The position numbers and the translations under genes are program-made. Positions 1 to 64,000 of a DNA stretch of 64,000 bases are shown here, piece after piece. Positions within the stretch are counted from its first letter, which is position 1. The number at the start of each line of letters is the position of its first letter. The notes below the pieces were generated by a model, which was given only the letters and a program-made list of their open reading frames with translations, was not told the DNA's origin and did no database searches. The stretch comes from Macrostomum lignano (lineage: Eukaryota): positions 434,001-498,000 of the forward strand of contig NIVC01000142.1 of the NCBI GenBank assembly GCA_002269645.1, read 5' to 3'.

Positions 1-625
1 CTAAAATAGATGTTCGGCTTATAAAGAGCAGTTCTCAAGGCAGTTTCCTCCCAGAGGCTCATGAAGAGACAGGCATAGCTGGGCGCAAATATGCGCCCCA
101 TGGCTGTGCCTCTAAGTTGTAGGAAAATCATTTTGTCAAATTCAAAGTCATTCCTGTACAAACACAATTCCAGTAGCTTTATTATTTCAGCATCCGGTCT
201 AATGGGATCCGGGTATCGGTTAAAGAATTCCTGGATCGCTGCAATGCCCTGATCTATTGGGATCATGGAGTACAGACTCTGGACATCACAGGTTGCCAGA
301 GTCGAACCTTCCGTGCAGCTTTTATCCATAAGGTGTGCCTTGAAGTCATAGGAGTCCTTAATGAAAGTGGGTTGCGCTTGGGCAATCGGTTTAAGAAAGA
401 AGTCTATGTACTTTTCTGCCCCAATTGCTTCAGAACTACATCCGCTCACAATAGGTCTGCCTGCTGGGACCCGAAAGGGGATCAGCCAGGTGGCCGGGTC
501 CTTGTGAATTTTTGGGAGCAGGTAGAAATGCCGGGGACGGAAGTTCTCTCCGGGACAAAGAAATGCACACTGTTTCTTAGATATGAACTTTCTGTTACAT
601 AAATTGAGGAAGATCCCCCTAAAGT
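1..625 (-). mobile_element. Penelope-like element (PLE) reverse transcriptase fragment, 5'-truncated, runs off the left window edge
   Basis: Manual translation of the minus strand gives a stop-free frame: ...PRHFYLLPKIHKDP...PAGRPIVSGC...KDSYDF...LATCDVQSLYSMIP...QLRGTAMGRIFAPSYACLFM...IYFR. These are PLE-type RT motifs (FYLLPKIHK, GRPIVS, DVxSLY, GTAMG); the catalytic YxDD would lie just beyond base 1. Missed by the ORF track. Confidence 0.9.
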
Positions 626-708
<83 letters not shown>

Positions 709-709
709 T
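626..709. repeat. (GA)n microsatellite
   Basis: Near-pure GA dinucleotide run directly abutting the PLE fragment. Confidence 0.97.
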
Positions 710-897
710 AGAAAACAAACCGCATTTGCCTAGAGCGATCTGGTCACAGAAGCACAATGAGCTGCCCAATGCCAGAGCAAAGGGCTATTTAAGTTCAGCT
801 TGAGCAGGTCTTGCAACAACTCTCTCTCTCTCTCTCTGTCTCGCTGCTGCGCGCTTGTTTATCTGCTTTGATCCTCAAGCCAAAGCAGCAAACAGAA

Positions 898-1437
898 ATG
901 GCCAAGTGCTGCCAGTTGATGCCCTGCTTTCCGCTCCGAGTGATCCGAGCATTCTCAGCCAAGGACCGCAGCCTGTACTGCCTGTTCCACGTGCTGCTCT
1001 GGTGCGGCCTGGTCGCCTTCTTTGCCTGTCTGTCGCTGTACGCAGTCGAGCGTGAGTACGTGTACTTCATCGTGCCGCTGCCCAGCATCTTTCTCATGTT
1101 CGCCGGCCTGTTCGGCTTCCGCTGGCTGGCCATTCGCAATAATGACAAATTCGAGCTGCACCATCGGCGACGGGGGCATCGACGCGGCGTCGCTGGCGAC
1201 GATGGCGAGTCCGGCTCGGTGCCGCACGGCAGCTTCCCGCCGCCGCCGCCGCTGTACGCGCTGGAGTACGACGGGCCAGTTTTCACCATCTACGGGGTGC
1301 TGGTGCCGCCGCCGACTTACGAGGAGGTGCAGGAGGTTGCGGCTGCGGCTGCTGCATCCGCCGCTGATCAGCCTCATCCGCCGGCAGCACTAGCTAGCAC
1401 CGAGGAAACTCCAATCACGAAAGCTTTGACAACTTAG
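898..1437 (+). CDS. Single-exon small membrane protein with two predicted TM helices and C-terminal PPxY motifs
   Basis: ATG at 898 within ORF 811..1437; GC-rich codons; two hydrophobic stretches (LFHVLLWCGLVAFFACLSLYAV; YVYFIVPLPSIFLMFAGLFGFRWL); PPLY and PPTYEEV motifs; TATA-like CTATTTAAG near 784. Family not recognised. Confidence 0.7.
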   Translation: MAKCCQLMPCFPLRVIRAFSAKDRSLYCLFHVLLWCGLVAFFACLSLYAVEREYVYFIVPLPSIFLMFAGLFGFRWLAIRNNDKFELHHRRRGHRRGVAGDDGESGSVPHGSFPPPPPLYALEYDGPVFTIYGVLVPPPTYEEVQEVAAAAAASAADQPHPPAALASTEETPITKALTT

Positions 1438-2109
1438 GAAGAAACGCTGAAAAAGACGCTTATAAACCCGCAGTCGAACTGGTACTTCAACAAGCATTTA
1501 ATGTGATCGCGTCTCAGTATAAGCCAGTTGATTGTTAAATTCTTTTTTTTTGAAAAATTCGATCAGTAAATTTCTATTCCGGTTTCTGGATGCTCAAGAC
1601 GTTCTCATAAGCATGATTCGCGGTGCACATATTCGCCCATGTTCTCGATGTTTATTTTATTTTCCATTTTTATAGGCCCAAGTATTCAATAGTGCTTGCT
1701 TTGTAAGACCTAACGGCCAATAAGCATTATTACTCATGATCAGAATCTCTTTCGCTTACAAAAGTTTTTCTTAATCCACCTGAGCTTCTGCATTTTCTGT
1801 AACCCTTTTCATTTATGATTGTAATTAACTACCGATTCATCGCAGGGTGCCAATTTAAGGTTTCATTGACTTTTCTGGCACTTTTGTCACTGTACTAAAA
1901 ATTATAGCGAATACTACGTTTTCTGTGATGCGTGTATAGTAATACATAGAGGTGATTACAACTAGGTAAACAGGGAGTGCAAGCCCTTCGTGCGGATTGG
2001 TGCACACGGGAAAGTGAGATCTTAGACAGAAAATACGTGAAAGTCCTAAATTTTCGATTAAAGGAACAACTACACGACTTGCATAGAAAAGACGACTTAA
2101 CGTGCATTA

Positions 2110-2289
2110 CAGGCGCGTCGCCACAGAGGGGGATAGGGGGGGGGCATGTCCCGCTCAGTAAAAGCTCTCTCTCTCAAAAACACGACTCTCAAAAAATGGA
2201 AATGTAGGAATTTAGTCATTTACATGCACATGTTGAATTCTTGGTTCTTGGAATTCTTCCCAACCATAAAATCCATGGCGACGCCCCTG
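2110..2289. mobile_element. Short MITE of the CAGG(C/G)GCGTCGCCA-terminated family
   Basis: Termini CAGGCGCGTCGCCA ... TGGCGACGCCCCTG are inverted repeats; internal CATAAAATCCATGG is shared with the 63233-63710 copy. No TSD seen. Confidence 0.65.
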
Positions 2290-2312
2290 CACATATAAGT
2301 AGGTCTTACAGT

Positions 2313-2575
2313 ACAGGTGGGGCGGTGGGGGTAGACAGGTGGGGCGGTGGGGGTAGACAGGTGGGGCGGTGGGGGTAGACAGGTGGGGCGGTGGGGGTAG
2401 ACAGGTGGGGCGGTGGGGTAGACAGGTGGGGCGGTGGGGGTAGACAGGTGGGGCGGTGGGGGTAGACAGGTGGGGCGGTGGGGTAGACAGGTGGGGCGGT
2501 GGGGGTAGACAGGTGGGGCGGTGGGGGTAGACAGGTGGGGCGGTGGGGTAGACAGGTGGGGCGGTGGGGGTAGAC
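2313..2575. repeat. ~22-bp minisatellite (GGTAGACAGGTGGGGCGGTGGG)n
   Basis: About 12 direct copies. Confidence 0.95.
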
Positions 2576-3294
2576 GTGTTTGACTCTCGAGCCACGATCC
2601 CAAGCCATTTTTCCTCCCGTCGAACTACCAATGCCATGCAAGGAGAGAATTCACCCAGACATTTTTGCTGCGCTGGAACAAAGCAACGCAGGCACACGAA
2701 ATTCAATAATTTTTTTCTTGCACACCATCTAAAGCAATAATCAATTTCAAGTCGCCATCCCTCCGGACCGTCCAGATATTCAATAATTCCGCCAGAAGGT
2801 CAAATTTCAGCGCTAGTGGTATTGGATACCAATCAGCCCTGCGCCTTAGGAGGCCAAGCCTCCAAATTTCATCAGCACGTCGACCACGCGTGTTTGCATC
2901 AGCTCTGACTTGGTTAGTCAAAGTCACCCAGCATTCACCCAGGCGGAGCTTCTGTACCTTCAACAGGTGGCATCAGGTGACTACATGTATGATGAACATT
3001 CACTCCATTGCGAATTTCTCTGATGTTTCTGATAAAGCCTCGATCACAGAATACTGTACAAGCCTCAACTGCTGGGTATCCTCAACTTAGTCTCTCAAGC
3101 ATTCGGTCATCATCCAGACGCCGTCGTCGGCTCCTTCAACAGCCGTGACACCAGGTGACTATGGACACCCTGTTGAATCTGTGTTGGATTTTTTATCAAG
3201 CCTCGTCATAAAATACTATACAATTTTCTAAACGAAAAGCGTAATGTATTTTTTCTGTAAAACACGCAGCTGCCTCCCAAAATTTTCCAAGAAA

Positions 3295-3652
3295 CGTACG
3301 TGTAGTTTCCAGCCTGTCTGTACTTGAGTAGTCCTTCTTTGTGTCCTTGAGCAAGACAATTAAGTCGGCGCTTCAGTTCATCCAGCTGTAAAATATATAG
3401 CTACATGTACAAGCATTAGCAGGGGTATTGAGGGTGTTATTTACTATCCCATAAGCTTAGGGGTTGTGGCCTGTTAGTTAGAGCGTACGATTGAAATTAT
3501 ATAAATCGATTCGATTGAAAAGTATATTCGATTCGATTATTCGATTAGAACTAAAACAGTTTGTACGTGTCCTTGGGCAAGTCACTTAACTCTGCATTGC
3601 TTCAGTTCACACAACTGGAAAATCGGTACCAGCATTAGCTGGTGTAATTGAG
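3295..3652 (+). mobile_element. Two adjacent degenerate SINE-like copies with a CORE-like central domain
   Basis: GTGTCCTTGGGCAAGTCACTTAAC...CTTCAGTTCACACAACTGGAAAAT (3567-3623) and GTGTCCTTGAGCAAGACAATTAAG...CTTCAGTTCATCCAGCTGTAAAAT (~3342-3393) resemble the MIR/CORE domain; A-box-like GTGGCCTGTTAGTTAGAGCG near 3466. Confidence 0.5.
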
Positions 3653-3657
3653 GTTGT

Positions 3658-4540
3658 TGTGACGATTATGACGACACAGTCCCAGGATCAAATGACGAAG
3701 ACGAATAACGGAGGCAATTTGTGTAGCGGTAGCACTCATACAATGGCGTGCGATGGCGATTATTTATTATGGTTAAATAGGCTCGCTCGCTATAGATTCC
3801 AGTCGGCAATAAAGAGACTGGGCCTGATTGGAAGCTGAATCCGTAACTATGGTAAAGTTACGTAACGTAACTTTGGGCACTGCGGCAGGCAACAATAATG
3901 GTGATGGATAGCTAAATAGGCTACGGGCGATGGAGTGGCGATGATATGATGGCAATGAGATAGGATAGAGGCAGCACTCTCTCTGGCTTGAACTTGGCAG
4001 TGGCGTGGCTTGAACTTGGGCGGAGTGAACTTGGCGGAGTGAACTTGGCGGAGTGAACTTGGCGGAGTGAACTTGGGCGGAGTGAACTTGGCGAAGTGAA
4101 CTTGGCGAAGTGAACTTGGCGGAGTGAACTTGGGCGGAGTGAACTTGGCGGAGTGAACTTGGGCGGAGTGAACTTGGTGGAGTGAACTTGGCGGAGTGAA
4201 CTTGGTGGAGTGAACTTGGTGGAGTGAACTTGGCGGAGTGAACTTGGGCGGAGTGAACTTGGCGAAGTGAACTTGGCGGAGTGAACTTGGGCGGAGTGAA
4301 CTTGGCGGAGTGAACTTGGCGGAATGAACTTGGCGGAGTGAACTTGGCGGAGTGAACTTGGGCGGAGTGAACTTGGCGGAGTGAACTTGGCGGAGTGAAC
4401 TTGGCGGAGTGAACTTGGCGGAGTGAACTTGGCGGAGTGAACTTGGCAGAGTGAACTTGGCCGAGGCGGAGAGAGAGAGAGCGCGGGCCGGAAAACAAAA
4501 GAGGGTCAACCCCGGGCGCCCCAGCCAGACAGGACTGTGT
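3658..4540 (-). mobile_element. LTR-like repeat copy A (inverted partner of 4711-5199), carrying an internal minisatellite expansion
   Basis: Reverse complement aligns by eye, block by block, with 4716-5199. Confidence 0.55.
4005..4460. repeat. 14-15-bp minisatellite (GAACTTGGCGGAGT)n
   Basis: About 31 direct copies. Confidence 0.95.
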
Positions 4541-4558
4541 GACGTTGTCAGTTGAGGT

Positions 4559-4574
4559 GGCCCCGACAAGGGCC
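4559..4574 (-). other. Orphan, degenerate histone 3' stem-loop (GGCCCT-TGTC-GGGGCC)
   Basis: Minus strand reads CGCTAAAACGGCCCTTGTCGGGGCCACC versus CGCTAAAACGGCCCTTTTCAGGGCCACC downstream of H2A; no histone CDS upstream. Confidence 0.7.
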
Positions 4575-4627
4575 GTTTTAGCGAAAGCAGTGCCATATAA
4601 TGTCTGTTTTCAAGTTGGTTTTCAAGC

Positions 4628-5287
4628 CGGCCAATAGGAAAGTTGCGCATATTTTATGTTAAGTCCGGATTATGCTTTGTTGTGCGCCCACCCCAACCCG
4701 CTCGTTAACATGTAAGTCCTGTCTAGCTGGCGCGCCCGGGGTTGGCTTGTTTCTTGGTTCTTGTTTTGTTCTTGTTTACCGACCGGCGCTCTCTCTCTCC
4801 CCGCCTCGGCCAAGTTCACCCCGGCAAATTCAAGCCACGCCACTGCCCCGAGTGGGGATCACGCCACACTTCCACCGCCGCCACTTCGCGGCACTTCTCC
4901 ATAGTTCTACACCATTGCCATCATTCCTTCGCCACTTATCGCCGTAGCCTATAGCTATCCATTACCATTATTGTTGCCTGCCGCAGTGCCCAAAGTATCA
5001 TAGTTCGGATTCAGCGCCAAATCAGGCCCAGTCCCACTATTACATTGCCGACTGGGATCTATAGCGAGCGAGTCTATCTAACCATAATAAATAATCGATA
5101 ACATAACAACTACATGTAAGCCTGAGTGCTACCGCTACTACACAAATCGCCTCCGTTATTCGTCTTCGTCATTTGACCGTGTCGTCCTTAATCGTCACAA
5201 ATGATTAACGAGCGGGCTGGGGGTGGGCGCACAAGGAAAGCTTAATTTTAGGCTAGCATAAAATATGCGCGGCCTTCCTATTGGCCG
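4628..5287. mobile_element. Composite: ~85-bp imperfect inverted repeats (4628-4711 / 5201-5287) bracketing a TG...CA-bounded 489-bp LTR-like unit (4711-5199)
   Basis: Both arms start CGGCCAATAGGAA...GCGCATATTTTATG...TGTGCGCCCACCCCA.CCCGCTCGTTAA; the inner unit starts TGTAAG, ends GTCACA and has AATAAA near 5085. No TSD found. Confidence 0.55.
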
Positions 5288-6605
5288 ACGAGAATTAAAT
5301 GCCTGCATTGCCTCCCCTATGCTTAGTAAGTCTTAATAAAGAGATTTACCCGATCAAACGTTTGGATAGTAACTGCATACCAAATGCATATTTGGGGGGG
5401 GTGGGCAAATTGCAGACAGAATCTAGCTGCCAAAATGCTCTGCAGGAAAAAAGCATTGCGGGCAAATCTCCGCGGGAAAAGCTCGGCTGGCAAATCTCGA
5501 CGGGCAAATCTCCTGCGGGCAAATCTCGGAGGGAATTTCGTCTGGGGGAAATTCTCATGGACCCAAAGATTCCATAGATTCCCAAAAGGACGTCCTTGCA
5601 GGATCCCCACTAAATTGCATGCGGCAAATGATCCTTGTAAAGACAGACTGTCGGTAAGCAGAATTTGCAATTGAAGGAGAAGGTTCAGTCCAATACTTGA
5701 ATGAAAAGTTTTAATCGTTTTTAGATGTTTCTTCTTTAAAATATAGCATTTTTAAATTTTTATATGGTTAGCCTATGCCACAAAAATTGTTACACTGAGT
5801 GTTTGTTTTGTTGGACCATTTTGAACGGACGACTTGAATTTAATTTCACCCACGTGCACGTCGTAACGTAATTCTGACGTTGTCGTTCTCAAGACCTCAA
5901 GTGCTAGTGCTAGTGCTAGTGCCAGCTTAGGTAGGTGTAGCAGCTAGCTTAGGTAGGTCTAGTATAGATATGCTTCTATAGCTACTCCAAATCCATCAAT
6001 ATTTTGTCCCAATTACTGTTAAAAATGATAATACTTAATAGCACTTGAATACTCCAGAGTTATCTTACAGAGGTTTGCCAAAATGTACAATTTTCTAATA
6101 GAGGATAGACCTGTTTATTACATAAATCAAATTGTATAGGCCTACATTCTATGGTTATGCTGCCTATTGTCTTTGGAATGAAATTAAATAACTTCTAAAT
6201 AGGTTTAATTTTATGGAAGATCATTTTAGAATCAGGAGTGTCCATTCTATTCAATGTCCCTATGAGCAATATGTTAATATATTGGTGCAATAGGCCTATC
6301 TGGTCTAGTCTGGATTCTGGATTTTCATTAGCCATGTGACTTAATTTTGACTAAAAATGCAACTTACTTGTGCAATTTACCAAATAAAAAATTGTTAGTT
6401 TGCCAAAAAGTAAAAATGTGGCAATAGGGCCTAAATCATCAATTTTTCTGATATCCTTGGTTGGTCTACCATAATTTATACTAGTCCCCCAGGTCTAGCT
6501 AGATTAGCTAGTTCTGTTCTGTTCTGCTATTAGGCTTAGTTTTGAATAATGAATGAATAAGCATTAAACCTTATTAGGTATTTGGGTATACTCCTTTCTT
6601 ATAAG

Positions 6606-7602
6606 TGAAGTACAATGGGGTTTCTTCCCGGTTAGGCACTTAAGGATTACCTTAAGTCTCGAGCCTCTTCAGAGGGAAGTTCTCTCAAATCTCAGTAGCG
6701 TAGGTAGTGCTGCCACCAGTTCCTTCAGGTCTCGGCCTTCGGTGAGGTGAGCTTCCCGTCGGAACGAAATAATGAAGTCAACGAACACAGCACGACGTGC
6801 AGATTTGCAGCTCAACGTATAAGGCGTCTCGTCAGCAGCACCTGCCGGGCTTGGATGGTACAGGGAGGGCTGAGTTAGCCTCTCGTAGACTTGGGTTGGT
6901 TTGGTCGGGTCTCAGTCGGAGCAATAGGAACAGAATCAATGGGCGCAAAGACTCGGACACTCGGGACTTAGTCACACGCGGACGTAGAACTCGAGGTTGA
7001 ACAGAAGGAAGACTCCTTGACGGAAACAAGGGGGAGAGGGCTCCTATTTATAGCCGGGAAATTCCCACGCTCCAGACCTCGTGACTTGTTCTATTTTTAG
7101 AACTGACGTCACTCGAGAGTCTCAGGCAGGGTACAAGCGCGCGGAAGACCTCGTGACCTGTTCTATTTTTAGAACTGACGTCACTTGAGGGTCCCCGGCA
7201 GAGTACACATGGCTGTGACTCAGTTGCTATTTTTAGCAACATGAGTCACTCCTCTCCTTAGAAAAGGGAGGGGTCCGAAAGCATGTGACTCACCCGGTAA
7301 ACAGGGCCAACGAGTGCAGTAAACATGTTTACTGCACTTTAAGACTCAAAGAACGCAAGAGCTGTCATGTGACTTGCTCACAGGACAGAGGAAAACAGGA
7401 TGGAAGCGAAACAGAGACAGCCCACAGTCGAGAGACTGAGGGCTGAGAACGGAGACGCAACAGGGCGGAAAGGGACACGGGGGGGCAACAGGCAAACGAA
7501 AAAGGGACGGGAAGCTGACCAGCGGCAGACAGCAACCCAAAGGGAGGGCAAGGGAGCGGCTGACAAGGGCGACGCCTAACAATAAACTAGCGGCTCACTA
7601 CA
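6606..7602 (-). repeat. 3' LTR (997 bp)
   Basis: Matches 15992-16987 by eye except one extra G in a G-run near 7480. Confidence 0.97.
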
Positions 7603-7614
7603 CTCTCCCCGTTC
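7603..7614 (-). promoter_or_regulatory. Polypurine tract
   Basis: Minus strand GAACGGGGAGAG immediately precedes the TG of the 3' LTR. Confidence 0.9.
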
Positions 7615-8235
7615 AAATAAAGAGGCGGAGTGAAGGCGGAGCGCGCCTTTATTTAAAAGGTAAACTGCAGAAAATAAAATTTTGATTGGCAAAAAGGTGG
7701 TAACTTTGGCAGAATAGCAGAGAAGGGGCTGGGTTAGGCCCATGATTGGAACCCTAAACGCGTGTGCGGGGCGCCTGCCCGCTTGAAGTCAGCGCCTAAA
7801 TACCGGGTTGCACAAATAACTGCAGCGCCCGTAAAAGGGATGGCAAATACAGGTAAGGGGACAAAAGAAGCCACAGTGGGCTATAAAAGCGCGGCTGGGC
7901 GAGGCCGTACTACCGCCCCATACGGTATTAATGGAGTCACACCAAAGCATGAAGGGGGGCGCCAGCCCCATGATACGCAAGAGGCGCCTAAATATGGGGG
8001 ATGCGGGAGTTCATGCAGAGCCCCGGGGTAAAAGGCAAAAGACTGGCCACAAGGGCACAAATGGTTGATGCCGAAAATGAGCACAAAGGACAAATGCCGC
8101 TCATATACGAAGAGGGGACGTAAACGGCGCGACTGCGCAAAAATTCGCACGTGCAGCGCAGGGCTGCTGAGGGCGCTAGCAAAAGGGCGCGACGAAAATT
8201 GGAGTCACCTGGGGTTTGTCAGTCCAGGGTTAAAG

Positions 8236-9611
8236 TTACTCTTGCCGGTCACAGTGGCGCACGAGATCCGGGACCTCCGGCGTCCGACCCGCCATCTGGG
8301 CCGCAATTAGCCGGGCGACGACGCGGGCCGTCTCGGGATGCGGCGGACGCCTGAGCGTCGGTGCCGCGAGCTGGGCGGCCTCGTCCATTAGCCGCTGCCG
8401 ATCCTCATCCGTAAGGGCGCGGAGACAGGCCCATCGCGGCCAGTCCGCGAGGGTTGGCAGTCGGTTCAATTGGGCGGCAGCAGTCAGCTGTTGGGCGATA
8501 AAGTACACCGCCTCAATATAGCGGTTAACGGCAGCTTGAACAGCTGGCGAAAGGCCCGGTGGCGACGATCCGTTGTCCTCGGACTCATTGTCTGATGAGT
8601 CTGGGTCGCGTGGCTCCGGCGAGTTGGGCGGTGCCGGAGGGACTGCGTTGTTAGTAGGCAGGGCCTGTCGCAGCTCGGTGGTTAGCTCCTGCAGGGTGGT
8701 CGCCTCCGAATTGTTGCCGTCAGTCTGGCAGGCGGCCTCTACTCTGCCTGGGGCCACGGGTTCTCCGGCTCGGGAACAGTTGGCAGCCAGACTTGGTCGT
8801 CGCGGGGCGGTGAAGCCGGTTCCAGTCGGAGCTCTGGCCCCGATATTCTGCAAAGAAAAACTGAGTTGGGGGCGGGCTGCGCCGACGGTTTGCTGGCGTC
8901 ATCCGACGACTCTGGCCGGGTGTCCCGAGTTTCGATCTTGGTCGATGTTGGCGTCGGCTGCCGGGGCGCGAGCTGTTGTCGAAGCTCCGCTAGGCCTTCG
9001 GCGACGACTTCGGCGGCCGACCCACCGGCCGGTCGGTACTTAGTAGTCGGGCTTAGCCCCGGGGAGTCCGGCTCCGTCAAGTCAATGAAGACGGGCGTCG
9101 GCGGTCGGGGACGCTGGCGTCTCGATCCTTGAGCCTGATCAGCCGTCGCTGCGGGCTTAGGTCTCTCGCTGCTGTGGCCCGCGGCCTCTCTAGCCTGATC
9201 CTGCTCGACTTGCCAACGGATCTCAGCGATTCCTTGAGAGATTCCGTCGGTCGATGCAGTGGCTGCCAGGCTCGATGATGGGGCGGCCGCAATACGGCGA
9301 ACAACGGGCGGGTTCTCCGAGGGCGTCCCCTCGGCACCGGCGGTCCGGTTGTGCCCCGGCCGCTGTCGCCTGCGGCGCCTAGGACGTGGCCGGCGTACCT
9401 CTAGTGGCGGTGACGGGGCTCTCTCCTCCTGAGGAAGGGTGAGCCGTAGCCGGGGAGGGATTCGGGCAACCTCCCGGTGTTCGCCCGACTCAAATTGGCC
9501 GCCGGCTGCCCCAATGGGCGGACCTGCTTCGGCCTCGTGCCGCGAGCGGCGATGGCGATTCTCCGCCGACGGCGTGCGCTCAGTGCGCTTGGCGGTACGG
9601 CGAGAGTGCAT
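8236..9611 (-). CDS. Extra 3' ORF of the Gypsy element (ORF3 or long integrase C-terminal extension), apparently split by one frameshift near 8870; unknown function
   Basis: ORFs 8739..9800 and 8236..8853 overlap and join if one C is added in a C-run. ATG at 9611 is preceded by the acceptor-like CATTTCAG. Arg-rich, Pro/Ser-rich, no signal peptide or TM segment. Confidence 0.6.
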
Positions 9612-9745
9612 TTCTGCGCTGAAATGCGTTTCGATTTGTGCGCGGATGCGGGCGGTGCGGCTAACATAAGTCTTAGCCTTAGGATTAATAATCAGCCTTT
9701 CAGGCTGCCTACGATTCCTAGCCGGCCTACCGGCATCTACAATTC

Positions 9746-12100
9746 CTACTGACGCTTCCACCGGAGTGGTGCATAGCGACGGCCCAGGGGTCTGGACCAC
9801 AGATAAAGCAGCACTGGGGCGGGAGCAGAAACGGGCGGAAAGGAAACGGCAGGCATAGACGCATCAAGAACAGGCTCATGCAAATGACATTCACCATACG
9901 GCACTGGCTCACGCCGAAGTGCACTTGCCTGGTTCGCTGGTGTCGTGACCGGTCCACCTCCTGGCTGCACCTCCGGGATCGCCAAAGGCCGGAAGTGCCA
10001 TCGGAAGGCCGGCCTTGCGTCGTAGCCGTCATCATCATCATCATCGTCGGGGTCGTCCTGGTCGTCCTCGGGAATCGGCGTCAGGGTCGCGGGTCCTGCG
10101 CTGTCGGGGACGTCGGGCGGTCGCCGACGCTTCTTCGGTTTGTCGACTTCAGGATCGGAAGTCCTCGTGTAATCGGCGTCAGGCACGAGTAGGAGGTTCC
10201 GGCGATGGACGATTAGTTCGTCTCGTCTGGCTCTCGGGTTGGGCAGTCTCCGTCGAATCTTGTAGACGACCTCGCCCTTGGGCTCGACGACTTCGTATAG
10301 GGCTTTGCGAGGTCGATGAAACTTCGCCGCCTCATCCGGTTCGAGTACCGGGTTGTTGAGGAAGACCAGATCGCCGGGTTGAAGCTTCTTGGCGGCGGGC
10401 AGGTTCGAGTAGTGCTCGTCTCGCAGTTGCTGATGCAGATGCAGGCGCTCCTTGGCTAGCTCGGTCGCCTCGTCCAGGCGACGTTGGAAGTCCTTGACGT
10501 AGTCGGGCAGGTCGGCGTACTCAGGCAGCTTCTTCAGCGCGTTGTCGATCGGGAGTCGGAAGTCACGGCCGAACACCAGGTAGTGAGGCGTGAAGCCGGT
10601 CACCGGGTGCACGCTGGAGCGGAGAGCCATCAGACAGGCTGGGAGGAAGGTGTCCCAGTCGTTGTGGTTGCGCTCGAGCAAACAGGTGAGGACACTCTTC
10701 AGCTGCTTGTTGAGGTTCTCGACTTGTCCATTGGAAGCTGGATTGTACGGTGTTGTTGTCGTATGCCGAATGCCAAACAGGTCGCAGAACTTCTTGAAGG
10801 CTGAGCCGGTGAAGTTGGTGCCTTGGTCAGTGTGGATCCAGCATGGTACACCGAACTCGGGGATGAAGCGCTCCTGCAGAAGCTTGATGACTGTTTTGGC
10901 TTTCTGGTTTCTCATCGGGTAGGCGAATGGATACTTCGACGTCGCATCGCACAAGGTCAGGATGTAGCGGTTGCCGCTCTTGCTCTTCTGCGCGATTGGT
11001 CCTACTACATCACAGTGGATTCTACCCAGAACTTCGCAAACTGGGAAGCTCTGGACCGGAACTCTCTCTCGCCGTCGCGATTTACTTTCAAGGCAAGTGC
11101 GGCACTTACTGATGAAGGTCTTGGTAGCACGGGCTAATCCGGGTCTCCAGAACCGTTCTCGTAGCCGCAGTAACGTCTTCGTCTCGCCGAGGTGTCCACA
11201 CAGTGGCGAACTGTGGAGCTCCTGGAGCACCTGGGCGTCAAGGGCCTCAGGCAGAACAACCTTTGGCGGCTGCTGGCCATCGGACAGGTCAATCAGCAGC
11301 AGGCCGTTGTCCTCCTGCAGGTTCTCGTAGTATCCGAGCAGGTTCCGCTGCTCCTTCGTCAGGCGCAACCGGGCGTCGAACTCAGGCTTCGGGGCTTCGT
11401 CCTTGACCAGGTTGAGCACGTAGCTGATGGCTCGGTCAGCGCGCTGGGCTTCAACGAACTGTTGGCGAGTCATCGGCAGCTTCAGAAAATCAGTGAGCAC
11501 AGCGCGGCATGGCTGAGGGGTCCGGATTCCCGCAGTCTCCGCTTTAATGGCTCCAGGTCGATCACACGGCACCGTCTTGTCGGCGTCAGGATTAGGTCGC
11601 TCCGAGGGACTTTGTCTCACAACGTCGGCGTACGTCCGTTGATCTCGAATCGAAGTTCTCTTCATCGCTCTCATGACAGAAGATTCCGCAGATGGAGCAG
11701 CGCGCATGCCTCCACTGCATAGCACAGGCGACTCTTGGCTGTAGGGCGGGACGCAACACGTGAAGCACGCCTCGTCGCAGGCAGCCGTAGCCGTCGGCTC
11801 AGTCGTCGTCAAAATTGGGTGAGTCTTCTCCAGCACTGGGCGGTGTCGCAAAGGGGGACTCGACTTTCCGCACAGGCGATGAGCAGCTGTCTGTCGGCCC
11901 GGGGGACAGAGCTTCGACCTTGCAGCTGGCGCGAGATTCTGGCCTCTGTCAACACGGCGAGAAATCTCAGCGAAAGGCTCGGAAGGGTTGTAGTTAAATT
12001 GCTTGCCTGGAGTTGCGTGCGGGCCGTCATCAGAAGGGCTGCTGGCGCGGTGGCCTTTGAATCTTGAGATTCCGAGACCGGAAGTCTTGGGCGTTGTCAA
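9746..12100 (-). CDS. pol: Pol C-terminal part: linker and integrase (HHCC zinc finger, DDE core, GPY/F-like domain)
   Basis: LHSSPLCGHLG...CRTC, IHCDVVGP, HTDQGTNF, SNGQVENLNKQLK, PGDLVFL motifs. Confidence 0.95.
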   Translation of the reverse strand: MTTPKTSGLGISRFKGHRASSPSDDGPHATPGKQFNYNPSEPFAEISRRVDRGQNLAPAARSKLCPPGRQTAAHRLCGKSSPPLRHRPVLEKTHPILTTTEPTATAACDEACFTCCVPPYSQESPVLCSGGMRAAPSAESSVMRAMKRTSIRDQRTYADVVRQSPSERPNPDADKTVPCDRPGAIKAETAGIRTPQPCRAVLTDFLKLPMTRQQFVEAQRADRAISYVLNLVKDEAPKPEFDARLRLTKEQRNLLGYYENLQEDNGLLLIDLSDGQQPPKVVLPEALDAQVLQELHSSPLCGHLGETKTLLRLRERFWRPGLARATKTFISKCRTCLESKSRRRERVPVQSFPVCEVLGRIHCDVVGPIAQKSKSGNRYILTLCDATSKYPFAYPMRNQKAKTVIKLLQERFIPEFGVPCWIHTDQGTNFTGSAFKKFCDLFGIRHTTTTPYNPASNGQVENLNKQLKSVLTCLLERNHNDWDTFLPACLMALRSSVHPVTGFTPHYLVFGRDFRLPIDNALKKLPEYADLPDYVKDFQRRLDEATELAKERLHLHQQLRDEHYSNLPAAKKLQPGDLVFLNNPVLEPDEAAKFHRPRKALYEVVEPKGEVVYKIRRRLPNPRARRDELIVHRRNLLLVPDADYTRTSDPEVDKPKKRRRPPDVPDSAGPATLTPIPEDDQDDPDDDDDDDGYDARPAFRWHFRPLAIPEVQPGGGPVTTPANQASALRREPVPYGECHLHEPVLDASMPAVSFPPVSAPAPVLLYLWSRPLGRRYAPLRWKRQ

Positions 12101-12193
12101 GGAGGTCTGCGTCAGCGGTGGCCTCTAGGACTTCGTCCAGGTTGGTCTCCAAGTAGCGGCAGTCGGCGTGGGCATCGCTGCAGAGGGCTGTTG

Positions 12194-12685
12194 TCACAGT
12201 GGCCTCTGGTTGTCGTCCAGGCCGGTCTCCAGGCGTTGACTGCAGCGGTGGGCGTCGTGCTGGAAGGCTGCTGGTGCGGTGGCTTCCAGGTCTTCGTCCA
12301 GGTCAGTCTCGGCCTCCGAGTTGCGAGAATGGACAGCCTTCGGGAGGGCTGCTCCGGCAGTGGCCTCGGGAGTCGCGTCCAAGTCCGGTTCCAGGTCGTG
12401 GTCGTCACCGGGTCGGGCTGCTGAACCGGGTTGCTCTAGCAGTCGGCCATGGTCGAAGAAGATCGGCGGGCCCTCCGGTCTTCTTGATAGGGCATCAGCG
12501 TTGGCGTGGTCCTTGCCTTTGCGGTGGTTGAGCTGGAAGCGGAACTCGCTTAGGCGTTCGATCCAGCGGCCTAAAATACCTGTGGCCTGAGTTTGGTTCA
12601 GTAACCACAGTAAGGCCCGATGATCGGATCGAACTTCAAACTTCTTGCCGATTAAGTAATGACGGAAATGTCGCATAGCGTCCAC
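12194..12685 (-). CDS. pol: Pol: end of RNase H plus linker (frameshifted segment)
   Basis: HYLIGKKFEVRSDHRALLWL...RWIERLSEF...H.KGKDHANADALSR, the typical Gypsy RNase H C-terminus. Confidence 0.93.
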   Translation of the reverse strand: MDAMRHFRHYLIGKKFEVRSDHRALLWLLNQTQATGILGRWIERLSEFRFQLNHRKGKDHANADALSRRPEGPPIFFDHGRLLEQPGSAARPGDDHDLEPDLDATPEATAGAALPKAVHSRNSEAETDLDEDLEATAPAAFQHDAHRCSQRLETGLDDNQRPL

Positions 12686-14871
12686 ATTGCAAGCAGCTCT
12701 TTCTTCGTGACCGTGTAGCGCTTCTCAGGATCGCGAAGTTTACGGCTAAAGAATGCAATTGGACGTTCGACGCCGTCGGATTGCAGTTGTCCAAGGCAAG
12801 CGCCTATTCGAATATCAGAGGCATCCGTGTCGAGGACAAACTTCACAGCAGGATCAGAATTAAATTCAGGCAGAGCGAGAACTTCAGTAGAACACAATTT
12901 CTTCTTCAAAGTGTCGAACGCTACCTGATGCTCGGGAGTCCAATGCTGCCGTAGGCTGCCAATGTCCTTTCGCGTCAGGGCATGCAGCGGCGCAGCCACT
13001 CCAGCGTAGCCGTCGACAAACTTGTGGTAGTAATTGGCGAGGCCTAGGAATTGTCTCAGTTGAGTAACGGACTGTGGCACGGGCCAATCACGGATCTGCG
13101 CAATCTTGTCCTCACAGGTCTTCAGGCCGTCGGGAGTCACGACGTGACCTAAATAATGCAGCTCCTTGAGGAACAAATGACACTTCTTCGGTTTCACTTT
13201 GAGGTTGGCTGCGATGATGCGCTGAAGTACAGTTCGCAAGTTATCCAGCTGTTCCTCGAAAGTCACTGAGTGCACCACGATGTCGTCCATGTAGCCAAGC
13301 GCAGTCTTTGGCGTCAGGCCGTCCAGGAGCTTATTGATGCAACGCTGAAAGCTGCCAGGACTGTCGTGGAGACCCATCGGTAGAACGTTGAAACAGAATT
13401 GGCCGCGGTCGATTACTGAGAATGCCGTCAAGTGCTGGTCGCAGTCGCGCAGCGGGATCTGCCAGAATCCTTGAGCAAGGTCCAAGCTAGAATACCACTG
13501 AGCACCACGAAGCTTCGCGAAGGTTTCCTGGATGTGCGGGAGCGGATACGGGTGATACACACACCTGTCGTTGAGAGCTCTGAAGTCGTGGACTAGTCGG
13601 ATGTTGCCGTCCTTCTTGGGCACGATGAGCATTGGCGAATTGTAGCTCGAGTAGGCAGGGCGAATGATGTGCTTCGCCAGCATCTCGTCTAGCAGGGCGT
13701 CGAGTTTGTCCTTCAGATGAGGCGGGATTCGGCGCGGTGGTAGCGCGACTGGTGTCCGGTCCTTCAAGATGATCTCGTGGGTCACCAGGTGAGTCAGGCC
13801 GGCGTCTAGCGAGTGCTTGGAGAAGGCCGCTTGACATTCGACTAGTAGATCTCGCACTCTTTGATGATGTTCTTTGGACAATTCGCTGTTGATCTCGACT
13901 TCATCTAGCCATGCTGTGCTGGACTCTTCAGAGTTCTTCGGGAGGTGCCGCACTTCAGGTTCGGGCGTCTCGCTCAAGTACATCAGGTCGGCAGTTCGGA
14001 GTGGCGCCGCAACACCAACACGGATACCGGCTTGCAGGAACACCTCGCTGTCGGCGGTGTTGACGACCTCAATGTAGCCGCGACCTTCAGGCATCGTCAT
14101 CAGAGCAGGCGCTGCTTCCAGAGCGTTGCAGCTGGGATGCAGCCTCGACTTAACCAGCTCGACAATTGATGGCGATCCTCGATTCTCAGGGTGGCCGTCA
14201 TCCAGTCTGACGGCAAGCAGCGCTGAACTTCTAGGCGGCAGGGTGCACTTCTCAGAGGTGTACACTCGGCAGTTCTGAAGCTCACGCCGCGAATAACGAA
14301 CAGGGATGCACGTGCCATTGTTGAACGTTAGCATTCCTTGAGCGAAGTCCAAGTTCTGGCAGTGCTCTCGCATAAACGATACGCCAAGCAAATTTTCACA
14401 ATCGGAGACCGTAACGAGGAATTCGGTGTCCGCGACGACATCACCGAACTCCACCGGGATGGTCACCTTACAAGCAAGCGGGAGCTGCGTCCCGTCATAC
14501 ATAGTTACGCAATCGGGAATAGCATGCGATATAATACAACGAGGCATCCGGCGTCTAATAGCGGCCCAGGTTGACGAACCGAGGAAGTTTTTCCGGCTGC
14601 CGCTGTCTAGCAAGAAAGGGACTTCTCGACTCGCAACTCGACCTGTGACGTACGGATCGGCCTCACGCGCATGGATTTTTTGATTCGGGGAGGTGTCCAT
14701 GAAACCTCCGCACTCAGCGTCGCTTACTGACGAGCGACTGTCGGACTGGGCCTTGGCGCCTGCACAGCCGACATCCTCTTCTTCTCGCGACCGTTCGGAA
14801 TCTGCCAAGTAGCCTGGGCTTGGACCTCGCGGAGGGCGGTGCCGTTGTCGCTCTCCGCCTGGCCGTTTCCC
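12652..14871 (-). CDS. pol: Pol: protease, reverse transcriptase, RNase H (in -1 frame to gag)
   Basis: FLLDSGS (aspartic protease), LDLAQGFWQI, LPMGL, YMDD (RT), FVLDTDASD (RNase H). Confidence 0.97.
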   Translation of the reverse strand, partial: GKRPGGERQRHRPPRGPSPGYLADSERSREEEDVGCAGAKAQSDSRSSVSDAECGGFMDTSPNQKIHAREADPYVTGRVASREVPFLLDSGSRKNFLGSSTWAAIRRRMPRCIISHAIPDCVTMYDGTQLPLACKVTIPVEFGDVVADTEFLVTVSDCENLLGVSFMREHCQNLDFAQGMLTFNNGTCIPVRYSRRELQNCRVYTSEKCTLPPRSSALLAVRLDDGHPENRGSPSIVELVKSRLHPSCNALEAAPALMTMPEGRGYIEVVNTADSEVFLQAGIRVGVAAPLRTADLMYLSETPEPEVRHLPKNSEESSTAWLDEVEINSELSKEHHQRVRDLLVECQAAFSKHSLDAGLTHLVTHEIILKDRTPVALPPRRIPPHLKDKLDALLDEMLAKHIIRPAYSSYNSPMLIVPKKDGNIRLVHDFRALNDRCVYHPYPLPHIQETFAKLRGAQWYSSLDLAQGFWQIPLRDCDQHLTAFSVIDRGQFCFNVLPMGLHDSPGSFQRCINKLLDGLTPKTALGYMDDIVVHSVTFEEQLDNLRTVLQRIIAANLKVKPKKCHLFLKELHYLGHVVTPDGLKTCEDKIAQIRDWPVPQSVTQLRQFLGLANYYHKFVDGYAGVAAPLHALTRKDIGSLRQHWTPEHQVAFDTLKKKLCSTEVLALPEFNSDPAVKFVLDTDASDIRIGACLGQLQSDGVERPIAFFSRKLRDPEKRYTVTKKELLAMWTLCDISVIT

Positions 14872-15899
14872 TGGTTCTGGCGCATCGGGCACTGGGTGTT
14901 GCGATGACCGGGCTGTCCGCAGTTGTAGCAGAGTATAGCTCTCTTTGGCGGGCTGGCTACCTGCTGTTGGTCACGCTGCACCAGGTGATCCAGCATTCGT
15001 TGCTGCTTCTCAATCAAGTCGGTTAGAGTCAGCAAGGCTTGGGCGGTGACGTCGGGCTTCGGGTCGCCGTCCTCCTCCCCGTCCAACATCCTAACCGGGG
15101 GTTGAGCAGGTCGGTGCGCCAATTCTTTGGCGCCTTCTAGTCGTCGTAGCTCTCGAATCGCAGCAAGAAGATTGTTCGGGCGAACCCAGTACAGCCGTTC
15201 GCGCAGATCTGGAGTCGTCCGGATACCAGCAAGAAATTGATCAGTAATCTCCTTCTCGCGGTCTTCAGGATGCATTCGAGGATATGCACGTTCACCCAGA
15301 GTTCTCAGGGCGTCAGCGAACTCTTCTGCTGACTCATTCTTGCCTTGTTGACGACGTCGCAACAGTTCTCGATACTCATCAGCACCACCATGACGGGCAA
15401 ATCGCTCAATCAGACGTTGCTTGACCTCCTCGTAGCTGGCGAAACGCGGAAGATTCATACCAAGCAAGGCTGGATACGCAGTAGCCAAATCGAGACTCGC
15501 GATGAGGTGTTGCTTCATTTCGAACGGGTCGACGATGCGCTCCATCTCGCAACGCTGCTCGAACGCGGCAAGCCAGACCTGAATGTCCTGACTTGGAGTA
15601 AACTTCACAATTTTAACTTGTTTACTCACGGGCCGCTCCATCTGCTGCTGCAGAGCTGCCATCATGGTCCTGACGTCTTGGTGCGTGATGTTCCGGCCGA
15701 TGTTGTCCAGGCCTTGCAGAAGCTCGTCTGGCGGGTCGTCGGACGCGTCGCTTCTGGCACCTCGCCTCGGCGTCGGCTGCTGACCAAAGTCGTTGATCGC
15801 TGCTGCTGCTGCGGCGGCGTCTCCGGCCGCAGGCCTCGAACTGCTGATGTGCTGATCCAGCCGGCTGCTGCACCGGCTTTCGTCTCGCTCGTTGAACAT
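14724..15899 (-). CDS. gag: Gag with C-terminal CCHC zinc knuckle
   Basis: First ATG after the PBS at 15899; capsid-like WLAAFEQRC and RRQQGKNESAEEFADALRTL segments; CYNCGQPGHRNTQC. Confidence 0.93.
   Translation of the reverse strand: MFNERDESRCSSRLDQHISSSRPAAGDAAAAAAAINDFGQQPTPRRGARSDASDDPPDELLQGLDNIGRNITHQDVRTMMAALQQQMERPVSKQVKIVKFTPSQDIQVWLAAFEQRCEMERIVDPFEMKQHLIASLDLATAYPALLGMNLPRFASYEEVKQRLIERFARHGGADEYRELLRRRQQGKNESAEEFADALRTLGERAYPRMHPEDREKEITDQFLAGIRTTPDLRERLYWVRPNNLLAAIRELRRLEGAKELAHRPAQPPVRMLDGEEDGDPKPDVTAQALLTLTDLIEKQQRMLDHLVQRDQQQVASPPKRAILCYNCGQPGHRNTQCPMRQNQGNGQAESDNGTALREVQAQATWQIPNGREKKRMSAVQAPRPSPTVARQ
14829..14871 (-). promoter_or_regulatory. -1 programmed ribosomal frameshift signal (G GGA AAC, 6-nt spacer, stem-loop)
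   Basis: Heptamer at 14871-14865 is in gag frame as G-GGA-AAC; a -1 slip gives the pol frame GKRP. Downstream GCGGAGAGCG pairs 9/10 with CGCCCTCCGC. Confidence 0.8.
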
Positions 15900-15970
15900 G
15901 TTGAACTCGTCGTAGTCGCTGGCCGATGTCGTTCTCGAAAGAGCGGTTGGCTTGGGTGTGTCGTAGTCGG

Positions 15971-15990
15971 ATCTCACCGCTGCGTCACCA
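15971..15990 (-). promoter_or_regulatory. Primer-binding site (tRNA not assigned)
   Basis: TGGTGACGCAGCGGTGAGAT begins 1 nt after the CA of the 5' LTR. Confidence 0.8.
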
Positions 15991-15991
15991 G

Positions 15992-16987
15992 TGAAGTACA
16001 ATGGGGTTTCTTCCCGGTTAGGCACTTAAGGATTACCTTAAGTCTCGAGCCTCTTCAGAGGGAAGTTCTCTCAAATCTCAGTAGCGTAGGTAGTGCTGCC
16101 ACCAGTTCCTTCAGGTCTCGGCCTTCGGTGAGGTGAGCTTCCCGTCGGAACGAAATAATGAAGTCAACGAACACAGCACGACGTGCAGATTTGCAGCTCA
16201 ACGTATAAGGCGTCTCGTCAGCAGCACCTGCCGGGCTTGGATGGTACAGGGAGGGCTGAGTTAGCCTCTCGTAGACTTGGGTTGGTTTGGTCGGGTCTCA
16301 GTCGGAGCAATAGGAACAGAATCAATGGGCGCAAAGACTCGGACACTCGGGACTTAGTCACACGCGGACGTAGAACTCGAGGTTGAACAGAAGGAAGACT
16401 CCTTGACGGAAACAAGGGGGAGAGGGCTCCTATTTATAGCCGGGAAATTCCCACGCTCCAGACCTCGTGACTTGTTCTATTTTTAGAACTGACGTCACTC
16501 GAGAGTCTCAGGCAGGGTACAAGCGCGCGGAAGACCTCGTGACCTGTTCTATTTTTAGAACTGACGTCACTTGAGGGTCCCCGGCAGAGTACACATGGCT
16601 GTGACTCAGTTGCTATTTTTAGCAACATGAGTCACTCCTCTCCTTAGAAAAGGGAGGGGTCCGAAAGCATGTGACTCACCCGGTAAACAGGGCCAACGAG
16701 TGCAGTAAACATGTTTACTGCACTTTAAGACTCAAAGAACGCAAGAGCTGTCATGTGACTTGCTCACAGGACAGAGGAAAACAGGATGGAAGCGAAACAG
16801 AGACAGCCCACAGTCGAGAGACTGAGGGCTGAGAACGGAGACGCAACAGGGCGGAAAGGGACACGGGGGGCAACAGGCAAACGAAAAAGGGACGGGAAGC
16901 TGACCAGCGGCAGACAGCAACCCAAAGGGAGGGCAAGGGAGCGGCTGACAAGGGCGACGCCTAACAATAAACTAGCGGCTCACTACA
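15992..16987 (-). repeat. 5' LTR (996 bp) with TATA box at 16438-16431
   Basis: TGTAGTGAGCC...GTACTTCA; TATAAATA on the minus strand; AP-1/CRE-like motifs upstream of it. Confidence 0.97.
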
Positions 16988-17161
16988 TAAGGTAGGCCTT
17001 ACCATTTTACAAATAATAAAAAAATATAAACAGGCCTACTCTTCTTACTATTTGCCTATTAGAATTTAGATGTTTAGCTTCTCAAATATTTTTTGCTTAT
17101 AAACATTTTTATATTAGGCCTATGGCATTTTTGATTCTCAGTTTAATATATGCTTAGGCGC

Positions 17162-17307
17162 AACCTAGGGATTCACCTAGCCATTTCTATTGGCAACACA
17201 CACATAAGTTGCTACTGGACAGAATAGTAGTCACGTGACTGCTCTCAGCCAATAGTGACTTACATGTGTGTGTTGCCAATAAAAAAGGCCAAGTGATTCC
17301 CAAGGTT
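17162..17307. repeat. Imperfect ~145-bp palindrome (MITE-like)
   Basis: AACCTAGGGATTCAC...ATTGGCAACACACACATAAGT pairs with ACTTACATGTGTGTGTTGCCAAT...GTGATTCCCAAGGTT. Confidence 0.6.
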
Positions 17308-18788
17308 ACACATGTATGGTTTAATATATCATATTATAAGTAAGCTAATCTTGCAAAGATAATAAGTTTTCAAAGAAGAGAAAATAAGCTATTTTATTGA
17401 TTTTTTCGATTAAAAAAGATACCAATTCTTTAAAAAATATACCCTATAAATTCTAAGATTTTTTGACTAAAACCCCAGGGTCCCCTAGTAAAGAATATGT
17501 AGATATAAAAAATATATTTATCAAACATTTCAAACCAAAAGAAAGCTATAGATATAATGTATTAGTTTGACCATATATATTTTTTGACTATATATTTGAC
17601 TATAAAACTATTGATATAGTAATACTAATAGTATCATATAGTGTAAGATTTACTTATAGAAAAAATATAAAAAGTAAAAATAATGCTAAATATCACCCTA
17701 AAAATTATGATTTGATAGACTATTTATCTGTTATCATATTTATTTATCTATATGCTTATCTATTTATCCTAGCTGTCTTCTTAAATGCTTAAACATTTGC
17801 TTGCTTGTTTGCCTGTCTGTCTGTCTATTTATTTGTTTATCTATCTATTTGTCTATTTGTCTATCTATCTATTTGTCTGTTTGTATTTATACTAGTCTAT
17901 TTGTCAGTCTATTTATCTATCAATTTGTCTGTTTATTTGCTATATAAATTTTGTTAGATAAAATTTCTGCAATATTTTGATCACAACTCACAAGTAGCTT
18001 GAAACTCACCATAGGATACTACTATCAGCAATTGAAGTAGATATGCAGTTTAGTCAGCTTTGACAAAAAGTCATTATTGAATAATAAGAACTCTTTTGTT
18101 AAAAAGAGTCTTGCTAATATAAATATATATACTCTGCCACAACAGATTATAATGAATTTTATTTAAAAACTTCTCAAAATACAATTTTTACTTCAATTGT
18201 TTTTCTAGGGTCTCAAAGTGCCTTAAACCTAATGCTCAGACTCCAAAAAAATTTAGGGTCCCCAGGAAAGGCTCCTTAGGGTTGATGTCCCTATTTTCAA
18301 TGTTTTATAAGTATTACTATCAAGGGCCTTGAGAGCCTTGCAAAGGCAGAGTTTTTGCTCTAATCTTTTTTGCTTTTTATTGCTTTGATTGACACTATAT
18401 TAGGCTAGATTTTAGGCTATGTTTCATTAGGATGATTATAGCATTTCAATTTCAACTAGCCTCAAGGTAACTAGATTGTTTTTTATATTTTTATAGTTGA
18501 CCTCTTTAGCAATTTCATTATCTATTGTTATATACTACAATTCACTTTTTTCCTTAATCCTTTTTGGCTCATTAATCATTTCTTTGATTAATTATAATTT
18601 TGTTTTATAGCTCTTTTAAGTAGGCCTGGGCCTAGTTCTAGGCCTATCCCTTTCAAGAGTGTATATACATACATTTTCCAATCATGGCATATCCAAAGGC
18701 CCTTAATACTATTTTATTTTTTAAGATTCTAGTTAGTAACTATTTCTATAGCTAAGGTATAGCTACTTTGTTTACTTGTGCAACATAA

Positions 18789-19598
18789 GACTGGGGAGTC
18801 AGTTGAAGACATTGGGGAGTCAGTTTAGGACACTGGAGAGTCAGCTGAAGACACTGGGGAGTCAGTTTAAGACACTGGGGAGTCAGTTAAAGGCAATGGA
18901 GAGTCAGTTGGAGACACTGGGGAGTCAGTTGAAGACACTAGGGAGTCAGTTGGAGACACTGGGGAGTCAGTTGGAGACACTGGGGAGTCAGTTGAAGACA
19001 CTGGGGAGTCAGTTGAAGACACTGGGGAGTCAGTTGAAGACACTGGGGAGTCAGTTGGAGACACTGGGGAGTCAGTTGGAGACACTGGGGAGTCAGTTGG
19101 AGACACTGGGGAGTCAGTTGGAGACACTGGGGAGTCAGTTGGAGACACTGGGGAGTCAGTTGGAGACACTGGGGAGTCAGTTGGAGACACTGGGGAGTCA
19201 GTTGGAGACACTGGGGAGTCAGTTGGAGACACTGGGGAGTCAGTTGGAGACACTGGGAGTCAGTTGGAGACACTGGGGAGTCAGTTGAAGACACTGGGGA
19301 GTCAGTTGAAGACACTGGGGAGTCAGTTGGAGACACTGGGGAGTCAGTTGGAGACACTGGGGAGTCAGTTGGAGACACTGGGGAGTCAGTTGGAGACACT
19401 GGGGAGTCAGTTGGAGACACTGGGGAGTCAGTTGGAGACACTGGGGAGTCAGTTGGAGACACTGGGGAGTCAGTTGGAGACACTGGGGAGTCAGTTGGAG
19501 ACACTGGGGAGTCAGTTGGAGACACTGGGGAGTCAGTTGGAGACACTGGGGAGTCAGTTGGAGACACTGGGGAGTCAGTTGAAGACTCTGGGGACACT
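18789..19598. repeat. 21-bp minisatellite (GAGTCAGTTGGAGACACTGGG)n
   Basis: About 38 copies just upstream of NAP1. Confidence 0.97.
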
Positions 19599-19909
19599 GG
19601 TGATGACTTTAGATTTAAGAATGCATGCAGAAATAGTTCCAGGGATTGGAATTCAGCGGGTTCAAAATCCGCGGGTTTCAACAGCTTATTAATATAGCCT
19701 AAAATCTTTCATGTAGTGGCACTGTCAATCCGAGTGTCTATGGTTAGCAATAGTGGCTTTTAAACTGCGCAGAGTTTTAAAGTTGAGTTTGAAACCTTTG
19801 ATAAGCTTTAAACTTTGGTCTTCGTCAGTCTATTAGCGATTTAAAATAATTGAATAGATCTTGCAGACCCTCGAGTCCCGTCAGCGTCGGCGAAAAAAAT
19901 AGATTAAGC

Positions 19910-32571
<12,662 letters not shown>

Positions 32572-33261
32572 AATGCTTCGACTCGACTAGTGCAACCTTC
32601 TAGTGAGTACTTGCTTTGTTTATATTGGGGTGAGATTTTGCATTGAGTTGTTCTTGGTGCTCACTGCAGCCAGACGTTTTTAAACGCTCTCATTTTTCAG
32701 ACGGCCTTCCAACCGTGACAAAGGCCAGCTGTGCAATAATAATTTCTACTGAAGAACAGCAACTGACAAGATATAAGCTATTGGTTTCATTTTTAATCAA
32801 TTTTAAGATTGATTAGCAAAACAACTTTTGTATAGATTGAATTTATTAATGAATTTGTGCACCTTTATAACCGCTATTAAAATACTACTCTTAGTAGCGC
32901 ATCCGCGTGTCCTTTTTATTATTGTCTTTGTATTAACGCAATTGTAATTTTATTATTTTGCCCGAAACTGCTCACTCTAATTTTGTACTCAATGCAAACT
33001 TCTACCCAGCACCTTTTTATTCGGCGGCAAGCATGCGAGTTAGCAATTCATTAATACTTTGCCTACCTAATCCCCAAGCTTAGTGGTGCTTGAGCTGAAT
33101 AAATAAGTAAGCTATAGATATCAGTGATTAATTAGCACTTATTTGGCTTCCGTTTTATTTTTATTGGTTGAACTTTTTTTACAATTTTAGCGTATTGTCT
33201 TTTAGGTCAACTATAAAGTGTTTGTTTGTCATCATAGCCTTCAGATACTCGATTTGAACTG

Positions 33262-33815
33262 AAACCCTCTCAGATCCTCAGTTGATGTGCCAGCCTCCCA
33301 GATCCTCAGTTACTGGGTCAACCTCCCAGATCCTCAGTTCCTCCCAGATCCTCAGTTGCTGGGCCAGCCTCCCAGATCCTCAGTTACTGGGCCAGCCTCC
33401 CAGATCCTCAGTTGCTGGGCCAGCCTCCCAGATCCTCAGTTGCTGGGTCAACCTCCCAGATCCTCAGTTGCTGGGCCAGCCTCCCAGATCCTCAGTTGCT
33501 GGGTTAGCCTCCCAGATCCTCAGTTGCTGGGCCAGCCTCCCAGATCCTCAGTTGCTGGGCCAGCCTCCCAGATCCTCAGTTGCTGGGTTAGCCTCCCAGA
33601 TCCTCAGTTGCTGGGCCAGCCTCCCAGATCCTCAGTTGCTGGGCCAGCCTCCCAGATCCTCAGTTGCTGGGCCAGCCTCCCAGATCCTCAGTTGCTGGGC
33701 CAGCCTCCCAGATCCCCAGTTGCTGGGCCAGCCTCCCAGATCCTCAGTTGCTGGGCCAGCCTCCCAGATCCCCAGTTGCTGGGCCAGCCTCCCAGATCCT
33801 CAGTTGCTGGGCCAC
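33262..33815 (+). repeat. 28-bp minisatellite upstream of the ANAPC4 start
   Basis: (CAGCCTCCCAGATCCTCAGTTGCTGGGC) about 20 copies. Confidence 0.95.
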
Positions 33816-33878
33816 CGCTACCCCCTCAGATTCGCCGACTCAGACACAGCCCAACCAATCCTCAGCAAGCGGACCAAG

Positions 33879-36800
33879 ATGCACAGCAGCGACAGTCTGC
33901 CCGAGTACTCGTTCCGCGCCAGCTCGGACAAGAGCCTCCCCAATCATCGCATTCGCCTGATGCGGGCCTCACCTCGCATGGATCTGCTGCTCCTGGCCGC
34001 TGATAATGGCGACGTTCTGCTGTTCCGCTGGGGCTGGGAGCGCGTCTGGTTGGTGAACCGGCCGAGGGACCTGCCGGCGCCGCCTCCTGAGCAGGCCGCT
34101 GAGAATGCTGGGGAGTCCTGCTGCTCACCCGTGACCTGCATCGACTGGCGACCCGATGGACAGGTGGCTCTGGTGGCCTACAGGTGAGGCCTGGGATTCT
34201 GGTGTGGCCTACAGGTGAGGCCTGGGATTCTAGTGTGACCTACAGGTGAGGCCTGGGATTCTGGTGTGGTCTACAGGTGAGGCCTGGGATTCTGGTGTGA
34301 CCTACAGGTGAGGCCTGGGATTCTGGTGTGGTCTACAGGTGAGGCCTGGGATTCTGGTGTGGCCTACAGGTGAGGCCTGGGATTCTGGTGTGGTCTACAG
34401 GTGAGGCCTGGGATTCTGGTGTGGTCTACAGGTGAGGCCTGGGATTCTGGTGTGGTCTACAGGTGAGGCCTGGGATTCTGGTGTGGCCTACAGGTGAGGC
34501 CTGGGATTCTGGTGTGGCCTACAGGTGAGGCCTGGGATTCTGGTGTGGCCTACAGGTGAGGCCTGGGATTCTGGTGTGGCCTACAGGTGAGGCCTGGGAT
34601 TCTGGTGTGGTCTACAGGTGAGGCCTGGGATTCTGGTATGACCTACAGGTGAGGCCTGGGATTCTGGTGTGGCCTACAGGTGAGGCCTGGGATTCTGGTG
34701 TGGCCTACAGGTGAGGCCTGGGATTCTGGTGTGGCCTACAGGTGAGGCCTGGGATTCTGGTGTGACCTACAGGTGAGGCCTGGGATTCTGGTGTGGCCTA
34801 CAGGTGAGGCCTGGGATTCTGGTGTGACCTACAGGTGAGGCCTTGTTGCAGATTGAGCAATGCGGAACCAACCCAACTCCAAGCCAGCTGCCATTTCTTC
34901 TTGAACCCAGCGACGGCCGGCTGCGGCACCTCAGTCTGGAGGATGGCAGCGTGCTGCACGAGGACTGGCTGACCCGCCGGCAGGACCAGCGGGCTGGCGA
35001 CTCAGCCAACGAGGGCCCGGCGCTGTGCAGCCACTGGGCCCTCCTGGCAAATCGACAGTTCACCGAGCCGTGGACTCGGGCTGGCGAGGTTCTGCCGGTC
35101 TTTGCCGACCTGCTCGGCGGTGCATCGTCCGGCGCTTCGTCATCGTCTTCGACATCGACAACTGGCGGCGGCGGCGTCGTCGACTGGACGGCATCGCGTC
35201 GAATCGAGCGTCAGCTGAGCCTGCTGGCAGTGGCCAGCCGCCTGTGGATTCACCTGCTAGCCTACGGCATCTGCCGGCTGTGCCGACTGTCGTTTGACCA
35301 GCTGTGCCCCGGCGTCTGGTGTCCGGAGCAGTACCGGCCAGTGTCTGTGCTGGTGTCGGACAATCTGGCCAGGGTTAGCTTGCTGGCTAGCCGGGAGGGC
35401 CGGCAGCAGGCCGTGCTGCAGTTCGACACGGGCCTGGCCGAGGCGGGACGCTACGAGAGAGTCAGGCGGGTGGCGCTGACCGTGGTGCAGCTGACCCAGC
35501 TGACTGCCGGACTGCGGCGCTGTCTGAAGGAGATGACCGAGTGCTGGGAGGACTCGGTTAGTGCTGGGCTGGGAAGGGGATTTAACCTCGAGTTCGAGAC
35601 CTCGCTTTACTAATCATCCAAGTTTTTGGATTCTGTGTCTCTTTATAATCCCAGATCCCCAGGTTGTTCTTCTGAAAACAAGGTTAATAATATCCTTTGA
35701 ATCCTAGGTAATCTTTCGTGCCCTTGGTTAATCCTCCTAATCCTTGGTTAATCCTTCCAATCCTTGGTTAATCCCTCTAATCCTTGGTTAATCCTCCTAA
35801 TCCTTGGTTAATCCTTCCAATCCTTGGTTAATCCCTCTAATCCTTGGTTAATCCTTCTTATCATTGGTTAATCCTCCTAATCCCAGATCCCCAACTAAAC
35901 CAAAAGCTCCAAACCCAAACGCTCAGGTGCACGAGCTGGACCAAAAGTTCGCCGACTACAGCAAAGACAGAGACGAATACGCATTGGCAATGGGCGAGCC
36001 GGAGTGGCAGCTGCGCACGGACCTGATGGCGCTGCTGCTCACCGGACATTGCCACGCGAAATTCCGCGAATTCCTGTGCGAAGGCCTGTCCCGGGCCGGG
36101 CTGGTCCGCATCGGCCGCGGCATCGAGACCAGCCTGTGCTCCGTCCAGCGGCACAATGCCTGCCAGCTGCAGACTCTGCTGTTCGCCTTGATTTTCCACC
36201 TGGCCGAGCTGGCCGACTGCGCCGCTACCGGCGTCGCCGATCTGGGCAAAGGCGATGACGAAGATGACGGAGTCGATGAGGAAGGCGGAGAGAGCGGCGA
36301 CGAAGGCGAGGACGATCTGGGCGAACGGCGTCTCGAAGCCGAGGCGAGCGACGACGATGGCGAGCTTGCAGAAACCGGGAAAGGCGACGCCCGGCTTGGT
36401 GAGAGACTACTATTAGTAGCTAATTGGAATGTGTGAGTAAATGTATAGGATTTACACCGTAGCAACAGTGATTTCGCAATAGCAACAAAGATTTCCCTAA
36501 AGCAACGGAGCATTTCGCTATAGTAATAGAGCACTTCTCCCTACTAGCAACACAACTTTTCGACATAGCAACAGCGTTTCTCCATAGCAACATATGTTTC
36601 CTCCATAGCAACAGAGGTTGTCACTGTAGCAACAGTGCTGCTTATGTTGGGGCCTGCGCCACAATGAACTTCTCAACCTTTTTTTTGGTGCATGCGAACC
36701 GCCCGGTCTGCCGCCCTAGCCGGTTCTATCTGGTTTGAGCTGGTTCAGCCCGGTTTTGGTTTTGGGCAGCCGGCGTGTGCGCGGATTGGCTGGCTGGGCC

Positions 36801-39184
36801 GGCAGACCCTCTCTTTTCTACCCCCCCTCCCTCGTGGAGCCTTACCCAGCGCGTGTTTTGATTGGCTGGGCTGGGGTTGGGTGCTCGCGGGGTTCTGTTT
36901 TGTGTGTACTTGCGCTCAGGCCGGTTTGGCCCACTCCCCCATTTTTGGCATACTATTTATTAGCTGGCTTGGAGCCGGCCGGTGGCACGCCGCTTGGTTT
37001 TCGGTTAGGGCTACACCAGCTACTGAGTAGTGAAACTACTGTAAAGTACAAAAAACTGCACGAGCCCAGTGAATTCTCGAACAGTGCATCACCAGCCAAT
37101 CCGTGCCACCCGCCGTCTTCGAGCTGCCAGTCCAGTTATCACGGCTAAATAAACTGCGCTATATGAGTTGGTTCGATCCGGCCGGGTTAGCTAAAATTAC
37201 GTTGTTCGGGTTGCGTTCGCGTTTTTTGGGGACTCTCTGCACGTGACTCCCCTCCATCCTCGCCGCCTCATCGCTTCACTTACTCACCTCCTTGCTCACC
37301 TGCACTCTTCGATTGGTCCGGAGTGTCTGTACGCCCCGCCAATCCTTCACATTCACCTCGCTTTCTCATTCACCTCGGTGACTCCCGGGCTTTGAGTGGC
37401 TATCCGCTCCGCTGACCAGCGGCAGTACCCCGAGCCTTCCGTGACCGAGGAGTGTCTGTGCGCCCCGGGTCGCATCTCTCCCGGCCTCTTTCCCTCGGAG
37501 TGGCCATCCGCCTCGAGGAGCGCCGGTCGTTCGCCTTCTGTCCATCCCTTCGCCGCGCACCCGGGGCAGTCCCGCACCGAACCCGCTACCCGGGGAAAAC
37601 AAACGACCAGGCTAGACGAGATCGCAGCCCGCGAGTACAACACTTACTTCATAGAAGCAGTGGTTTTTGCACTTCAATTTTGGACATGCGAAGTTTGTTA
37701 ACGTTCACGTAAAGATTATACTTTAACTATTATTCATAATTGACCGCAATGTCGGCCCAATTTCTTAGAAAACGTCCTTTATTCACGCCTGTCATCCTCT
37801 CCTCTACGAAGGCGAGCTCAGCCGCCGTCGGGCCGCGGACGCGCTGACCTACGCCGGCAGCGCCCTGGCCAAGTCCCTCGAGCTCGGCTCAGTAATCGAG
37901 CGCACCAGAGACAGCCTGCGCGCCTTCTGCGAATGGCTCTACGTGCAAATCCTGCGCCTATCTAAGGAGGCCGTGCCGCGCGCGCTCCAGCGCACCACCG
38001 TGCAGCGGCGCCGGCTAGTGATCGACTTTATTCGACACCAATTGGCCGACGGCGCCGCCACTGGGGGGCAGCGCCGATTCCGACTCGAGTTGGTGGGACA
38101 GTACCTGGCCGACGAGCCGCTGGCCTCCGTGCCCGACTGCCCGACCGTCTGGCAGCAGGTGCTGGAGCGGCATCTTCAGCGGGAGGCTTGGCCTAGCGGG
38201 CATCGGCGGCAGCGGCGCCTGTTGCGCGCTTGCACGCTGGTGCGCCCGGACACGGAGGCTTCGCTGGCGCAGTGTCTGGAGCGCCTGTGCGACCGGGTTG
38301 ACGCCGCCTGCCGGCTGGTTGAGCCGCGCCGGGTTCGCCTGCTGACAGAGCCGCCTGTGCAGCCGGTGTCCGGTCTGCGACCGCTGGCTCAAGGATTCAT
38401 GGGCAGACAGGTGAGCAAGACCTGATGCTGAACATCGAGTCCTGGACCTCTCGCTTTAATATGAGAATCGAGTCTACGACCTCTCGCTTTAATAGGGGAA
38501 TCGAGTCTAAGACCTCTAGCTTTAATATGGAAATCGAGTCCAGGACCTCTCGCTTTAATAATGGAAATCGAGTCCACGATCTCTGTTCTAATAAAAACCA
38601 TATCCAACCCTCAGGCGCTGTACCACGCGCTGCTTCTGCACCCGGACGGCTGCACCGGCCTGCTGTTCCGCCAGGGCCCCGACGGTTGGTGCGGCCTTCG
38701 GTTTCGCTGCTCTTCCGACAACGACGGCGCCCTCAAATTGGTGGACGCCTGCCAGCTGGACGCCAAGCAGTTCGCCTGTCTGCTTGCCGGGCCAGAAGGC
38801 GCGTCGGCCACGTCTTCACTTGTCGTACTGCCGCTGGCCGCCTTCAACGAGGCCGATTGGTCGCCGCCAACGGCGTCCCCGGAGTCGGCAGCCGCCGGCC
38901 TCAATGATTCGTCGATCGTCGACTTGGCCGATCGGCTGGGCGAACGACTTCGCGCCGACAATCTGCCTGGGTGCGGCATCGCTGTCGCAGCTGAGCGCCG
39001 CCTGATGGTCTCCGTGCTGTTCGCCTGCCACCGACGGCTGCGCGTCTGCCTGCTGGAGCCCTTCAGCGAGGACGACGACGACGATGAAGAAGGCGCGGCG
39101 GCAGACGATGCCGACCGGGACGAAGAGGACCGCGTCGCGAACGTTTCCGCAATGTCGGCAACGGCGCCAATGGAACAGAACTAA
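33879..39184 (+). CDS. ANAPC4: Anaphase-promoting complex subunit 4
   Basis: Exons 33879-34183, 34911-35556, 35927-36398, 37812-38410, 38615-39184 (phases consistent, ~863 aa). SPRMDLLLLAADNGDVLLFR, CIDWRPDGQ..VAYSDG (WD40 N-terminus), MTECWEDS, KSLELGSVIERTRDSLRAFCEWLY (helical domain). Confidence 0.88.
34170..34842 (+). repeat. 31-bp minisatellite containing the 5' splice site TACAG|GTGAGG
   Basis: 22 copies of CAG|GTGAG from 34181 to 34839; occupies most of ANAPC4 intron 1. Confidence 0.97.
35700..35885. repeat. 20-bp minisatellite (TAATCCTTGGTTAATCCTCC)n in ANAPC4 intron 2
   Basis: About 8 copies. Confidence 0.92.
36645..37642 (+). mobile_element. Solo LTR (998 bp) in ANAPC4 intron 3
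   Basis: TGTTG...CAACA termini; 4-bp TSD CTTA (36641-36644 and 37643-37646); AATAAA at 37148; unrelated by eye to the Gypsy LTRs at left. Confidence 0.82.
38428..38580. repeat. 33-bp minisatellite in ANAPC4 intron 4
   Basis: (ATCGAGTCCAGGACCTCTCGCTTTAATATGGAA) about 5 copies. Confidence 0.9.
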
Positions 39185-39497
39185 TTAATATCTCTTTTAT
39201 GCTACTTAATTTCCACACTATTAGTAGCATGGTGTGAAAATAAAATTTTGTCAGTAAAGTCGCATTTTTTCAGTGCAAAATATACAAATAAACGACTGAA
39301 CAAGCTTATTGAAAACGTCAATGCTGTTTTACTTATAAAACATATGCAACAGATGCTGTTAAAGTTTGACTGCTTTTATTAATCATTAATGTAATTATTG
39401 TTGAACATGACGAACATGGGTATGGGTGACCGAGTAATGTTTTTACTAATGGATAAGCAGACGACAGTCCAAATGAATGCAGAAACAAAGCAGGCGG

Positions 39498-40517
39498 TCA
39501 GGCCGAGCTGATGTTGAACCGGGCCGCTCGCAGCTGCAGCTTCTCCTCGTTGGTTGGCGGCAGGTTGAACCGATCGGCGCGCGCCTTCAGCCTGGCAGCC
39601 TCGGCGTCCGCCTCAGCGGCCGGCTTGGCCAGCCCGAATCGCTCCGCCCGGATGCGCAGCCGCTCCGCCTCCGCTGTCGACGAAGCTGCGGCGGTGGCGG
39701 CGGCGGCGGCGGCTGGAGCGGCTCCGCTGGATGCGGCAGCGAGGCCGAACCGCTCGGCCCGCTTGCGCTTTCGCTCTTCGAGCTCCTCGGCGCTCGCGCC
39801 ATCGCCGCCGCCGCCGCTTGCTCCGATGCCGAATCGCTCGGCGCGCAGGGCCTTCCGCTTCTCCATGTCTTCGGCGGAGATCCCGTCGCCGCCGCCTCCG
39901 GTGCCAAATCGTTCAGCGCGCAGGGCCTTTCGCTTCTCGACATCGTCAGCTGAGGCGCCGGTGCCGAATCGTTCGGCGCGCAGAGCTTTGCGCTTCTCCA
40001 TCTCGTCGTTGGTGGCGGCAGCAGCGGCGCCGAATCGCTTGGCTCGCAGGGCCAGCAGCTCAGCTTCGCTCGGCTTGCTTGCCGCTGCAGGCTTCGGCGG
40101 AGAGGCGGCCGGAGGAGCGGCGGTTTCCGGAGCAGCAGCGGCAGCGGCGGTCCCAGCCGGCTGGGTGAGTCGGACTTTCTTAGCTGAGGAGGCGGCCTCG
40201 CTGTTGGCCGTAGCGGGTGCCGCCGCGCCTTCGCTAGCAGCGGGTTTCGAAGCAGCGGGAGCAGCAGCAGCAGCCGCTGGAGCCGCCAGCTTCAATTTTA
40301 ACGGCGGCACCACAGCCGGTTGCGGGGCCGACGTTATGGCGTCCCCTTCCAGCAGGCTGTCTTCGGCCCGCTTGACCAGCAATTCATGAAGCCGCTCGAC
40401 CAGCTCCTTCTTTGAGCCCGTGACTGGCAGCTCGGCCGCTTTGCACTGCTCTTTGAGCTCCTTCAGTTTCATCCGACTCAAATCTTCAACGCTCGGTACG
40501 TCGGTCGATTCGGACAT
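39498..40517 (-). CDS. SARNP: SAP domain-containing ribonucleoprotein (CIP29/Tho1 family), single exon
   Basis: ATG at 40517; SAP domain (LSRMKLKELKEQCKAAELPVTGSKKELVERL) and repeated RAxRFG motifs. Confidence 0.9.
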   Translation of the reverse strand: MSESTDVPSVEDLSRMKLKELKEQCKAAELPVTGSKKELVERLHELLVKRAEDSLLEGDAITSAPQPAVVPPLKLKLAAPAAAAAAPAASKPAASEGAAAPATANSEAASSAKKVRLTQPAGTAAAAAAPETAAPPAASPPKPAAASKPSEAELLALRAKRFGAAAAATNDEMEKRKALRAERFGTGASADDVEKRKALRAERFGTGGGGDGISAEDMEKRKALRAERFGIGASGGGGDGASAEELEERKRKRAERFGLAAASSGAAPAAAAAATAAASSTAEAERLRIRAERFGLAKPAAEADAEAARLKARADRFNLPPTNEEKLQLRAARFNISSA

Positions 40518-40569
40518 GACTGGCTGGATCTGGCATGAACCGGGTTGGAGGTTGGTCATTCACTCAGGC

Positions 40570-42765
40570 ACATTCACTAAGAGTAGAGGCAGATTCACTA
40601 AGAGAAGAGGCAGATTCACTAAGAGAAGAGGCAGATTCACTAAGAGAAGAGGCAGATTCACTAAGAGAAGAGGCAGATTCACTAAGAGAAGAGGCAGATT
40701 CACTAAGAGAAGAGGCAGATTCACTAAGATTAGAGGCAGATTCACTAAGAGAAGAGGCAGATTCACTAAGAGAAGAGGCAGATTCACTAAGATTAGAGGC
40801 AGATTCACTAAGAGAAGAGGCAGATTCACTAAGAGAAGAGGCAGATTCACTAAGAGAAGAGGCAGATTCACTAAGAGAAGAGGCAGACTCACTAAGAGGC
40901 AGATTCACTAAGAGAAGAGGCAGATTTACTAAGAGAAGAGGCAGATTCACTAAGAGAAGAGGCAGACTCACTAAGAGGCAGATTCACTAAGAGAAGAGGC
41001 AGATTCACTAAGAGAAGAGGCAGATTCACTAAGAGAAGAGGCAGACTCACTAAGAGAAGAGGCAGACTCACTAAGAGGCAGATTTACTAAGAGAAGAGGC
41101 AGATTCACTAAGAGAAGAGGCAGACTCACTAAGAGGCAGATTTACTAAGAGAAGAGGCAGATTCACTAAGAGAAGAGGCAGATTCACCAAGAGAAGAGGC
41201 AGACTCACCAAGAGAAGAGGCAGATTCACTAAGAGAAGAGGCAGATTCACTAAGAGAAGAGGCAGATTCACTAAGAGAAGAGGCAGACTCACTAAGAGGC
41301 AGATTCACTAAGAGAAGAGGCAGATTTACTAAGAGAAGAGGCAGATTCACTAAGAGAAGAGGCAGACTCACTAAGAGGCAGATTCACTAAGAGAAGAGGC
41401 AGATTCACTAAGAGAAGAGGCAGATTCACTAAGAGAAGAGGCAGACTCACTAAGAGAAGAGGCAGACTCACTAAGAGGCAGATTTACTAAGAGAAGAGGC
41501 AGATTCACTAAGAGAAGAGGCAGACTCACTAAGAGGCAGATTTACTAAGAGAAGAGGCAGATTCACTAAGAGAAGAGGCAGATTCACCAAGAGAAGAGGC
41601 AGACTCACCAAGAGAAGAGGCAGATTCACTAAGAGAAGAGGCAGATTCACTAAGAGAAGAGGCAGATTCACTAAGAGAAGAGGCAGACTCACTAAGAGAA
41701 GAGGCAGATTCACCAAGAGAAGAGGCAGATTCACCAAGAGAAGAGGCAGATTCACTAAGAGAAGAGGCAGATTCACTAAGAGAAGAGGCAGATTCACTAA
41801 GAGAAGAGGCAGACTCACTAAGAGGCAGATTTACTAAGAGAAGAGGCAGATTCACCAAGAGAAGAGGCAGACTCACCAAGAGAAGATGCAGATTCACTAA
41901 GAGAAGAGGCAGATTCACTAAGAGAAGAGGCAGACTCACTAAGAGGCAGATTCACTAAGAGAAGAGGCAGATTCACTAAAAGAGGCAGATTCACTAAGAG
42001 AAGAGGCAGACTCACTAAGAGGCAGATTCACTAAGAGAAGAGGCAGATTCACTAAGAGAAGAGGCAGATTCACTAAGAGAAGAGGCAGACTCACTAAGAG
42101 GCAGATTCACTAAGAGAAGAGGCACATTCACTAAGAGAAGAGGCAGACTCACTAAGAGGCAGATTTACTAAGAGAAGAGGCAGATTCACTAAGAGAAGAG
42201 GCAGATTCACTAAGAGAAGAGGCAGATTCACTAAGAGAAGAGGCAGACTCACTAAGAGGCAGATTCACTAAGAGAAGAGGCACATTCACTAAGAGAAGAG
42301 GCAGACTCACTAAGAGGCAGATTTACTAAGAGAAGAGGCAGATTCACTAAGAGAAGAGGCAGATTCACTAAGAGAAGAGGCAGACTCACCAAGAGAAGAG
42401 GCAGATTCACTAAGAGAAGAGGCAGATTCACTAAGAGAAGAGGCAGACTCACCAAGAGAAGAGGCAGACTCACTAAGATTAGAGGCAGATTCACTAAGAG
42501 AAGAGGCAGATTCACTAAGATTAGAGGCAGATTCACTAAGAGAAGAGGCAGATTCACTAAGAGAAGAGGCAGATTCACCAAGAGAAGAGGCAGACTCACC
42601 AAGAGAAGAGGCAGATTCACTAAGAGAAGAGGCAGACTCACCAAGAGAAGAGGCAGACTCACTAAGAGAAGAGGCAGATTCACTAAGAGTAGAGGCATTT
42701 TCACAAAGTAGAAGAGGCAGATTCACTAAGAGTAGAGGCAGATTTACAAAGGGAAGAGGCAGATT
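40570..42765 (-). repeat. 21-bp minisatellite, acceptor-like on the minus strand (TGAATCTGCCTCTTCTCTTAG)n
   Basis: About 100 copies, with 16-bp variants, between the eIF3f 3' end and the SARNP ATG. Confidence 0.97.
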
Positions 42766-43126
42766 CTTAATAGAGCAGTTTGAAGGAGAGAAATGACAGT
42801 GGATCCTTGCCAGTATAAAACTAATAATAAAAACTTTAAGCAAAAACGCAACAATATCACCGAATTCGTAGTTCCTTTCCGAACTTCGAGCCGATCAGAA
42901 AGCTCGAATAAAACAGTTTATTTCTTGTTTTAATTTCTGTCGGTTTTTTGTTTCTGTTTGTAATCGAATGCTAACACTGTTTAAACACCGTTTGCAAACG
43001 CGCGCACACACTATAGCGGTTCTGTTGTTCATATTTTCTTATAATGAGTCACATTGACGCCACTCCGAACCAACCCACACCGAAACGGAAAACACAGCTG
43101 GCAGGCGGGGGGGGGGGTTAACAGTG

Positions 43127-44188
43127 TCACATAGCTATTAGCTTCTCGTTGAAGTCGAGATGGGTTCGAATCATTGTGGTCAGGTAGGACAGCATCAGCA
43201 GGTCCTTAGTTGATGAGTTCACCATATCGTCGAATGTCTCTTTGTCCAATTTGGGCACCGTGTTGACCAGCTGGGCTAGGGATCTGCCCAGCTGCGGGTC
43301 CGCCTTCTGCTGGTCAGTTAGCACGGAGTCGACGTAGGCAATCACCTGCGGGTGCGTTTGTCAGGGAGTTGTGGCCATTAGAGGCGATTCTCATGCTGGG
43401 TTTGGGCGATTCTCATTCTGGCTTTGGGGCGATTCTCATGCTGGATTCGGAGAGGTTATTTGGTTTGGATTAAATAGCAGCAATCTTATTTAAACGGCGC
43501 ATGAACCCACCTGCTCCAGCATTCGAGACAGATTCCTGGCAGCCGAACGCACATTGCCAACATCGTCTAGCAGGCTGACGGCACGTTTAATATTGTTCCT
43601 GCCGCTCTGCATCACCCGACAGGCGGCGGCTTCGTCATCGTAGGCCTCGTTGCGAAGCTCGATTGGCACAAACATTGTGCCCTTGGTCTTGCCTGGAACG
43701 CCGAACGTGGTGCTGACGAAAGCTCGAAATTGCATTCTTGGCCGGCTGTCGTCAACCTCGGCGTTAACTAGCAGGTGTACAGGCCTGCGGCATTCTCGCG
43801 AGTAATAGTCGTGTATGAGCACCGATGGAGCTCGGATGCTGGAGCCGGTGCTGAACCAGCCTACAATAGACTCGCCGGGATTGGCTTTGCGATGCAATTC
43901 GAACATGGCCCGCTGGAATTCTATGTCAATGGCGGCGCTGTCCTCGGATTCGCTGTGCGGCACAGAGAAACAATTTGTAGCCGTCACCTGACCCTTGCTG
44001 TCGCTGCTGCCTGCTCGGTTGAGTAGTTGGTCTGACTGTTATCGATTCCATCCTATCTTCTGTCTGTCTGTCTGTCTGTCTGCCTGCCTGCCTGTGTGTC
44101 TGCCTGCCTGCCTGTCTGTCTGTGTGTCTGTCTGTCTGTCTGTCTGTCTGTCTGCCTGCCTGCCTGTGTGTCTGCCTGCCTGCCTGTG

Positions 44189-44223
<35 letters not shown>

Positions 44224-44422
44224 TGGTCTGTCTGTACATTATCCCATCTATCTGTCCCGTCTCCTGACTGCCTTCCCGCATGCACAGTGAGCACTCACCT
44301 AGCAGAGTGCCAATCACTTGCAGCTGGTTCTCTGGCCGGCGCTCATAAAAGTCAATAATTTGTAACAGCACAGTGGGGTGCACCCGCAGCTGCAGAGCCC
44401 CTGAACTACTGCTTACTTTAGC
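43127..44422 (-). CDS. EIF3F: Eukaryotic translation initiation factor 3 subunit F (MPN domain); start codon not found in the genome
   Basis: Exons 44422-44299, 44010-43511, 43345-43127. LRVHPTVLLQIIDFYERR..VIGTLLG, TNCFSVPHSE, IVGWFSTG, IHDYYSRE, NSSTKDLLMLSYL..NEKL. Confidence 0.92.
44050..44235. repeat. (CTGT/CTGC)n microsatellite in eIF3f intron 1
   Basis: Direct inspection. Confidence 0.95.
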
Positions 44423-45128
44423 CTGAAAAAGTTTTTAGTAGTATATATGCTTGATTTGAATGTAATATTAAAAATCGCATAAAGGTTAGTGTGTTTGATA
44501 CTATATACAAAAATCTTGCATATTACAATAGGGGTCAAATCATAAAAATACAATCAATTACAATTTTTTTACACAATTTTACAAATTTGGATATTTAAAT
44601 TTGACATAAATTTTTGTTACATCCTTGCATTTTTTCTAATATACAAAAACAATCCAAAAAAGATCAATACAAGTGTGGCCTAGCCCAATATTATACTTTT
44701 ATATTTTTATATAGTTTTTATAGGTTAGGACATAGAGATAGTCTATAGCATATAGATAGCACATAGTGCACATATAAGTCAATAATGTGCAATAATTATG
44801 TGCAATAATTATGTGCAATAATTGGCCAAGTCAGCCAATCTGGCTGACCAATTTGGCGGCCAACCAAGGTAAGTTGCAAAAATGCCCACCCGAATAAATA
44901 CCCAAGTAATACTAAGTAGATAACAAGGCATTTTGTCTTAATAGGATAGTCACAGTTACTCCTGCCATTCACCCAAAGCTGCTTAATTCTGCTTTAGGGT
45001 TTTTTACATGTAAGTCACATTTTTGGCCAAAAACGTTCTTTATTAATGTTTATTCTCTATTCTCTATTAATTCTTTATTATGATAGAAAAAAGATATTTA
45101 TATAGATACCTATCTGGTACACTTTGAA

Positions 45129-45305
45129 CAAGGGCGGATCCAGAGAGGAGGCCAAGGGGGCCATGGCCCCCCCTTAACTATGGCCAAAGAAATTTTGATC
45201 ATACTTTTTTGACCTGCTACTATGCCAGGTCTATTTTCCAATATAGGGTTGTAATGCTTGGTATAGCTTTGCCCCCTTCTCAAAAATTTTCTGGATCCAC
45301 GCCTG
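45129..45305. mobile_element. hAT-type MITE
   Basis: TIRs CAAGGGCGGATCCAGA / CAGGCGTGGATCCAGA; 8-bp TSD ACTTTGAA / ACTTTAAA (7/8). Confidence 0.75.
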
Positions 45306-47517
45306 ACTTTAAAATATGTTAGTATACTTAGAATTCCTCATATTCATTACAAATCCTCATATTCATTACAATTGCACTTTTTTAGTATAATATGGTAGTG
45401 TTAAACTAATAAGACTAAGGGACTAAGGGGTAGTATTAAACTAATAACTAAACTAAATAGCATCATCTTTATATGCTTTGAAACCTTAAATTTGAAAGCT
45501 AGTCATGAAACCCCCAAAGGCTTAATGCACAAAATATATGATGTTCCCTTATCATTTATTAATCTTTGCTCCCTTTTCTTTATATTGCTTGCCTTGGCTT
45601 AAGTTCTAAATTCCAAGGACTTAAAAGTTCCTTTTATTTTTTGAAATTGGCAATATTTATTCATCTCTAACCCTTTTTAGATGCTAATCACTTTGTCAAT
45701 TAGCATTTTGTCAAATGGTTGACTATTTGGTAAGGGTAGCAGTATTTGCAATTGACAAAGTGACTATTTGAATTTTGGCAAGGGTAGTAGTATTTGCAAT
45801 TGATGAAGTAACCTTGTTTTTAATTATATTTACTTTGATACCAAATGTATATAGAGAATTGAGCTTGAAAAAAGTATTAATTTGTGATTATAAAAGGTTA
45901 AAATCATATTTAGTTATTTAGATTTATTCATAAATTGTTTATCATTGTTTATTATTCTGTTTAAAAAAACATTTATACTTTATTGTAATTCAATGTTGAA
46001 ATTCAAGTTTTAATTTGAATTAAAATCATTTAAAAAATTCAAACATAGGCCTATGGCTATGTTATATATTTTATTTGGAAACAACACAACATAGTAAGGC
46101 CTATGTTGCACTTTGAAATTAATTAAGGGGGCTAACCTGCTTAATCTGTTTCATTTATATAAAAAAGTTAACAGAAGAAATTTTGGCATAGATACAGATG
46201 CAGCTATCAACATATATACATAATACAATTATACTACAAATATACTACAATACTATATATAGGCCTATACATAACATAATCAAGGGCATAGCCAAAAGGG
46301 GGGATAAAGGCCTAAGGGCATGTTCCCCTGGAAGGGGAATTTTTTACTGCCTTTGTATTTTGCTTCCATTGCTTCCATTAGAGATAGGGCCTATATTTAA
46401 CATGTCATTAGCATCAGGCCCTTGGTCTATAAATACAATAAGACATCATTCAATTAACTATTATTTCAATCTATTGTAGCATAGGCCTAGACCTACAGTT
46501 ATACATACGCCTTACGCCTAATCTCCACTCCCACAAACCTTATCAGATGAAACTATTACTATTAGGCCTACGCATTAACTAATTCTATCCCATGTGTATA
46601 CTGTGTAGTCTATGGAATACAACTGTTATTTTGAGTTTTTAACTCTTTATGGCTTAATTTTTGTATCCTTCAGGCAAACACAGGCAGAATTGCCAGGTGA
46701 CGTCGTCGACATCCTTGCGCTACACACACAGCCAAAAATTAAAATTTCGTTCAAAGGCAATTTCTCTCTTCAATCGTGTTATTAAGGAAAAAGCCAGTTA
46801 ATGTGTAAAAATCATTCTTTTTAATTAGATTTAGTTTTTTATTTTTATATCCTAATAAACAGCCTTTTAATTTTTGGTTAAATCTCCAAAAACGACGTTT
46901 ATTTTTTGTTAAGCTGACTACATCATTTAAAAAAATTGGTTTACAATAATTGGATTGATTATTTACACCTATATCTGCCCAGAAATTCTACTATTAAGTA
47001 ACACCCCACGAATATGTTCTGTAAAACTCATTTAAAAAACAATTTAAAAAAATCTGTATTTACAGCTGCGTACCCTACAAACTCGTTGCCCCTGACAGGC
47101 TAGTGACATGTACGACTCCTTCTCATGACTGATGTATGAGGCTACCCGAGCTAACAACATGTTTTTTTTCTGGGGCAGAAGCAAGTTTTAGCAGCCCAAT
47201 TTAATTTCAATAAAGTGTACCTAATTTGCTAATAGCGGACATAATCAGATACATGTACACATGTACATGTATGCTGGACAGGGGTGTCGGAATCGGGGGG
47301 GGGGGGGGGCTGAAGCCCCCTCCCACTTTTTGCCATGATCCAGCAAGTGCCCTTTTTGAATTTTAAACAAGTGTCGACTGGTTTTGGGCTCTGGCTCTTC
47401 TGAGTCTTGGAAGCTAGTGGGGTATCAGCTGATATAATACCCGTAGTTCATGTTGTTCTCAATCTCCATTCCACTACAGTTTTTATCTACTGTGCATAAG
47501 CCTTGGTGCTTTTAGTG

Positions 47518-48853
47518 CATTGGTCAGCAAACTTTTCACCTAAAGGGCCAGATTGAGAACCTAGCGTGGCGCAATGACTGCCCTTCTGGGTTTGCTTCGC
47601 TGGGCCCCCGTAAGCAAAATGCGCCCATGAGTCCCTGACTGCAGGCAAGAGAAGGGAGAGAGGATAGGGAATAGAGTAGAGAATTATATGAGCGTAGGAG
47701 AAAGGAGAGGCAAGGAGAGGAGAAGGAAAGGAAAGACAAGATAAGAGGAGAGAGGAGAGGAGAGAAAAGAGGAGAGGAGAGGAGAGGAGAGGAGAGAGGA
47801 GAGGGGAGGAGAGGAGAGAAAAGAGGAGAGGAGAAAAGAGGAGAGGAGAGGAGAGGAGAGGAGAGGAGAGGAGAGGAGAGGAGAGGTGAAGGGATAAAGG
47901 AGAAGAGAGTAGACGAGAAGAGAGATAAAATTGGAGAGGGGAGATGGATGAGGAGAGGAGAGACGAAATAGGAGAGAGAGGAGAGAAGAGGGAAGGGAGA
48001 AGAGAATGGAGAGAAAAAGTAGAGGAGAGATGAGAGGAGAGAGGTGAGGAGATGAGAGGAAAGAGAGGAGAGGGGAGGGGAGGAGAGGAGAGAATAGGAG
48101 AGGAGAAGGAGAAGGAAAGGAAAGACAAGATGAGAGGAGAGAGGAGAGGAGAGAAGAGAGGAGAGAAGAGAGGAGAGAAGAGAGGAGAGAAGAGAGGAGA
48201 GAAGAGAGGAGAGAAGAGAGGAGAGGAGAGGAGAGAAGAGGAGAGAGGAGAGGTGAAGGAATAAAGGAGAAGAGAGTAGACGAGAAGAGAGATAAAATTG
48301 GAGAGGGGAGATGGACGAGGAGAGGAGAGACGAAATAGGAGAGAGGGGAGAGAAGAGGGAAGGGAGAAGAGAATGGAGAGAAAAGGGAGAGGAGAGAGGT
48401 GAGGAGATGAAAGGAAAGAAAGCGAGGAAAGGAGAGGGGAGGAGAGGAGAGGAAGAGGAGAGGAAAGAAAAGATGAGAGGAGAGAGGAGAGGAGAGAATT
48501 GAGAGGAGAGGAGAGAGGAGAGGAGATGAGAGAGGTGAGGAGAGTAGAGAGGAGAGGAGATGAGAGAGTTGATGAGAGGAGGGAAGAGAGGAGAGAAGAG
48601 GAGAGGAGAGGAAAGGAGAGAGGAGAGGAGAGAGGTGAGGAGAGGAAAGGAGAGAGGAGAGGAGATAGGTGAGGAGATGAGAGGAGAAGAGAGAGGAGAG
48701 GAGAGAACAGGAGAGAATATGAGAAGAGAGCTGAGAAGAGACAAACATCGAGCGGGCCGGATTGCTATTGTGAAGATTTAAAGGATCTGAGGGCCGGATA
48801 GAGAGGCTTTGCGGGCCACATTTGGCCCTCAGGCCGGAGTTTGCCAACCCCTG
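47518..48853. mobile_element. hAT (Charlie/Buster-like) non-autonomous element with an internal ~1-kb purine tract
   Basis: Ends CATTGGTCAGCAAACTTTTCACCTAAAGGGCCAGAT and GCGGGCCACATTTGGCCC...GTTTGCCAACCCCTG (MER58-like); TSD TTTTAGTG / TTTTAGTA with central TA. Confidence 0.75.
47695..48740. repeat. (GAGAG/GGAGA)n purine-rich simple repeat
   Basis: Direct inspection; includes an internal ~340-bp duplication. Confidence 0.95.
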
Positions 48854-49429
48854 TTTTAGTATTCAGCCCTTTCACTTTTGGCGTCTCTGATCGAAATTCC
48901 GAGTGCGCCGCAATCCCAAGACCTCAACCGCTGCTGGCGCTGCAACCAAAATTGCTAAAATGCCGTCAGCTAAAAGAATAAAGAGACAGTGCCAAGAGGA
49001 ACTGAAGGATTTTACTATATAAATTGATAATGCAATTTTCGCAATTAGTTGCGCGATGTTTGAATCAGTTAAAAATTCAAACATTTTCAGACTTTTGGCC
49101 ACTTCCAACTCAAAATTGAATATCGGCCTGGTTGTCACAATTTCACAAACTGATACAACAGCAGGAGTTTGGGTGCCTTTAGATTTAAAGAAATTATTTG
49201 CAATGTGCCCTCCCATCAATAGCCCCCCCCCCACTTGCAACTTTCCGGTTGACATCAAACGACTTTCAGCAGGCAAACTTTCCCGGCCCTGGCAACTTTC
49301 CGACTGGCAACTTCAGCTGGCAACTTCCAGGTTGGCAACTCTCCCACGCCAAACATGCAGTACATGTGCATACGCGCGTGTGTACATGTACGTACTGAAC
49401 TAAAGTACATGTACATGTACATATACTGC

Positions 49430-50020
49430 TGTCTGTCGCGTCGTCGCGGGGGGGGACAGGGGCTGGTCCCTCTAGTAAAGAATGGGGGGGACATGACAAT
49501 TATGCTTGTCCCCCCTTCACCCCACCTTAATTGTGGCGCGTTTTGGAAATCAATTTTGTTTCAGGACGCTAAAAAGGAACTGTGGCGCTGAAATATGAAG
49601 TGCCTTCGGCGCTAAATGCGTGTTCTGCGACGTTAAAATGAGCTCAACAACACCGGCCGATTCTCAAAATACATGTACTGTATACATGTATGTAGCTTTT
49701 CAAAACATGTACATTGAAATTTAGTCATGTACATGTAAAATTCTTGGCTCTGCTGCCCCCCCAGCATAAAATCCATGGCGGCCCACCTTGTGGCCCGTTG
49801 TGGAAATCAATAATTTTGTTTCCGGACCGTGCTAAAATTTAGCACCTGTGGCGCTAAAATGATAGTGCCTTCCATTCGGCGTTAAAAAAATAAGTGCGAA
49901 GACAACACCGACTCTCAATATGTAGATTCTCAAATCATATGTGTAGCAATTTAGTCATGTATACATGAAATTCTTGGCTTTGTCTCCCCACCAAAAAATC
50001 CATGGGGACGACGCCCCCCC
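49430..50020. mobile_element. Degenerate MITE copy (family of 63233-63710) with an internal duplication
   Basis: Shares GGGGGGACATG, GTGCCTTCGGCGCTAAA and CATAAAATCCATGG with the reverse complement of the 63233 copy. Confidence 0.55.
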
Positions 50021-50343
50021 CGTGTGTAATGTACCATCGTTACACATTACATTGTACAATTTGCGCACATACATTTACATGCATAATATATTGCTCTGAT
50101 GGTAGCATAATAACTAATATACAGGTGGAAGTTTTGTGAGAGACACACTAGTACATGTTGTACATGTATGTGCCCTCTATTCTTGATCCATATAAATGTA
50201 TTTCGGTGAAAAAAATGAAATGTATTTTTACATAGCAACAGAATAAAGCTTGCTGCATCGAGATGTACATGAATGTTTAACCCCACATATTTACACGACA
50301 AAATATACCACCACAGAATGTATACTACTGTACAGGTCAAAAC

Positions 50344-50359
50344 GGCCCTTTTCAGGGCC
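50344..50359 (+). other. Orphan perfect histone 3' stem-loop
   Basis: AAAACGGCCCTTTTCAGGGCCAC with no histone CDS upstream. Confidence 0.85.
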
Positions 50360-50800
50360 ACTAAATTTAATAAAGGCTTATACTCAATACTCATCGCTGC
50401 ATGGACCTTGCAATCACTCTCGTTAGTTGGGATATGGTCTAGTTAAAATAAGTACACTGTACACCGCTTTTGTGTAATTTTATGGCATAATATGGAATTA
50501 CATGTATGTTGTAGTAGGAAGACATGTAGCTCGTAGATATATTTTTGTCGTCATTGAATTGTGGCGAATATAAAATATATATGATACAATTTCTGACAAT
50601 TAGGCTTATCGACCGGCTTCTCAACTCTCTTGACCTGAGTTTGAACTTAAAGTGGAAGACCAATTCACAATTTTCCTTTCCGAACTTATACCGATTACCG
50701 AGTCGAGTGTTCAACAACTTACCCTCCACTGGACTTTTTCAGCATAAGTTCTGGTCATTCTACTTAAAGTAGTAGTATAAATACAGCTGAAGAAAAATAA

Positions 50801-51385
<585 letters not shown>

Positions 51386-51467
51386 GTTGCCGCGTTAGCA
51401 GCTAAGTGACTAGATCAGCAGTAATACTGCTGAGTTAAGCTGTCGATAGAAACCTGAACGTTAAAAC

Positions 51468-51483
51468 GGCCCTTTTCAGGGCC
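51468..51483 (+). terminator. Histone 3' stem-loop of H3
   Basis: GGCCCTTTTCAGGGCC. Confidence 0.95.
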
Positions 51484-53306
51484 ACCACATTTAATGAAAT
51501 CTTACTCGTCTGGGGTGTGGTCTGGTTAAAATGAGAGGAATTATTAGTACGAATCGTACTATGACCCTTCATTTACACTGATACTAAAGCCGGTCAAGCA
51601 GAACAAAAGCATTATGCCAATTACAAGCACGTAGCTCTACTCTTGCATTTGTGTATATAAATATACGATTTCTAACTACACCTTCCAAGCACAATTTTAT
51701 TTTTAGGCTAACTTAGTTACTGCCAACAATATTGTAAAATTGTAAATAGGTTGTGTGGATGATTTTCATTCGCTTGTATTGTATAGTAAAGTGCTTGTAT
51801 ATTCTGCAGCTTGCTATGTTAGGTCTGAGCATCTTTTAAGGTAGTTACAGCATGACTAATATATCCAAAATTTCTAAATCCATAATATTGAAAATTGCAA
51901 TGCGTACAATAATAAGATAAGTCACTGACTCTTACAATAGTATACTTTAAACTAAATATTTAAACAAACCGTACTGTACTAAATCGTTCAAGCTTTTCAT
52001 ATGGTCTGTTCCGTTTTCAGAATCTGTTCCAGAACCGTGTTCTAGTTCTGGTTGAGATTAGATCGAGAAAATTTCTGGATCTGTTGTCATGTTTACACAT
52101 GTTTACAGTAAAATATATTTGAAATCGTCAATTAATCTGTTTTTTTTCATATCCAAGACTGGCAAGAGGAAACAAAGACAAGGAAAGACAAATTATAAAG
52201 ACTGACAAACAAAATCGGTTCGAACTCGTCGAAGCTTTTCATTTTCCTACCGCGATTCTGGTTTCTGGAATCGGAATTATTCTGGTTCTGGGACTGGAAC
52301 CAATCTTCGTGAAAAGCATATTTTTGAGTTTGAGTTTTGCAACTCAAAAGTTCAATCCCAAAATTTACAAAGTACATTTATTACCGTAATAGGCCTTGGA
52401 AATAAAATGCTGTTCAACTTATTGTTTACAATCTTAAACTGGTAGTTAAAGAGAAATCTACTACTTAGTCTAAACTCAAAAGCTACGGTAAGTTGCCTGT
52501 TCAGTCTATTACACTACACATTCATTCGGCAGGCAGCAAACCACTCGCCAATCGTTTTGACAATTGCCGATGTATAGAATGCATCGGGTCATGTCCCCAG
52601 TGTCCCCCTGGGCTACGCCCCTGTGCACATTCAAATGGAAGTGATTCTTCCCCAGGACTGAGTACTCGTCGTATTAAACTCGCAGTACGCGTACATTACG
52701 ACTACCCTGAATACATGTGTATGCATGTATGCTTTAGCATGTACCTGCAATAACTTATTAAAGGTTATTAATTAGAGTGTTTTGTTTAATTCAAATAAAA
52801 ATAGCATTTGTTTATTCAATTTTATTGAATGAATCTGGCGACATTCGACAAGACAACTTAACCAAGTTAACTACTAAATCCCCAGATTAATTGGGTCATT
52901 AATTAGCTTTATTAGTAACTTCCGACTTGTGATGGAGTGAACTTGCCCATCAAATTCTGTTTTTTTACTAATGGAAGTTAAACGCAGTACATGTAAAACA
53001 GAGAGCATTCAAGGCAGAATAGTTGAATAGATTTATTTAAGTTGGATTGCAGAAATAAACGTGCATTTAAATTAAGTTTAACAACTTGCATGTAAGCTTA
53101 CTGTAAGTAGAAAGAGACGAACATTAAATTGTATTTAATCAGATGATTCTCTTTCAGCCAATAAGAGAGCTGGTCGTTGCCTAGGCCGTTGCTAAGAAAA
53201 TTTCTGTGTTGGATTCGTATATATATGTTAGGCCTGTCGCTTTAAATCTTAAATCAACGACTTCACTTCATCTCTAGTCTTCAAGTTCAATTCAGAAGAA
53301 TTCAAC

Positions 53307-53687
53307 ATGTCTGGACGTGGCAAGGGTGGCAAGGCCAGGAGCAAGGCAAAGACTCGCTCGTCTCGCGCGGGACTGCAATTCCCGGTCGGCCGTATTCACC
53401 GTCTGCTGCGTAAGGGCAACTACGCTGAGCGCGTTGGTGCCGGCGCTCCGGTGTACCTGGCCGCTGTGCTGGAGTACCTGGCTGCCGAGGTGCTCGAGCT
53501 GGCTGGCAACGCTGCTCGTGACAACAAAAAGACTAGGATCATCCCACGTCATCTTCAGCTGGCCATCCGCAACGACGAGGAGCTGAACAAGCTGCTGAGC
53601 GGCGTCACCATCGCTCAGGGCGGCGTTCTGCCCAACATCCAGGCCGTGCTGCTGCCTAAGAAGACAAAGGTGCCCGGCAAGGCCTAA
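53307..53687 (+). CDS. H2A: Histone H2A, canonical type
   Basis: Full 126-aa H2A, intronless; CCAAT near 53158 and TATA-like element near 53218. Confidence 0.99.
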
Positions 53688-53782
53688 TAAGTGTGGCTCT
53701 GCACCGGAACTACCAGTGACCAGACTGCATTTAGTGGCGTCTAACCTTATTAAATGACGCAATAAATCACGAACGCTAAAAC

Positions 53783-53798
53783 GGCCCTTTTCAGGGCC
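53783..53798 (+). terminator. Histone 3' stem-loop of H2A
   Basis: GGCCCTTTTCAGGGCC. Confidence 0.95.
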
Positions 53799-54311
53799 AC
53801 CAAACTCGCATGATGTCTGACAGTCTCATTAGACTCTTAGAGTCGAGTATTTTAACTTGATCAAAATCTAATGTAAAGGCTAGGTTAGCATGTCCTGAAA
53901 TTTAGCCTATTACGGCAAAAGAGCAATGCTCAATAAGAAAATATGAATAATTATTAGTAAGTTAACTCCTGTCAGGTAGCCAAAGACCCAAGCAGTTGGT
54001 ATAATTTCGTATTTAATTCCGTAGGGCTTACGATCTGAAAAAGATCTACTAGAATTAGATCTTGCTAGATCTCTTAACCCTGCCCTGGTTCACAACTTAG
54101 CAGTGCAGTTTCATTTTGACAGTACACGCTAAAAGCCTAAAACTAAAACTAAGGCTCTTCCACATTGCAATGCCACCATTCATCAAGTTAACTCAATTTG
54201 ACACCTCACAAAATTTCTATTAGTAAACACTGATCACGCTTTCATAAATTTTTACTGGTGATAAAATGGGTCTGGGGTCTGTTAGTTTGTGATGTGACTG
54301 ACAGACAATTT

Positions 54312-54327
54312 TGCCCTGAAAAGGGCC
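54312..54327 (-). other. Orphan histone 3' stem-loop (one terminal mismatch)
   Basis: Minus strand AAACGGCCCTTTTCAGGGCAAAA; no histone CDS upstream. Confidence 0.75.
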
Positions 54328-57300
54328 GTTTAACTAACTTGACTGTTAGGTTTAGGTGTTTAGTGATGATGATACGACGCCACGCCACTATCAGCAGACG
54401 TTACTGTCGGGCCGTTTAAGTCATCTGTTTTACATTATCGATCTAGCAGTTCACACAATGTCAATCATAAATAATAAATGTAATATTAGAATAACTGGTA
54501 TATATTTGTATAATACTATAGTACTATATAATAATAATAGTATAGTATAATAATACCATATTTATTAAAACAATTGCCTGAACGATCATAAATGAATCGT
54601 TTTTCCTGCGTACGTTCTAAAAATACCCACGATTTTCCATTGGGGGGTCAATTGAAAGACTCGCTGCTTCAATTCATGCTGAGAGTGACATGCACACCGG
54701 AATGCCCAATTGCGACAATGACGTTTTCGGAGGTCAGTCGCTGATGAAAACATGTAACAGAAATCGGTACTCTGCCTGGTGGCCCCCGCGCCACAGACCT
54801 CCGTCACCTCTCATGCACCCCCTAAAAACCCTGCGTACGCTGCAACAAAAATACCTATTTGGAGACGTCTAACTGTAGTTTTGTTATCCGGGCATATCTC
54901 CTTTATCTTACTCTTGTAGGAAAGTTTCGTGTTTTTCATTTTTCGGACCAACATTCAGAATTTTTTGGGATTTATACATGTACATGCATTTTGCCTACTG
55001 CCTGCTGGGGGCCGATTTTGATTACGATAGCCTGGCTACTTTTCACTTGCTTTTGCAGAGTGCTTTATCTCAATTTTTGACAGCTTCACGATGTACAGCA
55101 TGATCCTCTATAGCTCCTGTTGCTTTTGACGCATGACTGGCGGAGGCATTATATTGCTTAGATTTTTCCCTGTCCCTGTTAAGTTTCCTGAAAATTTCAG
55201 GTCCCGACGGAGAGAGAATTTTGAGGTTTTGGGAGGCCTTCAAAACCGCTAAAAAGACTAGCTGCGAGAAATGAAAGCGAGTTCGAAAAATTTAGCGATT
55301 ATGAAGTTTCGCGTTTGTGATGAAGCAAGTGCTTTCTTTCAGCGGTTATGAAATTTCGCGTTTTTTAAACCTATGCACTTTCTGGAGCTCAGCCAATCAG
55401 AGTCCAGCTAGTCATCCCAGGATCGACCAATCAGAAAATTCAACATTGAGTATAACAAAACGGCTGGTCCAGTCAGAAATCTCTTGATATACACCGCGGC
55501 CTCTCGCGGGGATAAAAATGCGCCTTGAATTGGATCAGCGGTGATTACTGTACATGTACATGTATGTATTCAGAGACAGTCGCCCTGCATGCAGCTAAAC
55601 TTTAAATGCTCAAAACACCAGATCAGTTGCACTTTAGAATGATATAATTTTTCGCCAGGTTGTTCGAATTGGTCTTTAAAACATGATGCAAAGTTGGGCG
55701 CTAATCTACATGACATGTAGGAACGGCAGGCCCGTGTACCATGTAGAGAAACGGCTTAATTTATACGCAATATTTAATTGCAGTCAAAATGAATATTTAA
55801 GTTTCAGTTATTTCAATTATTGCTTCGACAAACGGTTTACTATAGCTGCTATAGTTACTTGCACAGCACCACAGACTGCATGTACTGAATCAGCTAGGGT
55901 ACAGTTTTTCGCCAAGCACATGGTCCCAAGAGCACTAGTGTAATTAGAAAAAAAATAAAAAAAAACAACGCAGATATAGCACCAATTTTGTACAACTGAC
56001 AAAATTTAACACATTGTTTAAAATTGACCAATATGTTGAATTAATTCCTTGTTTATTTAAATGCTGTGCTTATTTAAGCCTTGAGTGCCTCACAAAGGAA
56101 CAGGCAATCACATAATACCGTGTACATGGAGAAGAGCTAGAGGGATTGTGGGAAGAGAGAAGAAAGGCCGGGGAACATGAGGAGAATGGTAAAGAATGAG
56201 GATAAGGTTTTCGATGTGATAAAAGAGGAAAAAGAAGAGAAACTAGTTAATAGTAAGAGAAATCAAATGAGGCAGAAGATAGAGATTTGAAAATTTAGAG
56301 TAAGAGGGAAAGAATGAAAAGAGAAGAGGAATTGGGAAGAACAGCATTGGGGGCTTGACCATCTATCAGGAGTGAGAGGCCAGAGCGCTAAGTGATTCGT
56401 GTCTGCATACCCTCTGAGGCCCAAAAATCCTGCGTTCTAGAAGAAGGCCCCCCCCCCGAACCATGATCACATATATGCAACTGATGAAATAAAGTCTGCA
56501 GCTGGCAAATGTCGTTTTGCTGAAAGTCACAAAAGGCCCTGTGCGAGGGTTGGGTGTAGCACGTGTGTACATGTTGTATGCACAATATCCAAGCTGTACA
56601 GTGTAGTAGTGCTCAGGAGTCAGTGGAATGGGTTAGAATTGCTATAGTTGTGGGACGAGGTCGACGATGTCAGGGTGCACACAGACCTATTTATATTATA
56701 GTATTTATGTAGTAAAAGTTCAACATCACAATAATGCACGTACATGTACATGTACATGTAAGATCACATATGCCATGCCATGCAATGTACATGCTACAGG
56801 TTTTACATGTAGTTCATGTATTTTTAATGTAAATGCATGTGCATGTGATGAGGACCACACCTAAAAATCTTAGAATTGCACCAGAATTCTCATCTCATCT
56901 TATCTTACAGTTATAGTAGTCTACATGTACATGTGGCTCAGGGTTTTTCTTTATTTCTCTTTATTTCTTTATTTTCTTTATTTCTTTATTTTCTTTATTC
57001 TCGGACCTATTCTAGCTATCCAGGAAACTGTAGTGTACAACGCTTGAACCAAAAAAAGTTTTTTAAACTCCAAAAAACACCCCCGAAACAAGACGCATCT
57101 TAGATCGACATGAAATTGCCGGAGAAAAAATCGCTGATTGAAAATTGCGACAAAAATAATGGGGCCACAGTATGGGTTTTATTACTGACGCGACTAAACT
57201 AAAAAGTGCGCGGGCGAGGCGGACACAGGTTAGGAAAAAAAAAGCATCCATAACAACTCGTAAGAGGGAGCTGCTCTGACAGATTTACACTCAAACTGCT

Positions 57301-57460
57301 GCAAGATTTCTGACTGTGCGAATACCACGGAATCGGGGGTTCGGGGGATGTACGGGAGACAATGTTATTTTAGAGAAAATAACCGACACAGCGCCGTCCA
57401 AAGCGGACGGTTGGAAAAAAACTAGGGTTAAACATTTTATTAATACCCCTCATCAGCCGG

Positions 57461-59032
57461 CTACCATGCCCGCTGTTGTAAAAGTTGTCGGGCAGCAGCT
57501 GACGGCCTGAACCTGGCTCTGCGGCTCAGCTGCTCGCTCTGAGCGGTCGACGCCGCTGATGACATTCTAAAGCTACTGCTCCCGGTGTCGTCACCGTCTG
57601 CAGGGATTTGACGACCGCCGTAATTGGACCGCTGCCGCCTGCTGCTCCTGATTCGTCTGCGTCCATTGCACAGTGCAGCATCTGCTGTTTTACCGCTGCC
57701 GCTGCCGCCGCTGCTCAGCTTGCAGATCTCCGGCGTTTTCAATCGGCCCAGCCGGCCAAGTCGGCGATCCGCTACTGTGGTGACTGTGGGAACAGCTGAC
57801 GGCCTGCCGGCTTGCGCTAGCAGCCTTTCGTACTGCAGTCTGCAGCTCTTCGCCTTCATTGGGTTAGTAGACTGCTCGGCAGTGACGACAGTCTGCAGCT
57901 GGTCCTGATCGGAGCTCAAGACATCCTCCAATTCGTCATCGCTGGCATATTGGTGTTCGTATCGCGGCCGCCGTTGCTGCTGCTGCTGCTGCTGCTGCTG
58001 TTGCTCCTCCTGCTGCTGCTGCTGTTTTCGCCTTTCCTGTCGTCGCCGCGTTCTCTCATGCTGCAGTACCAGTTGCTGCTGCTGCTGCTGTTGCTGCTGT
58101 TGCTGGTGAACAGATTCAAAATTACTGCATTGCTGTTCATCGTACGAGGCTAGGCCAGTTGAGCTCCTTTGAAAAATGCATGCAGTCGAGTTTTTTTTTA
58201 ATTTTCAGTTTCCCTTCCAGATCCTTCAGGTGGGTCTGTATTCCTTCCAGATCCTTCAGGTGGGTCTGTTTCCTTTTCAGATCCCTCAGATGGGTCTGTA
58301 TTCCTTCCAGATCCTTCAGGTGGGTCTGTATTCCTTCCAGATCCTTCAGGTGGGTCTGTATTCCTTCCAGATCCTTCAGGTGGGTCTGTATTGCTTCCAG
58401 ATTTTCCAGGTTGGGTTTGTTTCCCTTTGAGATCCCAGGTGTATCTGTTTCCCTTCCCGATTCTTAAGGTGGGTCTTTTCGAATAGTTACTGTGGGGCAG
58501 CTTCCATCCCAGGTTCTTTTAGTGGGTCAGCATCATTTTCATATCTTTCAGCTTTAGGTTCCACCCTCGTCTCCATGTCATTCACGTGAGTCTCCACAAT
58601 GTTTAGGATTGAGGCCAATAAAAGATATTTAGTCCAGCAGTACCTGGAGGACGCTAGCGGTTGTTGCTGCTGCTGAACAAGCTGTCGAATTGATGTTGGC
58701 GTCACCTGCACGCCGTCTGCTGAGTACTGCGCCAAGCACTGCTGGCACTGCCAGCCCGCCGGCGGCCGAGCTGCTGGCATCGTCGGACTCTGCTGCTGCT
58801 CAGAGCAACATGCAATCTCAGAGCAGTCGCCTTCACCATCGTGCCCGGCTCGGCTCGCCAAGCTTTGATCCCGGATGTCGCTGCAGTCCGCCGTTAGGCG
58901 CCGAGGCGTCCATCGGCATCGGCTCTGATTGGCATAGATCGAACATCCGGCAGCGTGGTCGTCGTCGACCTCTTCGTTCGCTGTCGCCGTTTCGCCGGAC
59001 TGAGTGCCGCAGGCCGACGCGTGGTTGATCAT
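57461..59032 (-). CDS. Uncharacterised low-complexity/polyQ protein, at least two coding exons; ends uncertain
   Basis: Exon ~59032-58644 (donor CCAG|GTACTG) joins in phase to an exon starting at 58166 (acceptor TTTCAAAG), giving a polyQ/Arg-rich frame continuous with ORF 57461..57931; GC-rich codons. No family recognised. Confidence 0.45.
58213..58410. repeat. 30-bp minisatellite (TCCTTCCAGATCCTTCAGGTGGGTCTGTAT)n
   Basis: About 7 copies in the putative intron. Confidence 0.92.
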
Positions 59033-59235
59033 CCTGACTGGGCTCGGCTGGACCTGACAGTTGGCGTTGGAGACTGCGGTGGAGGTCAGGGGGCGCCATC
59101 AAGATTCTTAATTCAGCGTCATGATTCATTATTTATAGTAACCTGGAATCGATCGATAACTGTTACTATCCGCAATGTTAAATTGAGCTATATAGACAGG
59201 CCTCCTCACCTGTCAGCTTTACCTTCCAAACATTC

Positions 59236-59815
59236 ATCCGAATCGATCCCCCTGCCCCATCTGTCCACTTCCCCCCTACCCAATCTGTCCACTTCCCCCA
59301 ACCCACCTGTCCACTTCCCCCCAACCCACCCACCTGTCCACTTCCCCCCAACCCACCTGTCCACTTCCCCCCAACCCACCTGTCCACTTCCCCCCAACCC
59401 ACCTGTCCACTTCCCCCAACCCACCTGTCCACTTCCCCCAACCCACCTGTCCACTTCCCCCTAACCCACCTGTCCACTTCCCCCTACCCACCTGTCCACT
59501 TCCCCCTACCCACCTGTCCACTTCCCCCTACCCACCTGTCCACTCCCCCCAACCCACCTGTCCACTTCCCCCTACCCACCTGTCCACTTCCCAATACCCA
59601 CCTGTCCACTCCCCCTACCCACCTGTCCACTTCCCAATACCCACCTGTCCACTCCCCCTACCCAATCCGTCCACTTCCCCCTACCCACCTGTCCACTTCC
59701 CAATACCCACCTGTCAACTCCCCCTACCCAATCTGTCCACTCCCTCTACCCACCTGTCCACTCCCCCTGTACCTAATCCGTCTACTCCCCCTACCCACCT
59801 GTCCACTATCACCTG
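59236..59815 (-). repeat. ~22-bp minisatellite containing GACAG|GTGGGT on the minus strand
   Basis: (CCACCTGTCCACTTCCCCCAAC) about 26 copies, degenerating rightwards. Confidence 0.95.
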
Positions 59816-60074
59816 TTCACTAAGAAAATATTATGCAAGGCTGTTTTTTCTTCATTTTTCTTCAGTCATTCATTCGTTGCCTTTATTGCAACTGGAAGCT
59901 ACACGAAATATAATACTGCTATAGTGCGGATCGCTGTAAATCTTACGAGAACTCATAGAAAGCGCCCAGCTACCTCAGGCCCTGCATATACAAAGTTGCA
60001 GGAAGCCTGATGTAACGCCTTAGGCGATATCGTCCTACAACCAGCGCTGGGGTAATTGTGTCCATTTCGAGCTT

Positions 60075-62412
60075 ATGAAGTTTCGACGTTGTGAAAGTGG
60101 CTGCTATTCAAGTTTTCAATGTTGTGAAATTTCGACCTTGTGAAATTTCGATCTTGTGAAAGTAGTTGCTATTTGAGTTTTCGATGTTGTGAAGTTTCGA
60201 CCTTGTGAAGTTTCGACCTTGTGAAAGTGGTTGCTATTCAAGTTTTCGATGTTGTGAAGTTTCGACCTTATGAAAGTGGCTGCTATTCAAGTTTTCGATG
60301 TTGTGAAGTTTCGACCTTATGAAAGTGGCTGCTATTCAAGTTTTCGATGTTGTGAAATTTCGACCTTGTGAAATTTCGATCTTGTGAAAGTGGTTGCTAT
60401 TTGAGTTTTCGATGTTGTGAAGTTTCGACCTTGTGAAGTTTCGACCTTGTGAAAGTGGTTGCTATTCAAGTTTTCGATGTTGTGAAGTTTCGACCTTATG
60501 AAAGTGGCTGCTATTCAAGTTTTCGATGTTGTGAAGTTTCGACCTTATGAAAGTGGTTGCTATTCAAGTTTTCGATGTTGTGAAGTTTCGACCTTATGAA
60601 AGTGGTTGCTATTCAAGTTTTCGATGTTGTGAAGTTTCGACCTTGTGAAAGTGGTTGCTTTCAAGTTTTATTTGAGTTTCGATTATGAAAGTGGCTGCTA
60701 TTCAAGTTTTCGATGTGTGAAGTTTCGACCTTATGAAAGTGGCTGCTATTCAAGTTTTCGATGTTGTGAAGTTTCGACCTTATGAAAGTGGCTGCTATTC
60801 AAGTTTTCGATGTTGTGAAGTTTCGACCTTATGAAAGTGGCTGCTATTCAAGTTTTCGATGTTGTGAAGTTTCGACCTTATGAAAGTGGCTGCTATTCAA
60901 GTTTTCGATGTTGTGAAGTTTCGACCTTATGAAAGTGGTGCTATTCAAGTTTTCGATGTTGTGAAGTTTCGACCTTATGAAAGTGGTTGCTATTCAAGTT
61001 TTCGATGTTGTGAAGTTTCGACCTTATGAAAGTGGCTGCTATTCAAGTTTTCGATGTTGTGAAGTTTCGACCTTATGAAAGTGGTTGCTATTCAAGTTTT
61101 CGATGTTGTGAAGTTTCGACCTTGTGAAATTTCGATCTTGTGAAAGTAGTTGCTATTTGAGTTTTCGATGTTGTGAAGTTTCGACCTTGTGAAAGTGGTT
61201 GCTATTCAAGTTTTCGATGTTGTGAAGTTTCGACCTTATGAAAGTGGCTGCTATTCAAGTTTTCGATGTTGTGAAGTTTCGACCTTATGAAAGTGGCTGC
61301 TATTCAAGTTTTCGATGTTGTGAAGTTTCGACCTTATGAAAGTGGTTGCTATTCAAGTTTTCGATGTTGTGAAGTTTCGACCTTATGAAAGTGGCTGCTA
61401 TTCAAGTTTTCGATGTTGTGAAGTTTCGACCTTATGAAAGTGGCTGCTATTCAAGTTTTCGATGTTGTGAAGTTTCGACCTTATGAAAGTGGCTGCTATT
61501 CAAGTTTTCGATGTTGTGAAGTTTCGACCTTATGAAAGTGGTTGCTATTCAAGTTTTCGATGTTGTGAAGTTTCGACCTTATGAAAGTGGTTGCTATTCA
61601 AGTTTTCGATGTTGTGAAGTTTCGACCTTATGAAAGTGGTTGCTATTCAAGTTTTCGATGTTGTGAAGTTTCGACCTTATGAAAGTGGTTGCTATTCAAG
61701 TTTTCGATGTTGTGAAGTTTCGACCTTATGAAAGTGGTTGCTATTCAAGTTTTCGATGTTGTGAAGTTTCGACCTTGTGAAAGTGGTTGCTATTCAAGTT
61801 TTCGATGTTGTGAAGTTTCGACCTTATGAAAGTGGTTGCTATTCAAGTTTTCGATGTTGTGAAGTTTCGACCTTATGAAAGTGGTTGCTATTCAAGTTTT
61901 CGATGTTGTGAAGTTTCGACCTTATGAAAGTGGTTGCTATTCAAGTTTTCGATGTTGTGAAGTTTCGACCTTATGAAAGTGGTTGCTATTCAAGTTTTCG
62001 ATGTTGTGAAGTTTCGACCTTGTGAAAGTGGTTGCTATTCAAGTTTTCGATGTTGTGAAGTTTCGACCTTATGAAAGTGGTTGCTATTCAAGTTTTCGAT
62101 GTTGTGAAGTTTCGACCTTATGAAAGTGGTTGCTATTCAAGTTTTCGATGTTGTGAAGTTTCGACCTTGTGAAAGTGGTTGCTATTCAAGTTTTCGATGT
62201 TGTGAAGTTTCGACCTTGTGAAAGTGGTTGCTATTCAAGTTTTCGATGTTGTGAAGTTTCGACCTTATGAAAGTGGTTGCTATTCAAGTTTTCGAGGTTG
62301 TGAAGTTTCGACCTTGTGAAAGTGGTTGCTATTTGAGTTTTCGATGTTGTGAAGTTTCGACATTGTGAAATTTCGATCTTGTCAAAGGAGGTGCTTTCGA
62401 CGTTGTGAAACT
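60075..62412. repeat. 49-bp satellite (GAAAGTGGTTGCTATTCAAGTTTTCGATGTTGTGAAGTTTCGACCTTAT)n
   Basis: About 47 copies with internal 16-17-bp subrepeats. Confidence 0.97.
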
Positions 62413-62439
62413 TCGAGTTTGTGAACCCCCCCCCCCTCC

Positions 62440-62670
62440 TGAGCACATACAAGCGCGCCGATACTGTACGCAAGCATGTACTCATGTACTTATACAGGCA
62501 TTGTACACTCTATGTGCCTTGGGTGGGGGGATTGACCCTCATGGCTGTGAATCCGCACGGCCCCTGGCCGATATTTTGTGCACAAACTCCAAATGAATGT
62601 GACCTGTACACGGAATCGAACCAGGGCTCGTGGATTAGCGGCTTACACAGTCCGGACGGGTGACTCGGAG
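62440..62670 (-). mobile_element. tRNA-derived SINE (same family as 22410-22760)
   Basis: Minus strand CCCTGGTTCGATTCCG (B box)...TGCACAAAA...ACAGCCA...GCGTACAGTATCGGCGCGCTTGTATGTGCTCAGGAG. Confidence 0.7.
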
Positions 62671-63232
62671 CGCGAACTGGCTGGCACTGCCTTGTTGACC
62701 TGTCGCTCAAAGCTGCAAAAGCGGTCCTGTTGCCGGCGTAGCAGCTCATGGACTCAGCCGAACCGGTGGCGAAAAATTCCTGCCGCTGAATTGCCTGCCG
62801 TCGACCGCCGCTTTTTCGACGTTTCTGGTGTCGCAGGCGACGCTCGCTAGGGAAATAATGCGACAGGCTGGAGTCCTGCGACACGGCGTCCGACGCGCAG
62901 CTGCGAATGTCGTCCGAGACAACCGAGCAGTCATCCGAGGCTCGCAGGTCTGCCGCTTGCGCGTCTGGGTTATGCAGAGGGTTTTGGGGTGACAACTGAG
63001 GACTGCATGTACTTTGTACTAATTTGTTTCTTAGAAAATCATTAACAGTTTAACACTGGCTTTACGCGAATAACAGAGGCAGATTCATACCTGTGTGTGC
63101 CAACCTCCAGGGCACCGAGCCTGTACATGCCTTACGATTAGAATGTCAGGGCGGCTTGTGAGCCTGTGTACATGTACTGTATAGATGCCTGAATGTGTAC
63201 CGGTATTGGCGCGCTTGTACTATATGTGCTCA

Positions 63233-63710
63233 CAGGGGCGTCGCCATGGATTTTATGGTGGGGGGGGGACAAAGCCTACAATTCAACATGTACATGTACA
63301 TGAGAAAATTCCTACATGTACATTATTTTTAGAATCGTGTTGTCAGCACTCATTTTGACGCCGCAGGCACTCATTTTAGCGCCGCAGGCACTCATTTCGG
63401 CGCCGCAGGCACTCATTTTGGCGCCGAAGGCACTAATTTTGGCGCCGCATGGCACTCATTTTGGCGCCCCAGGCACTTGTTTTTGGCGCCGAAGGCATTC
63501 ATTTTGGCGCCCCAGGCACTCAATTTGACGCCACAAGCACTCATTTTAGCGCCGAAGGCGCTATATTTTGGTGCCGTGAAGAAAAATTATTGATTACCAC
63601 AATGGAGTCACAAGGTGGGGTGGGGGGGACAATAAAGCATGGGCATGCCCCCCATAGCTTTTACTGGGGGGGGCATGTCCCCCCTTTCCTCCCCAGTGGC
63701 AACGCGCCTG
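63233..63710. mobile_element. hAT-type MITE inserted into a SINE
   Basis: TIRs CAGGGGCGTCGCCA / CAGGCGCGTTGCCA; perfect 8-bp TSD TGTGCTCA (63225-63232 and 63711-63718), which duplicates part of the SINE body. Confidence 0.88.
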
Positions 63711-64000
63711 TGTGCTCAGGAGTCAGCGCGGAATGGGAAAATTGCCTTAGAGCTGGTTGTAGAACGATGCATCGCCGATGGCGATGGCACTGCGCCGTGA
63801 TGGTGCCCACAACCCTTCTATAGTTCTGCGATTACTTAGTTGACGAGATCTGATCGATTAAATATCCAAAATGTTTAGCTATCAATTTTTGCCAGGGGTG
63901 CCTTTGTGGTGGTCGTGAACAAAACCGGAACCTGCATGCATGGGTACTTTTTTGCGAGACGACTAAAAGTCCGAACCACATCAACCGCTGAGCTACCCTG

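Follow-up and report, generated by a model that had tools for sequence, protein, structure and literature searches.

The window analysed here, a stretch of 64,000 nucleotides of Macrostomum lignano DNA, contains a full-length young Ty3/Gypsy LTR retrotransposon on its minus strand (Table 1); its preliminary description had recognised a Gypsy element. The TG...CA LTR pair shows no difference across 996 aligned bases, and the target-site duplication, primer-binding site (PBS), polypurine tract (PPT) and gag-to-pol arrangement with the domain order PR-RT-RH-IN are those of a Ty3/Gypsy element. Three short motifs, sought with placement in a named clade (Mag, CsRN1, Gmr1/Osvaldo, Mdg3) in view, have no match in five supplementary files of PMC12801592. 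In all 13 copies checked, the AATAAA lies at -49 to -54 relative to the 3' LTR.

Table 1. Positions of the element and its features in the window
Feature	Position	Strand	Remarks
Ty3/Gypsy LTR retrotransposon	6606..16987	-	full-length, young; 10,382 bp; 4-bp target duplication
5' LTR	15992..16987	-	TATA-like box at 16438; no AATAAA
Primer-binding-site region	15971..15990	-	contains donor-like G/GT at 15978/15977
gag	14724..15899	-	one CCHC zinc knuckle
pol (PR-RT-RH-linker-IN)	9929..14970	-	single-base frameshifts in window copy; one frame in L061, L062, L080
GC-AG intron	9619..9928	-	inside Pol frame; encodes RxxRxRRxPxR motif; excised exactly in two independent genomic copies
IN-terminal motif RPARNRRQPER	9696..9728	-	within intron
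Splice acceptor	9619..9624	-	YTNCAG type
ORF3 / Pol tail	8236..9611	-	stop 8238-8236; one-base break near 8761 in window copy (sibling comparison)
Arg-rich run RRPRPRRRRRQR	9360..9395	-	NLS- or RNA-binding-like
SIM-like motif PVFIDLTEPDSP	9060..9095	-	IDLT core
TQT-like motif	8719..8739	-	candidate LC8/DYNLL site, here EAACQTD
C-terminal domain	8239..8559	-	orphan, all-helical, ~105 aa (AF2)
AATAAA	7648..7653	-	sole copy in element; 51 nt ahead of 3' LTR, upstream of polypurine tract
Polypurine tract	7603..7616	-	
3' LTR	6606..7602	-	

The ORF of about 460 aa reported downstream of integrase, here called ORF3, is 458 aa long from the ATG at 9611 in unbroken type-A siblings, where it is in frame with Pol and follows the integrase-terminal motif. 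In the window copy it is split over two frames (8739-9863 and 8236-8898). The window is one base short near 9820 relative to all 11 aligned siblings and near 8761 relative to all five copies of the same type. Both breaks are private to this copy and fall inside homopolymer runs, so they are probably assembly errors. PR, RT, RH, IN and the tail form a single frame of 2215, 2206 or 2139 aa in L061, L062 and L080. The C-terminal domain of ORF3 is invariably the last part of Pol, and the tail continues for about 650 aa beyond the IN C-terminal domain as an in-frame extension of integrase of the Ty1/Ty5 kind. This read-through frame is preserved in 35 of the 52 called copies, across intron lengths of 311, 314 and 332 nt, and where type-III and type-A copies were examined, each departure from it is the loss of a single base, usually within a homopolymer run. 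An apparent lineage with a free-standing ORF3 (L070, L071 and L103, with a short intron and ORF3 out of the Pol frame) was discarded because the three share a flank and represent one insertion. L096 and L102 were likewise counted as a single case.

Motifs and fold of the ORF3 protein

Apart from its C-terminal domain, ORF3 is mostly disordered. The Arg-rich run, the SIM-like motif and the helical C-terminus that had been described are all present at the positions in Table 1. The first 130 aa carry a net charge of +8 to +19 in 19/19 copies, and the long Arg run occurs in only 11 of them. The SIM-like core [IV]DLT is found in 16 of the 19 copies (23/5700 shuffles), and the TQT-like pattern, a candidate LC8 site, in 14 (149/5700 shuffles). 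Together, the three kinds of conserved motif suggest that ORF3 encodes a nuclear regulator, and they are compatible with a nuclear anti-silencing or targeting role.

The C-terminal domain is predicted with confidence by AF2 (pLDDT 91.2, pTM 0.84). Foldseek searches of PDB and viral structures give no match to it at E<=0.001, from which fold novelty does not follow, and the best VIA-align score (Z 6.0, rmsd 3.5, 85 aligned) is in the background range for helical bundles. Pfam has no family for the two ORF3 pieces of the window and gives only weak, inconsistent, sub-threshold matches to 26 aligned domains (best DinB_2, 5/26, E 0.009). The best PDB sequence profile match to the domain has an E of 0.44, and the ESM Atlas offers no usable one. 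No known TE domain appears in the Pfam, PDB or fold comparisons. When 1.84 billion proteins were screened by profile, only three matched, all of the same ORF3 family, with no CERV or Rev among them. A word-index search for the domain among longer proteins gave 0 of 4599 candidates, which is weak evidence, and one with the database protein P0001 matched only P0001 itself and P0002. ORF3s of other Gypsy families in the same genome are unrelated to those of the window family.

ORF3 does not resemble an env protein. Hydropathy scans agree with the earlier statement that it has no signal peptide or TM segment, both in type-A siblings (best 19-residue Kyte-Doolittle mean 0.81) and over 19 copies (best means 0.75-1.69), and Pfam, PDB profile and protein profile searches found no fusion-glycoprotein homology.

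Selection and allelic diversity

Comparisons between ORF3 types give dN/dS values of 0.06-0.57 for the C-terminal domain and 0.20-0.56 for the disordered part, and open frames of 350-470 aa are retained at saturating synonymous divergence. These values, well below one, indicate that ORF3 is under purifying selection; a dN/dS near one among copies, which the preliminary description had named as fatal to its proposal, was not found between types. The sole same-type pair tested, in group I, has a disordered-part dN/dS of 0.49 with an interval reaching 1.18. Positive selection was rejected as the source of tail divergence because dS is inflated as much as dN: the same pairs within groups have a dS of 0.8-3.0 in ORF3 versus 0.03-0.22 in IN.

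Many old ORF3 alleles sit on a homogenised backbone. About 15 alleles, 24-83% identical to that of the window, are carried on near-invariant RT and IN sequences, and in group I an identity of 0.92-0.99 gives way to about 0.5 in the first 100 nt past the acceptor. The splice acceptor is thus the border between conserved backbone and variable cassette. Backbone and ORF3 trees conflict, with L070 grouping with the window element by backbone and not by ORF3. Diversification between related elements combined with purifying selection is the pattern of a VANC-like protein. A variant without ORF3 also spreads, and a young copy of it (L147) has an unbroken 1754-aa pol and LTRs that match at 982/982 positions; such copies show that ORF3 is dispensable in cis. 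The variant that lacks the acceptor likewise lacks ORF3. Copies without ORF3 keep the GC donor as well, and it may therefore be conserved for the Pol frame alone.

Splicing at the ORF3 acceptor

The acceptor and a GC donor upstream of it are used. The joined form, in which exactly the GC-AG intron is missing from a genomic copy, occurs at three loci that represent two insertions in two subfamilies, compared with 106 unspliced donors. In a third insertion the same donor (9929/9928) is joined to a later, pyrimidine-rich AG, 512 nt farther along. None of nine other internal deletions has GY-AG ends, and three of the seven matches in the accompanying search proved to be unrelated DNA. The intron is 310 nt long in the window and mostly 311 or 314 nt in siblings, and its removal terminates Pol early without fusing ORF3 to it. 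In the homology-anchored alignment, the CAG of the acceptor and the ATG are present in 38/38 rows while the acceptor codon varies among F, S, C and Y; we rely on these rows because the search pattern behind the 52-copy tally required the AG and ATG and is circular for those letters. Exceptions are L104, from which the first AG is missing, and L117, with TAG/TTG.

The preliminary description had proposed that a donor-like G/GTGAGA in the PBS region is joined to the acceptor-like TTTCAG before the ATG, from about 15980 to about 9616. The acceptor part of this proposal holds for both site and use, with the AG ending at 9619 and the exon beginning at 9618 rather than about 9616. The donor-like site also exists (15978/15977), but nothing shows its use: the proposed joint is absent among those listed from four runs, and the spliced genomic copies use the GC donor 310 nt upstream. 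Of the two forms once suggested for the product, the giant integrase tail is what the unspliced RNA encodes, and for the spliced accessory ORF the acceptor is borne out but the proposed donor is not supported.

The acceptor may also receive a spliced leader. The host carries the M. lignano spliced leader (46 exact matches), and the site ahead of ORF3 has the YTNCAG form of a trans-splicing acceptor (motif from PMC8629364), which by itself is common, occurring 21 times in the internal region of the element. Among 20 of the 46 leader loci viewed, four continue with a GT donor and none with the ORF3 exon. Four database proteins consist of ORF3 alone and start 2-11 nt past the acceptor, although upstream of their starts the genomic frame stays open over 403-1228 codons. 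The models of P0001 and P0002 begin at the ATG, P0003 one codon past it and not at the acceptor, and P0004, flagged as partial, at the first whole codon past the acceptor with no upstream-exon residues. From the model names we infer that these models derive from a published gene pipeline (PMC5730564) in which leaders are trimmed off and transcripts are divided at sites of trans-splicing, and a start such as that of P0004 is what this procedure would produce. The P0004 boundary therefore suggests spliced-leader trans-splicing at the acceptor, an argument that depends mainly on one gene model. The pipeline also removed transcripts overlapping repeats, which biases it towards ORF3-only models.

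Among the joints listed from four runs guessed to be RNA, there is no contig with a leader or intron junction, and contigs drop rare forms. A type-A contig of one such run (X1) spans the acceptor unspliced (9330-9663). If a leader is added, the AUG at its end would not share the ORF3 frame, whichever AG is used, and would start a short overlapping frame (8-84 codons at the first AG); ORF3 would then require leaky scanning.

Possible roles of ORF3 and comparison with known systems

Our leading interpretation, which falls just short of an even balance, is that ORF3 is a selected cassette, in frame with Pol and with a working acceptor before its ATG, that is likely expressed from its own SL trans-spliced message and encodes a predicted nuclear SUMO/LC8-binding scaffold, likely aiding the element against host silencing. 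Rather probably, leader addition at the acceptor together with the poly(A) signal ahead of the PPT would yield a stand-alone ORF3 mRNA, and the element would then resemble a two-gene operon. GC-AG cis-splicing would be a side pathway that truncates Pol and whose copies are dead ends. With somewhat less than even odds, the targets of the protein would be silencing complexes or chromatin marked by SUMO, on which it could act through its basic N-terminus, SIM, TQT motif and helical domain. Alleles could persist because rare versions escape control by the host. The fullest version is doubtful: an operon-like LTR retrotransposon whose genomic RNA is cut by the host SL machinery into a capped mRNA for an orphan SUMO/LC8-binding counter-silencing protein, of which at least 15 ancient alleles are exchanged on a single backbone as element and host compete in an arms race.

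ORF3 might instead serve chiefly as a giant tail of integrase that, in the manner of the Ty1 and Ty5 tails, directs integration by binding SUMO-rich chromatin, with the acceptor mostly tuning the amount of tailed integrase. The preserved read-through frame, its single-base deviations and the terminal position of the domain in Pol are as expected from a tail, but a fusion needs no invariant ATG right behind an acceptor conserved at the nucleotide level, gene models begin at that acceptor and elements without ORF3 integrate, and we regard this as unlikely. Less likely again is a Rev- or CERV-like factor that is made from a spliced message and protects or exports unspliced genomic RNA. A working intron within genomic RNA, the basic N-terminus of every copy, the joint absence of acceptor and ORF3 from one variant and the precedent of Cer1 (PMC10309623) agree with such a factor. 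The profile search matched it to neither CERV nor any other protein, the long Arg run is missing from many copies, and a factor needed merely because of its own acceptor accounts for neither benefit nor allele diversity.

An equally improbable alternative is that the stand-alone message arises without trans-splicing, by env-like cis-splicing from an LTR or leader donor or from an internal promoter. Group-I copies do have the GT donor-like site at the PBS, a message without the packaging region would leave no genomic retrocopy, and the ATG starts of P0001 and P0002 fit an upstream exon. The listed joints hold none of this kind, however, P0004 lacks residues of such an exon, and a promoter is unlikely to start transcripts precisely on an AG boundary. 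That the tail is non-functional filler with cryptic splice sites is scarcely credible, since the spread of the ORF3-less variant and the wide dN/dS interval of the group-I pair are outweighed by long open frames at saturating divergence, a confidently predicted fold and motifs far above shuffles, and the low dN/dS largely refutes it.

The favoured cassette, known from sequence, can be compared with several systems. Cer1 belongs to C. elegans, an animal with trans-splicing. Its CERV is a novel non-env LTR-retrotransposon protein from a spliced message; the G and M domains of CERV are structured, it contains a Cys finger, and its role in export has been tested (PMC10309623; the words trans-splicing and SL1 are absent from the main text of that paper). 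ORF3 is likewise novel and not an env protein, and the host of its LTR element has trans-splicing, but it has no sequence similarity to CERV and is mostly disordered, in frame with Pol and multi-allelic. Plant LTR retrotransposons reportedly carry additional ORFs as extra cargo. In bdelloid rotifers, the ORF3s described for LTR retrotransposons encode captured enzymes (GDSL, DEDDy), TM proteins or env-like products (PMC5408684). The flatworm ORF3 shares with both the place between pol and the 3' LTR and modular exchange. Unlike the bdelloid ORF3s, it is an orphan that continues the Pol frame, and a single family holds about 15 alleles of it.

VANDALs are DNA transposons. Their Arabidopsis VANC proteins are anti-silencing factors with binding and demethylation shown experimentally (PMC5735166). 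ORF3, which has no homology to them and whose anti-silencing role is a prediction, is similarly an accessory protein encoded by a TE, with strong divergence from one related element to the next. Ty1 and Ty5 have C-terminal targeting tails on integrase. The flatworm tail resembles them in its length and disorder, in extending the integrase frame and in its basic and linear motifs; it differs in having its own acceptor, ATG and folded end domain and in that it can be absent. Errantivirus env is made from a spliced subgenomic RNA (PMC12992720). ORF3 shares its location after pol and an acceptor directly ahead of the start, without a signal peptide, TM helix or env homology. Drosophila Panoramix/PICTS is said to be an LC8-dimerised silencing factor; this nuclear protein, which is disordered, carries TQT motifs and takes part in transposon control, offers only an analogy to the predicted nuclear ORF3 protein. 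It is a host protein that silences, and no homology is claimed.

Accessory genes other than env are known from LTR elements, few of them with a mechanism, and anti-silencing factors are scarce in animals. Our literature search, with most subscription journals outside its scope, found no report of a retroelement internal gene expressed via SL trans-splicing; leader addition to retrotransposon RNAs appears only as speculation, in PMC5832876 and PMC12582326. The main text of PMC12801592, which cites an earlier Macrostomum LTR classification paper, contains neither 'ORF' nor 'splic'. If a leader is added at the acceptor, this would be a route for expressing an internal gene in which genome RNA is traded for accessory mRNA. 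A near-identical backbone with about 15 orphan-protein alleles, or none, amounts to a natural experiment, and the animal is tractable and transgenic-ready. NCBI files the ORF3 proteins as hypothetical genes of the host, and they therefore pass unnoticed into host gene counts and expression atlases.

Frame and protein of ORF3

All 996 aligned bases agree between the two LTRs of the Gypsy element. Pfam recognizes in the element a CCHC gag, RT, RNase H and integrase, together with a protease match that is sub-threshold only. The siblings share with it a long insert between RNase H and integrase, which has imperfect internal repeats (ETDLDE-like units) and no Pfam match.

Features of the element and its surroundings, in window positions
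Feature	Position	Strand	Remarks
Ty3/Gypsy element	6606-16987	minus	10,382 bp; 4-bp target duplication
LTR tandem duplication	16593-16460		~70 bp, palindromic core, upstream of TATA box
Donor proposed in the PBS region	15978/15977
RNase H-integrase insert	11500-12450		roughly 300-400 codons
GC donor	9929/9928
One-base losses	near 9820 and near 8761		runs of 5 and 4 identical bases
ORF3 acceptor	9619/9618		end at 9619
ORF3 ATG	9611		8 nt downstream of acceptor end
TTTAGGCG motif	8000-7780		3' UTR
AATAAA	7653-7648		51 nt upstream of 3' LTR, before PPT
Large tandem arrays	21300-22500 and 30070-32400		units 8-12-bp and 34-bp
Inverted-repeat arms	3683-5181		suggest a small DNA element

Every motif that the preliminary description quoted for ORF3, the cassette downstream of integrase, is found in the window sequence. 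ORF3 is split in the window copy, which is one base short of its siblings at two places. Because these places are homopolymers and other copies, too, repeatedly lack single bases at homopolymers, both are probably assembly errors. Type-A siblings, which carry the window's version of ORF3 without breaks, encode 458 aa from the ATG. A single frame extends from the protease to the end of ORF3 in L061, L062 and L080 (2215, 2206 and 2139 aa), so the giant integrase tail proposed earlier is borne out for the unspliced RNA.

Each of the 19 unbroken ORF3 copies examined is basic over its N-terminal 130 aa and has no conspicuous signal or TM stretch, and the middle of the protein is acidic and proline-rich. 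An [IV]DLT motif is present in 16 of the 19 (versus 23 of 5700 shuffles) and a TQT-like pattern in 14 (versus 149 of 5700); some of the 19 are near-identical to one another, and both patterns were picked once the alignment had been viewed. We take the former to be a candidate SUMO-interacting motif and the latter a candidate LC8 site. AlphaFold2 models the C-terminal domain as helical with confidence (pLDDT 91.2, pTM 0.84). Sequence and fold searches with this domain give no significant match, and hence none to a known TE domain of the kind that the preliminary description had set against its own reading. Among 1.84 billion proteins, a profile search returns three matches, each an ORF3 of the same family. 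The cassette is not described in the portions consulted of PMC12801592 (including five supplementary files), PMC10309623, PMC5408684, PMC5735166, PMC12992720, PMC5832876, PMC12582326, PMC7861614, PMC6607443 and PMC7264820, and a literature search by gene name finds no paper.

Splice sites and the ORF3 message

The acceptor and ATG are kept in 38 of 38 homology-anchored rows, with a differing codon at the site (F, S, C or Y); exceptions at L104 and L117 fall outside these rows. Position 9929 is joined exactly to 9618 at three genomic loci. Two of these (L096 and L102) have one flank in common and are a single insertion, and the other (L101) belongs to a different subfamily and allele. In a third insertion, the same donor is joined to a pyrimidine-rich AG that lies another 512 nt downstream. 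The stretch missing from the joined copies starts with GC and ends with AG, a type of ends seen in none of nine other internal deletions; the genome holds 106 unspliced donors. The joined copies are best read as spliced RNAs after reverse transcription, although microhomology of 3-4 nt may have helped produce them. The acceptor that had been proposed before the ATG is thus used, but the donor is the GC site, and the one proposed in the PBS region finds no support. Most copies have an intron of 311 or 314 nt, whose removal changes the frame. In the spliced form, the terminal RxxRxRRxPxR motif is gone from Pol, which runs on for 8-23 codons in most types and 59-84 in some before it stops, and ORF3 is separate.

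Four database proteins of the ORF3 family, named as M. lignano hypothetical proteins, start 2-11 nt past the acceptor, and the genomic frame upstream is open for 403-1228 codons. One of them (P0004, flagged partial) starts with the first whole codon past the AG. According to the part of PMC5730564 consulted, the M. lignano annotation trimmed leaders and cut transcripts at trans-splice sites, and an excerpt of PMC8629364 gives YTNCAG as the top trans-splice acceptor motif. The sole AATAAA of the element holds the same position in every one of 13 copies checked, among them the ORF3-less variant. The LTR has no such signal, so read-through would be needed for full-length genomic RNA. Together, the gene-model starts, annotation practice, YTNCAG motif and AATAAA position suggest an operon-like ORF3 mRNA, and we infer that trans-splicing at the acceptor is somewhat favored. 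Several findings count against a stand-alone mRNA: one contig from a presumed-RNA run spans the acceptor unspliced, one gene model begins past the ATG, and the leader AUG would lie out of frame with ORF3. The annotation filter also dropped transcripts overlapping repeats, which counts against the gene-model argument. Nor is a joint at the acceptor among those listed for contigs of four presumed-RNA runs, which likewise counts against the stand-alone mRNA. Env-style cis-splicing or an internal promoter could supply the message instead.

The M. lignano spliced leader has 46 exact matches in the host genome (reversed control, 0). Together with the names of the database proteins, this marks the host as M. 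lignano or a very near relative. Sixteen of 20 leader-bearing loci viewed (L121-L138) are not SL RNA genes, and several of these have downstream sequence in common and resemble repeats with a captured leader. The short motif TTTAGGCG occurs once or twice in the 3' UTR of each of 13 copies checked, the ORF3-less one included, within sequence that is divergent between copies; it is a candidate packaging or regulatory signal.

Selection, exchange and possible role of ORF3

Scoring of 123 candidates gives 91 genomic places that match the last 107 aa of ORF3, with identities as low as 27%. Among fetched copies whose RT is matched over its full length, identity to the window's RT is mostly 95-100%. 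At 75% identity the 26 aligned domains group into 15 clusters, and at 60% into 11. We computed dN/dS over 16 ORF3 pairs for the domain and disordered part separately. In the 12 pairs for which dS could be estimated and dN was not zero, the domain ratio is 0.06-0.57 (three others are saturated, and the same-type pair L066/L065 has dN = 0). The disordered part gives 0.20-0.56 in 15 pairs (one saturated), with an interval reaching 1 for L066/L065 only. These ratios are well below the value near 1 that the preliminary description had named as telling against a functional ORF.

Same-group pairs of different types have an ORF3 dS of 0.8-3.0 versus an IN dS of 0.03-0.22 (not computable for 5 of the 16 pairs). 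Mean identity among seven copies of group I, the window's backbone group, falls from >0.9 to ~0.5 directly past the acceptor and is back up at the PPT. A homogenised backbone therefore receives old cassettes by recombination, and rapid amino-acid change does not by itself account for the divergence. In nine fetched loci the donor is kept and a short non-coding 3' region takes the place of the cassette; one of the nine has identical LTRs and a 1754-aa pol without breaks, so ORF3 is accessory in cis. Splice use has been demonstrated for this orphan accessory cassette, which is real and under selection and shows an unusual exchange of alleles.

In the most likely mechanism, genome and tailed Pol would both come from unspliced RNA, and a share of the RNA would be diverted through the acceptor to make free ORF3 protein. 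Solely from its motifs, this protein is predicted to be a nuclear scaffold that acts on SUMO-marked complexes of host silencing or chromatin, and host pressure may maintain its allele diversity. While joined to integrase in the unspliced frame, ORF3 could instead be a tail for targeting integration; as a separate protein, it could be a Rev/CERV-like export factor.

The ORF3-less variant (L105-L108, L143-L147) is young and has an LTR type of its own and a 550-nt 3' region. In the presumed-RNA run X5, a contig of the ORF3-less form has a summed depth of 36 versus 3-5 for the window's type. One group-II copy (L078, L079) is interrupted within its pol linker by a solo LTR that belongs to the window's group.

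What the first reader, a model, noticed from the sequence alone, without database searches (positions are those of the whole stretch)
44299..44440. eIF3f has no genomic start codon; a spliced-leader AUG would complete it
Seen: the first coding exon starts at a strong acceptor (TTTTTCAG|GCT AAA GTA AGC...), an in-frame TAA lies four codons upstream, and the first in-frame ATG is well inside the MPN domain. Known: flatworm SL sequences end in AUG, which can act as initiator. Joining AUG at 44422 gives MAKVSSSSGALQLRVHP..., about 281 aa, a normal eIF3f length. Inference: translation of a core initiation factor depends on trans-splicing. This also supports the flatworm assignment.
Basis: partly seen in the sequence, partly recalled or inferred. 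Interest (0 to 1): 0.7.

Follow-up and report, generated by a model that had tools for sequence, protein, structure and literature searches.

The report
Spliced-leader AUG starts flatworm eIF3f
The eIF3f gene of the flatworm Macrostomum lignano has no start codon of its own and almost certainly borrows the AUG at the end of the trans-spliced leader, a start mechanism already documented in flatworms, so this is a clean example and not a new phenomenon.

Summary
On the minus strand, eIF3f exon 1 (44422-44299) begins directly after the acceptor TTTCAG. An in-frame TAA lies at 44437-44435, and the first in-frame ATG is codon 77 (43906-43904), inside the MPN domain. The window is Macrostomum lignano assembly Mlig_3_7. 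GenBank annotates this CDS as a 280-aa 'partial' protein starting at exactly that acceptor, in all three genomic copies.

The M. lignano spliced leader (SL) ends in ...TTGCATG. Joined to GCTAAAG it gives MAKVSS..., 281 aa, which is a normal eIF3f length.

I found indirect RNA evidence. The assembly was polished with RNA-seq. In one paralogous copy the four bases before the acceptor G are overwritten (TTCAG to GCATG), which reproduces the SL tail. The downstream SARNP-like gene's acceptor carries the same kind of scar, in the window itself. Between two copies, these are the only two clusters of adjacent mismatches in 16 kb.

No convincing cis-spliced ATG exon exists upstream. The mechanism has been known since Cheng et al. 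2006, and a trematode eIF3f has its own ATG. Verdict: interpretation supported; new member of a known kind; modest interest.

The parts
44423..44428 (-). Trans-splice acceptor TTTCAG, directly upstream of the first coding base.
   Evidence: Sequence. It fits the M. lignano trans-splice acceptor motif [T/C]TNCAG (PMC8629364). In paralogous copy L002 the bases at -5 to -2 are overwritten with SL bases.
44435..44437 (-). In-frame TAA in the outron. It blocks any upstream extension of the reading frame within the contiguous genomic sequence.
   Evidence: the upstream in-frame translation ends ...Y*KLFQ.
44299..44422 (-). eIF3f coding exon 1 (AKVSSSSGALQLRVHP...GTLLG, ends in phase 1). It contains no ATG in frame.
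   Evidence: It is identical to the start of GenBank PAA89681.1 (P0122).
44011..44298 (-). Intron 1 (GT...AG), containing a (CAGA)n microsatellite at 44059-44235.
   Evidence: The intron sits at the same position, after GTLLG, as in a trematode orthologue.
43511..44010 (-). eIF3f exon 2. The first in-frame ATG of the gene is at 43906-43904 (codon 77).
43346..43510 (-). Intron 2 (GT...AG).
43127..43345 (-). eIF3f exon 3, ending with the stop codon TGA at 43129-43127.
   Evidence: the annotated CDS end at L001 position 11296 equals window 43127.
44423..50900 (-). Presumed outron and promoter region. It is AT-rich and non-coding, and its 5' limit is unknown. It is bounded by divergently oriented histone genes.
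   Evidence: This is inference; no transcription start data were available.
40534..40537 (-). SL scar in the window itself. CATG replaces the acceptor of the downstream SARNP-like gene (copy L003 has the genuine TTGCAG). The first exon base of that gene is 40533.

Best explanation
The eIF3f pre-mRNA is transcribed from an unidentified promoter upstream of 44422. Its 5' part (the outron) is removed by spliced-leader trans-splicing at the acceptor TTTCAG|G. The 35-nt M. lignano SL, which ends in AUG, is joined directly to GCUAAAGUAAGC. That terminal AUG is in frame and is the only available initiator. The mature mRNA therefore has a 32-nt leader and encodes MAKVSSSSGALQLRVHP..., 281 aa. The gene structure, the missing genomic ATG, the frame, and the indirect RNA-read evidence for the junction are shown. 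That translation actually starts at the SL AUG on this mRNA is inferred. I also infer that the Met is probably removed afterwards, because residue 2 is Ala (general methionine aminopeptidase rule, from my own knowledge).
For: (1) There is no in-frame ATG before codon 77, and an in-frame TAA lies five codons upstream of GCT. (2) GenBank proteins PAA89681.1, PAA63483.1 and PAA75367.1, from three genomic copies, are 280 aa, flagged 'partial', and begin at AKVSS. That annotation places the 5' ends of trans-spliced genes at peaks of SL-trimmed RNA-seq reads, using the TBONE pipeline (PMC5730564). (3) The SL sequence ends in ATG, and the acceptor fits the trans-splice motif. (4) The assembly was polished with Pilon using RNA-seq as well as DNA reads. 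Copy L002 reads ...CTTTGCATG|GCTAAAG where L001 and L003 read ...CTTTTTCAG|GCTAAAG. That is 4 adjacent mismatches out of 7 in 1123 nt, and all four change the base to the SL base. (5) An unbiased scan of L002 against L003 (16,147 aligned nt, 0.93% mismatch) finds only two clusters of 3 or more adjacent mismatches. They are this acceptor and the acceptor of the next gene, and both change ...CAG to the SL tail. (6) L002 keeps the genomic bases at -8 and -9 and keeps its introns, and the window's scar at the neighbouring gene is only partial (TTCATG). This fits base-wise polishing and does not fit conversion by cDNA. (7) Orthologues place their Met 6-21 residues before the conserved RVHP motif; with the SL Met this protein has 14. 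(8) Initiation at the SL AUG is documented in flatworms and is noted for Macrostomum (PMC10468722).
Against: I could not inspect any RNA read, 5' RACE product or peptide directly; the junction evidence is indirect (annotation boundary plus polishing scars). The exact 281-aa sequence beginning with M is not in the 15-billion-protein collection. The AUG has U at -3, a weak context, although +4 is G. In two neighbouring genes the SL AUG would be out of frame with the main ORF, assuming they are trans-spliced where the sequence suggests; if so, ribosomes do not always use it. A minor cis-spliced isoform cannot be excluded from sequence alone.
Confidence: 0.88

Rival explanations
1. An upstream cis-spliced exon supplies the ATG, with or without a few extra codons. 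The acceptor at 44423 would then be an ordinary intron acceptor.
For: Sequence alone allows it. The 8.8 kb upstream contain 195 ATG...|GT phase-0 combinations. One has a consensus donor: ATG at 50758, MTRTYAEKVQWR, AGG|GTAAGT at 50723. An old ab initio model, UniProt A0A1I8H6C5, also cis-splices into this acceptor.
Against: One consensus-donor candidate is fewer than shuffled sequence gives (3.4 +/- 2.3). The RNA-seq-guided annotation has no such exon in any of the three copies. The polishing scar shows that reads crossing the acceptor carried SL bases. The ab initio model is a 3785-aa chimera whose upstream 'exons' are antisense ORFs of histones H2A and H3.
Confidence: 0.06
2. One copy (L002) really has a genomic ATG at this position, through a true mutation or capture of SL-derived sequence. 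In that case the gene family would not depend entirely on trans-splicing.
For: The deposited L002 sequence reads GCATG|GCT, so it has an in-frame genomic ATG.
Against: RNA-seq was used for polishing. The same kind of change occurs at a second trans-splice site, and only partially in one copy. Only the 4 bases nearest the junction are changed, and the introns are retained. The change destroys the AG acceptor and would leave a long AT-rich leader.
Confidence: 0.03
3. Translation starts elsewhere on the mRNA, either at a non-AUG codon in exon 1 or at Met77, giving a protein that is shorter to a small or large degree.
For: The SL AUG context is not optimal, and the SL AUG is evidently bypassed on other mRNAs.
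Against: Starting at Met77 would delete most of the conserved MPN domain. An in-frame AUG is present 32 nt from the cap with G at +4, so no non-AUG start is needed.
Confidence: 0.03

Closest known systems
Flatworm mRNAs that use the SL 3'-terminal AUG as initiator (Cheng, Cohen, Ndegwa and Davis, J Biol Chem 2006; Schistosoma, later Echinococcus).
   Same: The SL ends in AUG. That AUG is in frame with a conserved ORF that lacks its own start codon. The N-terminus matches orthologues only if the SL Met is used.
   Different: This is a different species (the free-living basal flatworm M. lignano) and a different gene (eIF3f). I found no paper naming eIF3f in this class. There is no experimental translation data for this mRNA.
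eIF3f orthologues of other animals, including the trematode Calicophoron daubneyi (CAL8087499.1).
   Same: The domain architecture is the same (JAB/MPN plus MitMem_reg), identity is 43-52%, the length is similar, and the first intron sits at the same place, after GTLLG.
   Different: The other orthologues encode their own ATG. In the trematode a genomic ATG lies 7 codons before the HIHP motif. Dependence on the SL AUG is therefore not a general flatworm feature of this gene.
slORFs: SL-supplied start codons in nematodes, ascidians and kinetoplastids (slORFfinder, PMC9851317).
   Same: The start codon is contributed by the trans-spliced leader.
   Different: In those taxa mostly near-cognate NUG codons create new or alternative ORFs. 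Here a canonical AUG completes a conserved essential ORF.

Membership tests
SL-AUG-initiated flatworm mRNA (class of Cheng et al. 2006) | The organism's spliced leader ends in AUG. | tested here: met
   The published M. lignano SL ends ...TTGCATG (PMC8629364). All reported flatworm SLs end in ATG (PMC12582326).
SL-AUG-initiated flatworm mRNA (class of Cheng et al. 2006) | The mRNA is SL trans-spliced at the acceptor that precedes the ORF. | tested here: met
   The evidence is indirect. The annotated CDS begins at the acceptor in three copies, from a pipeline that places the 5' ends of trans-spliced genes at SL-read peaks. An SL-tail polishing scar sits exactly at this junction in L002. The acceptor fits the trans-splice motif. 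I did not see the raw reads.
SL-AUG-initiated flatworm mRNA (class of Cheng et al. 2006) | The SL AUG is in frame with the main ORF, with no intervening stop. | tested here: met
   ATG|GCT AAA GTA... reads through to the TGA, 281 codons in all.
SL-AUG-initiated flatworm mRNA (class of Cheng et al. 2006) | No genomic in-frame AUG can give a full-length conserved N-terminus. | tested here: met
   There is a TAA five codons upstream, and the first ATG is codon 77, within the MPN domain. Alignment of orthologue N-termini agrees.
SL-AUG-initiated flatworm mRNA (class of Cheng et al. 2006) | Translation demonstrably initiates at the SL AUG. | not testable with these tools
   This needs N-terminal proteomics, ribosome profiling or a reporter assay.
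eIF3 subunit F | An MPN/JAB domain followed by the C-terminal MitMem_reg domain, with orthology to annotated eIF3f proteins. | tested here: met
   PF01398 E = 9e-24 and PF13012 E = 4e-24. The best hits are annotated eIF3f, 45-52% identical over 95% or more of the query.
SL-resolved operon (criteria of Ustyantsev and Berezikov 2021) | Adjacent same-strand genes, the downstream one trans-spliced, with a repeat-adjusted intergenic distance under 1 kb. | tested here: met
   The eIF3f stop is at 43127 and the SARNP-like acceptor at 40534. The 21-bp tandem array at 40566-42766 fills most of the gap, leaving about 390 nt.
SL-resolved operon (criteria of Ustyantsev and Berezikov 2021) | A polycistronic precursor RNA spans both genes. 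| not testable with these tools
   No RNA data were available.

The most novel reading that the evidence does not exclude
The GCATG in copy L002 is real genomic sequence and not a polishing scar. That would mean SL-derived bases, including the AUG, have been captured into the genome at a trans-splice site, converting an SL-dependent start codon into a genomic one. A second, weaker possibility is that the dependence of a core eIF3 subunit on the SL AUG acts as a regulatory link between the trans-splicing and TMG-cap translation route and the supply of eIF3.
Probability: 0.04. Interest if true: 0.6.

Novelty: new member of a known kind. Interest (0 to 1): 0.3.

Why it matters
The finding gives a clear, checkable example in a free-living basal flatworm of an essential and conserved gene whose start codon exists only in the mature trans-spliced mRNA. 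This explains why the public records list the protein as 'partial' (GenBank) or with spurious N-termini (UniProt LFQAKV..., and a 3785-aa chimera). Annotators of flatworm genomes need to add the SL Met to such models.

The side observation has practical value. Polishing with RNA-seq has written SL bases over trans-splice acceptors in the Mlig_3_7 reference. This destroys AG acceptors, creates false genomic ATGs, and can bias motif and start-codon analyses. Conversely, these scars mark trans-splice sites.

Tried and rejected
- Exact look-up of the 281-aa M-initiated protein (both allelic forms) in the 15-billion-protein collection found nothing, so no transcript-derived contig was available.
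- The supplements of PMC5730564 and PMC5816591 were searched for Mlig006250 and EIF3F, with no hits in the files held.
- Cheng et al. 2006 itself is not held, so it is cited only through papers that cite it.
- A first mismatch-cluster scan with megablast was swamped by off-diagonal tandem-repeat alignments. It was redone with colinear alignments only.
- Conservation of the upstream region was useless for finding a hidden exon, because the three copies are 95-99% identical over nearly the whole 10 kb.
- A scan of the window for longer SL fragments or an SL RNA gene found only chance-level 7-8 nt matches. Rfam found no SL RNA, only two histone stem-loops.
- The search of 1.84 billion representative proteins returned no names, so only one flatworm orthologue (a trematode) could be identified.

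Full report
**What is there.** The finding lies on the minus strand. Reading it and joining three exons with canonical AG/GT borders (44422-44299, 44010-43511, 43345-43127) gives an uninterrupted frame of 280 codons plus TGA. The product has a JAB/MPN domain (residues 10-115) and a MitMem_reg domain (residues 181-277). It is 45-52% identical over its whole length to annotated eIF3 subunit F proteins of many animals.

Exon 1 starts directly after TTTTTCAG. The upstream frame reads TAA AAA CTT TTT CAG, so a stop lies at 44437-44435. The first in-frame ATG is codon 77 (43906-43904), well inside the MPN domain.

**Whose genome.** The best protein hit is Macrostomum lignano eIF3f. The window is an exact reverse-complement match to GCA_002269645.1 contig NIVC01000142.1, the Mlig_3_7 assembly; locus L001 position 10001 corresponds to window 44422.

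**How public records treat the gene.** GenBank PAA89681.1 (Mlig006250g1) is identical to my 280-aa translation, begins at AKVSS and is flagged 'partial'. The two other genomic copies (PAA63483.1 and PAA75367.1, one amino acid different) are treated the same way.

That annotation was built from RNA-seq. A pipeline called TBONE places the 5' ends of trans-spliced genes at peaks of reads from which the spliced leader (SL) had been trimmed (PMC5730564). A 5'-partial CDS that begins at the first base after an acceptor is what that procedure yields when the start codon sits in the trimmed leader.

UniProt A0A1I8HHL5 instead begins LFQAKV, which is a translation of the polypyrimidine tract. A0A1I8H6C5 is a 3785-aa chimera whose upstream 'exons' are antisense ORFs of the neighbouring histone H2A and H3 genes.

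**The leader.** The published 35-nt M. lignano SL is CGGTCTCTTACTGCGAAGACTCAATTTATTGCATG, and the published trans-splice acceptor motif is [T/C]TNCAG (PMC8629364). TTTCAG fits that motif. Joining ...TTGCATG to GCTAAAGTAAGC puts the terminal ATG in frame and gives MAKVSSSSGALQLRVHP..., 281 aa. Orthologues carry their Met 6-21 residues before the conserved RVHP motif; this protein would have 14. No further N-terminal sequence is needed.

**Indirect RNA evidence found in the genome itself.** I fetched the two paralogous copies, L002 and L003. L001 and L003 read ...AAAAACTTTTTCAG|GCTAAAG. L002 reads ...AAAAACTTTGCATG|GCTAAAG. In the 1123 nt around the junction, L001 and L002 differ at 7 positions. 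Four of these are the adjacent bases -5 to -2, and each is changed to the base found in the SL tail.

The Mlig_3_7 assembly was polished with Pilon using Illumina DNA reads and also RNA-seq reads mapped with STAR (PMC5730564). SL-bearing reads aligned across the acceptor would produce exactly this overwrite.

The same thing happens at the next gene downstream. There L003 has the acceptor TTGCAG|C, L002 has TGCATG|C, and the window itself has TTCATG|C. In an unbiased scan of the colinear L002/L003 alignment (16,147 nt, 0.93% mismatch), the only two clusters of three or more adjacent mismatches are these two acceptors.

L002 keeps the genomic bases at -8 and -9, where the SL differs, and it keeps its introns. 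The window's scar is only partial. These points argue for base-wise polishing and against a real cDNA-mediated conversion. On either reading, RNA molecules with the SL tail abutting GCTAAAG must exist.

**Alternatives.**
- *Cis-spliced upstream exon.* A cis-spliced ATG exon cannot be excluded from sequence alone. However, the 8.8 kb between the acceptor and histone H2A hold only one ATG...|GT[AG]AG phase-0 candidate (50758-50723). Shuffled sequence gives 3.4 +/- 2.3.
- *Conservation as a test.* The three copies are too similar for conservation to help.
- *Other start sites.* Starting at Met77 would remove most of the MPN domain.

**Context.** The upstream neighbours are histone genes on the opposite strand: H3 at 50975-51385 with its stem-loop at 51463-51509, H2A at 53307-53687, and an orphan histone stem-loop at 50339-50384. 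eIF3f is therefore not a downstream gene of an annotated operon, and it must have its own outron.

Downstream on the same strand lies a SARNP/Tho1-like gene with SAP and Tho1_MOS11_C domains. A 2.2-kb array of 21-bp repeats separates the two genes, leaving about 390 nt of unique spacer. By the published criteria the pair would count as an operon. In that gene the SL AUG is out of frame, and its own ATG lies 16 nt downstream of the junction. The same would hold for ANAPC4 if it is trans-spliced at the putative CCTCAG acceptor, which carries no scar; there the ATG lies 13 nt downstream of the inferred junction. Only eIF3f needs the SL AUG here.

**Comparison with what is known.** All reported flatworm SLs end in AUG (PMC12582326). 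Cheng et al. 2006 reported that this AUG is in frame in 28% of Schistosoma mansoni trans-spliced transcripts, and that more than 40 cDNAs require it (as cited in PMC9851317). Conserved use of the SL AUG was later reported for Echinococcus (PMC3510090). Authors of Macrostomum genome papers note that the SL's final ATG is probably a start codon (PMC10468722).

The mechanism is therefore established. I found no paper naming eIF3f as a member of this class. In the trematode Calicophoron daubneyi the orthologue has a genomic ATG, with the first intron at the same position. The dependence seen here is lineage-specific, not a pan-flatworm feature.

**Verdict.** The finding is a new member of a known kind and of modest interest. 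The most useful by-product is the recognition of SL polishing scars in the reference assembly.

Noticed in passing
window 40534-40537 (minus strand); L002 9996-9999 and 12910-12913: The Mlig_3_7 reference carries 'SL scars'. At trans-splice acceptors, some duplicated copies have the last SL bases (..GCATG) in place of the genomic ..CAG. The likely cause is that RNA-seq reads were used for Pilon polishing. The scars remove AG acceptors and can create false genomic ATGs. They may also help explain why only 9,551 of 21,754 trans-splice sites matched the acceptor motif in PMC8629364.
   Followed up: yes
window 39498-40533 (minus strand) and 40566-42766: A SARNP/Tho1-like gene (SAP plus Tho1_MOS11_C domains) lies downstream of eIF3f on the same strand. 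Its trans-splice site was inferred from a polishing scar in the assembly. The spacer is almost entirely a 21-bp tandem repeat of about 108 copies, which is much shorter in the two other genomic copies. The pair meets the published operon criteria. Here the SL AUG is out of frame with the gene's own ATG at 40517-40515.
   Followed up: partly
window 50339-50384, 50975-51509, 53307-53687 (plus strand): A histone cluster lies upstream of eIF3f in divergent orientation. It comprises H3 with a canonical 3' stem-loop, H2A, and an extra histone stem-loop at 50339-50384 with no intact histone ORF in front of it, possibly a decayed histone gene.
   Followed up: partly
window 50954-51316 and 53292-53762 (minus strand): Long antisense ORFs of the GC-rich H3 and H2A genes were used as exons in UniProt A0A1I8H6C5. 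This is a 3785-aa chimeric model that runs through eIF3f, the SARNP-like gene and transposon-like sequence. UniProt A0A1I8HHL5 starts LFQ, translated from the polypyrimidine tract.
   Followed up: yes
window 44059-44235 and 43383-43444: Intron 1 of eIF3f is largely a (CAGA)n/(CAGG)n microsatellite that differs among the three copies. Intron 2 contains about 2.7 copies of a 22-nt repeat.
   Followed up: no
window 47696-48730: About 1 kb of purine-rich (AGGAG)n low-complexity sequence lies in the presumed eIF3f outron or promoter region. A poly-C run sits near 47290-47305.
   Followed up: no
L004 2985-3110 (Calicophoron daubneyi CAXVIE010000279.1): The trematode eIF3f has a genomic ATG. A possible acceptor (TCTCAG) lies 15 nt upstream, so an SL AUG joined there would also be in frame. 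The first intron sits at the same place, after GTLLG, as in M. lignano.
   Followed up: partly
window 30001-32000: This region has very strong GC skew (0.55) in the composition profile. I did not examine it.
   Followed up: no
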